Shown one piece after another: positions 1 through 64,000 of a stretch of DNA of 64,000 bases (positions within the stretch are counted from its first letter, which is position 1; each line of letters starts with the position of its first letter). This DNA is from Tubulanus polymorphus. Lineage: Eukaryota > Animalia > Nemertea. The stretch covers positions 21,365,101-21,429,100 of the forward strand of contig NC_134025.1 in assembly GCF_964204645.1 (NCBI RefSeq). Reading direction: 5' to 3'. The notes under the pieces are model-generated. The model saw only the letters and a program-made list of their open reading frames with translations. It was not told where the DNA came from and did not search any database. The position numbers and the translations under genes are program-made.

Positions 1-91
1 AGTGTGTCGGGCAGGCTAAGGATTAAATGATATACCTGGTTTACAGACCAATCAGTGGAATTTTACACTTATGTGCTCTAAATTCCTAGTA

Positions 92-249
92 CAGTAGACT
101 CTGCCTACAGCGGTACCGGTCAGTGCGGTAATCCGCTCAAATCGGTACGATAATAAAAAGATTTTCAGTCCCTGCTGCTGTTTATGTGTTTAAAATCTCT
201 ACCAATAATTTTCTGGTCCTGGAACGACCGCTATAGGCGGAGAATACTG
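92..249. mobile_element. Tc1/pogo-type MITE
   Basis: Imperfect TIRs CAGTAGACTCTGCCTACAGCGG / CCGCTATAGGCGGAGAATACTG, flanked by TA on both sides. Confidence 0.65.
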
Positions 250-1561
250 TAAGTCTTATTGGACAGTTAACTATTATATCTCAGACCATTCAGATTGGCA
301 TTCATCGGCATTCGACACCACTATTCTTATTACTGGCCTTAAAATTTGTTTTGATATCCTAGACTGATCCGGCTGGTATAAAATAGCGCATGTGTAATTA
401 ATTGGCTTCGGATTTTTGTATATTAATGGTACAATTTAGTAGCATGTGGAATATTCCATCTACGTCCATCATATACACACAGTATATACATGTATATATG
501 TCTATATATACCAGGTATATTATTCTTTTTAGCTCGCTGGATTTGTGCTTGTAAAAAAAAAGAAGATTCGATCTAATCATGATTAAATGTGCAAATTCTG
601 TGTCTAAGATCCCTCGATTAATATGTGAATGTCTGTGCTGAGATTGGAAGTACACAACCAGTACGACTCGTAATTCTTTCAAAGTTCTGCTAGAATTGAT
701 ATTATTGCGGGCAGGTCAAAATCGATAAGATGCTTTGTCGAAAGAGTTCAAAAATTTATGAATGGTGAGAAATGAGATTTTTCTTCTCACGGATATTCCT
801 TACTAGTTTTTTGTGTGCAAAATTTTGCTATTTCGATTTTAGCCCACTAGGGACTCGTTCATCGGGAGGCATTATTCAATATTGTAATTTGCCAATGACC
901 AAGCATTTCGCCGAGTAGGCATCGGGTCCCCAGCACCCCTCGTTTTTTATGAAGTCGCCCACTTCGGGGACAGCTACTTATTATTTTGTTATAGTCTACT
1001 AACTAGTACTTGTTAAGATATACGATTTTCAGACTTTATCAGTTGAATGCCTTGCGTTGATATTCTTATAATATGCTTTTCTAGAACTAGAAAATTCAGT
1101 TGATTTTTTGATACCGATTTATGAATTTTTACGAAATGCTTTCGGCGCTTTTCTTCTAGTAAAAAAAGTAAATGACTGAAATACTTTTATAATCGTCGAA
1201 GCTATAATCGTCGAAGCTATACGGAAGCCATTGTTACTCAAATGTTTCGCGTTGTTGCATGTGGATGAACTACCGAAAACCTGTGCGTGTTATAAGAATC
1301 GGTTTCATGAATCGGAACCATCTGCTGCCCGGGTGGCATGTGTCTCGCGCAAATTTCATTCATTTTATATAGATCCGATTCTTCGAAAATCCATCAATTA
1401 TCAGACTGAATTTTCACCGCTATACTATACCTACTCTCCTCCGTGCTATAGAAGTTTTACAGCGGACTCTGCTGTTAATTTACTGTAATTTGCTTTTACA
1501 GACGTCAATCAATCTGAAGCCTGAACCCATTATTTCAGAAATTCGATACTTTATCACTGTT

Positions 1562-1819
1562 CAGGGGCGGATCCAGGATTTTCTAGAAGGGCGGTTGCTC
1601 TGCTGGTCATTCCCCCTAAGATTTGAGAAAAACTAGTCTAAATTTTATGCATTCCGAGCATTTTTTTTTTGGCAAATTGCCTGATCATCTCATATACTCA
1701 ATATGAAGCTTCTACTTTTAAATGTAACTTTGTAAAACTGAAAATAAACAGGACGAAGGAAATTTCCAAATGGGGTGGGCTGTTTCGGGTGCCCCCCCCC
1801 CCCCCTGGATCCATGCCTG
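1562..1819. mobile_element. MITE of the CAGGGGCGGATCCAGG TIR family
   Basis: TIRs CAGGGGCGGATCCAGG / CCTGGATCCATGCCTG. The same terminal motif recurs at ~19301-19318 and at 58147/58670. Confidence 0.6.
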
Positions 1820-2869
1820 CAGTTTTTCCCAATTTAGATTATCTACGCTTCGCTTGTCTTCGGGACATCACCGTAGACGTTTGTAATCGAAAGTAATGAG
1901 AATCGTGTATTTTCGATATTGGTCATAACAACAATTTCTCCAAAAGTAAAACAACTACACCGGTAAATGTTTGAAGGGTCAGACCGCTGATTGATTCCTG
2001 CACTAAGCCACGTATACCGATTATGCGTTTCGGAAAAATGGAGTCTGCTGTAGACATCACTATGTGATTGTATATCTCTGTGAAAAAATCCAATGACTGG
2101 TGATAATGATATTTGTTTCACTATTATTTGAAATTTTATATAGTTTTGTTGTAAAGATTATTGAATTTTTTTTCTCTATTCATGTTTTTAACGCGCGCGA
2201 ACATTGTTTTGTATGTTAGTATGTATGGATGTATGTAAAATCTAACTTGAGTGTGGTGTAGGTGCAAGGAAATGTTTAAGCTCTGCTTTTAAGATAAAGA
2301 AAATTCTCAGGAATCGTTAATCTTCATAAATTTTGTTACATTCTTGTCTAATGTTACAACAATTTGGTATTGAAAATTGCGCATTGTACTGTTGAGGCTA
2401 GAAAATCGATACCTTGTTTCTCATTTCCGCTGAGCTTATCTACGCGGTACATTACTATTTTAAGATCATGATCAAGCTTACCATAACAGATCCGGCAGCT
2501 ATAGGAATGAACTGATTACAAATTTTATTGCAGTTTACAAAAAATGACCCGGCCGATTAACAAGGCATCATTTTTTGCTTAATTTCATAATCTCTTTGAA
2601 AAACGAAAAGATCATCTGAATTTCGGAGTTTTCAAATATGATAATGAATCGATTTTCTGGTTGTTTTGATACTGAATGAAAATAGCTCTCATTAAGACTG
2701 ATCAGGCTTTTATGCTGGTTTTTTCAGCTCTGCACATGTATATAAAGTACATGGATCACTTGTACCCCACGAACTGTTATGTAAGTGAACTGTCGTCCTG
2801 GAACTTGGTCCGTCGTTAACTTTCAACTCAGTTGAAAAAAATAGTTGAATCTGGTTTATAAAACATCAG

Positions 2870-2987
2870 GGCCCGGCTTTATAGACTGGTGTTATCTTTA
2901 ACCCGGGGGGGGGGGGGGTAACTTAATCGCAAATGAATTGAGTTTGCCCTCCGTGTTAAAGATAATACTAGTCTATAAAACCGGGTC
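2870..2987. mobile_element. Foldback MITE, PIF/Harbinger-like
   Basis: ~40-bp imperfect inverted repeats (GGCCCGGCTTTATAGACTGGTGTTATCTTTAAC / GTTAAAGATAATACTAGTCTATAAAACCGGGTC) with a 3-bp CAG direct repeat on both sides. Confidence 0.65.
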
Positions 2988-3072
2988 CAGTACTATTGTA
3001 TTATGGTTACCGTAGAAAACGTGTGAAATAGCCACCGGAAAATCAGTTTGCCGAAACGAATATTTGGTTGTA

Positions 3073-3234
3073 CAGTCTAATCTGCTGTATTCAGATCGGA
3101 TTTGATCTAATCAGGACAATATTTACAGTCCATTTGTTCATTGATATAAAAGAAAATGACCTTTAATCCGGATTTGCTGTAAACTGGATGAATTTTGTTG
3201 GTCGCGAATGATTCGAATTAAGCGGATTCTACTG
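3073..3234. mobile_element. Degenerate Tc1/pogo-type MITE
   Basis: TA|CAGTCTAATCTGCT ... AGCGGATTCTACTG|TA. Confidence 0.5.
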
Positions 3235-3460
3235 TATTCATTTTAAGTGCTTCGAAATAAATTGTTTCAGCCTAATACGTTAAGACGTGGTTGGTTCCAC
3301 TATAATATTATTATTCATCGTATTACTATTAAAATATTATATATATTTATTAGTTTGTAGTCGCAAGAGAAAACCGTACGAAGTATGCCTTATAAAGAGA
3401 CAATATCATAATTATATTATTCAGATTATCATTATGTTAGTGTTACCCTAGTCGATGATA

Positions 3461-3486
3461 ACAAAAACCAAGATTTTATTTGCCGG

Positions 3487-3564
<78 letters not shown>

Positions 3565-3611
3565 ACAAAAACCAAGATTTTATTTGCCGGAAATTGTATA
3601 TATATATACAT
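3461..3611. repeat. (TA)n microsatellite inside a ~31-bp direct duplication
   Basis: ACAAAAACCAAGATTTTATTTGCCGGAAATT occurs before and after a ~70-nt TA run. Confidence 0.9.
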
Positions 3612-5777
3612 ATATACCAACCGACACCCAGTTTCGGTTTGAAGTTATGGAAGTATCCATCGAATTACGTACACTATCAAAAATTAGTTCATTTTACGAT
3701 GACTCCATCCTCCCTCGGCTGGGATTCGAACCAGATGGCATCGCTACACTCAGCAAATCTCGATGCCGTCGGGTTCGAATCCTTGCCGGGAGAGAACTGG
3801 AAATGGAATCGGAGTTATTTTGAGTTAAAAATTTTTTTAGTGTATATTGCGTTATAGTTACATAGCTTGAAAATATTATAGTGCAATATAAGAATAATTG
3901 AAGTGTTGTTATTGATTTTGATTAAAGAACGACATCGGCTAAATTATTATATATGTAATTGTAGAATGATAAATGATGGATGCATGCAGCATGGTTGATG
4001 ATGATGAGCGCTCTCTGGTATATTTTGTTATGTCCGATCAGATGAGCATTGAATGTGTAGTAAACCAAATAAAAAACAAAACTTGTACACCTGCTGAAAA
4101 AATGTTTTTCGTTGCGTTTGCATGGCGGAAGGAGAGTTTCTTGGAAACTCAATCGCGGAAAAAGAGGACGCACCTAAATCGATTTGACAATTCGGCTTAA
4201 CAATGGACTCGAACATTCTTTGTTGGCCACTCTATCCGAGCTTAGAGTAATCATTTGACAAGTATTACTCAAAGATCAGAGCCCCACGTAGTTTTTGGGG
4301 TAACGCATTTAAAGCCCGAAGACCCTTTAGACGTACGGAATTTCCTGGCGTCTTCTATTTCAGGCGAGGATGTGTATACTGCTAAAAAAGACGACGGAGA
4401 AGATAATTGAAGTGACAGTGAAATTACGCGCACTCACCGGGTTCGAACCCGGGTCTCGTACTTCTGCCATCATCCCCGGCAGGCGTAGCTTAGGCTTGCC
4501 ACAGTATACCAATATAACTTGAGTCTGGTAGCATCAGAAATGATCAACGGATGACGCACGAAAGAAATAAGAATGGTGACTGAATTTCAAAAGCGAGGTA
4601 TGATGATCCTTTTGTTTCAGAGTCGCCCCACTTTTTGCTTAACAAACATTTTTATGCTTTTTTCAAAAGCACACTGTACCGCGTAACAGCTCGTCGTTCT
4701 CTGTACTAGGTGGTTGGCTCACGACTTCTTATGCTTCTGTGAATGAGACCGTGAAATGACCCCAAAACGCATCTCCGGCGATTGAATTTTCAAAATTTTT
4801 CTGGGGGAGGGCCCCCTGACCACCCTTTAGAAATAAGCCTCTCCACTGAAAAATTCCTTCCGACGGCTCTGTTTATACACACGTTTTAAACCTATTGTTA
4901 AGACAAATTAATGCCGAGGAGATAGAATAAGAGTATAAGGGCCTAGGATTAATCCTTGGGATCACCGTGGTGAAGTGTGCATCGGAGGGAATTGAAAGAT
5001 ACACATGGCCAGTTTTAATGGTGTGACTCTTAGGACCAGGTTGAGAATATGCATATCGTATCATCTCACCACACGAAAGAGAAAGGATTGCCACTAAGCA
5101 TGTACTTGGTCGAGTCTGAAAAACGACCGTAAGACATCAGCTATCTTCAAATAGGGCAAATCAGAAGGAAAAAATATTTATACTCATTAGTAATTCCTTT
5201 TTTATGTAATTGGAATTCATTCGGGTAAATAATTGAAAAAAATGCAATAGCCATGACTGTCTGTCAAGAATTCGATTAAAAATTGAATGTGAAGATTTCT
5301 TCACCCCGGAGACACTTACATTACTGATATACGTATATCTTGATTTTCCGTGAGATCCTAGGAATGATAAAACAATTTCCTAGTTGATATTTGTGACTTA
5401 ATGATATTTTTATCTGGTAAGTTAGCTGTGGTAAGTTAGCCTTGATCGGATGACCTTTTACACTCAGAGCGACTTTCACATCCAACGTCAAAAAGAATCG
5501 TAGTTTCGTGGAGTGCGAACGAGGAACTTTGTGACTTGAATTAGCCAAGTCAAATTATAACTGGTTTCAAAAGAATAGATTTACGAAGACTAACTTACTC
5601 ATAACTATCATGCAACGTTTATTTGTCAAAAGTTGTAAAAATTTCATCATTTTATTGTTGATCCTTTTTTTTCATTTACAATCGTGTACTCTAGATCTAT
5701 GATGAATAAAATTGATTTGAATTTTACCGGGATTTATTGTAGTACTAGATTACATCAAGTGAGTGGACCAGAAGATA

Positions 5778-7275
5778 TCAGCAGGAGACATGACCTTCCA
5801 ACTGATAACTGACAGCACGAGCTAAATGAAATAAATGTAAATGGCATAAATTTCTTACATTTTTCTTATTGTCTCTTTAATTGGCGTTATTCGATTCACA
5901 TGGCCATCTCACCTGGGCAAATGCTGCACATAAGCGGGCAATATTCCATGAGAACATTAGAATACCTGCAGTATCTTTACCCCAGCTGCCTCCTTGTGGC
6001 GCACAGAACTGCTTATCTGTGGCCTTGGAGCAAATAACTGAAATTAAATGAAGTTGATATTCCAGATTTCGGTTATTTATTTTCGGTGAACACCACCTCT
6101 AGAATTAAGGCTAAAACGAGAGATGCATATAATGCTTGTTTTCTTGTAGTAACCTGCATCATTACTTACTTCCACAATCGGGTTTTCGGAACCATTTTTG
6201 AGGAAAACACGCACATTCGCATGTATTCGGGTCCATGGGTGCTCCATTGAGACAGACTTTTTGTTGACAATCTGGATAAACGGAAAATGGTGAATGGTTT
6301 TTCAGGAGCCGCAAGAGTATCCTATACGATAAGCATTTCAGGGCATTATTTTTTGTTTTGCATGCTCATTCATTTCGTTTTATTTTAAGACAAGAACAAT
6401 CTAACCGAGATAGAACAAATACCCCTCAGTTCAGAAAAACTTACCGCATAAACCATTTTCAACCTTAGTATCGGGGCATTTCGAGCCTTGAGGACCTTCT
6501 TCGCATGGTTTTGTTTAGCCTTTCGAATTACCACTAAAAGTACCTAATTCTATCATATTCACCTCATACGTCGTAATTTTGCATTTACAGATTAAAGTTT
6601 ACGTTGGTCACTTACGCTCGTCCATAGTTGCACGTATATGCATTTCGTGGGCATTGGGCATTTCGCGAAACCACAACCAAGTCTAGTCGACGTCGTCACC
6701 CAAACGACCTAGTTACGTACACATGATTTTAGATATTAGAAATTCTTTCGTTTTCATCGATAAATCGGTTTTGTTATTCTGGATCAAACTGCAATTTGTG
6801 CAGACCTGTGTAAAATGACCGACCACGCCGCCTGTTGAACCAACGCCATACTTGAAACGTGCTTCTTCGCTAAACCAATAGTTAATAACGCTAGTCCAGG
6901 AGAGATATTCTGCCCGAGAGTGATTCGACCTTGAAACATTTCACATCTTTGCACCAAAACATTGTAGTATGTAATTTTTATGATTTATCACGGCCCATCA
7001 CCGGGAAATTGAATATTATTCTACGATTAAAACTAATACAAGCAATTCCTACTACTACGTATTGCTTTGAATCATAGAATTGGGGCGCATCTGACCTGGA
7101 ACATTTCTGTTCTTATTTGCATCGTGCACAACTTTACACGAATCGGCTAGTTTCTGGGCAATCATCGCAACTTCTATGTCCCAGTACTGCGTCAAAATTT
7201 GAAAAAAAATTGTATACACTGATGATTTTTTCTTGTATCCGCAAATAAAACGTACCAATTTCATCATTTTCGCAG
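5778..7275 (-). pseudogene. CAP/CRISP-ShKT paralog A: pseudogene interrupted by the Gypsy element, 5' exons missing
   Basis: Exons homologous to the intact paralogs: YWDIEVAMIAQKLADSC (~7095-7187), GRITLGQN..YGVGSTGGVVGHFTQ (~6806-6930), ShKT exon (~5912-6038), terminal ARAVSYQLEGHVSC* (~5778-5822). A frameshifting deletion follows GQNI and a 1-nt deletion lies in the ShKT exon (GATACTGC vs GATTACTGC). Only ~11 nt of the split exon remain beyond the 3' TSD (18093-18103). Confidence 0.85.
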
Positions 7276-7875
7276 TATTGGAGTAATAAATTACCTATTT
7301 AGACAGTGGGAAATAAGCCGGAGTTCAAGGCAGTAGTTGCGGTTAGCAGGCGACCTACGTGAATACTTACGTCACACATAAGAGAGAAGCATAGAAGATA
7401 GGTGAGAGTGACGTGGGTGTCTACGTGGGAAAGCTTGTTATAGCAGCAGCCTTGAGCTCTGGAAAGTTGAGTTATAAATTTAGCGCTCGTGACGTATAAC
7501 ACACGTAGAAATGATTTACATGGCCAGTAGGACTGTAGTAATAGAATAAGACGTCTCTGGCGATGAGGCCAAGCGGTGTGGAAATATACGTCACGAGCGA
7601 AGGAAGAATAAGTATAAAAAGGGAGGGTTTTAATGCAGTGGGGTCGAAAGCTTGGTCGGTAGAGCTGGGTCGGTTGAGCTAGTGGTTAGAACTAGAGGGG
7701 ACGTGCTAGGAAGATTGTAAGAAGAGAGTATAAGAATAAAGATCTGGATCGATAGAAGAAGCTAGTTGTAGTTAATTTATGAGAAGAACCCCAAGGAACT
7801 ACGCTGGTGAAACGCAAACAACGCAGGTGGTCAACACACGTCACCCGGACACTGGGAAAGAGGACCCCCACAACA
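7276..7875 (+). repeat. 5' LTR (TATTG...CAACA)
   Basis: Matches 17489-18088 with 4 substitutions seen by eye. TATAAAA at ~7614, AATAAA at ~7735. Confidence 0.97.
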
Positions 7876-7876
7876 C

Positions 7877-7894
7877 TGGTGGAGAATAGCGGCA
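7877..7894 (+). promoter_or_regulatory. Primer binding site, tRNA-Ala type
   Basis: TGGTGGAGAAT starts 1 nt after the LTR and is complementary to the 3' end (...ATTCTCCACCA) of metazoan tRNA-Ala(AGC). Confidence 0.8.
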
Positions 7895-8017
7895 GAATTC
7901 CGGTCTCGCAGCCAAGCTAGTGGTGAGTGATATTATACAAAACTTTGAATCGATTTATAAAAACTCTGGTTTATGTTTTATAACCAACCCGTTAAACGAA
8001 AAGCACAACTGTTGGGG

Positions 8018-8986
8018 ATGGCAAACGCGGGACAGCAACCGGCCGTGGGACCAGCCAATCCGGCTGTAGGACAAGACGACGACAATGATAGCGACGATGA
8101 AATAATCATTGTCCCGAAAGGCGTAAGCGGGCTGAAACCAGAACATTTTGACGGAACAAACGATCCGGAACCATGGTTAGACGCATTTTTACAATACGTA
8201 AAACTCATGGCATGGAGTGACCGTCAGATACTGAGGAGCTTTCCCTTGTTTTTGAGGGGAGAAGCTCGCTCTTGGTATTTAGGTGTCGATAAAGATAAAA
8301 AAACGCGTGTGGAATGATTTATTACAAGCGTTTAATCAGCGATATAATAACCCGGATCGAAAAATGCTAAAAACTCACCAGCTGAAACACATGCGCATGG
8401 TTTCAGGCCAAACAGTAGACAATTTCGCAGACGATGTTAAACGGAGAGCGAATGAATTGGAATTACCCGCGCATGTGACGTTGAGTACGTTTATTGACGG
8501 TCTCTCCGCGGACATTCGCAAAATCGTTTGGACGCAAATGCCAGAGGATCTGGACAAAGCCATCAAAATGGCTAGTAACGTAGTCCAGATGTTGAAACTA
8601 GATGGCCCTGGTGTTCATCAAGTCGAGACAGCCAACGCGGAGTGTGACGAACTGAAAACAAGAATAAATCAGCTAGAAATTAAACAACGAAAGGAGGAGA
8701 CGATGGCACAGGAAAGTCGGGCTCTTTTACGGGAATTCAACGACCGTTTGAAGCGATTACGTACGCGCGAAATGGAGCTACAAACAATAGATTTCGTTAC
8801 CCTACGTTTAGAGGTCGATGTTACAGGTGTAACATAATTGGACATATGGCTAGAAATTGCAGGGGGCCAGCGAAATCTACCTTTGCAACGGAAAATAGAA
8901 ACATCATTTGTTATCAATGTGGTTTACCTGGACATATTAGCAGATATTGCCGTCGGAATACGAATCGACAACAGCGGACTAATTAG
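8018..8986 (+). pseudogene. gag: Gag (capsid plus two CCHC zinc knuckles), two frameshifts
   Basis: LKPEHFDG..WL..F..LRGEARSWY capsid-like motifs. Frameshifts in an A7 run (~8300) and at ~8765. Ends CYRCNIIGHMARNC..CYQCGLPGHISRYC..TAG at 8984-8986. Confidence 0.88.
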
Positions 8987-9013
8987 GGCTGTAGCAAGGA
9001 TGGCTTAGGGTAG

Positions 9014-12000
9014 CTGTCCAGAGCTATACAAACAGAGAATGCCCAAGTATTGTATGAGGTAGGATCGGGGATAACGGGGGATAGTGGGCGCTCACAGACA
9101 AAATTGAAATCTCACAAACAAAACTTGACAAAGCAGAAAATTTTGAAAGAAAAACCAAAAGTATTATGCTCTGAGCACCCGCTATCCTTAAATTGTGTTA
9201 TTTTTGATGAACGGATGGATGTTTTGATTGATACAGGAGCAACTCGAAGTGTCATATCATATGAATACTTTTTAAAATTAAGATCCACGGTATTAGTAAC
9301 GCCGTTAGAATATGACGGTTATAAATATGCTACGGTAGCTGATGGGGGTACATTAGAAATATTCGGTATTGTTAAATTAAATCTTAAAATGGAATCAAGG
9401 GTTGTTACGCAAGAATTTCTGATATTAAGGAAATTGGCTCACCCATGTATTCTAGGCATGGATTTCATTAACAGTCAGGGTGTGGTTATTGACACTCCGA
9501 GAAAGCTCCTACATCTGTCATCCGGTCACTCAATACCTCTTCACGAGGGGGCAAAGGTACAATTACAAATTTGTATAGTAGCTAACGATACGGTCACAAT
9601 TCCGCCTGGTACACAGGTGCAGATAAAAGCAAAAATGAAGGGGACGGGAAGAAAGGACGGTGTAGGTTTTGTTCAACAGTCAGCTAGATTATGGGATAAA
9701 TATGGTATTATGGGTGCGGCTAGTATATCTAATATTAAAAGTGGGGTATTACCTGTGCAAGTTTGTAATCCATCAAATTATTCAAAACGGTTAAAAAAGG
9801 GTGCCATTTTAGGAGATGTTACTCTCATCGATTTAGATGCTCCTATCGCAGACGGGTCATATATGACAATTGATAGTGAAGGTATTTCCACGCCTCAACC
9901 TGAAAATCAAAACGATATATTAGATAGTGTGGAAACGGGAGACATATCGGTACAGCAAAAAGCTGATTTAAAATCATTATTGGAAGAATACAGAGATAGG
10001 TTTGCAGAAGGGATATTGGAGTTGGGAACCGCAAAGGGGGTTGAATGCAATATTGAGACTGAAAATGAGGTGCCTATTCGGTCACGACCATATCGGGTTC
10101 CATTAGCGTTGAGGGATATTTTAGATAAGCAGATTGATGAACTTAAAAAGCAAGGCGTTATTGAAGATTCAAATTCAAATTATAGTTCTCCCGCACTTTT
10201 GGTACCAAAACCAGATGGGTCATATCGATTGTGTATTGATTTTAGGCGATTAAATAAGGTATTAAAATTGCAAACGTTACATCCAATACCTCATATCTTT
10301 GACACCTTAACTATGTGCGGCACCGCTAGGCCAAAAATATTTTCTTCTCTAGATTTAAGAAGTGGTTATTTTCAGATCCCGATTTCACAAGAGTCTCGTC
10401 ACAAAACGGCGTTCGTAACGCCTACTGGTCATTACCAATTTACTAGATTACCCATGGGCATAGCATCGGCCCCTAGTATTTTTCAATCCATTATGGCTCG
10501 CCTCTTACATTCATTAGGACACTCTGTTTTGGTTTATTTAGATGACCTTTTAGTATTTTCTACGTGTTGGGAGGATCACTTACAACATTTACGCCAACTT
10601 TTTGAAAGATTACGGGTGGCGGGGTTGACACTTAAACCCAGCAAATGTTTTATTGCTCGACCAAACTGTAAGTTTTTGGGTTTCTATTTAGACGGGGATG
10701 GCATTAGAACTAATCCCGAGAAAGTAAATGTGATTCGAAACTGCCCTGTGCCTACAAATCAAACTCAAGTTCGGTCTTTCCTAGGGGCTGTTAATTTCTA
10801 TAGAAAATTCATTAAGAACTTTTCGGGGCGGGCACGACCATTGACACTATTGACGAGAAAGGGTATACCATTTCTATGGTCTGACGATTGTCAGAAAGCG
10901 TTTGATGACTTGAAACAGGCACTTATAACAGCACCCGTGTTAGCATATCCTTCTCTGGAACGCAAGTTCAAGGTTCACTGCGACGCATCAAATTTTGCGA
11001 TGGGATATTGTCTTGTACAGGAAGGAGACGACGGTCAAGAACACGTAATTGCATACGGTGGACGAGCGCTAACAAAACAAGAACAAGCATATTCCGCTAG
11101 TGAGCGGGAGTGTCTGGCGCTCATTTCAGCCATTAAGTATTATAAAGTATACCTGTATGGAAATCCTTTTACGGTGGTCACAGATCATAAAGCACTGTTG
11201 TGGTTAAAAAAGATGGAGGTCGATGGTCTCGCCTCAGGTCGGCTACAACGGTGGTGCATCTTCCTACAAGGATACCAATATGACGTTGAGTATCGGGCAG
11301 GAGTACAACATGCAGATGCGGATTTCTTGTCTAGATTAAGGTATCCAGAAATAGTGGCTGTTGACACAGGTAACGACGATATCTTGGTGAATTTGCCTAT
11401 GGAACAACGTAAAGATAATGAGTTACGACCTATCATTGATTACCTATTAGACGGATCATTACCAAAAAATGATCGTTTGGCACGACGAATAATCTTGTCG
11501 CACGAAAGGTTTATTCTGGACAACAAGGGTAGTCTTCAATACTTGCAACATTTAAATCGCCGCCAATCTGCTCACTTCTCTCCTTGCTATGTGATACCAA
11601 AACAACTTCGCTTACAAATCCTGCAAGAAACACATGAGGTTTTTGGAGGACACAGTGGCATCAAGTCAACGTATATGCGTCTGAAAAATAGGTATTATTG
11701 GAATGGTATGTTTAACGATGTAAAGGATTTCTGCTTACGATGTAATGTCTGTCAACGGAAAGGGTTGTCTGCAAAAGAGGCTACTAAGGTTCCAATGCAA
11801 ACGGTACGGGTGGAGCCAATTTTCCATAAATTTGCTATGGATATGGTGGGTCCCTTTCCGGTGTCTGACAAGGGGCATAAATATGTGTTGACATGTATTG
11901 AAACTTTTTCATCATATATGGAGGCATTTCCGCTTAAGACGGCATCGGCAGAAGGTTGGTGGATGGTATCATTTTGAGATATGGGATGTTTTCTACTATA

Positions 12001-13041
12001 CTTACCGACAATGGGTCAAACTTTATCTCAAAAGTCTTTCAACGAACGGCCATCCTCTTGGGGGGTAGAACAAAAACTACGTCCTCATATCATCCACAGG
12101 CGAATGGTGCTTTAGAAGTACAACATAGACAATTAAACAAATCAATAGCTAAGTTATTAGATGGACAAAGCCCGGGAAAGTGGGACTTATATCTGCAATC
12201 TGCGGTATTCGCAATGAATTCCTCAAATAATATCAATTCGACGTCATTCACGCCTTTTGAAATTGTTTTTGGGCGGATGCCTAAATTGCCCATGGAACTA
12301 GCCATATCAGCTCCAAAAAATGAATATGGGTCTCATGTGGCCTATTTTCAACACTTAATTAAGAAGATGGATATAGTACATGACATAGTTCGTAAGAATC
12401 GGGAACTGAGCAAAATAAAAATGAAGCAGCAGTACGATAAAAATGCTAAAGATATTCAGTTTGAAGTGGGGAGTAAGGTTTTTCTTTATTACCCACATTT
12501 GCCTACTGGGGCATCAAAGAAATTACATTCATTTTGGCTGGGCCCATATGAAATTATTGAAAAAATAGGAGAAGTTAATTACAGATTGAGAACGGATGAT
12601 AATCGAAAGGTTAAAACATTAGTTCCTGTAAATAGGTTGCGTCCGGTTTATGAATCTAAAAAACCGCCTACTTACGACTTACCGCAGACTATTGAAAAAT
12701 TAGATGACTTACCAGGGAACCTCGCCATGGATGAAATCGTTTTGCCCCATAAGAGTCGCCATGTCAAAATCGGCATGACGCCCGCAATTGAACCTCCTAC
12801 TTTGACGCAGAGGGACATGACGTTATCGAAGGGTCGCGAAAATATTGACGGGAAAGACGAGTCGATATACACTGTGTCTCGAATACTCAAACATAGAAGA
12901 CGGGGAGGCAGGTTGTATTATTATGTCGCCTGGGAGGGTTATACGGATAAGACTTGGGAACCGGAGGAGAATTTCTTGGATAGGTCGATCTTGACGGCAT
13001 ATCATCAGAAAGCCAAGAAAAGACGGAAACGACGTGCATAG
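9014..13041 (+). pseudogene. pol: Pol: protease, dUTPase-like spacer, RT, RNase H, integrase, chromodomain; one frameshift at ~11955
   Basis: LIDTGA, LPMG..YLDD, HCDAS/ERECLA/TDH, H..GHSG..C..C, MDMVGP/TDNG/ANGALE, WLGPY, and YTVSRILKHR..YYVAWEGY..TWEPEENF (chromodomain). The two ORFs (9050-11977, 11956-13041) are joined by a small deletion. Confidence 0.95.
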
Positions 13042-13181
13042 GATATTTGCCACGCACCCAACAGTTGTTGCGAAATTAATTAAGGATAATAGGAGAAATG
13101 AGTATGAGTATAAAGTTGCTGTGTTTTAAGAAATTGTTAGGAAATCAAGAAGTTATGATTTAAAATGTTGTTTTAGGAACC

Positions 13182-15123
13182 ATGGTTCGGAGTATAGTTC
13201 ATATCATTATGATTTGGTCGTGGATAGGACCAATGGCTGCATGGGATGCAGAGCTACGGATGGGGGCTGGAGTAGTGTTCCAGCCAGTTGACGAGATAAA
13301 TGTAGCAGCAACAAAATGGGAACATAGTGTTATGATTCCTTTAGTAGATGTTTCCCGGTTTTCGATGACAATTCCTAATATGACGTGTGGAATGCCCAAT
13401 GCCGAATGCCGACAAATAGAGAAAATGTTTCGCCTAATGCGTTTGCGTAAAATCCGAGCTGATCAAAAATTTAACAGTTCCAGGCGTATGATTGAATCAT
13501 TATTACCTGTTGAAATTCCGAGTACAAGAAGAGAAGGCCGTATGAAACGAACACCACTATCATTCATCGGAGATGTCGCCAGTTTGATTTTTGGGGTCGC
13601 CACTACTGAGCAGTTACAAATAGTGGAAAGACATATGAATAAGTTTGATGCATTACAAAAATTAGATCATAAAGCTATTGTCCAGTTACAAGAACGGTTA
13701 ACTAGCTTTGCCAACGTAACAGATTCTAGATTTAAGTTAGTCAAGTCTCTAGTACGACAAAACAGAGATTATATGTCAAAACTTTCGGAATTCGTTGTAA
13801 ATAATACTATGAATCAGGCTCGTTTACAGGCAAGGGTACATGCACTATCATACGTAGTGCGGTATTCCATTAATTATGGGGATGTTATTGAGGCTATCAG
13901 CAGCCACATGGCCGCGTGGTTGCGCTCCACTAACGTTTTACTATCAAATAGACTACCTGTAGAGTTAATTCCGGTAACAAGTCTCCAGGAAATCTTATCA
14001 AAAATTCGCGTTACATTGAAGAATTTTTACCCCATGTTTGAGCTGGCACATCAAACCCCGAGTTATTATTATTCGCACGCGCGAACGTTTATGGGCGGCC
14101 ATTCCCGCCAAAAATCAGCGTTTCGTCTATTTTTCTGTACTTCGACAAAATGTCATAGTACACCGCCAAAATGTGTTAGCGTAACGTCGAATTGTGTAAT
14201 GCGGCTAAATAACACAGGAGGGCGACACTGTACGGACAGTATTTTGCGGTATTTTTCTCGCATTGCGATCATCTCAAGGTCGTTTTATTGAAATAATTTT
14301 GCGATTTTGCTATAAGCCGTGACAAGCGTATACAAGTAGGTCCGATTATTTACGGTCAGAAATTAGGGGGACACATAGTTCTTTGAAAATCGGTGGTTAT
14401 ATTCTGATTTCGTTAGTAATTGTGGCAATAATAGTATCGGCGGTTTTATGCAAACGATATGAGGCATGGGCGGCGGCAGGGACCGCTTTAACAATGGTTA
14501 AAAGTGTAGAGGCAGGGAATTTGGACATAATTCACGAACAGTTGGATATTGACTTGTCTGCGATTAGGAAGGCATCGGAAACCTTGTTAGATTGGGAGGC
14601 TATAATTGAATGGGCAGTTGTAGGTATGGTCGTATACTCGACACTGCGGTATTTTTTTACTGACGGGTGGCGGTTTATGAGTAGACGTCGGTGGCAGATA
14701 TCATTAGCGTCATGTTCCTCTCCTAGGCTGTCTGCAGAGGTCTTAGCCGAAGTTTAAAATCATGATGGGGCGTCGGCTGTTTTACATTTAGGGTTCGTAT
14801 CTCCTCATTTATGGGAGGAAGTCAAGGCCGTCCAGCCGTTGGCAGAGATTAAGATCAAAACATACGGACCGTTGGTTGCAATCAATGTTACATATGATAA
14901 AAATACCCCTTGCACGAACTGCTTCATTAAAACAATTTACGCCAGTCGGCTTTTCAATAAGCCGCTAAGGAGATTGTGTAGTGGGGAAATTTTTACTAAA
15001 TTTTGGATGGTGCATCAGCGGGATGCAGTCTTAATGAGTGACGACCTCCCATAGAGATATGGCGGCCAGCCTGTCTATAGCGACTCTTCGCCACAAATAG
15101 CAGTACATGTTATCCCTGCCTAG
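13182..15123 (+). pseudogene. env: Env-like class I fusion glycoprotein (F-type), internally disrupted, with a post-TM extension
   Basis: Signal peptide MVRSIVHIIMIWSWIGPMAA; furin site RMKR followed by a fusion-peptide-like TPLSFIGDVASLIFGVAT; heptad region; N-glycosylation sequons. The TM segment resumes in another frame at ~14323-14757, and that frame continues past single stops to ~15123. Confidence 0.82.
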
Positions 15124-15746
15124 ACTACGGATGAATTTGCTTTCTGAGGCAATGGGTGGGGACTAGCGGCTGACATCTCGGCGATTCGGATGTATCTGAT
15201 CAGTATATCCATTTTTGCATAAATTTCGGCTCATCTTTATAAAATGCACTTAGAAAATTATTATGGAATTATTCATTAATTGTTGAAGCTGTCTGTTGCC
15301 AACATGTGCTGGGCACACGATAATCAACTAAATGATGTACTTGGCATCAGTATTAATTTACGTCGTTGATTGGAGTCGGGACAGGTTGGACAAACCATCT
15401 TAAACGGTTAAAGATCGAGGCGGTCAGTGTATGGAAAGGGAGAGGAACATAATAAAAAAGGGAAACTTTCGGTGTATACTGTTTTAATAATGCTTACTTC
15501 AAAAAAAAGGGGAAGAGAAGTTGGTGGTTTTGTATCTAACTAAATTTGTATTATCATACTAAATGTGGTATAAAAAGAAACGAACTCCAGTGAGTGTAAA
15601 TAGATCTGGTCATTCTTCTCGTTCTGAAATATAGGATTTGTATTTGCATAAGTTTTTTTTTTAATTCCCATATGGTTCATATTGTAATTTCTCGGACTGA
15701 AATACGAATTTGTTATATTTGCTTGTATATTTTATAAAATTCTTAC

Positions 15747-17053
15747 CGGGTTCGCTGCCACTGGAATTTGTAGGTGAAGGAGGTGGGAAGTAGCTAGCCA
15801 GCGACGGCAGGGAGCTGGAGGAGCTGCTTGCAGAAGGGCTAGCAGGGGTATCAGGGATGTGAAGGATCGGATATCGGGAATGGGGACCAGGTAAGAGGGG
15901 GGAATCAGGTACAGGAGGGGAATCGGGAACTCCAAGTGATAGGAGGGGGTGCTGAGAAAGGTCGAGAAAAGGAGTTGGGTTGGGAGAAGAGGTACTGGGG
16001 GATGGGGACATGCGGTTATAGGGTGGAGGTTGTGGCCCCAGACCGGAGGGCGAGGGGTCCACGCTCTGGTCTGTGGGCGCGTTAGTACGACGGGAATAGG
16101 GATGCATGCGGAGGGTGCCGCCGCTTGGTTGCCCCCTTCCCGTGCCCCTTTGCCGCGCCGTATGTTTCCCTCGTGTTGGGGATGGGGTGGATGGAACTGG
16201 GAGCCCTGCGTAAATAGACAATATATATAGAGGTAACATGTGGAATTGTGTTCGTGGCGTTGCCATAGTATAATTATTAGCATTAGAACATATAACTAAT
16301 GGTATACGCAATAAATAAATAAATACGTATGAACTATGGTTGTAAAGAGGGATATATATAATGTATACCTGAAAACGCGGCGCGTAAGTCGTCGGTGGCA
16401 GCCCGAATTATGTTTGATAATTGTTGTCGGTTGCCTGCGTTGCAAAAGTATATTAGAAAAAGCAGTTATAAATTGTTTTTTTTTTGGTACATAAAATGAA
16501 TTAAGAAGTCTTACCGGGCTGTGCTAGAATAAAGCCATACAGCATGTGTAGGACCGGTGAGGCTGATATAAAAAACAAAATATGACAGGATGAGATATAT
16601 ATGTTGTTAATTTTGAGGTTTCTAATTTTATATACTTCATGCTTTGAAGCACGGTATTCGTACGTTGCCGTACAGTACCTTGGTAGTGCTGATTAAAATT
16701 AAAAAAAAAAAAAAAAGGGATTGTATATATAAAAGTATTGTTGCATAATATAATACAACGGTAATGAAATGGACTGAAGTGCAATTAACGTTTTTACAAT
16801 TAGTAATTATAGTTACATGACTAACATTGTTAAAATTCAAGGTTTTTCTGGTATTATATTGTTCACATTTTTAGAAATAGCGCATGGGGTAATAGATCTT
16901 ATCAGGGGCGATGTGACCGTTTAAAATAACAAAGTGCAAGAGTGGCGCATAATGTATTATCGCATGTAATGATAAAACTGTACAAAATGGTTGGTGTGTT
17001 AGTTTATAAGTATTCAAAATAAGTTGCTTACCGAAATACTCTATCGGGTCCAT
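15747..17053 (-). CDS. Putative spliced antisense accessory gene of the Gypsy element (Pro/Ser-rich, basic); last exon unresolved
   Basis: Candidate exons 17053-17032, 16562-16515 (48 nt), 16434-16369 (66 nt) and 16205-15747 (459 nt). All have GT/AG boundaries, all are phase 1, and they join into one open frame. Confidence 0.55.
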
Positions 17054-17474
17054 TGTGAATGATAATCCGGATGGTAATGAGGGTTTAGTCTTTATGGCGG
17101 ATGGAAGTAGAATGTTTCAGAGATGGGGATTTTACTCAGTATCAAGGGTGACTTTTTGGCCAGGTGTACTGTTATTGTTGCTGGTCAGGAAAAAATAATG
17201 GGTTTTTTTTCTCTTTCTACCATCCAGATGTTGAAAATTTATGTGCGTCAGTTGCAAGATTGTTGTATCATTTATCATAAAGCACCATTTTTATTGCCTT
17301 ACGGTGAAGTTCAAGAGGTAAAAGTTGTTAAAAAAGAAAAACAAAAAAGAAAAAGTTGTTTATGGAAGTAAGGGGTACTGATTTTGCACTATTGCTAGCT
17401 ACGGCTCTTTAAAAAATCTTTGGAAGTGTAAACGGGCTTCAGTATTTTTTTGGCGATTGGGGGTCCAATCGTCT

Positions 17475-17488
17475 GGAAAGGGGGATGG
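17475..17488 (+). promoter_or_regulatory. Polypurine tract
   Basis: GGAAAGGGGGATGG abuts the 3' LTR and is preceded by the hairpin GATTGG-GGGT-CCAATC. Confidence 0.85.
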
Positions 17489-18088
17489 TATTGGAGTAAT
17501 AAATTACCTATTTAGACAGTGGGAAATAAGCCGGAGTTCAAGGCAGTAGTTGCGGTTAGCAGGCGACCTACGTGAATACTTACGTCACACATAAGAGAGA
17601 AGCATAGAAGATAGGGGAGAGTGACGTGGGTGTCTACGTGGGAAATCTTGTTATAGCAGCAGCCTTGAGCTCTGGAAAGTTGAGTTATAAATTTAGCGCT
17701 CGTGACGTATAACACACGTAGAAATGATTTACATGGCCAGTAGGACTGTAGTAATAGAATAAGACGTCTCTGGCGATGAGGCCAAGCGGTGTGGAAATAT
17801 ACGTCACGAGCGAAGGAAGAATAAGTATAAAAAGGGAGGGTTTTAATGCAGTGGGGTCGAAAGCTTGGTCGGTAGAGCTGGGTCGGTTGAGCTAGTGGTT
17901 AGAACTAGAGGGGACGTGCTAGGAAGATTGTAAGAAGAGAGTATAAGAATAAAGATCTGGATCGATAGAAGAAGCTAGTTGTAGTTAATTTATGAGAAGA
18001 ACCCCGAGAAACTACGCTGGTGAAACGCAAACAACGCAGGTGGTCAACACACGTCACCCGGACACTGGGAAAGAGGACCCCCACAACA
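17489..18088 (+). repeat. 3' LTR
   Basis: 600-bp copy of 7276-7875, followed by the TSD GCAG. Confidence 0.97.
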
Positions 18089-20976
18089 GCAGCAGCTGGT
18101 TGGTGTAAATTAATGCCGACAATTATAGTTTCCTTCGATACCAGAACGATTAAGAAATTGAAAATATGGACGGTTGGAATTACTCGCCGCAAGTCAACAA
18201 CAGTAAATGAAAATACAGAGATGATATTGTATTCTTCATCACTTCATCATACGTCAAGGTCACCAATTAGAATAGTTACCGAAAAGTGGTTTCATCGCAC
18301 TTAGAATGTATATAGCCAGTCAGCACAGGAAATAATCGAAGCAGAAGTACTTAAAACTGAGATTTATATCTACGAAGACTGTCACCAACTGTAGGATGTA
18401 CAATTAAAACGGTCTTTTTATCAGGCGTTCGACAATTTTATAATTGTGACAAGCAATGGCAGATACAGCTTACCTCCTGTAGAAGCAATAGTTATACGGT
18501 TTGATATGTATGGGAAAAGATATTGTGTGTGCAGTGTGCACGATAGCGCACACTAGATGTGTGCTGCGGTGCGCACACTGAATGCAAATGGCTCGGGTTA
18601 CAAGAAGGGAGTATGTTGATAAGCATGAGCAATATGTAAGGACTTTTAAGGGATGATTAGTGTAGTAAAGTCTAAGGTTTTTGGTTCAGGGGGAGAACAA
18701 AAGAGAGTACAAAAGAGTACATGAGAGAGATAGTACTAAAAGAGAGTTGGGGAGATAAAGCTGAATAGATGGCGTAAGCAGTAGAGAGAAATGAAGAAAA
18801 GCTTGATCATACCAGATGGAAGTGTTAGTACATGTAGTTGATATCTACATAAGGAAGAGGCAGGTCAGCGAAAGGAACCAGTTACATAGAAGATCCAACG
18901 GCACAGCATTAGTGAGAAGAACGAGGTGACATAACAGTGGTGGAGGTGGTAGTCCCATTACAAGTGGTGGAAAGCGTAGTACCATTACACTCCCATGCCT
19001 TCCGGAAGGCAAAATAAATTTCCAAAATGCCCTTTTAAAATCAAAGTAGTAGAAATTTCGCTTTGATTTTTTGTGTTTCAAGCTATTGGAGTTTTTAGCA
19101 TTTTCAAGCTATTGGAAACCTCTCAAATAGCATCTCGGACCTCAATTTTTCAAGTTTTCTTTTGGGAGCACCCTCAAACCGACAGATATTGGCTTGGCGC
19201 CTACGCCGCTCGCATGGCACGGATCGTCACGTTGTGTTACATCTCTGCCTTTTATTAATAAACAGCGCCCTTTTGAATTTGGAAAGTAATATAAAAAATC
19301 ACCTGGATCCGCCCCCTGACAAGAACGTCGGACCTTATTCACTAACGTCATGCAGGTATGCTTGGATGATTTGAGCTGCGAGACCATTTGCGATGAAAAT
19401 CCTTTTGCGTTGCGTGTTATTCACATAAGTCCTCGCAAAAACTGATTCACAACTTTTCACACAACGGGAACCAGTCCAACCATTTTGCAATATAAAACAA
19501 ATCATTGCAAATGTATCTTTATATCAAAGCTGGATTCCTGTGGTGAACTCATTAAAAACGATTTGCATTTGATTTGATTTATCACCGGAGAAACAATTAT
19601 TATATTTTCATTAACGTGACATTTCGCATACTTATCATCAAATTATTTAGATAGATATAGATTCCATGATGTGGGATGACCGTACGTTTTCTAGTGAATA
19701 AGGTCACAGAATAACTAAAACAGTGATTAAGTTTTAATGGGAATCAATGTGACAAATATTCAGTGGGCAGAACAATATTGATCATGTGATGGAAGTTCCA
19801 CAATTGCTAACAGTAACAAGAACCACGAAGAGCCAAAATAGCCATCCAGTCAAAATATACCGTGATGAAAATGCGACACCATCGGTGTCACCGAAACTTC
19901 ATATTAATGGCCCGCCAGCTGAGGAAATAATTAGAACTACCGTCTGTCTGAAACTCCCAACAGCAAATTAGCTCACGCGATGATAAGCGAATTCAATTAC
20001 ACCATGCAATGATTATTATTCTTTACCCGCAATTGTGAGCAGCATTGATATGCAAACCTTTGGAAATTATAAAGAGAAATCAAAGTTTGATTATTGTTGG
20101 GGTTTCGAACTTGACATAACTGGTACATTTGCGTCAATGCATAATATCACAAAAAAAACCCTACAAATTAGTTTCGATTTGAACAGACACTTTAGCCGTG
20201 ATCACACGGAGACGATTTGGCATCACGGGCCAGAAACGCTCGTTTGGTGACTTGTCGACTGAACGTCTGGTTCAAATGGTGATGAAATTGATACGTAGTC
20301 ATAAGGATGGCGATGGTGCAGATGAGAATGAAAGTCGTGATGATGGTGGTGATTGTGATGATGGAGATGATGGCGGAGGTGTAGATCCACCCCATCCAAT
20401 CATCAGTCGACCAGCCATCCTGTCATCCAGTCGACCAGTATACCACGTTACCTGTGTACAGTCGGTGGGTCTTAATGAAGGACCGAATCACTACCAGCGT
20501 ATGGAATATGTTCATACACCTTTACTCTCACCCCGTATTCTACACTTGGGCCCACATTTCGACGAAGGTCCGAACTGATGCTATTTTGATCTTGTCATTT
20601 TACCTGTATAGAACTGACAGACATTTTCCAACCTGTTCAGATTTTTTACTATAACATATATATTCCACAATTTACATACAACGAATACTTGTACAACGAG
20701 CATTGATGTCGAATTTAGTTACATTTAATAAACTTTCAAAATCTGAGTATATTGTGTTAGATTTCTGATATTCATTTTCTATTCGTTCCATTCGCTGATA
20801 ACGGTACAACCTGAATGGTAGCTGTAATATAGACCTTAATAATGTCTGTATGGTTAAGTCAAATTAATTTCCCAATGTACGACGAAAAGACATGGTTAGT
20901 TCCAGTATCCTCACAGACAGACAGCACACACTCAGACAGTCAGTGCACTTACAGGCAGCCTTGATCCGCATGGATC

Positions 20977-21924
20977 ATGAATTCAACTCGGATGCAAATC
21001 GGCAGAACTTACAACAGTTACATCGTTCTCATGTCTGCGGTGAACAGGTCTGGTATCTACCGTACTGTGACATTGGTCATTCTGCCTGTTTGGTTCTTCT
21101 TAGGAGCCTTCGGAAATTCAGCTACATTCCTGATAATGATAAACCGCAGATTCCGTAATTTATCTTACGCTAACTATCTTATCGCTTTGTCAGTTAGCGA
21201 TTCTATATGCTGTATCAATTTTACTCTGATGCCTGTTTTACAGTTTTTCCTCTCGCATCTGAACAGTCGCTCAATATTTGTGATAGATTCAGTCATCGGT
21301 TGTCAGATATATGAATTTGTGATGGCGCTTGCAAACTGCAATAGTTCGTGGTTAATAGTAGCTATCTCTCTAGAACGCGCGGCAGTTGTGCTCTTCCCAT
21401 TCACATCTCGCTTGATATGTACACCGAGATTCGCTAGATCTAATATATTGATAATTACTGCTGTGAATGCACTTTTTATATTTCTCACACCTGCTTTGTC
21501 GATACATTTTACTGACCAGTATTTTGGATGTTCCTATGAATTATTGGATCAAATAACATATTTTTTGGCATTTGTCATCCACGTTTTCGTGCTGCCTCTA
21601 ATATATATTATAACATCAAATTCTGTTATAATAATTCAGCTATTCAGAAGTTCAAAAATGGTTTCGTCTGATCAGAAAACTACAAAATCAAAACGTACAA
21701 CAATAATGCTTGTCACAGTTTCACTCGCATTTGCATTATTCTTACTTCCATCCGCTGTAGCTTCAGTTTTACCAATCTCACCGTTGCTGGGAGAATTTCT
21801 ATATGACATATTTATTCAATTTCAAGTATGTAACTATGTGGTAAACTTTTACATATATCTATTACTGGGAAAAGAAATTCGTGAATATTTTTGTACGAAA
21901 ATACGGTGTAGAGGTATTAAGTAA
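20977..21924 (+). CDS. Single-exon class A (rhodopsin-like) orphan GPCR, 315 aa
   Basis: Seven hydrophobic segments; TM1 GN, TM2 LIALSVSD, TM3 Cys and SLER, TM6 FALFLLP, TM7 NFYIY, helix 8 KEIREYF. Confidence 0.92.
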   Translation: MNSTRMQIGRTYNSYIVLMSAVNRSGIYRTVTLVILPVWFFLGAFGNSATFLIMINRRFRNLSYANYLIALSVSDSICCINFTLMPVLQFFLSHLNSRSIFVIDSVIGCQIYEFVMALANCNSSWLIVAISLERAAVVLFPFTSRLICTPRFARSNILIITAVNALFIFLTPALSIHFTDQYFGCSYELLDQITYFLAFVIHVFVLPLIYIITSNSVIIIQLFRSSKMVSSDQKTTKSKRTTIMLVTVSLAFALFLLPSAVASVLPISPLLGEFLYDIFIQFQVCNYVVNFYIYLLLGKEIREYFCTKIRCRGIK

Positions 21925-22341
21925 AATAACCTTTGATTTCAAGTTTACCCGACGTAAATTCACGAAAATGGTTAATACATATTTGAAATTATCAATAATT
22001 TGCTAGACTTATGCAATGGACTCCAGGAGCGAATTTAGCCTAGCTTAAGATTTTTTCCTAATCCAAGAAACTTATGATTCACTTCAGGTACAATCATTTG
22101 TGGGAAATGTGGTTCTCCTTCCGCAGACAACTTAGTTAATAAGGATGCGTATAGAGAAGCTCATTCTGTCAGTCGAATATAGTATTCTACTAACCCGCTT
22201 CAAATGTAGATAGAAGGAAACGTCCCGCAACCGAATTTAAAATGATGACATTCATTTAAATCAAAACCACAAAGCTTTCGGCTGTTGGCTAACAGCTATC
22301 ACCAGGTGGAATGAACCCAGAAACAGACAAGACTATAAACA

Positions 22342-22703
22342 TTTAACAACACTAAATGTCACTGATAATTGTTATACATATTTCATCTATATTTCGTATT
22401 TCTTTATTGTTTTATGTCTCCATCTTATTACTCATTGTCCTCTGAGACTGTTTGTCTGTGTCAGAATGTGTTAATTGTTGTTTGTCTCACTGTCATGTCA
22501 CTACTCGTCACCTTTGTTTTTGTATCATTTTCCATGTCTCAACCTGTCTGAATCTGTGTGATATAAATAGCTATGTGTAAAAATAAAGTCAGTTCCAGTT
22601 TTGGTATTCCAAACTGATAGTTCGCTCGTTACTCTTTCGCTCTGTTCCGGATTTCCGACGTCGACCATTCTTCGAGAATAGGACAGAAAATAGCGTTGCT
22701 AAA
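22342..22703 (+). repeat. 5' LTR of mini element
   Basis: TTTAACAAC...GTTGCTAAA (8/9 inverted repeat). TATAAATA at ~22562, AATAAA at ~22582. Confidence 0.93.
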
Positions 22704-22704
22704 T

Positions 22705-22715
22705 TGGTGTTAGAA
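22705..22715 (+). promoter_or_regulatory. PBS, probably tRNA-Leu
   Basis: TGGTGTTAGAA versus TGGTGTCAGAA expected for tRNA-Leu(CAA); the difference is a G:U wobble. Confidence 0.65.
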
Positions 22716-22794
22716 CCGGCGGGCAAGTTTTATATTCAACTGCCCGTATAAGATCCTGGTACCGCGCTCTCAACAGCTAGTTTTCCCCATCACG

Positions 22795-23679
22795 ATGAAT
22801 ATTCTACCACCGGCAGTCGTAGTAACCCTTCAAGAGGCTGGATACCACCAGGCACCTCAGAATTGGACTATTAATGCCGAGGAAGGATGTATCAAAGTTT
22901 CACTGACATGGACAGTCCAGTCATCGAAGCCATCGAAAGCGGTGAAATCGAAGTCTACTCTGAATCGGGACCGTAGACGTATGCAGGAATTCCTGAACCG
23001 AAGGATGCTGAAAACAGAAGTTCCGAAGTCAACGAAATCAGATAACGCTACCATGGACACAGCGGTCATGACTGTCAACGCGACTCATGTTATAAGATCT
23101 CAGACAGTTGAGGACGTCATAACTACCGCTGAAATAAAGAAATTGGAAGAAACTTCGCAGAAACTTTCAGGTGAACTTGTCGATTTGAAGGTCAATTTAG
23201 AATCAAAAGAAAGAACTATTATTGGACAACAAAAAGAAATCTTTGGACTACAATCAAAATTGGATAAATTAAAAATGCGAAATTATCCTTGTCATTGCGC
23301 TAAAGATCCGAAAAACTCTCAAGCATGCGAAGATACATTAACTGATATCGGTGATCTTTACGAAGCAGACCAACCGAAAATCATGGCTGCAAAACGATCA
23401 GGAATATTATATGAGGTCCGGGTGCAAGATCCAATCTCGAGAAAATACGCTGATTTCTTTGTGCACTGGGGACAATCATTATCATCAGTTTTCTATGACA
23501 TTTTGAACAGATACGATTTGGATATAAAATCATTCACCTATCGCGAACCAAATTCCAAAAATAAATGCTTGGACATTGATCGAAATACTTCATTGTGCTC
23601 GTTACATGAATCAGGAATCATCAAACACTTATGGGATAAAAAGGGTAGAAATATAGTTTGGTTAGGAATGAGATTTTGA
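22795..23679 (+). CDS. 294-aa protein of unknown function carried by the mini LTR element
   Basis: Uninterrupted ATG-TGA ORF filling ~80% of the internal region. Basic KSKSTLNRDRRR segment, central heptad coiled coil, CHC, possible beta-grasp C-terminus. No CCHC, DTG or YxDD motif. Confidence 0.85.
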   Translation: MNILPPAVVVTLQEAGYHQAPQNWTINAEEGCIKVSLTWTVQSSKPSKAVKSKSTLNRDRRRMQEFLNRRMLKTEVPKSTKSDNATMDTAVMTVNATHVIRSQTVEDVITTAEIKKLEETSQKLSGELVDLKVNLESKERTIIGQQKEIFGLQSKLDKLKMRNYPCHCAKDPKNSQACEDTLTDIGDLYEADQPKIMAAKRSGILYEVRVQDPISRKYADFFVHWGQSLSSVFYDILNRYDLDIKSFTYREPNSKNKCLDIDRNTSLCSLHESGIIKHLWDKKGRNIVWLGMRF

Positions 23680-23805
23680 TTAGCTTGTGAATGATCAATA
23701 CTTTTAATTTGTATAAAAATATTGTTCTCAAATTGATAATTCTTCATTAAATTCATTTCATCTAATTTTCGGGGACGAAAACTTTCAGAACGTAGTGGGG
23801 GAGGA

Positions 23806-24167
23806 TTTAACAACACTAAATGTCACTGATAATTGTTATACATATTTCATCTATATTTCGTATTTCTTTATTGTTTTATGTCTCCATCTTATTACTCATT
23901 GTCCTCTGAGACTGTTTGTCTGTGTCAGAATGTGTTAATTGTTGTTTGTCTCACTGTCATGTCACTACTCGTCACCTTTGTTTTTGTATCATTTTCCATG
24001 TCTCAACCTGTCTGAATCTGTGTGATATAAATAGCTATGTGTAAAAATAAAGTCAGTTCCAGTTTTGGTATTCCAAACTGATAGTTCGCTCGTTACTCTT
24101 TCTCTCTGTTCCGGATTTCCGACGTCGACCATTCTTCGAGAATAGGACAGAAAATAGCGTTGCTAAA
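23806..24167 (+). repeat. 3' LTR of mini element
   Basis: Copy of 22342-22703 with one G/T difference. Confidence 0.93.
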
Positions 24168-24194
24168 AACACAAACTCATAAGCATCGTTATCG

Positions 24195-24385
24195 TATTCA
24201 GTTTCACAATTCTGGACCCAGTTCAGCAGTTCTGGACTCACAGTTCCAAACCAAGTTCCACAGTTCCGGGCTCGGTTTAATAATTATGTATTAGACAATT
24301 CAGGATCCTGTTCCAAAATTCTGGTCTCAGTTCCACGGTTCAGGACTCAGTTCCACAGTTCTGGATCCAGTTTCACAGCTCATGG
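24195..24385. repeat. Degenerate ~20-bp tandem repeat (CAGTTCCACAGTTCTGGACT-like)
   Basis: About eight imperfect units. The unit resembles the MITE ends at 40457-40637. Confidence 0.6.
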
Positions 24386-25056
24386 TCAGCATTTAACCCT
24401 TGAGTTAAATTAGTGGAAATCAACAGAACCGACAACTAGTCAGCTACTGTACAGTTGTTTCAAAGAGTTGATTCCAGGCACCCTTATCGTATAGATACTA
24501 TAATGATAATTGGAACTGCATTTAAATAAAAAGTCCCACCAAAGAATATTATGCGACGAATGATTTATTAGAATAAAACCAACCAAGGGTTCTTTCTTCT
24601 ATCCCACTCCACCTGTACTCTGTATTTGTACCAAACATTGAAACCCTTCCCCTAACAGACGTATCTATCAATTGAACGCCCCTTGATGTCGAAAACACTA
24701 TAGAACCAACTCTTGGCTAACTGCCTTGACCTTCATTGTAGGGAAAGATATTTAAAGGACGAATGAAATATTCTAATCCGTGTCACTTTTAAGTAGATGG
24801 AAAAGTTCCACAATCGAATTTCATACGATAAGGTTTATTAAAAACAGAACCACGAAATTTCGGCTGTTGCCTGTAGCTATCATCAGATAAAATGAGACCA
24901 GAAAATGAAAAGACGAAAAACGCATAAACTCGCAGAAAAGTAGCCAGCCATATTTATCTGCAATAAAGTTGTCATTGACTAAGATTTTAATAGGTATCAT
25001 AAATGTCTTGCATATTCGCATTATATATATATTTATACTGTGTGCAATTTTCATAT

Positions 25057-28000
25057 TTATGCCGTGTAACAAGACGCAGATAACGTATTGCCACTTTTGG
25101 TACAAGTACATTGACTGTAGCCCGCAACATCCTTTTTAGTCTCCCCGACTGCGATAAACAAACCTCGGACAACGCATCCTAACAATAGAAAATAAGGAGA
25201 ATACCGTCATTCAAGACGTTGAGTTCGAATGAAAAGGAATAATTTTACAATCTATTATGATTTATCTTAATGAATTTTTGTAATTATCATTAGCTATCAA
25301 TGTAAAGAGATGAAAAAGGATCAATGTTACCAGTTGTTAGTTGGTAGCCCGACCTAGTACACTTCACTTCAGCTGTCGGTATCATGAATGTATCTCCGAT
25401 CTTCTTGGCAGTATTGTATCCGTCCAAACACGAAGGCGCTATAATTGATAATAACGAAATTATTTCTAGGAAATAGAATTTTGAATATGCCTAAGTAGAT
25501 AATTCGTGAATATTTGAAGTGATGGTAGAAATATGTAATCGTAATATAGCGGTGATAAAAGAGTCTCTGTAAATGAGCTTCTGATAGCTGAAACTAAGAA
25601 GCAAAAATACTTTGTTCATTTGATTCATTTGCTGCCTTATTTCAGCCGACAAGGCGGTCCATTTACCTAAACAGGTTCCACACATAACAGGACACTCAGC
25701 TTTTACCGAGGAATACGAACAGTACGATTTCGGCCAGAAGCTCCTTGTTGGAAGACCACACTTAGGAGGATCCGGTTTCGGACAAACGCCTTTGAAATAT
25801 ACGAAATTACGCAACATCTAATCATCCGTAAACAGAAGCAAGACTAGTTAGGAAAGAATTAGTGCTAAACTTGGTCCGGTGTGGTTACCTTTCGATTGTG
25901 TTGCTGTAGATGTATCGGCAGATGTACCACCAGTAGAACCACCAGTAGAACCACCAGTAGAACCACCAGTATTTGCTTCTCCTTCTGGTTGATTACTAAT
26001 ATCGCCAGCTACGTGATACATAAAAATCTACAGATTAATATTCTAACTTTAACATCATTATAATACCTCCCTCGCCCTTCAACTCAATTCACAAGATCAC
26101 CATACCTGGGCATGTATTACACATTATCGGACAATACTCCATGGGGACATTTGAATACTTGGCGCAGTAATCTTTACCCCATTTGCCGCCTTGCGTCGCA
26201 CATATTGACTGATCTCTAGCTTCGGAGCAAACAACTGAAGTAACAGGAAATTCCGGTGATTCATTCTCGATGAAAACCACCTGATTGGGTTAATTTACAA
26301 TCTCTAAAAGCCCGTGCACGCACATCTCTTCCACATTCTCGTGGATCAAATGGTCGTTAAAAAAAGTCTTATTTGTTTCACTTACTTCCACAATCTGGTT
26401 TTCGGAACCAGTTTTGCTTGTAACACCTGCATTGACATGTATTCGGGTCCATAGTAGCCCCATTGAGACAGATCCTATCTTTACAATCTGCGTAAATGGA
26501 AATTTATTGGAGTATGTTATATAGTTTATCACTGAACCGAACCCACCATAGACCCAACCTTACCACATAAACCATTTGCATCTTTTGTATCGGGACATTT
26601 TGAGCCTTGTGTACCCTCTTCGTATGGCTTCCTAGAGTCTCCCGAATTACCACTATTACAAATATAAATGTGCATAATTGAAGCATCATTTAATAACCAA
26701 CATAAACTTGATTATTGATTGTACATAATAAAGACTTGATGTCAACACTGGTCACCGTAGATCACTTACGCTGGTCCATAGTTGCATACGTATAAACGAC
26801 CACTTTGACATTCAGCGTAACCGCAACCAACTCTTGTAGATGTCGCCCAAACTACCTATAATATGTACAATGTGATTACAATGTCCGTCCATTTCAATGA
26901 TGAATTACTGCCAATTTCTACTCTTACATTGCGGTTTAAACTTTGGTTATACTCCGTATAGGTATAGGCCTACCTGTGTGTAATGACCGACATCACCGCC
27001 CGTTGAACCAACACCGTACTTGAAATCTTTTTCTTCATTAAACCAGCCGTCAATGGCTTGTGTCCAGTCACTCTGCCCCAAAGCCAAATTCTGTCCGAGT
27101 GTCAATCGTCCTAAAATATTAACACTAAAACTTAACACACAAACACTTGGCAAAAGAAACGATGCACCGAACACGCAACCGCGTTAGTCAGGAAAACTTC
27201 GAAAAGGTTCATTCAATTCATAAAAATCATTCTCTCACTTTCTTTGCTTTTCCAACTCTTGTTATATTATTCTAATATCTATCATAATCAAAGAAACTGT
27301 ACCTGGAATATTTCTATTTTGGTTAGTATCGTGCGCAAATTTACACGAGTCGGCAAGTTTCTGGGCGATCATCGCAGCTTCTTTATCCCAGTACTACATC
27401 AAAATTTGACAAGATTGAATATATTGAGTTTTCTATTGATTTGTCCGCACGCATGCAAATAAAACGTACCAATTTCATCATGTTCGTGGCAGCTGGTTGG
27501 CCATAATCCGTCAGATGGCCTCGTAGGTAGTTGTGTCGGGACAATATGACTTGTTCATCGTGTGCAGAAACACCTGATGAACAAAAGAATAATTCAAAAA
27601 AAATTCGAATATTACGAAAAACCAAACGCAATAGATTGCTGATAAATCACTACTTACCCCGTTTTGATAAGTGCAATGGATTGGTCGGTTTACATGCCGT
27701 ATGATCTGTACTTATGGAAGAAAATATTGTTGCGCACGTCGCCTGCATAAATTAATGCAAAAACCATCGTGCAACCAGTGAATTATAACAGGACGCCTAA
27801 ACAAGATTTAGGAGCTATAAGCACTGCCAATAACGTATGATGACTGATATGGAACGATGTTAACAATTCTGAACTGTCCTACGTATGCTGATGGATTCAC
27901 AAATTTGTAAATGCCAAAACATGTTCATACCGCAAGCAAGGCCGTACAAATTTGTTCAATTAATGTTGCATAGACGAAAACCGTCTTTCTTCAAACGATT

Positions 28001-28646
28001 TATTGTTGTTATTTTATTTGACAATGATTTAGATAAAAAGTAATAGGAATTTGGCAAAATAGTAATAATGATGATACTGCTCTTTTTGTGTTACGAATGT
28101 ACCGGGGATATAATGTTTATCTATTGTTTATTTCTGGTGATGGAAATAACATTGGGGTATTTTTGGTGTCTCGTAACTGAATTGTATTGTATCCGGTTTT
28201 TAAAATGAAATTCCAGTAAATCAGATGTCCTCAGTCGGAGTGATATCACCACCGAAAATATCGAAATAAAAATAAATGTATTTGAATCATAATGATTTGA
28301 TTATCTCGATGGCAAGCTTTCACCGATTCGTCAGAAAATAATGCGATAAAATACACAAAACGGTACATATCCAATGAAATGATATGAAAATGCTTTATCT
28401 ATTTTTGTAGTTTTTTATATTTGCAATCGTAAAAAAACTTACGCTGCGTTTGACCCTTGTATTTGCGGTAAAAACTGGAATTAAAGATTATCAAGCGATC
28501 AAATGAACTCTATCAAAACCGTATAGTAATATGAACTCGCCAACTCATGCAAAAAGAAATAGAAAACATCGAGAAAAGTAAGTCGGTTACTTACCACACG
28601 TTGCTAATTGTAACAAGAGACACAACGAAATTAAAGCAGCCCACAT
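25057..28646 (-). CDS. CAP/CRISP-like secreted protein B (14 exons): SP, RVKR, CAP, Cys hinge, ShKT, GGST linker, ShKT, Cys-rich beta domain
   Basis: Exon 1 28646-28595 MWAALISLCLLLQLATC; exon 2 28474-28443 FTANTRVKRS. Further exons at ~27660-27745, 27470-27573 (HNYLR..NMMKL), 27303-27395, 26974-27110 (GQNL..WFNE..GHYTQ), 26769-26855 (VVWA..VGCG..YVCNYGPA), 26564-26652, 26386-26487, 26107-26235, 25888-26008, 25667-25789, 25331-25438, 25057-25178. GT/AG boundaries where checked. Confidence 0.88.
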
Positions 28647-28698
28647 CGTACCCCAGGTTAGCTGATATTGCAATTGCACTCGAAACCTGGTTAATCAC

Positions 28699-28708
28699 TT
28701 TATATAGC
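28699..28708 (-). promoter_or_regulatory. TATA box of CAP gene B
   Basis: GCTATATAAAG ~55 nt upstream of the ATG. The position is conserved in paralogs (~41733, ~49353, ~59888). Confidence 0.6.
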
Positions 28709-30378
28709 TTGTCAGAGCCGCAAATAATCAAAACTTGTACCAATCACTGAACTGTATAGTTGCGATGGCCAATAAGCGGTGACTATATTTGCCAAAGCAC
28801 ATGTTTAGATGCAAAACGCAATAGAACTTACAGCAGACCACTCTAGCTAGTCACGCAAGCTAAAACTATTTATTTCTGAGTCGTTTGATATCATTCTAAA
28901 AGGAATTACGTTTAATGATATTCCGAAACACAAATGTGATTCCCTGAGTGAGATTTTAAACGTACAGTTTATTACCAGCGTTCACAAATGCAACAGCTTG
29001 ATTTGTTCAATACGTTGCAAGTCATCGTTTATGTGTGAAGCACATCTTGACAAAATAGCTAAAAAGATTTGTTTCTAGAACTATGTTTGATGAAGTTCTT
29101 TATCTTCTGGATTTAAACTTTTTTTTCGATAAAATCATTCTGATTCATTTTCATAACCCCTGCTGCGACCAAAGGCCCGAGGCTTCCAATGTTGTCCATC
29201 TATCGGCTATCCGTGTTGTCAAATGGGATTCCTAGGGAATGACTCCTGGGCGAATAAGGGTGTGATTCATTAGACGGGATTCCCGCATAAAAACCTCACA
29301 AACCCTTTTTTCACACGAATCCCTTCATATAAATCCCACATATGATACTAATTTCCTGCACACCTTTTTGAAAACATCGCTGCTATTAACAGGCTTCAAT
29401 GTTGGTTTTCCAAACCAGTTTATATTTTCTTGTCGTTAAGTATCTCAACAACTGGGACTCGTAAACAGCCTGCATGCTGTTTAGCATGGATCCTTCTTAT
29501 GAATCGGCGCGCATTTTGAGAACGTCGGTTTGTTACCAGCCGACGAATGACTTGAATTCTACAACAGACATTGCAAGTATTTGCTCGGGGAAAACATAAC
29601 TGTTCCAAATTCTGGGAGCATCACAAGAAAAGGTACGTCCACCAAAGGTTGTAAGATTGAAAGCCGGTTCCAAAAGTGTTTGTTTCACGCGTTTCCAAAG
29701 AAATGAATTTACCGCAAGTTTCTATCTTTCAAATCGATGAGTGCCTTGACGTAAACTTACTTTTACCGTATTCAAATACAAAATATCAAGTTTACAGTCA
29801 TTCTGGCTCGAGGTGACAAATTATCAATAGATTATTACATATTATATATTATGTATGTACATTATTGTTAATTATTCTTCATTACATCACATCACATCAC
29901 ATCACATCAACATTGTGCAAAATTGTTTAACACACCGGGGGGCTGGCTGACTACCGGGGGTACAGAAAGCTTTTTACAATAGCTCGCAACTGGCTATTTA
30001 TGAAATTGACATAATAAGGCTACTAGTTCATGGGGTGGTGGTGATAAGCGTGCGAGATGTGCCATCTTGCGACCAACATTATTTTACAATATTTACTGCG
30101 AGTATGCGCAATGGTGGCAATGGGAATAGGGTGATTTAAAATTTCAAATGTCACAGCAATAAATCTTGCTTAAAAACAAAGGCCTATTATCTAGGCCAAT
30201 GTTTAAGCTATATTCATGGTTGTGACTATATACATATGCACACTAATCATGGTGTGTATGATTTGACCCCATTCGTATCTACCGACCACAGCGATGTGTA
30301 GCGAGAAGAGAATAAATAAGGGGTTGAGATCACCGTCTTAGGAGAAAGTCGGTATCAAGCGACACTGAACTATCGCTT

Positions 30379-31135
30379 TAAATAAAGAAGTTTTCAGTTT
30401 CCAGGCGCCATTTTGTGGCGGTCCCTCGAGGTTTGAAATTATTGATATTGCTTCATATGGTTATATATTACCAAAAATACATAAAGAGGATGTTCATGTA
30501 TTTTTGGTATTACCTTTATTCTATTTTATTATGCTACAAAACTCGAATTCCTCAAAACGCACGAAGTCCATTTTTAATCATACGAAAATAAAGGTAATAT
30601 ATAACCATATGGAGCAATATTAATAATAATTTCAAACCAGTGTAAGATTTTTATTTTTGCGATTTCCTTTCGCAAATTTCATTGTTCAGTGAAATTGCGA
30701 TGCGCAGTGGGAGACCCCTTCGGCGCGTAATCTCAGACTCAAGCGGTTGCAGATCAGTCATCAGGAAAGATATTCAAAAACTGCAAATAACCCTCTTTAA
30801 CCTCTGTTAAAATTGGAAATATAGATTAAACATATACTTAGATATTTCAAAATTAACAAATATCGCGATTTTTTTTACGCGTGGTTAAGATATATTTCAC
30901 ATCGTCACTGCTCTCAATTGTTGCGTTAAAAAAATCCAAGAATCACCAGCAAATATCTGCATTTCATTTCTTTTAAAATGGTGTATAAATTAAATTCGTC
31001 GAGTAAGGGACTGCAGAACGATATGATATTCAATCTAAACTTATGTTTTAAAAATGAGCGCAAATTATCGCAACAATGGGGACCTTGAAGGGCCGCCACA
31101 CAATGGCGCCTAGAAACTGGAAACTTCTTTATTAA
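30379..31135. mobile_element. Non-autonomous TIR element, ~750 bp
   Basis: ~55-bp imperfect TIRs (ATAAAGAAGTTTTCAGTTTCCAGGCGCCATTTTGTGGCGG / CCGCCACACAATGGCGCCTAGAAACTGGAAACTTCTTTAT), with a second inverted-repeat pair nested at ~30440-30630. Confidence 0.65.
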
Positions 31136-31273
31136 CGACATAGTTTTTTCACTTAGTTCACGGCTCAAAAGTTGATAGGCATTTTTGGGTTCAAGTCCAG
31201 TATAGCGTGGAATAGTTCCCCGCTCAAAGATACATTTTTAGAAAAGGAGTAATTCGGCTTCGTACTTTTCAAG

Positions 31274-31377
31274 ACAAACCGACATACCGACAAACCGACA
31301 TACCGACAAACCGACATACCGACAAACCGACGAACCGACAAACCGACGAACCGACGAACCGACAAACCGACATACCG
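31274..31377. repeat. 8-bp tandem array (CCGACAAA/CCGACATA/CCGACGAA)
   Basis: About 13 units read directly. Confidence 0.9.
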
Positions 31378-32486
31378 TAAAATGTAAACATCCAGGTCTA
31401 CCAACCTCGCCCCCTAAAAAAATTGATCTAGGTCTAATGAATAATTAATCTTAAAGCTACGGTAACACATTTCTGAGACACCCTGTTGTGTAAAACACAT
31501 ACGAACAAAGCGACTTGGAATGAAACATCCGTCTGTTTCCCATAACATCCGGTTAATAATACCTATTTTTAAGTGGCTTATCTCTTTATTTTTAACAAAA
31601 AATTCCAGCTTTTGAAACAAAAATATAAAAGAGTATTTATGAATTCAAATCCGATGCGTGTTTAATTTCGATGTGTGCTTAATGTAGATTTGTAAAAATA
31701 CATCTTTGCATACATACATACATGTATACCATTTATCATCATTACCACAACGAATGAATTATTTTTCAATGTGTAAAATGATTGGGAAATGATTTTTTAA
31801 ATCTGCAAGGAATGTTTGTAAAGTTTTTCACTTTGATATCCGCCGTTCCTCGCCTTGCTTCGTTTCTTGCTGGTTCGATGGTTTCGCTTCTACACGTAAA
31901 CACAGCTACATTTTCGCCAAACATCTACTTTTTAAGAGCCCGTTTTATCAAAATCACCAGTGGGGGCAACATCCAAAACGTATCATGCAGGTCGCTGATA
32001 ACGCTTACAATTATGTACCGGCGGTTCCATCGCACGGTCGTTTCTATTGCCGCGTTCACAGAAAACGACCATATCATATACTACGTTCGGAAAAATCTGT
32101 AACGCCCACCCACTCGCCATGCCGCTTACCGACGCCCGCGCGCAACTTACCCCGATCGAGGTGAGAGCGAAAGAAGACGTTCGCGCGTACGTCGATCCGA
32201 CGGACAGCGGAAAATTTGCGATCAATTGTTTAATATGACAGCGATCAAGAAATCAAAAAGACGTGGGCCCAAGTTCGATATACTGCATTATGGCGCGACG
32301 TATGGAGTTATTTTTTGAGTAAATCGGGGAATTAATGCTGGAATATAAAAGCTGGAATATAACAGCGTAGTAATATGGAACCAAAGGTAGTCCCATGAAA
32401 TAGCACCATTGGGGTTCAAGTCCAGTATAGCGTGGAATAGTTCCCCGCTCAAAGATACATTTATAGAAAAGGAGCAATTCGGCTGC

Positions 32487-32695
32487 GACCGATTTTACTC
32501 GTCGACAATGTCTACAACCCCGATTGTCGACCGATTCTACTCGTCGACAATGTCTACAACCCCGATTGTCGACCGATTCTACTCGTCGACAATGTCTACA
32601 ATCCTGATTGTCGACCGATTCTACTCGTCGACAATGTCTACAACCCCGATTGTCGACCGATTCTACTCGTCGACAATGTCTACAATCCTGATTGT
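32487..32695. repeat. 42-bp tandem array, ~5 copies, with internal palindrome
   Basis: Unit GACCGATTCTACTCGTCGACAATGTCTACAACCCCGATTGTC; GTCGACAAT pairs with ATTGTCGAC. Confidence 0.92.
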
Positions 32696-32714
32696 GAAAA
32701 TCAACTGATGGAAG

Positions 32715-33011
32715 CACACAGCTCCTCGATCCCAGCCACTTTATATAAGGGTAATCCACGCACACAATCCACGCACACACGCGGCCCCTCGATCCTAGCC
32801 ACTCTATATAAGGGTAATCCACGCACACACCACCCCTCGATCCCAGCCACTTTATATAAGGGTGATCCACGCACACACGCGGCTCCTCGATCCCAGCCAC
32901 TCTATATAAGGGTGATCCACGCACACACACAGCCCCTCGATCCCAGCCACTCTATATAAGGGTAATCCACGCACACACGCAGCCCCTCGATCCAGCCACG
33001 GGTAATCCACG
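32715..33011. repeat. ~51-bp tandem array, ~5.5 copies
   Basis: Unit CCCTCGATCCCAGCCACTCTATATAAGGGTAATCCACGCACACACGC. Confidence 0.92.
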
Positions 33012-33019
33012 GAAAAACC

Positions 33020-33475
33020 TGTGCGTACTGCTCTTTTTGTTATACGAATGTACGGGGAATTTATTTTTGACTCTAATACGTTATTGGTCATGGTAATAGT
33101 GATATTGGTCTTTTTGGTGTCTTGGAATTGTTTTTTCAACAATTTAAATGATCAAAATCAGACGATCTCAAGCGGAATGAAATGACCACCGAATTTAGCA
33201 GTATCAAATCGAATGCATTTGGATCATATTTCATTTGATAACTGATGACCAGTTTTAACCGATTCGTGAGAAAGTTATGCAGTAACAAATACACAAAACG
33301 GTTGAGATGCAATGAAATGATATGAAAATGCTCTAGAAATTTGTAGTTTTGGAATCGTGCAAAAAAACTTACGCTGCGTTTGACCCTTATATTCGCGGTA
33401 AAAGCTGAAATTAGAGATTATCATCAGCTCAAATGAACTTTATCGAAGCCAAAAGTATCACGAAATCTGTTGAAA
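33020..33475 (-). pseudogene. Orphan CAP-gene fragment (exon 2 with flanking introns)
   Basis: Close match to ~48750-49200; contains exon AFTANIRVKRS (~33373-33404). No neighbouring exons found. Confidence 0.75.
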
Positions 33476-33965
33476 AAAGTTTACGCAGAATACTGTGTAA
33501 ATAAGGACGCATGGAGAGCTCATACTCTCTTCCTGATATCTATTTTATGATCGAAATCTAAGCAATACATTTATGAAAAACTTACGTACACGAAATAGAG
33601 TGAAAGGAAAAATATTTAGAAATATGTCAGGCGAATATGATACGTAAAACCGTGTCAACAATAGATAGATGAAAAATCCACAATCGAATTTCAAATGATC
33701 CAGTTGACATACGAGTAGTGATAATGTTATTATTCTTTATTTACGAATTAAATTACATTAGAAAATTACAGATAATAATATGGTAATGTAATATAAGTCG
33801 ATGGATACCAGAAATTAAAAACTTGTAACCATAAAACATGGCCCTAGCACCCATGGCAATGACACACGCATGCACACGCACACACATGCACACAACCTTT
33901 CACCAAACTATCGCACTTGTATGGTGGCTGATAAGGGCCATAGCGTAAAATTCCTGGTATGTAAA

Positions 33966-34220
33966 TGAGGGCGCCAGAACGCCAGGACGCCAAAACGAAA
34001 AAAAAACGTCAAATTTTCTCTAAAAGTTCGTTTTGGCGCGCCAAAACAAAGAAAATTCCGTTTTGGCGCCCCGCCAAAACGAACTTTCATTTTGGCGCCC
34101 CCGCCAAAACGAACTTTCGTTTTGGCGCCCCCGCCAAAACAACGAAAAACGTCCAATTTTCTCTGAAAGTTCGTTTTGGCGCGCCAAAACGGAGAAAATT
34201 CCGTTTTGGCGCCCCCGCCA
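33966..34220. repeat. Palindromic TTTTGGCG(C)nGCCAAAA repeat array
   Basis: About six self-complementary units. A shorter copy with the same leader lies at ~42845-42990. Confidence 0.8.
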
Positions 34221-34379
34221 ACGTCTTTACTGAAAACTTACTTCTTCGAGTTTGAATTCGATAGATTTCCATATTGTTTCAGCTACGAGTTCGATAATTG
34301 TGAATTTCATATCGAAATTGAAAATAATTATCAAAAGAATCAGGTAGCATGGATTTGTTATAATTAAACACAAAGCATC

Positions 34380-36230
34380 CTAACTGTAATTTGTTTATTT
34401 CTCTGATTCTTAGTATTTTCTGTCTTTTAAAAAGTGGCTCAGTGTGTTCTAAATAATTCGAATTTGTTATTATTCGAACCGCACGCTTTTGAAGAGCAAT
34501 AAGGAATTTAACTAAACATTACGATTTTGAGCCCAAACTATGTTGCAATAATTGAGATACGGTTCCACTAAACTGAAATATAATTGAATAAGATTTTTCT
34601 CCGGTAAAAATCGTTTTAATCTATTTAACATACTGATACTCCTAGATACTTTACGTTGAACATCATGTGATTAATCTATGTTAATTTATCGTCAATATTT
34701 ATACCCAAAAAGTTTGTGCTGTGAACTTGATCGATATTAACCCTAAGATACCACAAGTATCATATGATACGTCCATTTTGCCCAAAAATTTTTTTTTCTT
34801 CAGCAAAATCACATATCTATGAATTATGTTCAAAAAGGTGCCTCAAAGACCGGTTGTATCATTACTGATACAGATAAGTGCTTCCCTCTATCTAGTCATT
34901 TGTGAACTAAATCCAAAAATGGTAACTTTCTGTCTGCTTGAATGATCATAAGATAAAGTCAAAAGTTTTCGGTCACACTAAGAAACGACGTGAGTTTACA
35001 TATAAATCTAAGCATTATTTCAATCAATAAAAGTATGGAGAATACTAGGGAATGATGTATTGTATATTGCAACGATTTTACAACTGAGTACAGGAGACTT
35101 TTAAGCGTCCGCAAAAAAAAATTTGTAACGTTTGTGATTTTTTTATTACATGGCCCGAATCAGCCACCATAGAATCATAACATGTTGTATCAGATATGAT
35201 ACAGTCGGTATATTTGTCAACAATTTACAAAAAAATAAAGATTGATTTTTGAAATGGATTGTTTATTTCAGGACATTCTACTATCGCATCTATTGTAATA
35301 AAATCAGTTTTGACGAACTTGATTGAATTTTGGACATTCTTTCATTTTCTTACGTGAAATGCTCCAAATGCAAGGTCCACCTATGCCTCAATAAGGACAG
35401 AAACTGCTTTTTAGCTTATCACAAGTGAAAATCCTGTATCCAATTAAAGTACTTAATAAAGAAAAACTTTATTTGAATCTGAAAATTTTTATTTAATTTT
35501 GTCAAGTAAAACCGGTTGTATCAGATCTGCTACAGGACATAATTTTGGGGGAAATTTGGCCCAGTCAATTTTTAAGACATTTCTCTTCAAATGACACCTT
35601 ACTGAATATAGAAATATGAGTGACATAATTTTAAGATGCTGGCTTCATAGTTTAGGCTTCTTAGGGTTAATTCCGCTAATTTTAATCGAAGTGTTAAGTG
35701 GTAGTTTCGATCCAAATACCATGCAATGAGTTTTAGGCAAATTTAAGGATGATTTATTAGCGTGAAGCCACGTGGCTAGTTTATCAATTTCGCTAGATAC
35801 GGTCGGATCAAGTTGATTAATATCGGAGCCACTCGCAAAGACATTTGTGTCATCTGCAAAAACGTAAATTTCAAAATTTTGCTGACATTAATGCAGTCAT
35901 TGATGTAGATTATAAAAAGCAATGGTCCCAAAATTGAACCTTGAGGCACACCAGTAGATATATTCAAAAGTCATGATTTAAAATTACCAATTTGAACTGT
36001 TTGTTGTCTGTTTTCCAAATGATTTATAAAACAGCATAAAGCTTGACCTTTAATTCCATAAAAATCCAATTTTGACAATAATATTTCGTGATCGACTGTA
36101 TCAAAAGCGTTTGACAAATCCAGATAAACACCGATAGTGGGATTTTTATTTTCAAGATTGTAAGAAATTTCTTCATAGATTTTGATAAGTGCCATGGTAG
36201 AGGAATGATTCTTCCTACTTCTAATGATAG
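34380..36230 (-). mobile_element. Decayed LINE RT fragment (CR1/L2-like), split by a piggyBac-like MITE
   Basis: YLDLSNAFDTVDH, GVPQGSILGPLLF.IYIND, frameshifted FADDT. The frame resumes beyond the MITE (NIDQVHSTNFLGI at ~34740-34700). The low-coordinate boundary is approximate. Confidence 0.82.
34741..35666. mobile_element. piggyBac-like non-autonomous element, 926 bp
   Basis: TTAA|CCCTAAGA ... TCTTAGGG|TTAA, with subterminal repeated GTATCA..GATAC motifs. Confidence 0.8.
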
Positions 36231-37080
36231 AATTTATCAAAAACAAAACGACACAGTTTCGGCTGTTGACTAACAGCTATCATCAAGTGGAATGAGAGCA
36301 TGGCTTGCTTAACTATCGTTATATTTTAACAGCGTTTTCCTCACCTGATTATTTGGTCAAACTTGTCCAAAATTTGTTTATTTTGTGAACCAAATCACTA
36401 ACGAACCATCGAATATGAAATATAGAATAAATGTGAACTCGAAAATGCATATGTCGGGATTGTGGACTAGTAATATTCTCAATGAAGAATCTCACTTCAG
36501 CATTATAGATTTATTCACGATACAAGGAATCCACTAAGAAGGGCTGTGATATTCTTGTGACGTCACTATTTGTCGCCGATTCTATTCTGGTCCCGTGTAT
36601 ATGCGGTTTAACATTACGCAACTGGCTTTGCATTCTGCATCTACATGTAAATATCGTCATATGGTCCAATGCCATTTTTTGAAAATGTTTTGTTCAAGTG
36701 TCCACGGTCAAGCACAAACAGTTAACAGAAGTCAACAGTCATAGTCGAGTAAGATTTGATGATCAATACATGGCGCATGTGAGAAATTATGACGTCCGTG
36801 GATTATCTTTATATCAGATATTGCGGATCGCATAAAAAATATATCAAAACTATGTGTTTGTCATTTTAATGTAGTTTTGATTACAATCCGATCCAGCTCA
36901 AGAATTCAAGAGGAACTAACATTTTTATTACACGACGTTTATTTTTCAATACAGTTGTCATAAACTGAATTTTGAATAGGTGAATATCTTGCATATTAGC
37001 AATACCCACTGCGTGCAATTTTTCATTACATTTCATTCACATGTGACAAGACGTAGATGTTTTACCGCCATGTTCGGTAC

Positions 37081-40000
37081 TTAAGAACCAACAGGAGAAC
37101 CTCCTTCTGGTTGATTGCTAATGTCTCCAGCTAAAGTGATAGAAATGTACATATTAATATTCTGATGCTTTACACCACTTCCCTCGCTATTCAGTTCAAT
37201 TCACAAGATCACCATACCTGGACACGTGTCACACATTATCGGACAATATTGCATGGGAACATTTAAATACTTAGCGCAGTAATCTTTACTCCATTTGCCG
37301 CCTCGTGTCGCACATATCCAATGATCTTTAGCTTTGGAGCAAACAACTGAAGTAACACGAAAAGTGAGTTATTTTCGATAAAAACCACTTGGTCTTTCGA
37401 AAACGTCCGGCGCATGCGCGCATCTTTACCATATCTTATTCTATCAACTGGATCAACTGGCCATATACAAAACATTTGACGCGGATAGGGCCAGGAGCTA
37501 AAATGTTTTTTTTCTTTCGATTGGGAAATGATTGTAATCTATTATATTTGCGCTTTACTTACGTCCACAATCTGATTTTCGGAACCATTTTTGCTTGTAA
37601 CACGTGCATTGACATGTATTCGGGTCCATATCAGCCCGATTGAGACAGATCTTATCTTTACAATCTGCATAGATGGAATTTTATCGAAGTATATTATATA
37701 CATTTTTGACGCCTTATAAAACGTTACCATTATGAAACCTAAACAATGTTAGCCATTCAGCGTCATTTTACAAACGACAACCGTAAATCGATGTGCAAAC
37801 TGCACAGGTCTATGCGTACACATACAAGCTATTTGGCAAAATATTATTGACAAAGATGTAGAATGGCTTCCTGTGATTATATAATGACCTCTATTTGAAC
37901 GTCGAAATGTTATATCGCATTGAATATCATGAGAAGACGTATTGTAATAGTAAAGGATGTATGATTATATCAGGAGCGGCAGCCGTATATAGAAATGATA
38001 AGTAAATCGGATTAATCGGTTAAATGGCGGATGTATACACGATTTGGAAGTCTGATATAAAATTCAGACCCTGACATGGGGATGCTGGTGGAATGACGAA
38101 GCTATCTACGATCTGTGTAGGGCCCGCGTGAATTACAAGCGGTCTATATAAAAACGTGTAAACACATAATTTCAATATTCAAATGTTTTAGAAAATATGT
38201 TCGATACTAGGGGCATGCAGGTTTCATGAGATTAGCAATTTATAATAGCATAGCTGTCATATACGGCTCCGCGTCCACTGATGGCATGTGTATTAGGTGA
38301 CAATTCAATTCAATCTATTATTGATCCTTATTACATTGAAATTCCGGCATGAAATTCCCAAATTCAATAAAGGTACAAATTTTTAAATAAGAAAATACAA
38401 AATACAAGACACACGGCAATTCATACAGAATAACGCGAATAAGTTATTTAAATGACAATGTCTACTTCAACCCAGACTCAAGTCTAGGATATCGAGTGAC
38501 AGCCAAACCGGGCCCCGTGGACCGGGCCGGCTGGCTACACGATGTGCTCAAAGTCATGATGAAGCAGACATCAGAAGAGCTCCCTCATCAACCATGGAGG
38601 CAATGAAGTTGCAGACCAGCTTAGAGGCAAAAGTGAATCGAAGTCAGTCGCAAGTTGAAATTTTTTTTTTAATTAGGTCAGTCGAAGACCTCTGTCATCT
38701 ACCCAATCGCCAAATCTCATAATTCCCCAAATTTCTTAAAACTTCGATTTCAAATTTGCAATTCCGCTTTAGCTTATCCCAGAAATTCTACATTTTTTTT
38801 CGCAGGCGTCAAATAAATTATTAAAATTAATTTTCTTGTTATTATTAAGATAGCGACAATTCAACCACTATTGAACTAAGCAAACCCTGGACTAGTTCTT
38901 ACCACATAAACCATTTGCGTCTTTAGTATCGGGACATTTTGAGCCTTGTGCACCTTTTTCGTATGGCTTCGTCGAGCCTTTCATATTACCACTAAAATGA
39001 ATATACATATGCAGGATTGAAGCATCAATTAATCACGAAAATAAACCTTGCTTTGATTATACATAGCAAGAAGTCATATTAAAGTCTGGTCACCGTAGAT
39101 CACTTACGCTGGTCCATAGTTGCATACGTAAAAACGACCAATTGGACAGTCTGCGTAACCGCAACCAACTCTTGTAGTTGTCGCCCAAACTAACTATACA
39201 GTATGATTATGATATTCGAAGTCCGTTCATTTCAATTATGAATTATTGCCAATTTCGACCGTTACATTTCGAGTTTTAACTTTGCGTAAACATTATATAC
39301 GTATACCTGTGTGTAATGACCGACAACGCCCCCTGTTGAACCAACGCCGTACTTGAAATCTTTTTCTTCATTAAACCAGCTGTCAATGGCTCCAGTCCAG
39401 TCACCTTGTCCCAAACCCAAATCCTGCCCAAGTGTCAATCGTCCTAGGATATTGACGGACAAAAGATATTGACACACTAACACTTGGCACAAGATATATA
39501 CACCGAACATACAACTGCGTTAGATATTTATTTTTTCACTTTTTTTTACTTTCCAACTCTTATTATATTATCCAAATATCTATTACAATTAAAGAAACTG
39601 TACCTGGAATATTTCTGTTATAGTTAGAATCGTGTGCAAATTTACACGAGTCGGCAAGTTTTTGGGCGATCATCGCAGCTTCCTTGTCCCAGTACTACAT
39701 CAGAATTTGGAATAATTGTATACATTGATGTTTCGTTCAATTTATCCGCACGCGTGCAAATAAAACGTACCAATTTCATCATGTTCGCGGCAGGTGGTTG
39801 GCCATATTTCGTCAGATGGCCTCGTAGGTAGTTGTGTCGGGACAGTATGACTTGTTGATCGTGTGCGGAAACGCCTGATGAACAAAAGAGAACTTAGAAA
39901 AAAAATTCGGATACAACGAAAAGTCAAACGCAACAAGCTTCTGATGAATTACTACTTACCCCGTCTTGATAATCCAAATGGATTGTCGGGTTTACATGCC

Positions 40001-40088
40001 GTATGTTCTGCACTCACAGACAAAAACTTTGTAGCGCATGTCACCTGCATATTGAATGAATTGAAAAACCATCGTGCAACCAGTACAT

Positions 40089-40122
<34 letters not shown>

Positions 40123-40165
40123 GATAATGATAATGATAATGATAATGATAATGATAATGATAATG

Positions 40166-40197
<32 letters not shown>

Positions 40198-41685
40198 CAT
40201 AATCATAATCATAATCATAATCATAATCATAATCATAATCAATATCATTATCGTTATCGTTATCATTATCATACTCATAATCATAATCATAATCATAATC
40301 ATAATAATCATAGATTATTATTACATTCCATAACAATACGTCAATAACACGATTTAAACGCTATTACCAATGCCAATAAGGTATGGTGGCTGATACAAGG
40401 TAAGTGTTACGTACCCCATATGTGTGCCTTTAAATCTTGTATTTCCAATTGTTGTCCTGGGTCCAGTTTCACAAAAAGGTTTAACTCTTAAACTTTATCT
40501 TAAATCGATTTAGGCCTTAATCATTTTTGTGAAACTGGGCCCTGGGCCAGGTTCCATAGTTGTGAGTTAAGATTAGTTCATTTCAATGAGTTAACTCTGA
40601 GTAAAATATTAACACAGAACTGTGGAACTGGGTCCAGATGTCATTGGTGGATACCATTGCACAGATTTCATGCTACTGTTGTGTAGTTTAGTATAGATAC
40701 AATGCCACCGGTGACATTAGGCGGTATTGGCTTGTTGTCAGTATGGCGAATAAAGCGAATCTATTTCATCGTCGGTCATATCTGGAAATGTCTCTTCTCT
40801 ATCGGATATTTGTGACCGTAACACTAAGAAATTCCGAACTGACCTTAACTGGTGTATAAACAAAATTGTTTACAAATGCAAAATCATATTCCCCGCTAAA
40901 CTGACAGTACAAATTCTTCAATATATAGACGAAAACTGACGAGGTAAAACTTAAGCAATAATTCGCGAAAGAAGAGTAAGATATAAGATCCACAATCGGA
41001 GCCGAAAAACTGATAAAATTGCGCAATTTAGAATTCGAATTTTCTGTTTTATACCGGATTTATTTTGTTTTAGTTTTTTCCCGTCCAACAGTGTTACACG
41101 GCGTCATATAGTTGAGTCGGCTTCAGTAAATTCACACTTCAATTCCTGTGTCAATGGTAAGCTTGGTTTCTCTCCCCATGATACACTTTTGTCCCAGTCG
41201 TTCTTCTGCTATATAAACTACGAAATGCTCTATTTCATTCCTGGCGATGGTTTTTAGTATAAAACCGAAGATTCTAATTTTAATACATTTCTAACATAAC
41301 TGAATTGTATTTCAAACAATTCCGATGCTCGAAACCAGACGTCCTCAAGCGAAATAAAATGACCACCGAATGTAGCAAAATCAAGACAAAATCATTTGAA
41401 TCATATCAATAAAACGTTAAAACGTTTTCACCGGTTCCTGAAAAGATAATGCTAACTTACGCTGCGTTTGACCCTTAGATCTGTGGTGAAAGCTGAAATC
41501 AAATATTTGATAAATCGATCAAATGAAGTTTATCGAAGCCGAAAACTATTGGGAAATCTTCAACTGATGAAGTAAGATTTTTAGATTCAAAAAGAAAGAG
41601 AAAATAGAATAGAAAAGTAAGACGGTAACTTACCGCAGGTTGCCAAAAGTAACAAGTGACACAACGAAATTACAGCAGTCCCCAT
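37081..41685 (-). CDS. CAP/CRISP-like protein C, short form (CAP, hinge, one ShKT; 11 exons)
   Basis: Exon 1 41685-41634 MGTAVISLCHLLLLATC; exon 2 ~41461-41492 (DLRVKRS); CAP exons ~38900-40045; hinge ~37563-37663; ShKT ~37218-37346; terminal AGDISNQPEGGSPVGS* (TAA 37081-37083). Confidence 0.8.
40089..40312. repeat. Compound hexanucleotide microsatellite (ATAATG)n(ATAATC)n in intron 2 of gene C
   Basis: Read directly from the sequence. Confidence 0.95.
40457..40637. mobile_element. Two adjacent ~90-bp foldback MITEs
   Basis: GGTCCAGTTTCACAAAA / TTTTGTGAAACTGGGCC, followed by GGCCAGGTTCCATAG / CTGTGGAACTGGGTCC. Confidence 0.6.
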
Positions 41686-42396
41686 CGTGTTCCAGGTTCG
41701 CTGATATGACAATAACTCTCGAAATGCATCTTATATAGCCTCGTCAAATCCGGAATTAATAAAAGCTTGTAATAATAACCGAAATGTATATCTGCGGCGG
41801 CCAATAAACGGCGTCTATTCCCGAAAGCACATATTTAGATGCAAAACGTAATAGAACTCAATTCAGACTCGCGCAAGTAAGTTATGCAAGCTGAAACTCT
41901 TTGTTTATTTCGAATTGTCCAACCAATAAAGAAAAAATGAATACGTCTATTTTGATGAGGAAATTTGGCGTAAATTTCAAAATTTCATGTATGTAGGATT
42001 AATATTATAGTTTAATTGATGTTATTCGTAAAAATTCGTTCATGATTATGTCAATGTAGCGAACAGGTTTATCAAGTTTCTTATGTAAAATTATGTTTGA
42101 GCCGGCTTGTTTCTATTTTTTCCTTGGAGGTTTTGAATTTGATTCGTGTCCGGGCAAAATTAGTTCTTTCTAGATATTTGTATTCAAATAAGAAGATACT
42201 GGGTGAGTTTTTAAACGGACAGTTTGTCAGCAGTGTTAGAACGACTAAAAAGATTTGTTTTATTGCCGTAGATGCGAAGACGTCCTGGAGCACTATGATA
42301 ATGTTGATTATTTCTTAAGATGATTTTGATAAATTTCTTTATATCTTCTGGATTTTACTCCGACTAAGTGACTCAGTGAAAAATGATTTTTGATTA

Positions 42397-42774
42397 GGCC
42401 AAAAAATATATTCTGTTTCTGGTCAGGCCCTTCTGCACAAAATGATGCGGTGATGCGGTTCTTTTTTTTAAATGTTCCTACATTTGACTATCGAGTGTGA
42501 TAGATAAGTCGACAGGAACAAGTCCGAACGGATGTATAGTCGCCGGCCCTTTCAAAATTGACATCGATATCAATGTGCTTTTGGTTTTCATTCACAATCA
42601 GACAATAGCAATGAATAGATAGATAGATGGTCTAAACTTTCGCGTTTTACTTCCGCGTTTGACGCCATCGGCGACTAGTTGGCGCTGCCGATTTTTGTTT
42701 CAGAAAAAAAAATTTGACGCGGGGGTTCTAGATCGACGCGCTGACCAGAAACAGAATACATTTTTTGTTTTGCC
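42397..42774. mobile_element. PIF/Harbinger-like MITE
   Basis: TTA|GGCCAAAAAATATATTCTGTTTCTGGTCAG ... CTGACCAGAAACAGAATACATTTTTTGTTTTGCC|TTA. Confidence 0.75.
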
Positions 42775-45164
42775 TTAATTCCCATAAGCTCCTCTGCGAC
42801 CGAAAGCCCGATATCGTCCGTCTATCAGCTATCTATAGTGGCTGATTCGGGCCATAGCGTAAAATTCCTGGTATGCAAATGAGGGCGCCAGAACGCCAAA
42901 ACGAAAAAAACGTCACATTTTCTTTAAAAATCCATTTGGCGCGCCAAAACAAGGAAAATTCCATTTTGGCGCCCCCGCCAAAACGAACGTGAATCCTTCT
43001 TATGAATCCGTCATATAATTCTTTCTTCCTGCGCATTATTTTCAAAACTTTGGTTTGTTGCCAGCTTTTTCTTTACCTTTCTATCAAAAAACCTTTTATG
43101 AGTCGCTCCTGCAATAATACTTTTCCTTCGCGTAATCACCATTTTCCAAAGGAATGAAATTTCTGTGCAAGTTTCTATCTTTTGAATCGGCGAATGACGT
43201 GGCATAAACTTTTTAACCACACCCCAATACATATCGACATTGTGGAAAAATTGCTGTACGCGCTGGGTGTTACAGAGAGGCTTTTACAATATATATATAT
43301 AGCTCGCAACCGGCTTTTCATGCAATAGTTATAATCGGATGGCGATAGGCGTACGAGATGTGCCATCTTGCGACCGACGTATTTTGCAGGTATTTACTGC
43401 ATGCTGGCGGTGGGAATAGGGTGATAAAAAGATCAACTGTCACGACCATTAATCTAGCTTGATAAATATAGGCCTGGCGTATAAATACGGTGTGTATGAC
43501 TTGACACTCCTTCGTACTGCCACCGCGAGGTGTAGTTAGAAGAGATCTTTCCAAATGATAACTTTGTTGTATAATCACCCTTTAAGGAAACAATCAGTCA
43601 TTTGTCTTTAAAGTCAGCATGATAACGCTCTCAGTCTATACATGACAAACGCGGGCGTGAACTCTCTCGCAGCCTATATTAAATCTCTGCACATTAGCAT
43701 CAACTGCCGGACCCAAAATTTTTGCGCTGCTTATATACACACTAAACTTATGATCCCCCTGAAAATGCATCCCGCCGCAACCCTTATCCTAAACCATACC
43801 CTTACCCCTCCCTAAACCTTCTAAACCCAAACGCTTTGAACACTTACACTCTAAGCCCGAAGCCCTAATTTCTAAGATTGAAAAAGCCGCCATTTTATGT
43901 ACCGGTTAACAAACGTCACATTGATAATATCAATTTATAAGCAGCTTATCACTTGGGTTTGACAGAAAATTCTCACTTTTTAAGCGAATGTAAACCTAAT
44001 CTTTATAAATTCCAAATCCGACGCATTGTTCAAGTTTGATGTATATCTGTTTTTCAACTGAAAACACCCGTTACATGTAACGTTTTTGTAACGGGTGTTT
44101 CAAAGATAATTTCAGTTTTACAAGTTAGTTGTTGTCACAAAACAATATGTACTTTGTAAACTTCCAATTCAAGCATAACAAAATGTGAAGCCGCATTTTT
44201 TTTTAAATTCAAATCCGACGCGTGTTTAAGTTTGATAAAATATAGATCTGTTTCAACTGAAATCACCGGTTACATGTAACAGTCGTTTTGAAAATAAATA
44301 TTGTTTTACAAAATTCAGCGTATATGTGCAATATCTATTCCATTTTACAAAAATGACCCTGATTAACAATTCTGCAATGTATTTTTGCCGGATTTGCTGA
44401 TTCCCTTTGTAATTTGAAAAAATAGAAACTTTCTCGTAATCTTAAACCAATCATTGTGAATTTTACTGGTTTTGCGCACTCGGCATCCATTTTTATATCG
44501 TCGTATGGTACAATGTCATTTTCGAAAAACACTTTTTATATTTCAGTAACGACAAAAGAATCCAAGATTTACATTTCTTTTTGTTTTAGAATCCACACGG
44601 TTAAACGCAAGCAGTTAAAGGAAGTAAAAAGTAATAGTCGAGTAAGATTTGACGATCAATATGGCGTATCTGACCTATCCGTGTGACGTCCATACAATAG
44701 CTCGATATCATCTGATCGAGATATTGCAGGTTGTATCAAAAATATATCAAATCCGTGTTTGTTGTCTTAATAATAATGATAGAATTCATACGACGCGATA
44801 ATTCCATGAAAAAAAAAATTCAAATGCGCTCCTCCAGGGTAACATCAAGGTATGTATGGAATAGTTCAGTTTTGATCATCGATTTGAATTCACTCAGCGT
44901 CAAATTGAGAACGATGGAAATAGAGATTATGGAATTCCAGGTTCGCGTTGCTTGTCTCGAAAAAGCTCTTCTACCAAATTTTGCGAGATTGAAGGAGGGT
45001 GTGAATTTTTCTGTATCTTCATATATTTGTGACCATAATCCTGCTAAAGAATTTAAGAAGAACTAAAACTTTTATGACATAACGTCTATTTTGCAATACA
45101 GTTTCCATTGAAGTTTTTAGGTATTATTGTTATCTTGCATATTCGCACTGAAAGCTACATACAG

Positions 45165-48100
45165 CTAAATACAATTTTCATTATTGCATGCCATGGAGCA
45201 AGACGCAGATAACATACTGCCACTCTTGGTACAAGAACATTGACCGTAGCCCGCAACATTCTCCTTAGTCTCCCCGACAGCGACAAACGAACCTTGAACC
45301 ACGCATCCTAACAAAACAAAAAATGCAAACATTTCATCGTTTAAGACGATGAGTTATAGCCCCGCCAACCGGTCAAAGGTGTGTTTCTATGAAATCAGAA
45401 TATTGTAACTTTCTATTATGATGAGACGAGAAGATACAGAATATCCGTGTAAGATGATAACGAAAGAAATTCCACAATATTTTCAGCCAAAACGAGTACG
45501 CCTGTACATCATCAGTACGCCTGATGATGGCTAATAGTCTTTAGCCGAAACGTTGCGCAAATATATATACTCTTCTATTCACGTAACTCGTATTGGCTGA
45601 ATTTATTGTGGGAGTTCTTTCGTTTCTATTATGATTTATCTTATTTTTATAATTACCATTAGCTATCAGTGTACAACGATATGAAAAAAAATCAATATTA
45701 CCAGTTGTTAGTTTGTAGCCGGACTTGGTACACTTCACTTGAGCTGTCGGTATCGTAAATATATCTCCTATATTCCTGACAGTATTGGATCCGTCCAAAC
45801 AGGATGGCGCTGTAAAGTATTTACATGATAATGAAATCATTTCTTCAAAATAAAATTTTGAATATGGCTAGGTAGATAGATAGATGGTGAAAAAACATAA
45901 ACAAAGCATACAGCGGTGAAAAAAGGAGTTTCTGCAAATTGGCATTAAGTTCTCATTTATGCCCTTATAAACATGGGAATAACAATTGATTCTGCGTTGC
46001 GTTTGCAGAAACTAAATTCCAAACTTTGTTCAATGAGCAAAATTTCAGGCTTATTCCACCAGGTCGACTTACCTGTACAGGTTCCACACATCACGGGACA
46101 TTCTGCATTTACCGTGGAATACGAACAGAACGATTTCGGCCAGAAGGTCGCTGTTGGAAGACCACACTTAATAGGATCCGGATTCGGACAAACGCCTTTA
46201 AGATATACGAAATTAAGTGACATCTAATTATCCAGATCCAGAAGCTAGATGAGAAAGCCAGGAAGGGTTTGGTGCTTAACTTGGTCTAGGCTGGATAGGG
46301 TCCGGTGTGGTTTAGCGATACTCTTTATGAGCTAGATGCAGTCAGGATTACTTAAATATATAAACAATGACCGGACAAATATCCACAAGCTACGAACTTT
46401 TGAACCCTGATTACCTTTTGATTGTGTTGCAGTAGATGTATCAACCGATGTACCACCAGTAGACCCACCAGTAGAACCACCAGTAAAACCATCATTAAAA
46501 CCACCAGTAGAACCACCAGTAGAACCATCAGCAGGAACGGAGCCAGATGGGATGTTTGTTCCTCCTTCTGGTTGATTGCTAACGTCACCAGCTAAGTGAT
46601 ACAAATAGACATATTGATATTCTGATATTTTACACCGCTTCCCTCGCCATTTGGTTGAATTGTTAAGATCACCATACCTGGGCATGTATTACACATAATC
46701 GGACAATATTGCATGGGAACATTTGAATACCTGGCGCAGTAATCTTCTCCCCAATCACCACCTTGCGTCGCACATATCCACTGATCTTTAGCTTCGGAGC
46801 AAACAACTGAAGATACACGAAATTCCGGTGATTCATTTTTGAGGAAGACCGCCAGATCATATAATTTAAAACATCTTTAAGCGCGGCGCTTGCGCATCTT
46901 TTCCATATTCTTTTGGATTAACTGGCCAGATAAAAACATTCGACACGGATACGGTAAATCAGAAATTTCTGGGACCTACAATGTTTGTTTCAATTAGCAA
47001 CTTATAAACATATGGAATTTGTTTCACTTACGTCCACAATCTGGTTTGCGGAACCATTTTTGCTTGTAACACGTACATTGACATGTATTCGGGTCCATTT
47101 TAGCCCCATTGAGACAGATCTTGTCTCCACAATCTACGTAAATGAAAATTAATCGGATTATATCGCATTTATGATCATTGAGACAGCGAGGGTTCAATCA
47201 CGATTGAATCGAACCAACCCTGGACCCAATCTTACCACATAAACCATTTCCATCTTTAGTATGGGGACATTTTGAGCCTTGTGTACCTTCTTCGTATGGC
47301 TTCCTAGAGTCTCCCGAATTACCACTATAATCAATATACATGTGCATATTGAAGCATCAAATCACGATAATAAACTTGATTTTCTTTAATTATACATAAC
47401 AAAAGTGTTAATATCAACATTGATCACAGTAGATCACTTACGCAGGTCCATAGTTGCATACGTAAAAACGACCAATTGTACAGTCTGCGTAACCGCAACC
47501 AACTCTTGTAGAAGTCGCCCAAACTAACTATACAGTATAATTACGATATTAAAAATCTATTCATTTCAATGATGAATTATTGCCAATTTTGCCCGTAACA
47601 TTTCGAGTTAATAAACTTTGCGTACGCATTATATAGGTATACCTGTGTGTAATGACCGACAACGCCCCCTGTTGAACCAACGCCGTACTTGAAATCTTTT
47701 TCTTCATTAAACCAGCCGTCAATGGCGCTTGTCCAGTCACGATGTCCCAAAGCTAAATTCTGTCCAAGTGTCAATCGTCCTAAAATATTGACGGACAAAA
47801 CTGTTGACACACAAACACTTGGCACAAGATAAACACCGGACACACTATCTGCGTTAGTCAGGAAAACTCCCAAAAGGTTCATCCAAATCTAAATAATTAT
47901 CTTGTCACTTTTCTTTGTTCCTCCAACTCTTATATGTCTTTCTAATATTTATCATGATCAAAGAAACTGTACCTGAAATATGTCGATGGTTGCCAGTATC
48001 GTGTGCAAATTTACACGAGTCGGCAAGTTTCTGGGCGATCATCGCAACTTCTTTGTCCCAGTACTACATCAAAAATTTGAAAATATCGAAAAGTTTGAAA

Positions 48101-49303
48101 GAATTGAATATTGAGTTTTCTTCAGTGATTAGCCCGCACGCATGCAAATGAAACGTACCAATTTCATCATGTTCGCGGCAGCTGGTTGGTCATATTCCGT
48201 CAGATGGCCTCGTAGGTAGTTGTGTCGGGACAATATGACTTGTTTATCGTTTGCAGAAACGCCTGGTGAATACGAGAATAACTCAAAATTCGAATATAAC
48301 GAAAAGTAGAATTCAATGACCTGCTGATAGATTACTACTCACCCCGTTTTGACAAGCCAAATGGGTTAGTGGGTTTACATGCCGTATGTTCTGCACTTAC
48401 AGATGAAAACTTTGTTGCGCATGTCGCCTGCATATTGAATTAATGGAAAACCATCATGCAACTAGTGAATTTTAACAATATGTACAAACAAAATTTGAAT
48501 GCTATTAGCAATGCCAATAACGCATGAAGATCGATACGGAACTAACTGAGAAATTCTAAGCTGACTTAAACTGGTGGATTAACAAAAATTTTAGAGATGC
48601 AAAAACATTTTTTCCGCGTACTGGCCGCTCAAATTCGTCGATACATAAATGAAAACTGTCTTTCTTCAAACGATTTGTGGTTGTTTTTATTTTGACAATT
48701 ATTCGGATGAATAGTAAAATGAATTTGGCAAAATCGTGATGATGAACATGCGTGCTGCTCTTTTTGTTTAACGATTGTACAGGGAATTTATTTCTGACTC
48801 TTATATGTTTATGGTGACGGGAAAAATGATTGGTCTTTTTGGTGTCTTTGAATTGTATTGTAAACAATTCCAAAGATCTAAATCAGACCTCAAGCAGAAT
48901 AAAATGACCACCGAATGTAGCAGTATCAAAATGAATGCATTTGGATCATATTTCATTTGATTACTGATGACAAGTTTTTATACCGATTCGTGAGATAATT
49001 ATGCGGTAACAAATACGCAACACGGTTGAGATGCAATGAAATGATATGAAAATGCTCTAGAAATTTGTAGATTTTGGAATTGTACAAAAAAACTTACGCT
49101 GCGTTTGAACCTTATATTCGCGGTTAAAACTGAAATTGAAGATTATCATCGGCTCAAATGAACTTTATCGAAGCCGAAAAGCATCATGAAATCTGTTGAA
49201 ATAGGTTTTTTAGATGCCAGAAAAGAAATAGAAAATATCAAGAAAACTTACCGCATGTTGCTAATAGTAACAAGAGCCACGAAGAAATTACAGCAGTCCT
49301 CAT
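45165..49303 (-). CDS. CAP/CRISP-like secreted protein D (14 exons, full length)
   Basis: Exon 1 49303-49252 MRTAVISSWLLLLLATC; RVKRS exon ~49098-49129; CAP exons ~47240-48430; ShKT exons ~46680-46805 and ~46073-46195; GGST linker ~46415-46592; terminal ..SASCSMACNNENCI* at 45165. Confidence 0.86.
45518..45557 (+). ncRNA. Minimal type I hammerhead ribozyme motif (Penelope-like element type)
   Basis: CGC-CUGAUGA-U-GGCUAA(uagucu)UUAGCC-GAAA-CGUU^GCG: intact core, 6-bp stem II, palindromic ACGU stem III, 3-bp stem I. Confidence 0.7.
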
Positions 49304-50550
49304 CGTGCTCCAGGTTCGCCGATATTACAATAACTCTCAAATCTTCGCATCTTATATAGCCCGTCAGATCCGGAAATAATCAAAGCTTGTTCTAATAACC
49401 GAAGTTTATATTTGCAAAGTCCAATTTGCGGCGGCTATATTTCCCAAAGCACATATTTGGATGCAAAACGTAATAGAGCTGTTTAATTTCATTTTAATGG
49501 AAATGACGTTTAATGATATTCCGAGACACAACGACGTGATATCCGACTCTAAAGAAAAACGAATAAGTTGATTTTGATGGGGAAATTTGTCGAGGTGTCA
49601 CGTATGTTAGATTGATGTTAGAGTCTAACTATTATTGTAAAAAAATCCCACTTCCCCCATTTCGTGCGAGTAGTCCTATATAATTAATCTACATAATGTG
49701 GCACACGGGTTTATCAATCAAGTTTCAGAGTAAAATTACATTTCAACCGGATATTTACTATTTCTTTTGGAGAGTGCCGGGGCTCAGGCAATACCATATC
49801 ATCTACTTTATGATAGAGGAACCAGTGGAAAAATTTAAAAGTAAATTTCTTCAAATCATACTCGTTTAAATTTGATTGGTGTACTGATAACATTAATTCC
49901 TTCTTGATATATACCACCATCACACCTATTTCAAGCCATGTGCCGAGGGAGGTAACGCGAGGGGGCTACTGACCTTCGCCAGGAATGCATCTCAAATGAA
50001 ATCCACACACCTACCAACCAGTAGAGGGTCGGAACATAGGCCACCAGCGTGCTTGTAGGAGATGAGGGAAATTGTATATGCGTGCGTTCAAAATTTTCGA
50101 CGTCACTCATGAAAAACCATTCTCTCCAAGCATAGGGCTGGCTACGGGCGCCAGTGTCGCTTTCCAGAACTTATCGTCGCCGCACTTTTTATATCGATTC
50201 CGGAAATTTTGATACCTCAAAATACGTACGTAATTGACCGAAATTTATACTGTAGTTGCGAAGATTGTTGGCAACCATATAATGAACAATACGGCGGTGT
50301 TTCAACGGGCGTATTAATGTAAAACCGCTTTATTCGCTGCCTAGATCCATCCACCCGATAGGAGACATTCAATACTTATCGAATTATCGAAATATGTTTG
50401 TCAGGAATATACTTCGATAGAGCTCCCATGTTGCCAAATTCGTTATAACGCCATGTTTTCCAATGGTCCCAACATTGGCATTATAACGGGCTTTGACTGT
50501 ATATACAATAGTAAATACAGCCCCAATCGAAAAAGACGTGGGTCCAATAC

Positions 50551-50735
50551 AGTGTTTGGGTGTGTAAAGTGTTTGCGTGTGTGTAAAGTGTTTGGTTGTG
50601 TGTAAGGTGTTTGCGTGTGTGTAAAGTGTCTGGGTGTGTGTAAAATGTTTGCGTGTGTGTAAAGTGTTTGGTTGTGTGTGAAGTGTTTGGGTGTGTGTAC
50701 AGTGTTTGCGTGTGTGTAAAGTGTTTGGGTGTGTC
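50551..50735. repeat. ~20-bp GT-rich minisatellite
   Basis: About nine units of GTGTGTAAAGTGTTTG(C/G)GT. Confidence 0.9.
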
Positions 50736-51731
50736 TGCTTTTATCTTTCTGGGGGTTGAGTTTTTTCTCATAAACCTTCTTTGGTTTCAGCTAGCCTCCA
50801 GCACACACTCTATTACTTTAAATTAGTTTTGTACTTGATAGGATAATGGGTTGTGGTTTTAGGACATGAAGCATGTGCCTATCATCTATCTGATCGGTGG
50901 AAAATTACACATATAAAGTTTGGGAAATTCAGCTGAGTCTTCCAGTACCCCTTTTATGTGCACCGATAACTATCTATCAGGCCTTTATAACCAATCTTTT
51001 CTCAATGTAGTTTCATAGTTACCCAAAAACTGAACTTTCCGACGCCTCAGTTAGAATTTAAAGGAATGCTGAACGAAGAGTCCGACAAATACACAGAGAC
51101 ATTCTATTTCACTCACCCGGGTACGTAGCGAAAAGAAATTTCATCAAACCAACGCCCGGGTGTAACCGATATAAAATCTGGTAAAAGTGTGTGGGCCTAC
51201 CAGTTGACGATATACATTGCTCTTTTGTATTCTTACTCTATTCCTATACGTTTAGAACGCGCGCATTTTTTAAATTTTTTAAACAATTCATTAAGTTCTA
51301 GCGGTATTCGTTAATAACGACTTGAAGACTTCAAGAAACGGGCCCTGCACACATAGGAAATTGAAATTTGTTCATTTTCAACCCGCCCCAATCTAAATAT
51401 TAGAGTTAAGATTCTGAACTGTTGCACGGGATCTCGGATATTAGGCCTAAATAAAGTTCATTCGTGTTAGCAGTACATCTTGTCGGTATGAGTTATCGTC
51501 AGTTCAAGATACGATTATTTTTTTTTCTTATCATTAAATTCGAGGGCGTTCAAAACTGATAAATCGTCACACTCCGGGCTCGCTGCACCGATTCACATCC
51601 GGCGCACGTGCCGAACACTAAGTACAGAGTTATGATAACAATTTTACTCCAAACATCAATCAATCAAATGAAAATGTCGTATCATGTGTGACAATTAATT
51701 GTTAAATGTAGAATAAAACCAACGAGACGGA

Positions 51732-51873
51732 TAGTACTTCATAGGTTAACTAGTCTATTCGACAGCGGACGAGCTTTCGCTACTACCCCACTCATTCACC
51801 TGATGAAGTAGTTACTATACACAAAGTAGCGAAAGCTCGTACTTCAAATAAAATAGTTAACCTGTAAAGTACT
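51732..51873. mobile_element. Penelope-like terminal remnant: inverted repeat with a hammerhead-like core
   Basis: CUGAUGA (51800), GUUACU/AGUAGC stem, GAAAGCUC (51831). An inverted partial copy (ACGAGCTTTCGCTAC, AGGTTAACTA) lies just upstream. Confidence 0.55.
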
Positions 51874-52330
51874 TTTCGCCAATATAACGCAATATAGATA
51901 TGTTATTTTCCAAGGTGTCAATGAACTTTCAAGTTAAATGCTTATGAAGCAATTCTGCAAACCCGGAACTTCCAATTAATTCCTTGAATTATACGCAATT
52001 CATAATTCGTAATTCTGGTTCATATTATTCTCACAACTTTTACTAGAGTAAGGTTTATATGCCACAAGGGCTTGTCGCGTTGCATCAATGTATGTCATTA
52101 CATCACGTAATTAAAAAGGCCTAATCCTAGCTAACCTTAACCCTAACGCTAGCTGCCCCATACCCTAACCCTAGCTGAGCATTATCTCAACCCCCAGGGG
52201 CAAATTCTGGTAACTGAAACCGTAAGTTTGTCTGGTCAGTGCGGTGAACTTAAACTGTTGCGACCAGTCAGCTGTGGTAACACTATCCACTAATTATCTC
52301 ATTCAAACCCAATCTATTCGAAATCAATGG

Positions 52331-53281
52331 TTATTTGACTGAATGTCTACAGCGTATTTTCATACAGAAATATTCACGAATTTCTCGTCCCAGTAGAAGA
52401 TATATGTAAAAATTTACAACATAGTTACTCATTTGAAACGGTGCAAAAATGTAATAAAGAAATTCTCTCTGTTCCGGTGAAATTGGTAAAAATGTGATTA
52501 CAGTGGATGGAAGCGTAAATATTGCAAATGCGAGTGAAACTGTTACAAGCATTATTGTTGTACGTTTTGATTTTGCAGTTTTCTGATCAGACGAAACCAT
52601 TTTTGAACCTCCGAATAACTGAATTATTATTACCACATTTGATGTTAGAATCAAAGATAAAGGCAACACATAAATCTGGACAACAAATCCTACAAAATAT
52701 ATTATTTGGTCAAACAATTTATAGAAACATCCAAAAAACTGGTCAGTAAAATGTATCGACATAGCAGGTGTGAGACAAAGAAAAAGTACATTCACTGCAG
52801 TAATTATGATTATAGTTAATCTAGCGAATTTCGGTGTACATATCAAACGAGATGTGAACGGGAAGAGAACAACTGCTGCACGTTCTAGAGATATCGCTAC
52901 TATCAACCACGAACTATTGCAGACTGCAACCGCAAATATAAATTCATAGATTTGACAACTGATCAGTGAATTTATCATGAAGATAGGACCATCTTTGAAT
53001 TGCATGAGAACAAACTGTAAAACAGGCATCAGTGTTAAACAGGTACAGTACATAGCGTCACCGAATGACAGAGCGATCAGATAGTTAGCATAAGATAACC
53101 TGCGGAATTTGCGACTTATCATTATCAGGAAAGTAGCTGAATTTCCAAACGCTCCAAACAGAAACAGGACGGGCAGAATGACCAGTGATGCAGTACGGTA
53201 GATTCCAGACCTACTCACCACAGACATGAGAGCGATGTAACTGATGTACGTTCGACCAATTTGTGTCTGAGAAGAATTCAT
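52331..53281 (-). CDS. Single-exon class A orphan GPCR, 316 aa, paralog of 20977-21924
   Basis: Same 7TM motifs, with long identical blocks (CNSSWLIVAISLERAAVVLFPFTSRLICTP; KSKRTTIMLVTVSLAF). Confidence 0.92.
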   Translation of the reverse strand: MNSSQTQIGRTYISYIALMSVVSRSGIYRTASLVILPVLFLFGAFGNSATFLIMISRKFRRLSYANYLIALSFGDAMYCTCLTLMPVLQFVLMQFKDGPIFMINSLISCQIYEFIFAVAVCNSSWLIVAISLERAAVVLFPFTSRLICTPKFARLTIIIITAVNVLFLCLTPAMSIHFTDQFFGCFYKLFDQIIYFVGFVVQIYVLPLSLILTSNVVIIIQLFGGSKMVSSDQKTAKSKRTTIMLVTVSLAFAIFTLPSTVITFLPISPEQREFLYYIFAPFQMSNYVVNFYIYLLLGREIREYFCMKIRCRHSVK

Positions 53282-53690
53282 GATTCATGAGGATGAGAGT
53301 GTACTGACTGTCCGAAAGTACTAACTGTGTCAGAGTGTACCGAGTATGATATTATGTCCTTGTTCTGCAAGATTCATCATCAACAACGAATAGAAAACCA
53401 ATTCTCAGAAATCAAACACAATTTACTAAGATTTTGTTAAAGTTTATTATTGTGTAAATGTATATGAAACAAAATCAAATATCAATATTCGTTTTACATG
53501 AAGTCATTATAAATGATGAAGCCTCAGGAGTTCTCAATTTTCAATAACAAAGAGAAATTTTCCATTTTGTATTAAAAAGCGAAAAAGTTACGTAGGTTCG
53601 AACAGGGAAAATCCTGGATGCAAGCAAGATAATTACCAGACCACTGAAGTTCAGTGAGGTGACTGGTGACCATTCAAGAGCAGTGCGACC

Positions 53691-53732
<42 letters not shown>

Positions 53733-53733
<1 letters not shown>

Positions 53734-54125
53734 TTTGCGCAAAAATACTCACGAATTTCATGTCCCAGTAAAAGGTATATGTAACAATTTGCGACATAGT
53801 TACACAATTGAAGCTTAGTGAATACTTCACATAGAAATCCTCTGAGTCGTGTAGAGATAGGCAGGAATACAGTAAATGAGTTTGGCATTGTGAAAATAGC
53901 GAATGCGAGTGAAACTGTTACAAGCATTATTGTTGTACGTTTTGATTCATAGTTTTCTTATCGGACGAAATATTTTTGAACCCATGGATAAGCGTAATAT
54001 TATAACAGAATTCGATGTAATGATCAAAGTTAGAGGCAGAAGAAAAGCGTGGCCAACCAATACAGCAAATAGTAAGAACTGATCGGAAAATTTGTAGTAG
54101 AAACATCCAAAAAACTGGTCAGAAA
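53733..54125 (-). pseudogene. Third GPCR paralog fragment (TM5-TM7)
   Basis: DQFFGCFY..LPLTLIITSN, frameshift at ~53960, MLVTVSLAF..YIYLLLGHEIREYFC. The 5' part is replaced by LINE sequence and the 3' end runs into (TA)n. Confidence 0.85.
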
Positions 54126-54129
54126 AATC

Positions 54130-54654
54130 CATAATTACTAACACCATTACTGAACCATTTTCATACACTTAATAAACAACCCAACTTTTATAATACTGAA
54201 CCCCCAGAGGGGCATTTGAATTTCGATTTTGCAATGCTGGATTTTGATGCTCTTAATAGAGATCTAACTGAAGAAGAAGTTATAAATGCGATCAAAAAAC
54301 TAAAAAATAACAAGTCACCCGGACCCGATGAGATAATCAACGAAACGCTTAAATCAGTTGCAGATAATTTATCACCCGTTCTCACTACCTTATTTAATCG
54401 TATCCTGGACTCAGGAATTTACCCACACGGCTGGGGTTTATCAACAGTAATTCCGCTTTTTTAAAAAAGGGGACCCTTATTGCCCAGATAACTACCGGTG
54501 CATTTCACTACCGAGCTGTATGGGCAAATTATTTACTAGCCTTGTCAACAGTCGATTATCCGAATTTCTAGAGTGCAACCAGTTGTTAAATCTTATACAA
54601 GCAGGCCTTCGCAAGAAACATGGGGTCACTGACCATATCTTTACATTGAAATCC
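54130..54654 (+). mobile_element. LINE ORF2 fragment (RT N-terminal region)
   Basis: EEVINAIKKLKNNKSPGPDEI..W..STVIPLF, frameshift, KKGD...NYRCISL..KLFTS..NSRL..QAGLRK..TDHIFTLK. Confidence 0.85.
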
Positions 54655-55005
54655 GTTAGGGTTAGGGTTAGTTAACACAAGCAGATAACAGAAGTAAAAA
54701 ATCTTAGTCGGGTAAGATTTGACGATCAATATGGCGCATGTGAGAAATCCGTGTGATGTCCGTGCGTTCCATATCAGATCGAGCGAGATATTGCAGATTG
54801 TATCAAAAATACAAAAGTGTTTATCACCTTCATATATTACTAATCATAATCCAAATCAAGAATTCAAGTGTAACAAGAACTTTATGTATATGACGCGGCG
54901 TTTATTTTGCAATACATGCACAGGTTGTCATTGATTAAGTTTGCTATAGGTATCATTAATATCTTGCACGTCCGATTTATATACTAAGTGCAATTTTGAT
55001 ATCGC

Positions 55006-58000
55006 TTAGGGCCTACTGCACGCCCTGGAACAAGACGTAGATATTGAACCGTTACGTTTGGTGCAACTACATTGTCTGTAGTTTCCTATATTCTTTTTGG
55101 TCTCCCCGATAGCGATAAACGTACCATGAACAACGCATCCTAAAGACAGAAATTACAAAAATACGTTGAGTTCAAACCCCTCTACCTTGATAAAGGTGTT
55201 CCTAAGAAATAGGAATATAATTTAACTTTTCATAATGATTTATCTTTATGAATTTCTGTAATTATCATTAGCTATCAGTGTGCATTCATATGAAAGATAA
55301 TCAATGTTACCAGTTGTTACTTGGTAGCCGGACTTCGTACACTTTACTTGAGCTGTCGGTACCGTAAATACTTCTCCAATCTTCCTGACAGTATTGGATC
55401 CATCCAAACACGAAGGCGCTGTTACAATAATTAGAGTATGTATTTTTTTCGAGATACAATTTTGAATACGGCTAGGTAGTTGATTTATATATGAATATTT
55501 GAAAAGGTGGTAGGAAAAGATTAAAAAAGAAAATAAGCGGCGAGGAAAGAGTTTCTGTAAATTAGCATAGGTTATCATATGATTTTATTCTAAAATAAAC
55601 ATGAGAATAACAATAGAGTTTCTCCTTTGCAGATTGCAGACACTAAAATGTAAAAGTACTCCTTGTTCGTTGGGTTGGGCACGTTGTCTGGTTTATATGA
55701 GCAAACAAGGCGGTCCACTTACCTAAACAGATTCCACACAAAACAGGACATTTGGTTTTTGCCCTGGAATCCCAACAGTGCACTTTTCGCCAGTAGGACC
55801 ATGTTATTGGAAGACCGCACTCAGTAGGATCCGGTTTCGGACAAACGCCTTTGAAATGAACAAAATCAAACAACATCTAGTTATCCAGAACCAGGAGCGA
55901 GATTAAGAAGCCAGGCAGGAATAAGTGCTAAACTTATGGTCTAAGGCCGGATAGGGTCCGGTGTGGCTTTTAAAATACACTTCAGGAGCTGGATGCACTG
56001 GCTTAGTTAGGACTACTCAAATTCAATATATTATGTATATATACAAATATCCACATGTTACGTATAGGTAACTTAAACCATGGTTACCTTTTGATTGTGT
56101 TGTAGTTGATGTATCAGAACCGTCAGTAGAACCACCAGTAGATGCATCAGTAGAACCATCCGTAGAACCATCGGTAGAAACGGAGCCAGATGTGATCTTT
56201 GCTCCCCCTTCTGGTTGATTGCTAACGTCACCAGCTAAGTGATACAAATATAAATATTAATATTCTGATATCTTACACCACTTCCCTCTGTCACCCTCAC
56301 CCTTTAGTTCAATTCACAAGATCACCATACCTGGGCATGTATTACACATCTTCGGACAATATTGCATGGGAACATTTGAATACGCGCAGTAATCTTTACC
56401 CCATTTGCCGCCTTGTGTCGCACATATCCAATGATCATTAGCGTCGGAGCAAACAACTGAAGTAACACGAAATTCCGATAATTTATTTATTTTCGACGAT
56501 AACCACCTAGTTAAATAATTTACTATCACTAACAGCCCGATGCAATCACATCTTTTATTTAATATTTGTTTCACTTACGTCCACAATCTGGTTTTCGGAA
56601 CCATTTTTGCGCTTGTAACACGTGCATTGACATGTATTCGGGTCCATCTTAGCCCCATTGAGACAGATCTTATCTTTACAATCTTCGCAAATGGAATATA
56701 GAGTATATAAAATATTTGTCATTAAGACAGCGATGATTCAACCACGTTGAACCGATCAAACCCTGGATCCAATCTTACCACATAAACCATTTGCATCTTT
56801 AGTATCGGGACATTTTGTGCCTTGTGTACCTTCTTTGTATGGCTTTTTCGATTGTCCTATATTACCACTTAAATGAATATACATATTGTGCATAATTGAA
56901 GCATCAATTAATCACGAAAACGAACCTTATGATTATTCACGACAACCGTAGATCACTTACGCTGGTCCATAGTTACATACGTAAACACGACCAATTGGAC
57001 AGTCCGCGTAACCGCAACCAACTCTTGTAGATATCGCCCAAACTACCTATACAGTATGATTACGATATTAAAAATCTATTCATTTCAATCACGAATTATT
57101 GCCAATTATGCCCGTTACATTTTGGTTTTTAACTTTTCGTACACTTTATACAAGTATACCTGAGTGTAATGACCGACAACGCCCCCTGTTGTACCAACAC
57201 CGTACTTGAAATCTTTTTCTTCATTAAACCAGTCGTCAATGGCGCTAGTCCAGTCACGATGTCCCAAAGCCAAATTCTGTCCAAGTGTCAATCGTCCTGA
57301 AATATTGACCCACAAAACTATTGACACAGACACTTGGCACAAGACATACACGGAACAAACATCTACATTAGTCAGGAAAAGTTCCAAAAGAATAATTCGA
57401 ATCAAATATGATATTTATTTTGGGTGAGGCTAAAATTATGATTATACCAAAACATCAGTGCAAATTGGAGATGTGTGCCATGTTTTACTAGTATGTGCCA
57501 CATACGTTACACCCAGATCTGGATACATCACTAGAAAGTATTTGGTACACCCGACCACTGATCAACACATAATTTAAAGGGCAAAACAAATTATGTTCAA
57601 AACATCTCTAGATTTTTAGAAATCATGGAAAATCTTAGGACACTCGAAGACTAGCTGTATAATGTTGTGCGCTGTTTTGCGCGGATTTTTGGGACTGCTG
57701 AAGTGTTGCTACTGTCTTCATAAATATGTCGATATATTTGTTGTCAAAAGTTTAACCACTGGCAATAAAGGTTAATAACATCAATCATTTTTTCCAACTA
57801 TCATTTTACTATTCTAATATTTATTATACTCAAAGAAACTGTACCTGGAATATTTCTATTTTGGTTAGTATCATGCGCAAATTTACACGAGTCGGCAAGT
57901 TTCTGGGCGATCATCGCAGCTTCATTGTCCCAGTACTACATCAAAATTCGAAAAAATGTAGATAATGAATTTTCCTTGTGTCTTGTGTGAAATAAAACGT

Positions 58001-59831
58001 ACCAATTTCATCATGTTCGCGGCAGCTGGTTGGTCATATTTCGTCAAATGGCCTCGTAGGTAGTTGTGTCGGGACAAAATGACTTGTTCATCGTTTGCAG
58101 AAACACCTGCGAATAAAAGAATATCTAAAGTTAGAATATAACGAAACAGAGGCGGATCTAGGATTGATGTTGGGGTTGTAAAAAATTGGGAAGTAAAAAT
58201 GGAATTTTACAGTAAGGGCGATGCAGGCCGCGCAGCGTCACCGACCGTGAGGGGGTTCTCGAAGGGGTCTCCCCCTCGACGATAGAAATCTTTTGAAATC
58301 TGAGAAGAATATGATGAGATGTTCATGGTTGAACAACTAATTCTATGAAATTTATCATAGATAATGTACAACTACGATTATCATGTAACATTTGAATTTT
58401 TATTAGCACGTCAAGACGTTTTGTCCAAAATCTGATTTTATACATTTTAGCTTCATCAAGAACACGAGGAATAGCTCTTTTTTATATTTAGAACCTAGCA
58501 GGTACAGTACTGATACATTTCTTGCCGGACAAGCTTTTTCACTTTCTTTTTCAAACAATCTTTTATTATATCGGCTAAAAAATAGAATTTTCATTATACA
58601 ACAACTAAAAGCCTAAAAGCCTTAAGCCTAAAATGTTTTTGGGGTTGACCACCCTCTAGATCCGCCCCTGGCAAGTCAAATGCAACAAGTTGCTGATGAA
58701 TTACAACTTACCCCGTTTTGTTAAGCCCGATGGATTGTCGGGTTTACATGCCGTATGATATGCACTCACCGACGAAAATTTCTTTGCGCATGTCGCCTGC
58801 ATAAATTGATTGAAAAACCACGTACATTCTAACGAGACGTCCAAACAAGGTTTAAATGCATTCAGCAATGCCATAACGTAAAGGTGACTGATAAAGAAGT
58901 AAACGATTCTGAACTGTCCTATACTGGTGGATTAACAAACATTTTACAAAAATGGAAAAGCAATTCTATAGTTAACAATGCCGTAAATATTCTTCAGTAC
59001 ATAGAGCGCAAAAACTGTCTTTCTTCAAAAGATTTGTTGTCGTCTTTTATTTGACGAATATTTGAAAAACGAGGATTAGAAATGTATAGCAAATAAATAA
59101 TGATATTGGTGATATTATTCTTCTTGTTTACTAATGTACTCGGAAATATGTTTGTTTATTTGTGGCGTAGGAAAATGATATTGGAAATTTTCGGTTTCTT
59201 GCAACGAAATTGTTTTTCAATATTTCAGTGACCTAAACCGACATCTTCAGTCGAAATAAAATTACCTTCATCGAAATATCAATACCCCACTATATAACCT
59301 AATTAATATTCAAGATGGTTTACTAACTTCTTTTCAAAGACTAAGTTCATTAGAAAAGCGCAAATGTTTAATTCCTAAATAACATTTCATAAATCATGTT
59401 CTTGTAGTAATTTTCAGTTACTGTTTATCTACTGTGTTGATAATAATGTCTATTCAAAAGACTTAAGCATATTCGGTATAAGCTTACTGTACATTGTTTT
59501 TCTTTTCACGAGCCTATAACCTTCATAATTTAAACAAGATGCAATGAAATGATATGAAAATGCTATGTCCAAATTGTAGTTTGACATATTCAGAAACGTA
59601 AAACTTACGCTTCGTTTGACCCTTATATTCGCTGTAAAAGCTGAAAAGAGAATATCAACCGATCAATGAACTTTATCGAAGATGAGTAATATGAAATCTT
59701 CAAATGATGAATTAAGTTTTGCTGAAGTTTTTCGATGCCCAGAAATGAAATTGAAAATATCGAGAAGACGGCAACTTACCGCCGATCACTAATAGTGACA
59801 AAAGCAACGAAGAAGTTAAAGCAGGCCCCAT
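55006..59831 (-). CDS. CAP/CRISP-like secreted protein E (14 exons, full length)
   Basis: Exon 1 59831-59780 MGPALTSSLLLSLLVIG; RVKRS exon ~59609-59640; CAP exons ~56780-58797; ShKT exons ~56332-56457 and ~55723-55848; terminal ..STSCSRACSRP* at 55006. Confidence 0.85.
58147..58670. mobile_element. MITE in intron 3 of gene E
   Basis: CAGAGGCGGATCTAGG ... CCTCTAGATCCGCCCCTG; absent from the equivalent intron of paralogs B, C and D. Confidence 0.75.
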
Positions 59832-60368
59832 CGTGCTCTAGGATCGCTGATATTACAATAGCTCTCGGAACGTGGATCGTCGCATTTTATACTGTTCGTC
59901 AAATTCGGAATTAATCAAAACTTGTGCCAATAACTGAAATGTATATTTGTATATTTGTCCAATAGGCGTCTATATTTCCCAAAGCAAATCTTAAGATACA
60001 AAACGCAATAAACCTGAAATCAGACTCACGCAAGATAGTCATGCAAGCTGAAACTCTTTGTTTCTTTTCGAGTAATTTCATTCCAGCAATTACGTGTAAT
60101 GATATTCCAAGCACATAGACGTGATATCCGACTCTAAAGAAACATGCATGTGTTTATTTTAATGAGGAAATTTGGCGTGGTGTCACGTATGTAAGATTAT
60201 TGTTATAGTTTTAATTAATGTCATTGTAAAAATGCGCACTGTCCCCATTTCGTGTGAGTACATAATCATGGGATCATGTAGCGTACACGTTTTCGACGAT
60301 CGACGATCGGCGATCACAATCATATAATTCATCGCTGAATCCCATAACCGCTATGAGTGGCATATCAC

Positions 60369-60441
60369 GCCCTCGTGGCACAACGGATAGCGCGCTGGAC
60401 TTCTAATCCAGAGGTTCTGGGTTCGAATCCCAGCGAGGGTG
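60369..60441 (+). tRNA. trnR-TCT: tRNA-Arg (TCT), intronless
   Basis: 73 nt; acceptor stem GCCCTCG/CGAGGGT, anticodon arm CTGGA-CTTCTAA-TCCAG, T arm CTGGG-TTCGAAT-CCCAG, TTTT terminator 6 nt downstream. One D-stem mismatch. Confidence 0.92.
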
Positions 60442-62364
60442 ATCGTTTTACGCTCATGTAGAAGTGTCGATTGAATTTTTCATCTTTCATTCTTATATAC
60501 GTGTTGCACAGTATTGCATTGTGCCAACTGAACATATCTTTGCTTTTTGTTGCACTTTAAACGTTATCGTGAGGAGGACAAGAAGTCTGCTGAGATACAG
60601 AAATAATATGATTATTTTTTCTTGAGTTACAGACTCAAGAGTTGAATCTAAAACTTAAAAGCAATCAAATAAATCATTTTACTTTGATGATTTTCTAACT
60701 CAGTGTAGAATATGGAGAGAAAAACATTAAAAATGTCCCCAGGACGCTTTCTTCTTTTTGATCTTAAAATAGGGATTGTCCCCGTTATTTATTTATTTGG
60801 TTGGTAAATTTCGTTTGATTTTTCGATTGAGTGTCCCTTACAGACCCACCACACCTGCCGGGAGCGAAACAGGGGGTTTGATTTTGAAATCGGAAATCGA
60901 AGTACAGATATAGTTGTGTGATCGGCGGTCGAGTTAACAGAATTTTTTTTAAATCGAAGTACATAATTGGAAATTTGGTTCCGGTTCATCCAAACAATCT
61001 TCCATTCAGTCTGAACCGGCAAGCGACTGATTGGGGTTAATTTTTCTGGCTGCCTTATTTAATACATCGAGATTCTGGAAATAGCTATATTACAAGGTTG
61101 AAGATCATTTTGTCCATTTTTATATTTTTTGGTCGTTTTCTACGTGTAAATAGTCCGATAGTTTATTGTGGTTTTTTCTCGGGTAGATGTTGACGTAGAA
61201 GTCCTCTAAGTTGATGAAACGCAAATTTTCCAGATGAGAGTATGGCCCTGGGGTATCCGAAGTGTAGTTGTATGACATCGACGGTGCAGCTCCGATGAGG
61301 GAGGGGTTTCTTCGTCAAGGGGTACGCTGTTGGTACTTCACATCTGGTGTTGAGTTTGCCTAAAAGTAAAAGTTTTACACTGGGAGCAATTTTGTGTTTC
61401 TAATATACAATGCTTAGTTAGGTCCGTGAATGTATCGCAATCAAATGGAACAGTGCTATGCGCATTGATAGATCGTCAGTAAGAAAGCGGCACAGACACG
61501 TGAATATTGAATACATGTTTGTACACTTACATATATACAGGCTTGATCGGGTTTTATTTACATTGTCACGATTAGGTTTTTGGTAGCTTTTAATGAGACT
61601 GATGTCAAGAGGCAACTTTCCAGTCACCATTGCGCGTAGATAGGACGCTTTCTTAGGGAAGATTTTATTATCATTAATGCGCGTGGATCATATTTGTGTC
61701 TCTAATCACGCGCAGCAATAGATTTACGGTTTACTTTGTCTGCCTAGTTCAATAACCTCGTTAATCGTATTCATTGCAAATACTCTGAACAACTAAAATC
61801 CAGATGCACACTCTCGTTTTGTATTTGCCAACGTGTCCAATTGTATATTTACGACAGCGGCATGAGTTCGTTCACCCCTCTCACTCTCCCCTGCCCCTCT
61901 ATAAAAATATTCGCCATATCATGGCACAATTCGTCTTGTTGCGAGGTCGATCTCATCATTTGACGTATGTCATCCAGGCAGTTACATCCAGCCATTAGAA
62001 ATCAACCCCGTTTTTTGAATAGGTAATCACAAAGATACATAAGATAAGGCCACAAGATAAAGAGAATATATTAGGTATAACCCATTTGGTAAAAGCATCG
62101 ACTACAAAACGGATATACATGTATGTGTGATGTATATATATATGATTTCTATCCTTATACAACGCAGGGGGCAGTGCATCGACCGCCTTAAAATTAATAT
62201 GTTGTAAATAGTGTACGTATTCGTTGTTGATAACTTCGTTATATTTCATTAAGAGAAGTTTATATGTTCTGTTGACTGTAAATATTCTATATTCTATAGT
62301 CTCCCTTCGTGTACCATAGAAACGGTTGGAGTGTAAATAAAATCCTTATCCTCATCCTTATCCT

Positions 62365-62975
62365 TGGCCGTGCGACTACATTCTTCGTAGATAAACGATA
62401 AATGATAAACGAACCTTCAACAACAAGATATCATAATTATGATTGTCATTATCATTATTATTATTCAAACACAAGCTTTAGTCCACCACCTCTAGTTGTT
62501 TCCTTAAGAAACCGTTGATGACATTGATTTATTTCTGGCAACTTGAGATGTCGGTGTCATAAATGTCTCTCCAATCATTCTGTTAATTTCGGATCCATCC
62601 AAACACTTGGGCGTGAAAAAAGGATCATCCATGTTAAAAATTCGATTATGTCATTATAACAGATTTGATCAACCATTACTCTAAATTCATATGGTGGGCG
62701 TTTGATGGTTGTTTTGTAGCAAAAGGGGGTTGGCGACAATAACCTTGAAATATTTACTTTTTAGATTTTCAGTCAACAACGACGTTTTTGTCAGAGTAAA
62801 ATTTCGTACACCCGCTTAAAGACCGTCTTAATTGTTCGTCCTAAGGTTGGCAACAGTTCGAGAATACATTGATAATTGATATTTATATCACTTTGTAGTG
62901 GTAGTTTAGCTGGAAAGTTAGCGGAACCATACGCAAAGGGACCCCAGGTGGTAAAATGCCCGAAAGAAATATGCT
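62365..62975. pseudogene. Scrambled CAP paralog remnant F
   Basis: Minus strand 62613-62540 PKCLDGSEINRMIGETFMTPTSQV (exon 13 homolog) and ~62425-62370 VVEGSFI (exon 14 homolog). Plus strand 62899-62975 GSLAGKLAEPYAKGPQVVKCP (exon 8 homolog). Confidence 0.6.
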
Positions 62976-63139
62976 GAGAATTAAATTAAATTAAAATTCC
63001 TATGAATCGTATCTAAATTTACCAAAACATGTTACAGTTACAACTGCCAGATTCAGATGCTCAAGTCATACTTTTTATGTTGAAACTGGGCGTTGGTCAC
63101 TCCCCCAATTCCATATAATGAGAGACTTTGTCAGTTATG

Positions 63140-63290
63140 TAACATGAATGTAGTAGAAGACGAATTTCATGTACTTCTAATCTGCCCTTTCTACAGAGAA
63201 GAACGGGGAGATTTATTCCGAGAAACATACGCAGTAATCCTAATACTTCCAAATGTGTAAAATTTTTAAGTAAATTATGTAACATGAACA
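63140..63290 (+). mobile_element. LINE ORF2 C-terminal zinc-finger remnant
   Basis: VVEDEFHVLLICPFYREER, a typical E-D-E-F-H..C motif at LINE 3' ends. Confidence 0.6.
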
Positions 63291-64000
63291 TCCTCCACCA
63301 GTACTCATATAGAGTTAAGGTCAAACGGGAGTCTCAGACTCAAACATAATCAATAGTTTATGAGATGATTTAACGCACTTGGTTATTGTAGTTCATCGAA
63401 TCAAAAGCTTCGTTGAAGACATCGAATCATAGTACTTTTTAAAATTGTAAATGAAGAATATTAGATTACTTAATTTCACACTGTCCACCAGCTTAGTATA
63501 TATCATTAATTAGATCAAAGCAAAACTATTTTGGTCAACTACTTTTAAGTACTTTTTTTGTGATATATGCATCTATAATTTTTCTGCATGTTTCCATCTG
63601 GCATATTTCTTCTGGAATTTCTTCCTGGTATCATTATCGCGTTCCAAGGCGCCCGTGATATACACTCAACCCTTCACATCAGTCTCGCCCACACTAAGTC
63701 ATACCGTAGACTCGAAAATCACAACAAGCCAGTGAGAAAATTAGGGATTTATGTAGTTGAAAAGTAGAAAGTATCCAAATCATTCTAATCACATACGTCT
63801 GTACCTCTAGTTACTTCTGATGCATTGTCAATTGAATTTCTTTTTAAATTAGAATTAGAATTCTCCAAGACTGCCCAGAGCACAAACACAAAACCACACA
63901 TCGTAGTATCAAAAATGCATACATGTGGAAGTATCTATAAGATACGGAGGCGTCCAACATCATTTAGGTATAATGAAAATTTGATTTCATGTCGAGAGTG

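Follow-up and report, generated by a model that had tools for sequence, protein, structure and literature searches.

Does the long 3' region of an env-bearing gypsy element in the nemertean Tubulanus polymorphus carry a spliced gene on its antisense strand? The element lies in a window of 64,000 nucleotides of contig NC_134025.1 (positions 21,365,101 to 21,429,100 of the forward strand), which is the whole stretch of DNA analysed here and to which all coordinates refer. Between the end of env (approximately 15060) and the 3' LTR, 2.4 kb contain not a single plus-strand ORF of at least 120 codons. For this interval, an initial annotation made from the letters alone had proposed a chain of minus-strand exons and compared it to the HBZ gene of HTLV-1. 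The element is composed of the following parts:

7276..7875, plus strand: 5' LTR of 600 nt, delimited by alignment of the LTR pair
8018..9010, plus strand: gag region identified with Pfam, ends approximate, frameshifted in the window copy
9014..13041, plus strand: pol, with protease, RT, RNase H and an integrase carrying a C-terminal chromodomain, in two frames in the window copy
13182..15060, plus strand: F-type env, end approximate, broken by a repeat, a frame change and a stop
17476..17488, plus strand: polypurine tract, recognised in the sequence
17489..18088, plus strand: 3' LTR, delimited by the LTR pair, candidate antisense promoter

Pfam searches identified gag, protease, RT, RNase H, integrase and chromodomain (the latter with E 7e-10), and the order of the pol domains is that of the Ty3/gypsy type. 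A stretch resembling a primer-binding site follows the 5' LTR at 7877. The insertion is young, since the LTRs differ at just 4 of 601 aligned bases and are flanked by a 4-nt target-site duplication (7272-7275 and 18089-18092). The window copy is a defective member of its family, as gag, pol and env are all broken; in env, a high-copy repeat of 217 nt (14092-14308) replaces part of the gene, and the frame change and a later stop are found besides. The element as a whole has a G-rich plus strand.

The env ORF at 13182 revealed 354 relatives at E<=0.001 in an unindexed search, many of them about 800-850 residues long, while a query with env against longer proteins gave no match. The best relative (47% identity) also matches 14329-15018 and itself shows a weak similarity to Baculo_F (E 2e-4, below the curated cut-off). 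Atlas assigned env to Baculo_F clusters at 0.96 (49% of members, a low recognition value), and named relatives originate from acorn worm and scallop. In a FastTree phylogeny of 52 RT-RNase H sequences, composed of the 45 best proteins, six loci and the window element, the element falls into a clade (support 0.996) that includes elements of Pinctada and Mytilus. Judged by these similarities, it fits the 'ancient errantiviruses', a group with F-type env in which a chromodomain clade comes from Cnidaria, Mollusca and Annelida (PMC13524379, available text). Shared with these are the order gag-pol-env, the F-type env, the chromodomain integrase, and an RT close to mollusc elements.

The element is inserted in a coding exon of the first of five tandem CAP-domain genes, which are located about 10 kb apart on the minus strand (5400-60200) and encode Cys-rich tails and GGST repeats. 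Inside this array lie two inverted, intronless ORFs of rhodopsin-type GPCRs, 82% alike (20965-21924, plus strand; 52331-53284, minus strand), and an ORF of 321 codons without Pfam hit (22714-23679, plus strand); its downstream part occurs in two copies, 99% alike (22537-22703 and 24001-24167).

On the minus strand of the 3' region, the exon chain under study, in the version that we call form A, reads as follows:

17032..17053, minus strand: predicted first coding exon of form A, 22 nt, with ATG and a phase-1 donor (score 8.0)
16515..16562, minus strand: exon of 48 nt, predicted hydrophobic or amphipathic helix
16369..16434, minus strand: exon of 66 nt, predicted amphipathic helix
15747..16205, minus strand: exon 4, 459 nt, with basic stretch, R-x-x-PY motif and Pro/Ser-rich low-complexity tail
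15609..15623, minus strand: candidate last coding exon, four codons and stop, after a 123-nt intron; other possible starts are 15696 and 15496

Coordinates, splice dinucleotides and lengths of the four exons (22, 48, 66 and 459 nt) are all as the initial annotation had given them, phase 1 holds at all four donors, and the joined frame is open over 198 codons. The exons are indeed GC-richer islands (GC 0.45-0.61, as opposed to 0.25-0.29 in the introns). The introns of 469, 80 and 163 nt are AT-rich and similar to those of the host, which range from 76 to 852 nt. Acceptors for the last exon score 5.3 at 15696, 5.2 at 15623 and 7.9 at 15496, and polyA-like hexamers are located at 15552 and 15488.

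The model for scoring splice sites was trained on the tandem CAP genes of the host, with 46 donors and 44 acceptors that are not independent. Among the 87 GT dinucleotides on the minus strand of 15071-17488, the donors of the chain rank 1, 2, 3 and 6; among the 94 AG dinucleotides, its acceptors rank 1, 3 and 4, rank 2 being held by an acceptor at 16688. The best acceptors are located at the GC borders of the exons. A search for the best ATG-led open chain with three introns and at least 150 codons recovered the antisense chain unaided with a score of 62.2, compared to 38.1 for the best such chain on the plus strand of the same region. For exon 2, this search took the acceptor 16688 over 16562, both being in frame, and the originally proposed version scores 0.8 lower; the resulting long exon 16688-16515 is open and in frame, yet AT-rich and intron-like. 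Block shuffles gave any chain in six of 300 cases, with a maximum of 46.3, and reached 62.2 in none of the 300. Across the window, 21 of 104 tiles contain a chain: eight host CAP tiles, two from the antisense region, and 11 with scores of at most 46.6. The scores of the CAP tiles (57.5-68.0) are circular, because the CAP genes trained the splice model. The antisense exon structure is thus more than chance.

Exon 4 has two open frames in the window copy and lacks codon periodicity (p 0.15 vs 0.0001-0.0002 for env and RT), and 181 of 5,000 shuffles of it stay open, as a G-rich plus strand favours open Pro/Ser frames on the minus strand. Within exon 4, the plus strand, i.e., the genomic RNA, contains a G-quadruplex-like run at 15977-16007. 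No further copy of the antisense region was found within the window.

Relatives of the region were found in contigs of four runs from one study with two samples (S1 and S2); the contigs behave as DNA. These two other samples contain near-identical copies as well as copies of the region that are about 88-91% alike. In run X1, pol/env pieces have a depth of about 181, antisense pieces of 154-202 and a flank piece of 36, where depth is not a copy count. The X1 pieces stem from copies other than that of the window, since their env runs through without the repeat. As contigs from other copies carry the region, it is a family feature, and judged by a depth similar to that of pol/env, most family copies have the predicted antisense coding unit in the interval from pol to the 3' LTR. 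This speaks against a captured fragment unique to one copy, which the initial annotation had named as a possible refutation.

The diverged pieces have a depth of 38-61, cover the exons, and span only approximately 15822 to the LTR. Comparison of sister copies for retained GT/AG, proposed at the outset, gave a positive result, as the splice sites inspected are kept in the diverged copies. The exon-4 acceptor is altered at two letters and still reads YAG, one piece keeps the 48-nt exon with its flanks and then diverges inside the introns, and at the place of the first donor a diverged contig shows a donor in the same phase (loose end at 17005). In exon 4, two diverged pieces differ from the window at 36 of 302 and 22 of 166 letters (12-13%) with 0 gaps. 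Exon 4 diverges as fast as the neighbouring sequence; over that part, its sequence is free while its frame seems kept. Ten indel entries are among the differences listed. Seven are intronic, mostly in homopolymer runs, two in exon 3 cancel within one codon (3 nt), and a 1-nt deletion at 15898 in exon 4 occurs in one contig.

One X1 contig joins the LTR (17911/7698) directly to 15822 in exon 4 over a 4-nt microhomology; the copy is diverged and truncated, without PBS, gag, pol and env, and keeps most of the antisense gene. The diverged set may consist of one or few older truncated copies, in which case part of its divergence would be neutral decay. Record 11 of run X2 (496 nt) matches just 16513-16562, i.e., the 48-nt exon and its GT, with three differences, unrelated flanks and no AG acceptor. 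In run X5, presumably of RNA, no contig matched the region, a result that speaks neither for nor against the gene.

For constraint on the codons of the minus strand, another check proposed in the initial annotation, changes between the copies were tallied by frame. Seven of 11 single-site changes are silent in the proposed frame, against three and one of 11 in the other frames (expectation 0.32; p 0.03), a tally that rests on 40 of the 103 differences and one site from a loose end. In the two small exons, six of seven changes are silent, including three of three in the 48-nt exon among the differences listed. Differences private to the window copy are silent in none of five cases in exons (Fisher p 0.03), and that all five alter a residue is as expected for a dead copy. 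When the three altered bases of one exon-3 codon are counted as non-silent, the tally becomes seven of 14 (p 0.13; Fisher p 0.07). The second open frame contains a stop in all contigs covering 16416. Taken as a statement on the sequences compared, the evidence for selection on the frame is modest.

Where the gene would start is the next question, for which two further features are relevant:

17584..17592, minus strand: possible alternative start exon within the 3' LTR, coding for Met-Cys-Asp, predicted phase-0 donor at 17583
16679..16688, minus strand: micro-exon of 10 nt, acceptor 9.0, weak donor 3.9, frame fits only when the LTR exon precedes it

Across 15071-18088, no minus-strand donor scores higher than the one at 17583 (score 10.7), nine bases past the ATG. 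In the predicted form B, the ATG at 17592 together with the micro-exon enters the 48-nt exon in the frame already proposed, and the product has 201 residues instead of the 202 of form A. Form B would explain the strong acceptor at 16688, which is otherwise frame-shifting. The micro-exon, listed as a possibility in the initial annotation, has a strong acceptor; its donor is weak and its frame fits only via the LTR exon. The ATG context of form A is better than that of form B. In three X3 contigs the LTR ATG is kept, with a silent change in codon 2, and it is missing from one diverged X1 contig. The 3' LTR contains ten ACGT cores as compared to 2.0 expected, while the element body has 1.7 per 600 nt, and the LTR includes five TGACG/CGTCA half sites; cores and half sites resemble, as we presume, sites of bZIP factors. 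Since ACGT cores are frequent in the LTR and a CRE-like core coincides with part of the donor, the latter may be incidental; diverged LTR contigs keep the donor, yet lose the overlapping CRE-like half site (loose ends at 7391). It is plausible that the antisense transcript begins in the 3' LTR, and, as far as the splice model tells, the LTR may also contain the first coding exon, for which there is a concrete, HBZ-like candidate.

Two other arrangements were rejected. Form A with the micro-exon yields a shifted product of 89 residues, whose frame is stopped in other copies and shows few silent changes. A 5' UTR intron at 17302-17181, enclosing all four ATGs of 17472-17054, has a weak acceptor (1.3), and counts are near expectation.

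The predicted product starts with about 45 residues in two amphipathic segments (hydrophobic moment up to 2.0), continues into exon 4 with a basic stretch of Arg and Gly, and ends in a tail with an overall Pro+Ser content of 37%. Its net charge is zero (14 basic and 14 acidic residues), and no membrane span was found (best 19-residue hydropathy 1.16). In the PY-NLS consensus, R/K/H-x2-5-PY comes after a motif that is basic or hydrophobic, and the whole lies within a disordered region. The R-x-x-PY motif at residues 78-82, previously read as resembling such a signal, occurs in 29% of shuffles of the same residues and is thus at chance level. Homology searches were negative: 0 of 1576 candidates were homologues of exon 4, and Atlas had no match for it; the exon 4 and exon 3 peptides gave no Pfam hit at E<=1, and hence neither bZIP nor TRP28 (PF04195); Rfam gave no match.

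Scans with RT identified 238 distant gypsy loci with an RT identity of 46% or less, and neither the joined product nor the antisense region matched any of them. Among the first 160 loci, 14 were picked for a long post-integrase region; their best two-intron antisense chains score at most 32.9 compared to 45.8 for our element, where the splice model of the window host may not fit those loci. Reading of L190 and L200 by eye revealed no such antisense gene, and scans with single proteins gave no hit in either viral or genome contigs. In the env-bearing relatives whose 3' ends could be read (L002, L142 and L200), env is followed by no more than about 1.2 kb; as this leaves no room for the antisense gene, it looks lineage-specific. 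Many of the loci L161-L238 are contigs of GTDB symbiont MAGs with animal-type gypsy elements, with F-type env in L177, L190 and L200, and are probably host contamination. In L083, minus-strand exons at 8200-9417 flank a chromodomain gypsy element and are not an element gene; recognised by eye, they are presumably those of a host tryptophanyl-tRNA synthetase.

Antisense ORFs in the interval from pol to the 3' LTR are known from plant Ty3/gypsy elements, namely maize Grande gene23, rice RIRE2 and Retand/TRP28 (PMC7264820, PMC11963269, as far as their available text goes). The product of gene23 is nuclear and the gene has its own upstream promoter (PMC7264820). In common with these plant ORFs, termed aORF-3R and described as of unknown function in the text available, our gene is antisense, located in the 3' internal region and present in sister copies. 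In contrast, our element is found in an animal, has an env, and shows several predicted introns; the word 'intron' is absent from the accessible part of the Retand paper, and exon 4 has no TRP28 or SMC hit. In Ty3/gypsy elements from Botrytis and Sclerotinia, brtn of Boty is described as an extra antisense gene of the 3' region (Zhao et al. 2011, cited after PMC7264820 and PMC8365987). Boty-like elements are fungal and, by the accounts accessible, lack env, and the likeness was drawn by description alone.

The transcript of HTLV-1 HBZ begins in the 3' LTR and undergoes splicing, and translation mostly uses the LTR exon (PMC1459196, PMC10186651), while APH-2/3/4 proteins lack a bZIP (PMC10186651), again by the available text. 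The predicted form B of our element would share with HBZ/APH a spliced antisense gene with a first exon in the LTR. They differ in that HBZ/APH belong to Retroviridae, not Metaviridae; our product shows no bZIP or sequence likeness, and the gene occupies a non-overlapping 2.4-kb space of its own with four to five predicted introns. The parallel to HBZ drawn in the initial annotation would concern the predicted spliced antisense layout; the plant and fungal antisense ORFs are closer precedents, and the gene is not an HBZ homologue. By analogy, the gene would work like an antisense accessory ORF, and it is not a member of the HBZ or TRP28 family.

CERV of the C. elegans element Cer1 is an essential, spliced, nuclear and phospho-regulated regulator that acts as RNA-export factor (PMC10309623, available portion). 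It shares with the predicted gene that it is a spliced accessory protein of an animal gypsy-type element, and differs in being an RNA-export factor made from spliced Cer1 mRNA. Rotifer elements carry extra enzymatic ORFs (PMC5408684) and Oikopleura Tor elements have internal env promoters (PMC4402516), according to the parts accessible; the accessible parts of PMC12477816 and PMC12859917 contributed nothing further for comparison. Our literature search, with most subscription papers and Repbase reports outside its scope, revealed no animal Ty3/gypsy element with a spliced antisense coding gene; the descriptions of such a layout that it yielded concern only elements of plants and fungi and retroviruses of the HTLV type.

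We consider it probable from the sequence comparisons that the family keeps a real, spliced antisense coding gene; the exon chain has host-like splice sites and is present in sister copies. If the gene is real, a product acting as a nuclear self-regulator of the element is somewhat favoured by analogy, the products of gene23, HBZ and CERV being nuclear. A minus-strand mRNA from the 3' LTR region would be spliced to encode a protein of about 200 residues, helical in its first part and disordered in the rest, with forms A and B converging on one frame. LTRs can drive antisense transcription, and reverse transcription leaves in place those introns that lie antisense to the genomic RNA. The introns would persist because, being antisense to the genomic RNA, they remain unspliced before reverse transcription. 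Exons 16562-16369 may encode a short helical module for binding to a protein of the host or of the element, and the basic Pro/Ser-rich tail may be a disordered arm that can be phosphorylated and contains a nuclear signal. Transcription or silencing of the ACGT-rich LTR in the nucleus would be the most probable target. The full reading, in which a family-carried antisense exon chain is transcribed from the LTR region into a nuclear self-regulator of about 200 residues, is tentative, with chances slightly short of even. Rather unlikely, as we see it, is its boldest extension, namely that an errantivirus lineage independently evolved a complex-retrovirus layout: an antisense regulator of five or six exons with a first exon in the LTR, a frame-setting micro-exon, and alternative starts and micro-exon use as a regulator switch.

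Which other explanations could account for the chain? A host-gene piece captured backwards with its introns, whose frame is inherited and unused, would match in splice sites and intron sizes, and it would fit the lack of the gene in the distant relatives examined and the 50-nt match of one exon amid unrelated sequence in run X2. Nuclear proteins of hosts often have Pro/Ser-rich tails, too. However, the space from env to the polypurine tract accommodates a start codon, a stop and polyA-like signals, the copies show a bias towards silent changes, a first exon may exist in the LTR, and the region has no second copy within the window. We regard such a passenger as unlikely, and capture as an origin is compatible with present use. 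The antisense RNA itself might be the working product, limiting the element via double-stranded or small RNA, with the peptide incidental or newly born from the G-rich 3' region. The missing codon periodicity of exon 4, its open frame being partly expected from the base composition, and the non-coding antisense RNAs of micropia (PMC7264820, available text) speak for it. With three internal exons that are all multiples of 3 and in one phase, silent changes biased to one frame, GC steps at the exon borders and no Rfam match, it appears decidedly unlikely. That the chain is chance altogether, i.e., GC islands kept for genomic-RNA structure with splice-like borders by accident, could be argued from the G-quadruplex-like run and from strong donor motifs that occur on the plus strand too; in view of 0 of 300 composition-preserving shuffles reaching the score, the best acceptors at GC borders and the sites kept in diverged copies, this is extremely improbable.

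Two alternatives accept a real gene and assign it to another role. The motifs PPxY, YPxL and PT/SAP are late-domain motifs in particle budding. Exon 4 holds PPxY and YPxL, both together being found in 1.5% of 20,000 shuffles, and all frames of the gag region lack PPxY, YPxL and PT/SAP; since the element has an env, a cytoplasmic product serving particle budding or trafficking with motifs that Gag lacks is conceivable. The pair was, however, noticed post hoc among six motifs tested, each motif alone is common (0.20 and 0.21 of shuffles), and no membrane anchor was found, so that we consider this adaptor very improbable. Scarcely more probable is a product that counters small-RNA silencing in the cytoplasm, or one that exports the genomic RNA as CERV or Rev do. 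It draws on the basic Arg/Gly stretch opening exon 4 and on the precedent of CERV in an animal gypsy element; against it stand the lack of homology or domain and the net charge of zero. The spliced Cer1 mRNA that encodes CERV is, moreover, reportedly sense-strand.

For the biology of these elements, the preferred reading, a nuclear self-regulator encoded by a spliced antisense gene, would have consequences beyond the nemertean family. Env-bearing gypsy elements of animals are annotated as gag-pol-env only: in the survey of 1512 elements, whose pipeline annotates only gag, pol and env, the main text contains 0 occurrences of 'antisense' or 'accessory' (PMC13524379). ORF-based pipelines would miss an antisense gene with several introns because it has no long open frame. 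If the reading is true, regulatory 'accessory' genes may hide in the long 3' regions of many animal elements, and the layout of HBZ would have arisen outside the retroviruses, too.

What the first reader, a model, noticed from the sequence alone, without database searches (positions are those of the whole stretch)
22342..24167. Very young 1.8-kb mini LTR element whose only gene is an intact ORF unrelated to gag or pol
Seen: 362-bp LTRs with one mismatch, 4-bp TSD AACA, tRNA-Leu-like PBS, GGGGAC hairpin plus PPT, TATA and poly(A) signals in the LTR, and one intact 294-aa ORF with no capsid, CCHC, protease, RT or integrase motif. Known: non-autonomous LTR elements (TRIMs, LARDs) are usually non-coding or keep gag. 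Inference: this is a satellite-like retroelement mobilised in trans by a Gypsy helper that keeps its own dedicated protein (packaging or helper hijack, anti-silencing, or a host-acting cargo). It may be an undescribed class of coding mini-retroelements.
Basis: partly seen in the sequence, partly recalled or inferred. Interest (0 to 1): 0.85.

Follow-up and report, generated by a model that had tools for sequence, protein, structure and literature searches.

The report
Mini LTR retroelement with orphan gene
This is a young, multi-copy 1.8-kb jumping element of an animal genome that has no copying enzymes and no recognisable capsid gene, so it likely borrows them from a Gypsy-type relative, yet it keeps one intact gene without detectable relatives, which likely helps its own spread.

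Summary
Confirmed: 362-bp LTRs with one mismatch, a tRNA-Leu-like PBS, a hairpin plus PPT and one intact 294-aa ORF. Read depth shows a family, about 5 copies in one sample and 10-30 in another, with the ORF between the LTRs. Only one frameshift reaches 8% of reads. Of 22 visible ORF variants, 10 are synonymous and none is a stop (pN/pS 0.36-0.49, p 0.01-0.055; 41 of 81 rows hidden). The ORF starts at the first ATG after a TATA/Inr promoter. No homologue was found in any protein collection. The Gag profiles that hit two control Gags miss it. It has a coiled coil, a basic helix and a possibly ubiquitin-like C-terminus (weak). The Gag exclusion is incomplete because the structure models are poor, and 26 reads leave the ORF at codon 112 into unknown sequence. 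Expression and the helper were not shown. Earlier scan notes describe analogous pol-less mini-LTRs with other genes (fungal KH), not this family. Verdict: new variant of non-autonomous LTR retrotransposon; protein role inferred.

The parts
22338..22341 (.). left target-site duplication AACA (alternative 5-bp register 22337-22341)
22342..22703 (+). 5' LTR, 362 bp, begins TTTAACA and ends TGCTAAA (imperfect terminal inverted repeat, not TG…CA)
22562..22594 (+). TATA box 22562-22569, AATAAA 22582-22587 and initiator-like TCAGTT 22589-22594; predicted start 22591, 29 nt after the TATA
   Evidence: function inferred from consensus
22705..22716 (+). primer-binding site, 10 of 12 matching the tRNA-Leu(CAG) 3' end
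22795..23679 (+). single intact ORF, 294 aa; its ATG is the first after the predicted start site
22795..23019 (+). N-terminal part, aa 1-75: predicted helix, two strands, then a basic helix (10 K+R in aa 46-75); low confidence
23125..23280 (+). coiled coil, aa 111-162; the best-predicted segment (pLDDT 67-80 in blocks 111-150)
23392..23676 (+). C-terminal domain, aa 200-294; predicted strand-strand-helix start, possibly beta-grasp/ubiquitin-like (weak lead)
23767..23780 (+). short hairpin motif just before the PPT, shared with other LTR families of this species and with a Ty3-capsid-encoding contig (L001)
23797..23805 (+). polypurine tract
23806..24167 (+). 3' LTR, with the poly(A) signal at 24046-24051
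24168..24171 (.). right target-site duplication AACA (alternative 24167-24171)

Best explanation
A young, multi-copy non-autonomous LTR retroelement that is likely copied in trans by a Ty3/gypsy helper and keeps one non-enzymatic gene, whose product likely acts as an adaptor favouring the element's own RNA. Inferred cycle: Pol II starts at the TATA/Inr in the 5' LTR (about 22591). The AATAAA lies 9 nt upstream of that start, so only the 3' LTR copy would be transcribed and used. The roughly 1.5-kb RNA is both mRNA (first AUG opens the ORF) and genome. It would be packaged by a helper's Gag-Pol, primed by tRNA-Leu, use the PPT for the plus strand, and be inserted by an integrase that accepts TTTA…TAAA ends, ends that other LTR families of this species appear to share. 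The protein (basic helix, coiled coil, small beta-rich C-terminal domain) would bind nucleic acid, self-associate and dock on a helper or host factor, for packaging, export or escape from silencing. Shown: anatomy, copy number, intact frame, modest constraint. Inferred: expression, helper, protein function.
For: Anatomy. Family: in run X1 (possibly the source sample) flank contigs have depth 45-49 while contigs spanning LTR end-PBS-ORF (22696-23153) and ORF-PPT-LTR (23355-23824) have 235 and 223, ratio 4.6-5.8. In X5 (another sample and study) mean read depth is 98.7 inside against 5.1 on 8 flank bins, ratio about 19, range 10-30. Frame: the indel table has 2 rows, 1 in the ORF (2 bp at 23612, 4 of 44 reads), plus one 115-bp deletion in 6 reads. 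Constraint: 10 synonymous, 12 nonsynonymous, 0 stop among 22 ORF variants, pN/pS 0.36-0.49, p 0.011-0.055. No upstream ATG in the 204-nt leader (3.7% of 5000 shuffles). Gag profiles PF03732/PF19259 hit the neighbouring Gypsy Gag (E 3e-6, 1e-4) and L001 (4e-20, 4e-8) but not this ORF. Reads and contigs with other upstream and downstream sequence share the hairpin-PPT-LTR-start module, and the same module follows a Ty3 gag ORF in L001.
Against: The selection test is weak: 41 of 81 variant rows were hidden, variants are not independent, two codons hold two variants each, and at a transition bias of 4 p is 0.055. Indels in fewer than 8% of reads (one copy in twenty) were not listed, and one search shows a 1-bp ORF deletion in run X2 (depth 19 of 454). 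More than half of the visible variants change an amino acid. The C-terminal third has lower depth in X5 (about 45-55 against 100-168), and 26 reads leave the ORF behind 23129 and 7 before 22852, so part of the family lacks or replaces part of the gene. No homologue exists to show long-term conservation. A protein acting in trans is not easily kept by selection on individual copies, and no cis preference was shown. No helper was identified; the Gypsy at 7275-18088 has other ends and another PBS.
Confidence: 0.5

Rival explanations
1. Passenger: an otherwise non-coding mini-LTR element captured a host or other-transposon coding sequence by template switching and has amplified too recently for the ORF to decay.
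For: Most laid X5 reads are 95-100% alike (744 of 837), so little time has passed; pN/pS only borderline below 1; some copies have a frameshift or deletion; LTR-mediated retrocopies are described in metazoans (PMC5470649 passages).
Against: No stop among 22 variants and an excess of synonymous ones; the ORF fills the internal region and starts at the first AUG; no poly(A) remnant in the 126-nt 3' region; the two loose ends inside the ORF do not show GT/AG intron borders; no host-like homologue.
Confidence: 0.22
2. Derivative of a larger autonomous Gypsy: the ORF is that element's accessory gene, or a chimera of its 5' coding end with another 3' half, left after gag-pol was deleted.
For: 26 X5 reads share the element up to 23129 (codon 112, the start of the coiled coil) and continue in other sequence; other families share the 3' cis module. 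These could be the parent or helper.
Against: In X1 the depth is flat (223-264) from the PBS to the PPT, with contigs crossing both LTR junctions; no loose-end row at the ORF's stop among the 12 of 27 shown; no similarity to the env-bearing Gypsy in the window.
Confidence: 0.18
3. Highly divergent or shrunken Gag, as in TR-GAG or Bik-1/ERNI: an N-terminal coiled coil followed by an unrecognised capsid domain.
For: The ORF sits in the gag position right after the PBS; Bik-1 and ERNI have coiled coil plus CA and were long unassigned; the full-length model puts low-confidence helices at aa 172-239.
Against: Only 132 aa follow the coiled coil; modelled alone, aa 204-239 give strand-strand-helix at pLDDT 57-66, whereas CA is all-helical (own knowledge); no Gag profile hit where two control Gags hit; no CCHC motif.
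Confidence: 0.1

Closest known systems
TR-GAG elements of plants (PMC4350172; abstract and section list seen)
   Same: Short (<4 kb) LTR element with one ORF and no enzymes, still active
   Different: TR-GAG's ORF is a recognisable Gag; this ORF misses the Gag profiles; animal host
Zebrafish BHIKHARI Bik-1/Bik-2 and chicken ENS-1/ERNI (PMC12067270; passages seen)
   Same: Young animal LTR families with a single, long-unexplained ORF that contains a coiled coil
   Different: Bik-1 is 617 aa with a predicted capsid domain and these are endogenous retroviruses; this ORF is 294 aa, no capsid fold found, Gypsy-type cis signals
Animal TRIMs, including Helenus and Ajax (PMC10886601; passages seen)
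   Same: LTR-PBS-PPT-LTR anatomy; animal Helenus make 4-bp TSDs and share PBS types with Gypsy elements
   Different: TRIMs are under 1000 bp and encode no mobilisation protein; Helenus/Ajax LTRs hold tRNA- or 5S-derived sequence, not found here
LTR-mediated retrocopies (review PMC5470649; passages seen); maize Bs1 and mammalian MaLR (recalled, not looked up)
   Same: A non-gag/pol or unusual ORF between LTRs, moved in trans
   Different: No parent gene identified here; MaLR's ORF is gag-derived and Bs1's cargo is a recognisable host gene (both recalled)

Membership tests
non-autonomous LTR retrotransposon | two near-identical LTRs with a target-site duplication | tested here: met
   361 of 362 identical; TSD of 4 (or 5) bp
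non-autonomous LTR retrotransposon | PBS after the 5' LTR and PPT before the 3' LTR | tested here: met
non-autonomous LTR retrotransposon | no RT/integrase gene, yet dispersed copies | tested here: met
   depth ratios about 5 (X1) and 10-30 (X5); the other insertion sites themselves were not mapped
non-autonomous LTR retrotransposon | canonical TG…CA ends | tested here: not met
   ends TTTAACA…TGCTAAA; non-CA ends occur in some Gypsy lineages (recalled)
Ty3/gypsy-mobilised element | an autonomous partner with the same ends and PBS | not testable with these tools
   no genome held; only 50-60-nt pieces of other families sharing the 3' module were seen
TRIM | under 1000 bp and non-coding | tested here: not met
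   1826 bp with a 294-aa ORF; definition
Helenus/Ajax (TRIMp3) | tRNA- or 5S-derived sequence in the LTR | tested here: not met
   0 Rfam matches at E<=1 in 22300-24200; the window's only tRNA is at 60368
TR-GAG / gag-only elements (Bik-1 type) | ORF matches Gag sequence profiles | tested here: not met
   no Gag family at E<=1; two control Gags hit
TR-GAG / gag-only elements (Bik-1 type) | ORF folds as a capsid (CA) domain | tested here: inconclusive
   single-sequence models at pLDDT 47.5 and 49.1; fold searches without a significant match
LTR-mediated host retrocopy | a parental host gene elsewhere in the genome | not testable with these tools
   no genome held
ubiquitin-like (beta-grasp) domain | beta-grasp fold in aa 200-294 | tested here: inconclusive
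   23 of 48 Foldseek rows are ubiquitin-fold entries by my reading of titles, all E>=1.1; VIA Z 3.0-3.4 over about 42-53 residues, unrelated folds score higher; Atlas cluster at 0.83 with 29% ubiquitin members

The most novel reading that the evidence does not exclude
A kind of coding satellite retroelement in animals: pol-less, capsid-less mini-LTR elements with TT…AA ends that parasitise a Gypsy lineage and keep under selection a dedicated modular protein (conserved N-terminal module, exchangeable C-terminal half, possibly a ubiquitin-like decoy) to hijack the helper's particles or blunt host silencing.
Probability: 0.35. Interest if true: 0.75.

Novelty: new variant of a known kind. Interest (0 to 1): 0.55.

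Why it matters
Non-autonomous LTR elements are described as non-coding or gag-only. A helper-dependent element that keeps a different, self-serving protein would be the retrotransposon counterpart of satellite viruses that encode their own hijacking factor. At 1.8 kb, with active-looking copies, it is a minimal system for asking how a parasite of a parasite gains priority for packaging or escapes silencing. Such elements would also be missed by domain-based annotation, and their ORFs counted as orphan host genes.

Tried and rejected
Whole-genome copy search: no genome held. Homologue searches, all blank: word-indexed search with the whole ORF (0 of 458 candidates), aa 1-75 against longer proteins (0 of 16), aa 194-294 against longer proteins (0 of 19), exact look-up, metagenome contigs (0 of 595 stretches), viral contigs (0 of 87). 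These collections are mostly microbial and the word searches are insensitive, so the blanks are weak. phmmer over 1.84 billion representatives gave 1 hit (P0001, E 2.4e-5), a tandem-repeat protein matching aa 84-128 through 8 repeats, rejected as a repeat artefact. Pfam MAD (E 0.036) and PDB BAP31/ELKS hits are generic coiled coil. Atlas: best 0.86, recognition below the mark; nothing for aa 1-75. Fold searches of the full model: no E<=0.001 in viral or PDB libraries; VIA found only coiled coils, best Z 6.2; the N-terminal part was not modelled alone, so it is barely tested. No capsid entry appeared in any list, which a poor model cannot turn into an exclusion. Two-copy complex of aa 1-165: no answer (0.29 against a mark of 0.32). 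Expression: no RNA holder listed; nothing laid from X6 and X7, which is no proof of absence. Empty site: not among the 15 joints shown, 107 hidden. The env-bearing Gypsy at 7275-18088 was rejected as helper (other LTR ends and PBS, best blastn E 0.2). PBS-leader and R-U5 folds are no better than shuffles. Ten literature searches listed no animal non-autonomous LTR family with a conserved non-gag ORF; Repbase, Dfam and subscription journals were not searchable. PMC3383448 gave no passage on termini.

Full report
Observation. The direct repeats 22342-22703 and 23806-24167 are 362 bp with one difference. At assumed rates of 1e-8 to 1e-9 per site and year that is 0.14-1.4 million years, with a 95% Poisson range of 0.025-5.6 differences, so 'very young' holds. 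The ends are TTTAACA…TGCTAAA, an imperfect inverted repeat and not TG…CA. The flanks allow a 4-bp TSD (AACA) or, with the LTR one base shorter, a 5-bp TSD (AAACA); two X3 contigs leaving the LTR behind 22703 favour 4 bp. The PBS matches 10 of 12 bases of the tRNA-Leu(CAG) end given in a supplement row of PMC13524379, within that paper's two-mismatch criterion. Hairpin and PPT precede the 3' LTR. The LTR has TATA, then AATAAA, then an initiator-like TCAGTT whose A lies 29 nt after the TATA. The 294-aa ORF is far longer than chance gives (0 of 500 shuffles), and its ATG is the first in the predicted transcript, which 3.7% of 5000 leader shuffles allow. The host is an animal, judging by the GPCR genes and Gypsy element nearby; invertebrate is an inference.

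Family. No genome was held, so I used public runs. Four of 10 listed runs hold the stretch (two samples, one study); X5 is a raw DNA run of the same species label from another study. In X1, which may be the window's source, flank contigs have depth 45-49 and internal contigs 223-264, and single contigs cross LTR-PBS-ORF and ORF-PPT-LTR. The tool warns that contig depth is no copy number, so 'about 5' is rough. In X5 raw reads, mean internal depth is 98.7 against 5.1 in 8 flank bins, about 19-fold, range 10-30; a divergent flank would inflate this. The element is therefore not a single-copy accident. Laid at 80% likeness on 22690-23830, 837 X5 reads gave 81 variant places, 40 shown, 21 of them in the ORF; I added one ORF row. 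Of these 22, 10 are synonymous, 12 nonsynonymous and none a stop; pN/pS is 0.36, 0.42 or 0.49 and p 0.011, 0.026 or 0.055 for transition biases of 1, 2 or 4. By my arithmetic on the shown rows, the 91-nt leader has 7 variants, against 21 in 885 coding bases. This suggests constraint but is borderline, and the hidden 41 rows could move it. Frame breaks at 8% of reads or more: one 2-bp deletion (4 of 44 reads) and one 115-bp deletion (6 reads); one search adds a 1-bp deletion in X2 at low share. Against a uniform family: X5 depth falls to about 45-55 over the last third of the ORF, 26 reads leave the element behind 23129 (codon 112) and 7 enter before 22852. I could not tell whether these are a sister family with another 3' half, an insertion, or a longer parent.

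Helper. Reads and at least three X1 contigs with different upstream sequence join at 23764-23767 and share the hairpin, PPT and LTR start, some leaving again behind 23813. No row changes the second LTR base among the 40 shown, so the TT start seems shared, though 41 rows are hidden. A pattern for this module found one metagenome contig, L001, where it follows an ORF that matches Ty3 capsid and retrotransposon Gag profiles; the pattern required the TTTAAC start, so only the gag context is informative. This points to a Ty3/gypsy helper but does not identify it. The 10.8-kb Gypsy in the same window has other ends, another PBS and no similarity.

Protein. No relative was found in any collection searched (details under Tried and rejected). 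Pfam gives only a weak coiled-coil match, while the Gag profiles do find the neighbouring Gypsy's Gag pieces and L001. Single-sequence AlphaFold2 is poor overall (pLDDT 47.5) but supports a long helix at aa 111-162 with a regular heptad pattern. It suggests helix-strand-strand at aa 6-42 and a basic helix at aa 53-69. Modelled alone, aa 194-294 gives strand-strand-helix at pLDDT 57-66 and a poor second half. Ubiquitin-fold entries make up 23 of 48 Foldseek rows by my reading of the titles, none better than E 1.1; VIA gives them Z 3.0-3.4 while FHA-type and other folds reach 4.9; one Atlas cluster at 0.83 has 29% ubiquitin members. A ubiquitin-like C-terminus is thus a lead only, and there is no terminal di-glycine. 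From memory, the N-terminal pattern resembles uncharacterised proteins of marine invertebrates; no call confirms this.

Mechanism. I commit (0.5) to a helper-dependent LTR element whose single gene is kept because its product aids the element: a nucleic-acid-binding, self-associating adaptor that links its RNA to the helper's particle or to a host factor. The cis cycle follows from established LTR retrotransposon biology; the protein's role is inferred from its parts and from weak selection. Rivals: recently captured passenger (0.22), remnant or chimera of a larger Gypsy (0.18), unrecognised Gag (0.10). The last deserves care because Bik-1 and ERNI were reassigned to Gag by structure prediction.

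Known kinds and novelty. It works like other non-autonomous LTR elements but fails the TRIM definition (size, coding), the Helenus/Ajax definition and the sequence test for TR-GAG. Ten searches listed no description of such an animal family; Repbase and Dfam could not be searched and may hold comparable entries. Papers seen: PMC10886601, PMC13269885, PMC12067270 and PMC5470649 as passages; PMC4350172 as abstract and outline; PMC13524379 as passages and a few supplement rows; PMC3383448 returned no passage; all others as search listings only. The scan's earlier notes hold no look-alike sequence but describe analogous pol-less LTR elements with other cargo; these are unchecked and used only as context. 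Verdict: a new variant of a known kind, interest 0.55; the bolder reading, a class of coding satellite retroelements, has probability about 0.35.

Noticed in passing
window 7275-18088: A separate young 10.8-kb Ty3/gypsy element: 601-bp LTRs with 4 mismatches, a different PBS, gag in several frames, protease-RT-RNase H, integrase split over two ORFs and ending in a chromodomain, an env-like ORF at 13182-14291 without a Pfam name, and about 3 kb of further 3' sequence with a proline-rich minus-strand frame.
   Followed up: partly
window 23129 and 22852 (X5 reads): 26 reads leave the ORF exactly before the coiled coil and 7 enter at codon 20; possible sister family, insertion or parent element.
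   Followed up: no
window 23764-23824: Several other LTR families of this species share the hairpin-PPT-LTR-start module and apparently the non-canonical TT start.
   Followed up: partly
window 23090-23095: The window's copy differs from most X5 reads and from the X1 contig at three close positions (118 of 128 reads at 23090); private changes or an assembly error.
   Followed up: no
window 20977-21924, 52331-53281, 53733-54132: Single-exon rhodopsin-type GPCR paralogues (74% identical) and a fragment; the element sits 418 bp after the first one's stop codon.
   Followed up: partly
window about 24900-60300, minus strand: Tandem cluster of a multi-exon gene, 65-87% alike between units, with GHYTQV-containing and cysteine-rich exons that recall CAP/SCP and ShKT domains (recalled; three exon frames gave no Pfam hit).
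   Followed up: partly
window 24190-24378: A 20-bp minisatellite right after the insertion, very high-copy in all four runs.
   Followed up: no
window 60368-60442: tRNA-Arg(TCT) gene.
   Followed up: no
L001 215-1275, minus strand: A Ty3-type gag ORF followed directly by hairpin, PPT and an LTR start without pol, i.e. a gag-only layout.
   Followed up: partly
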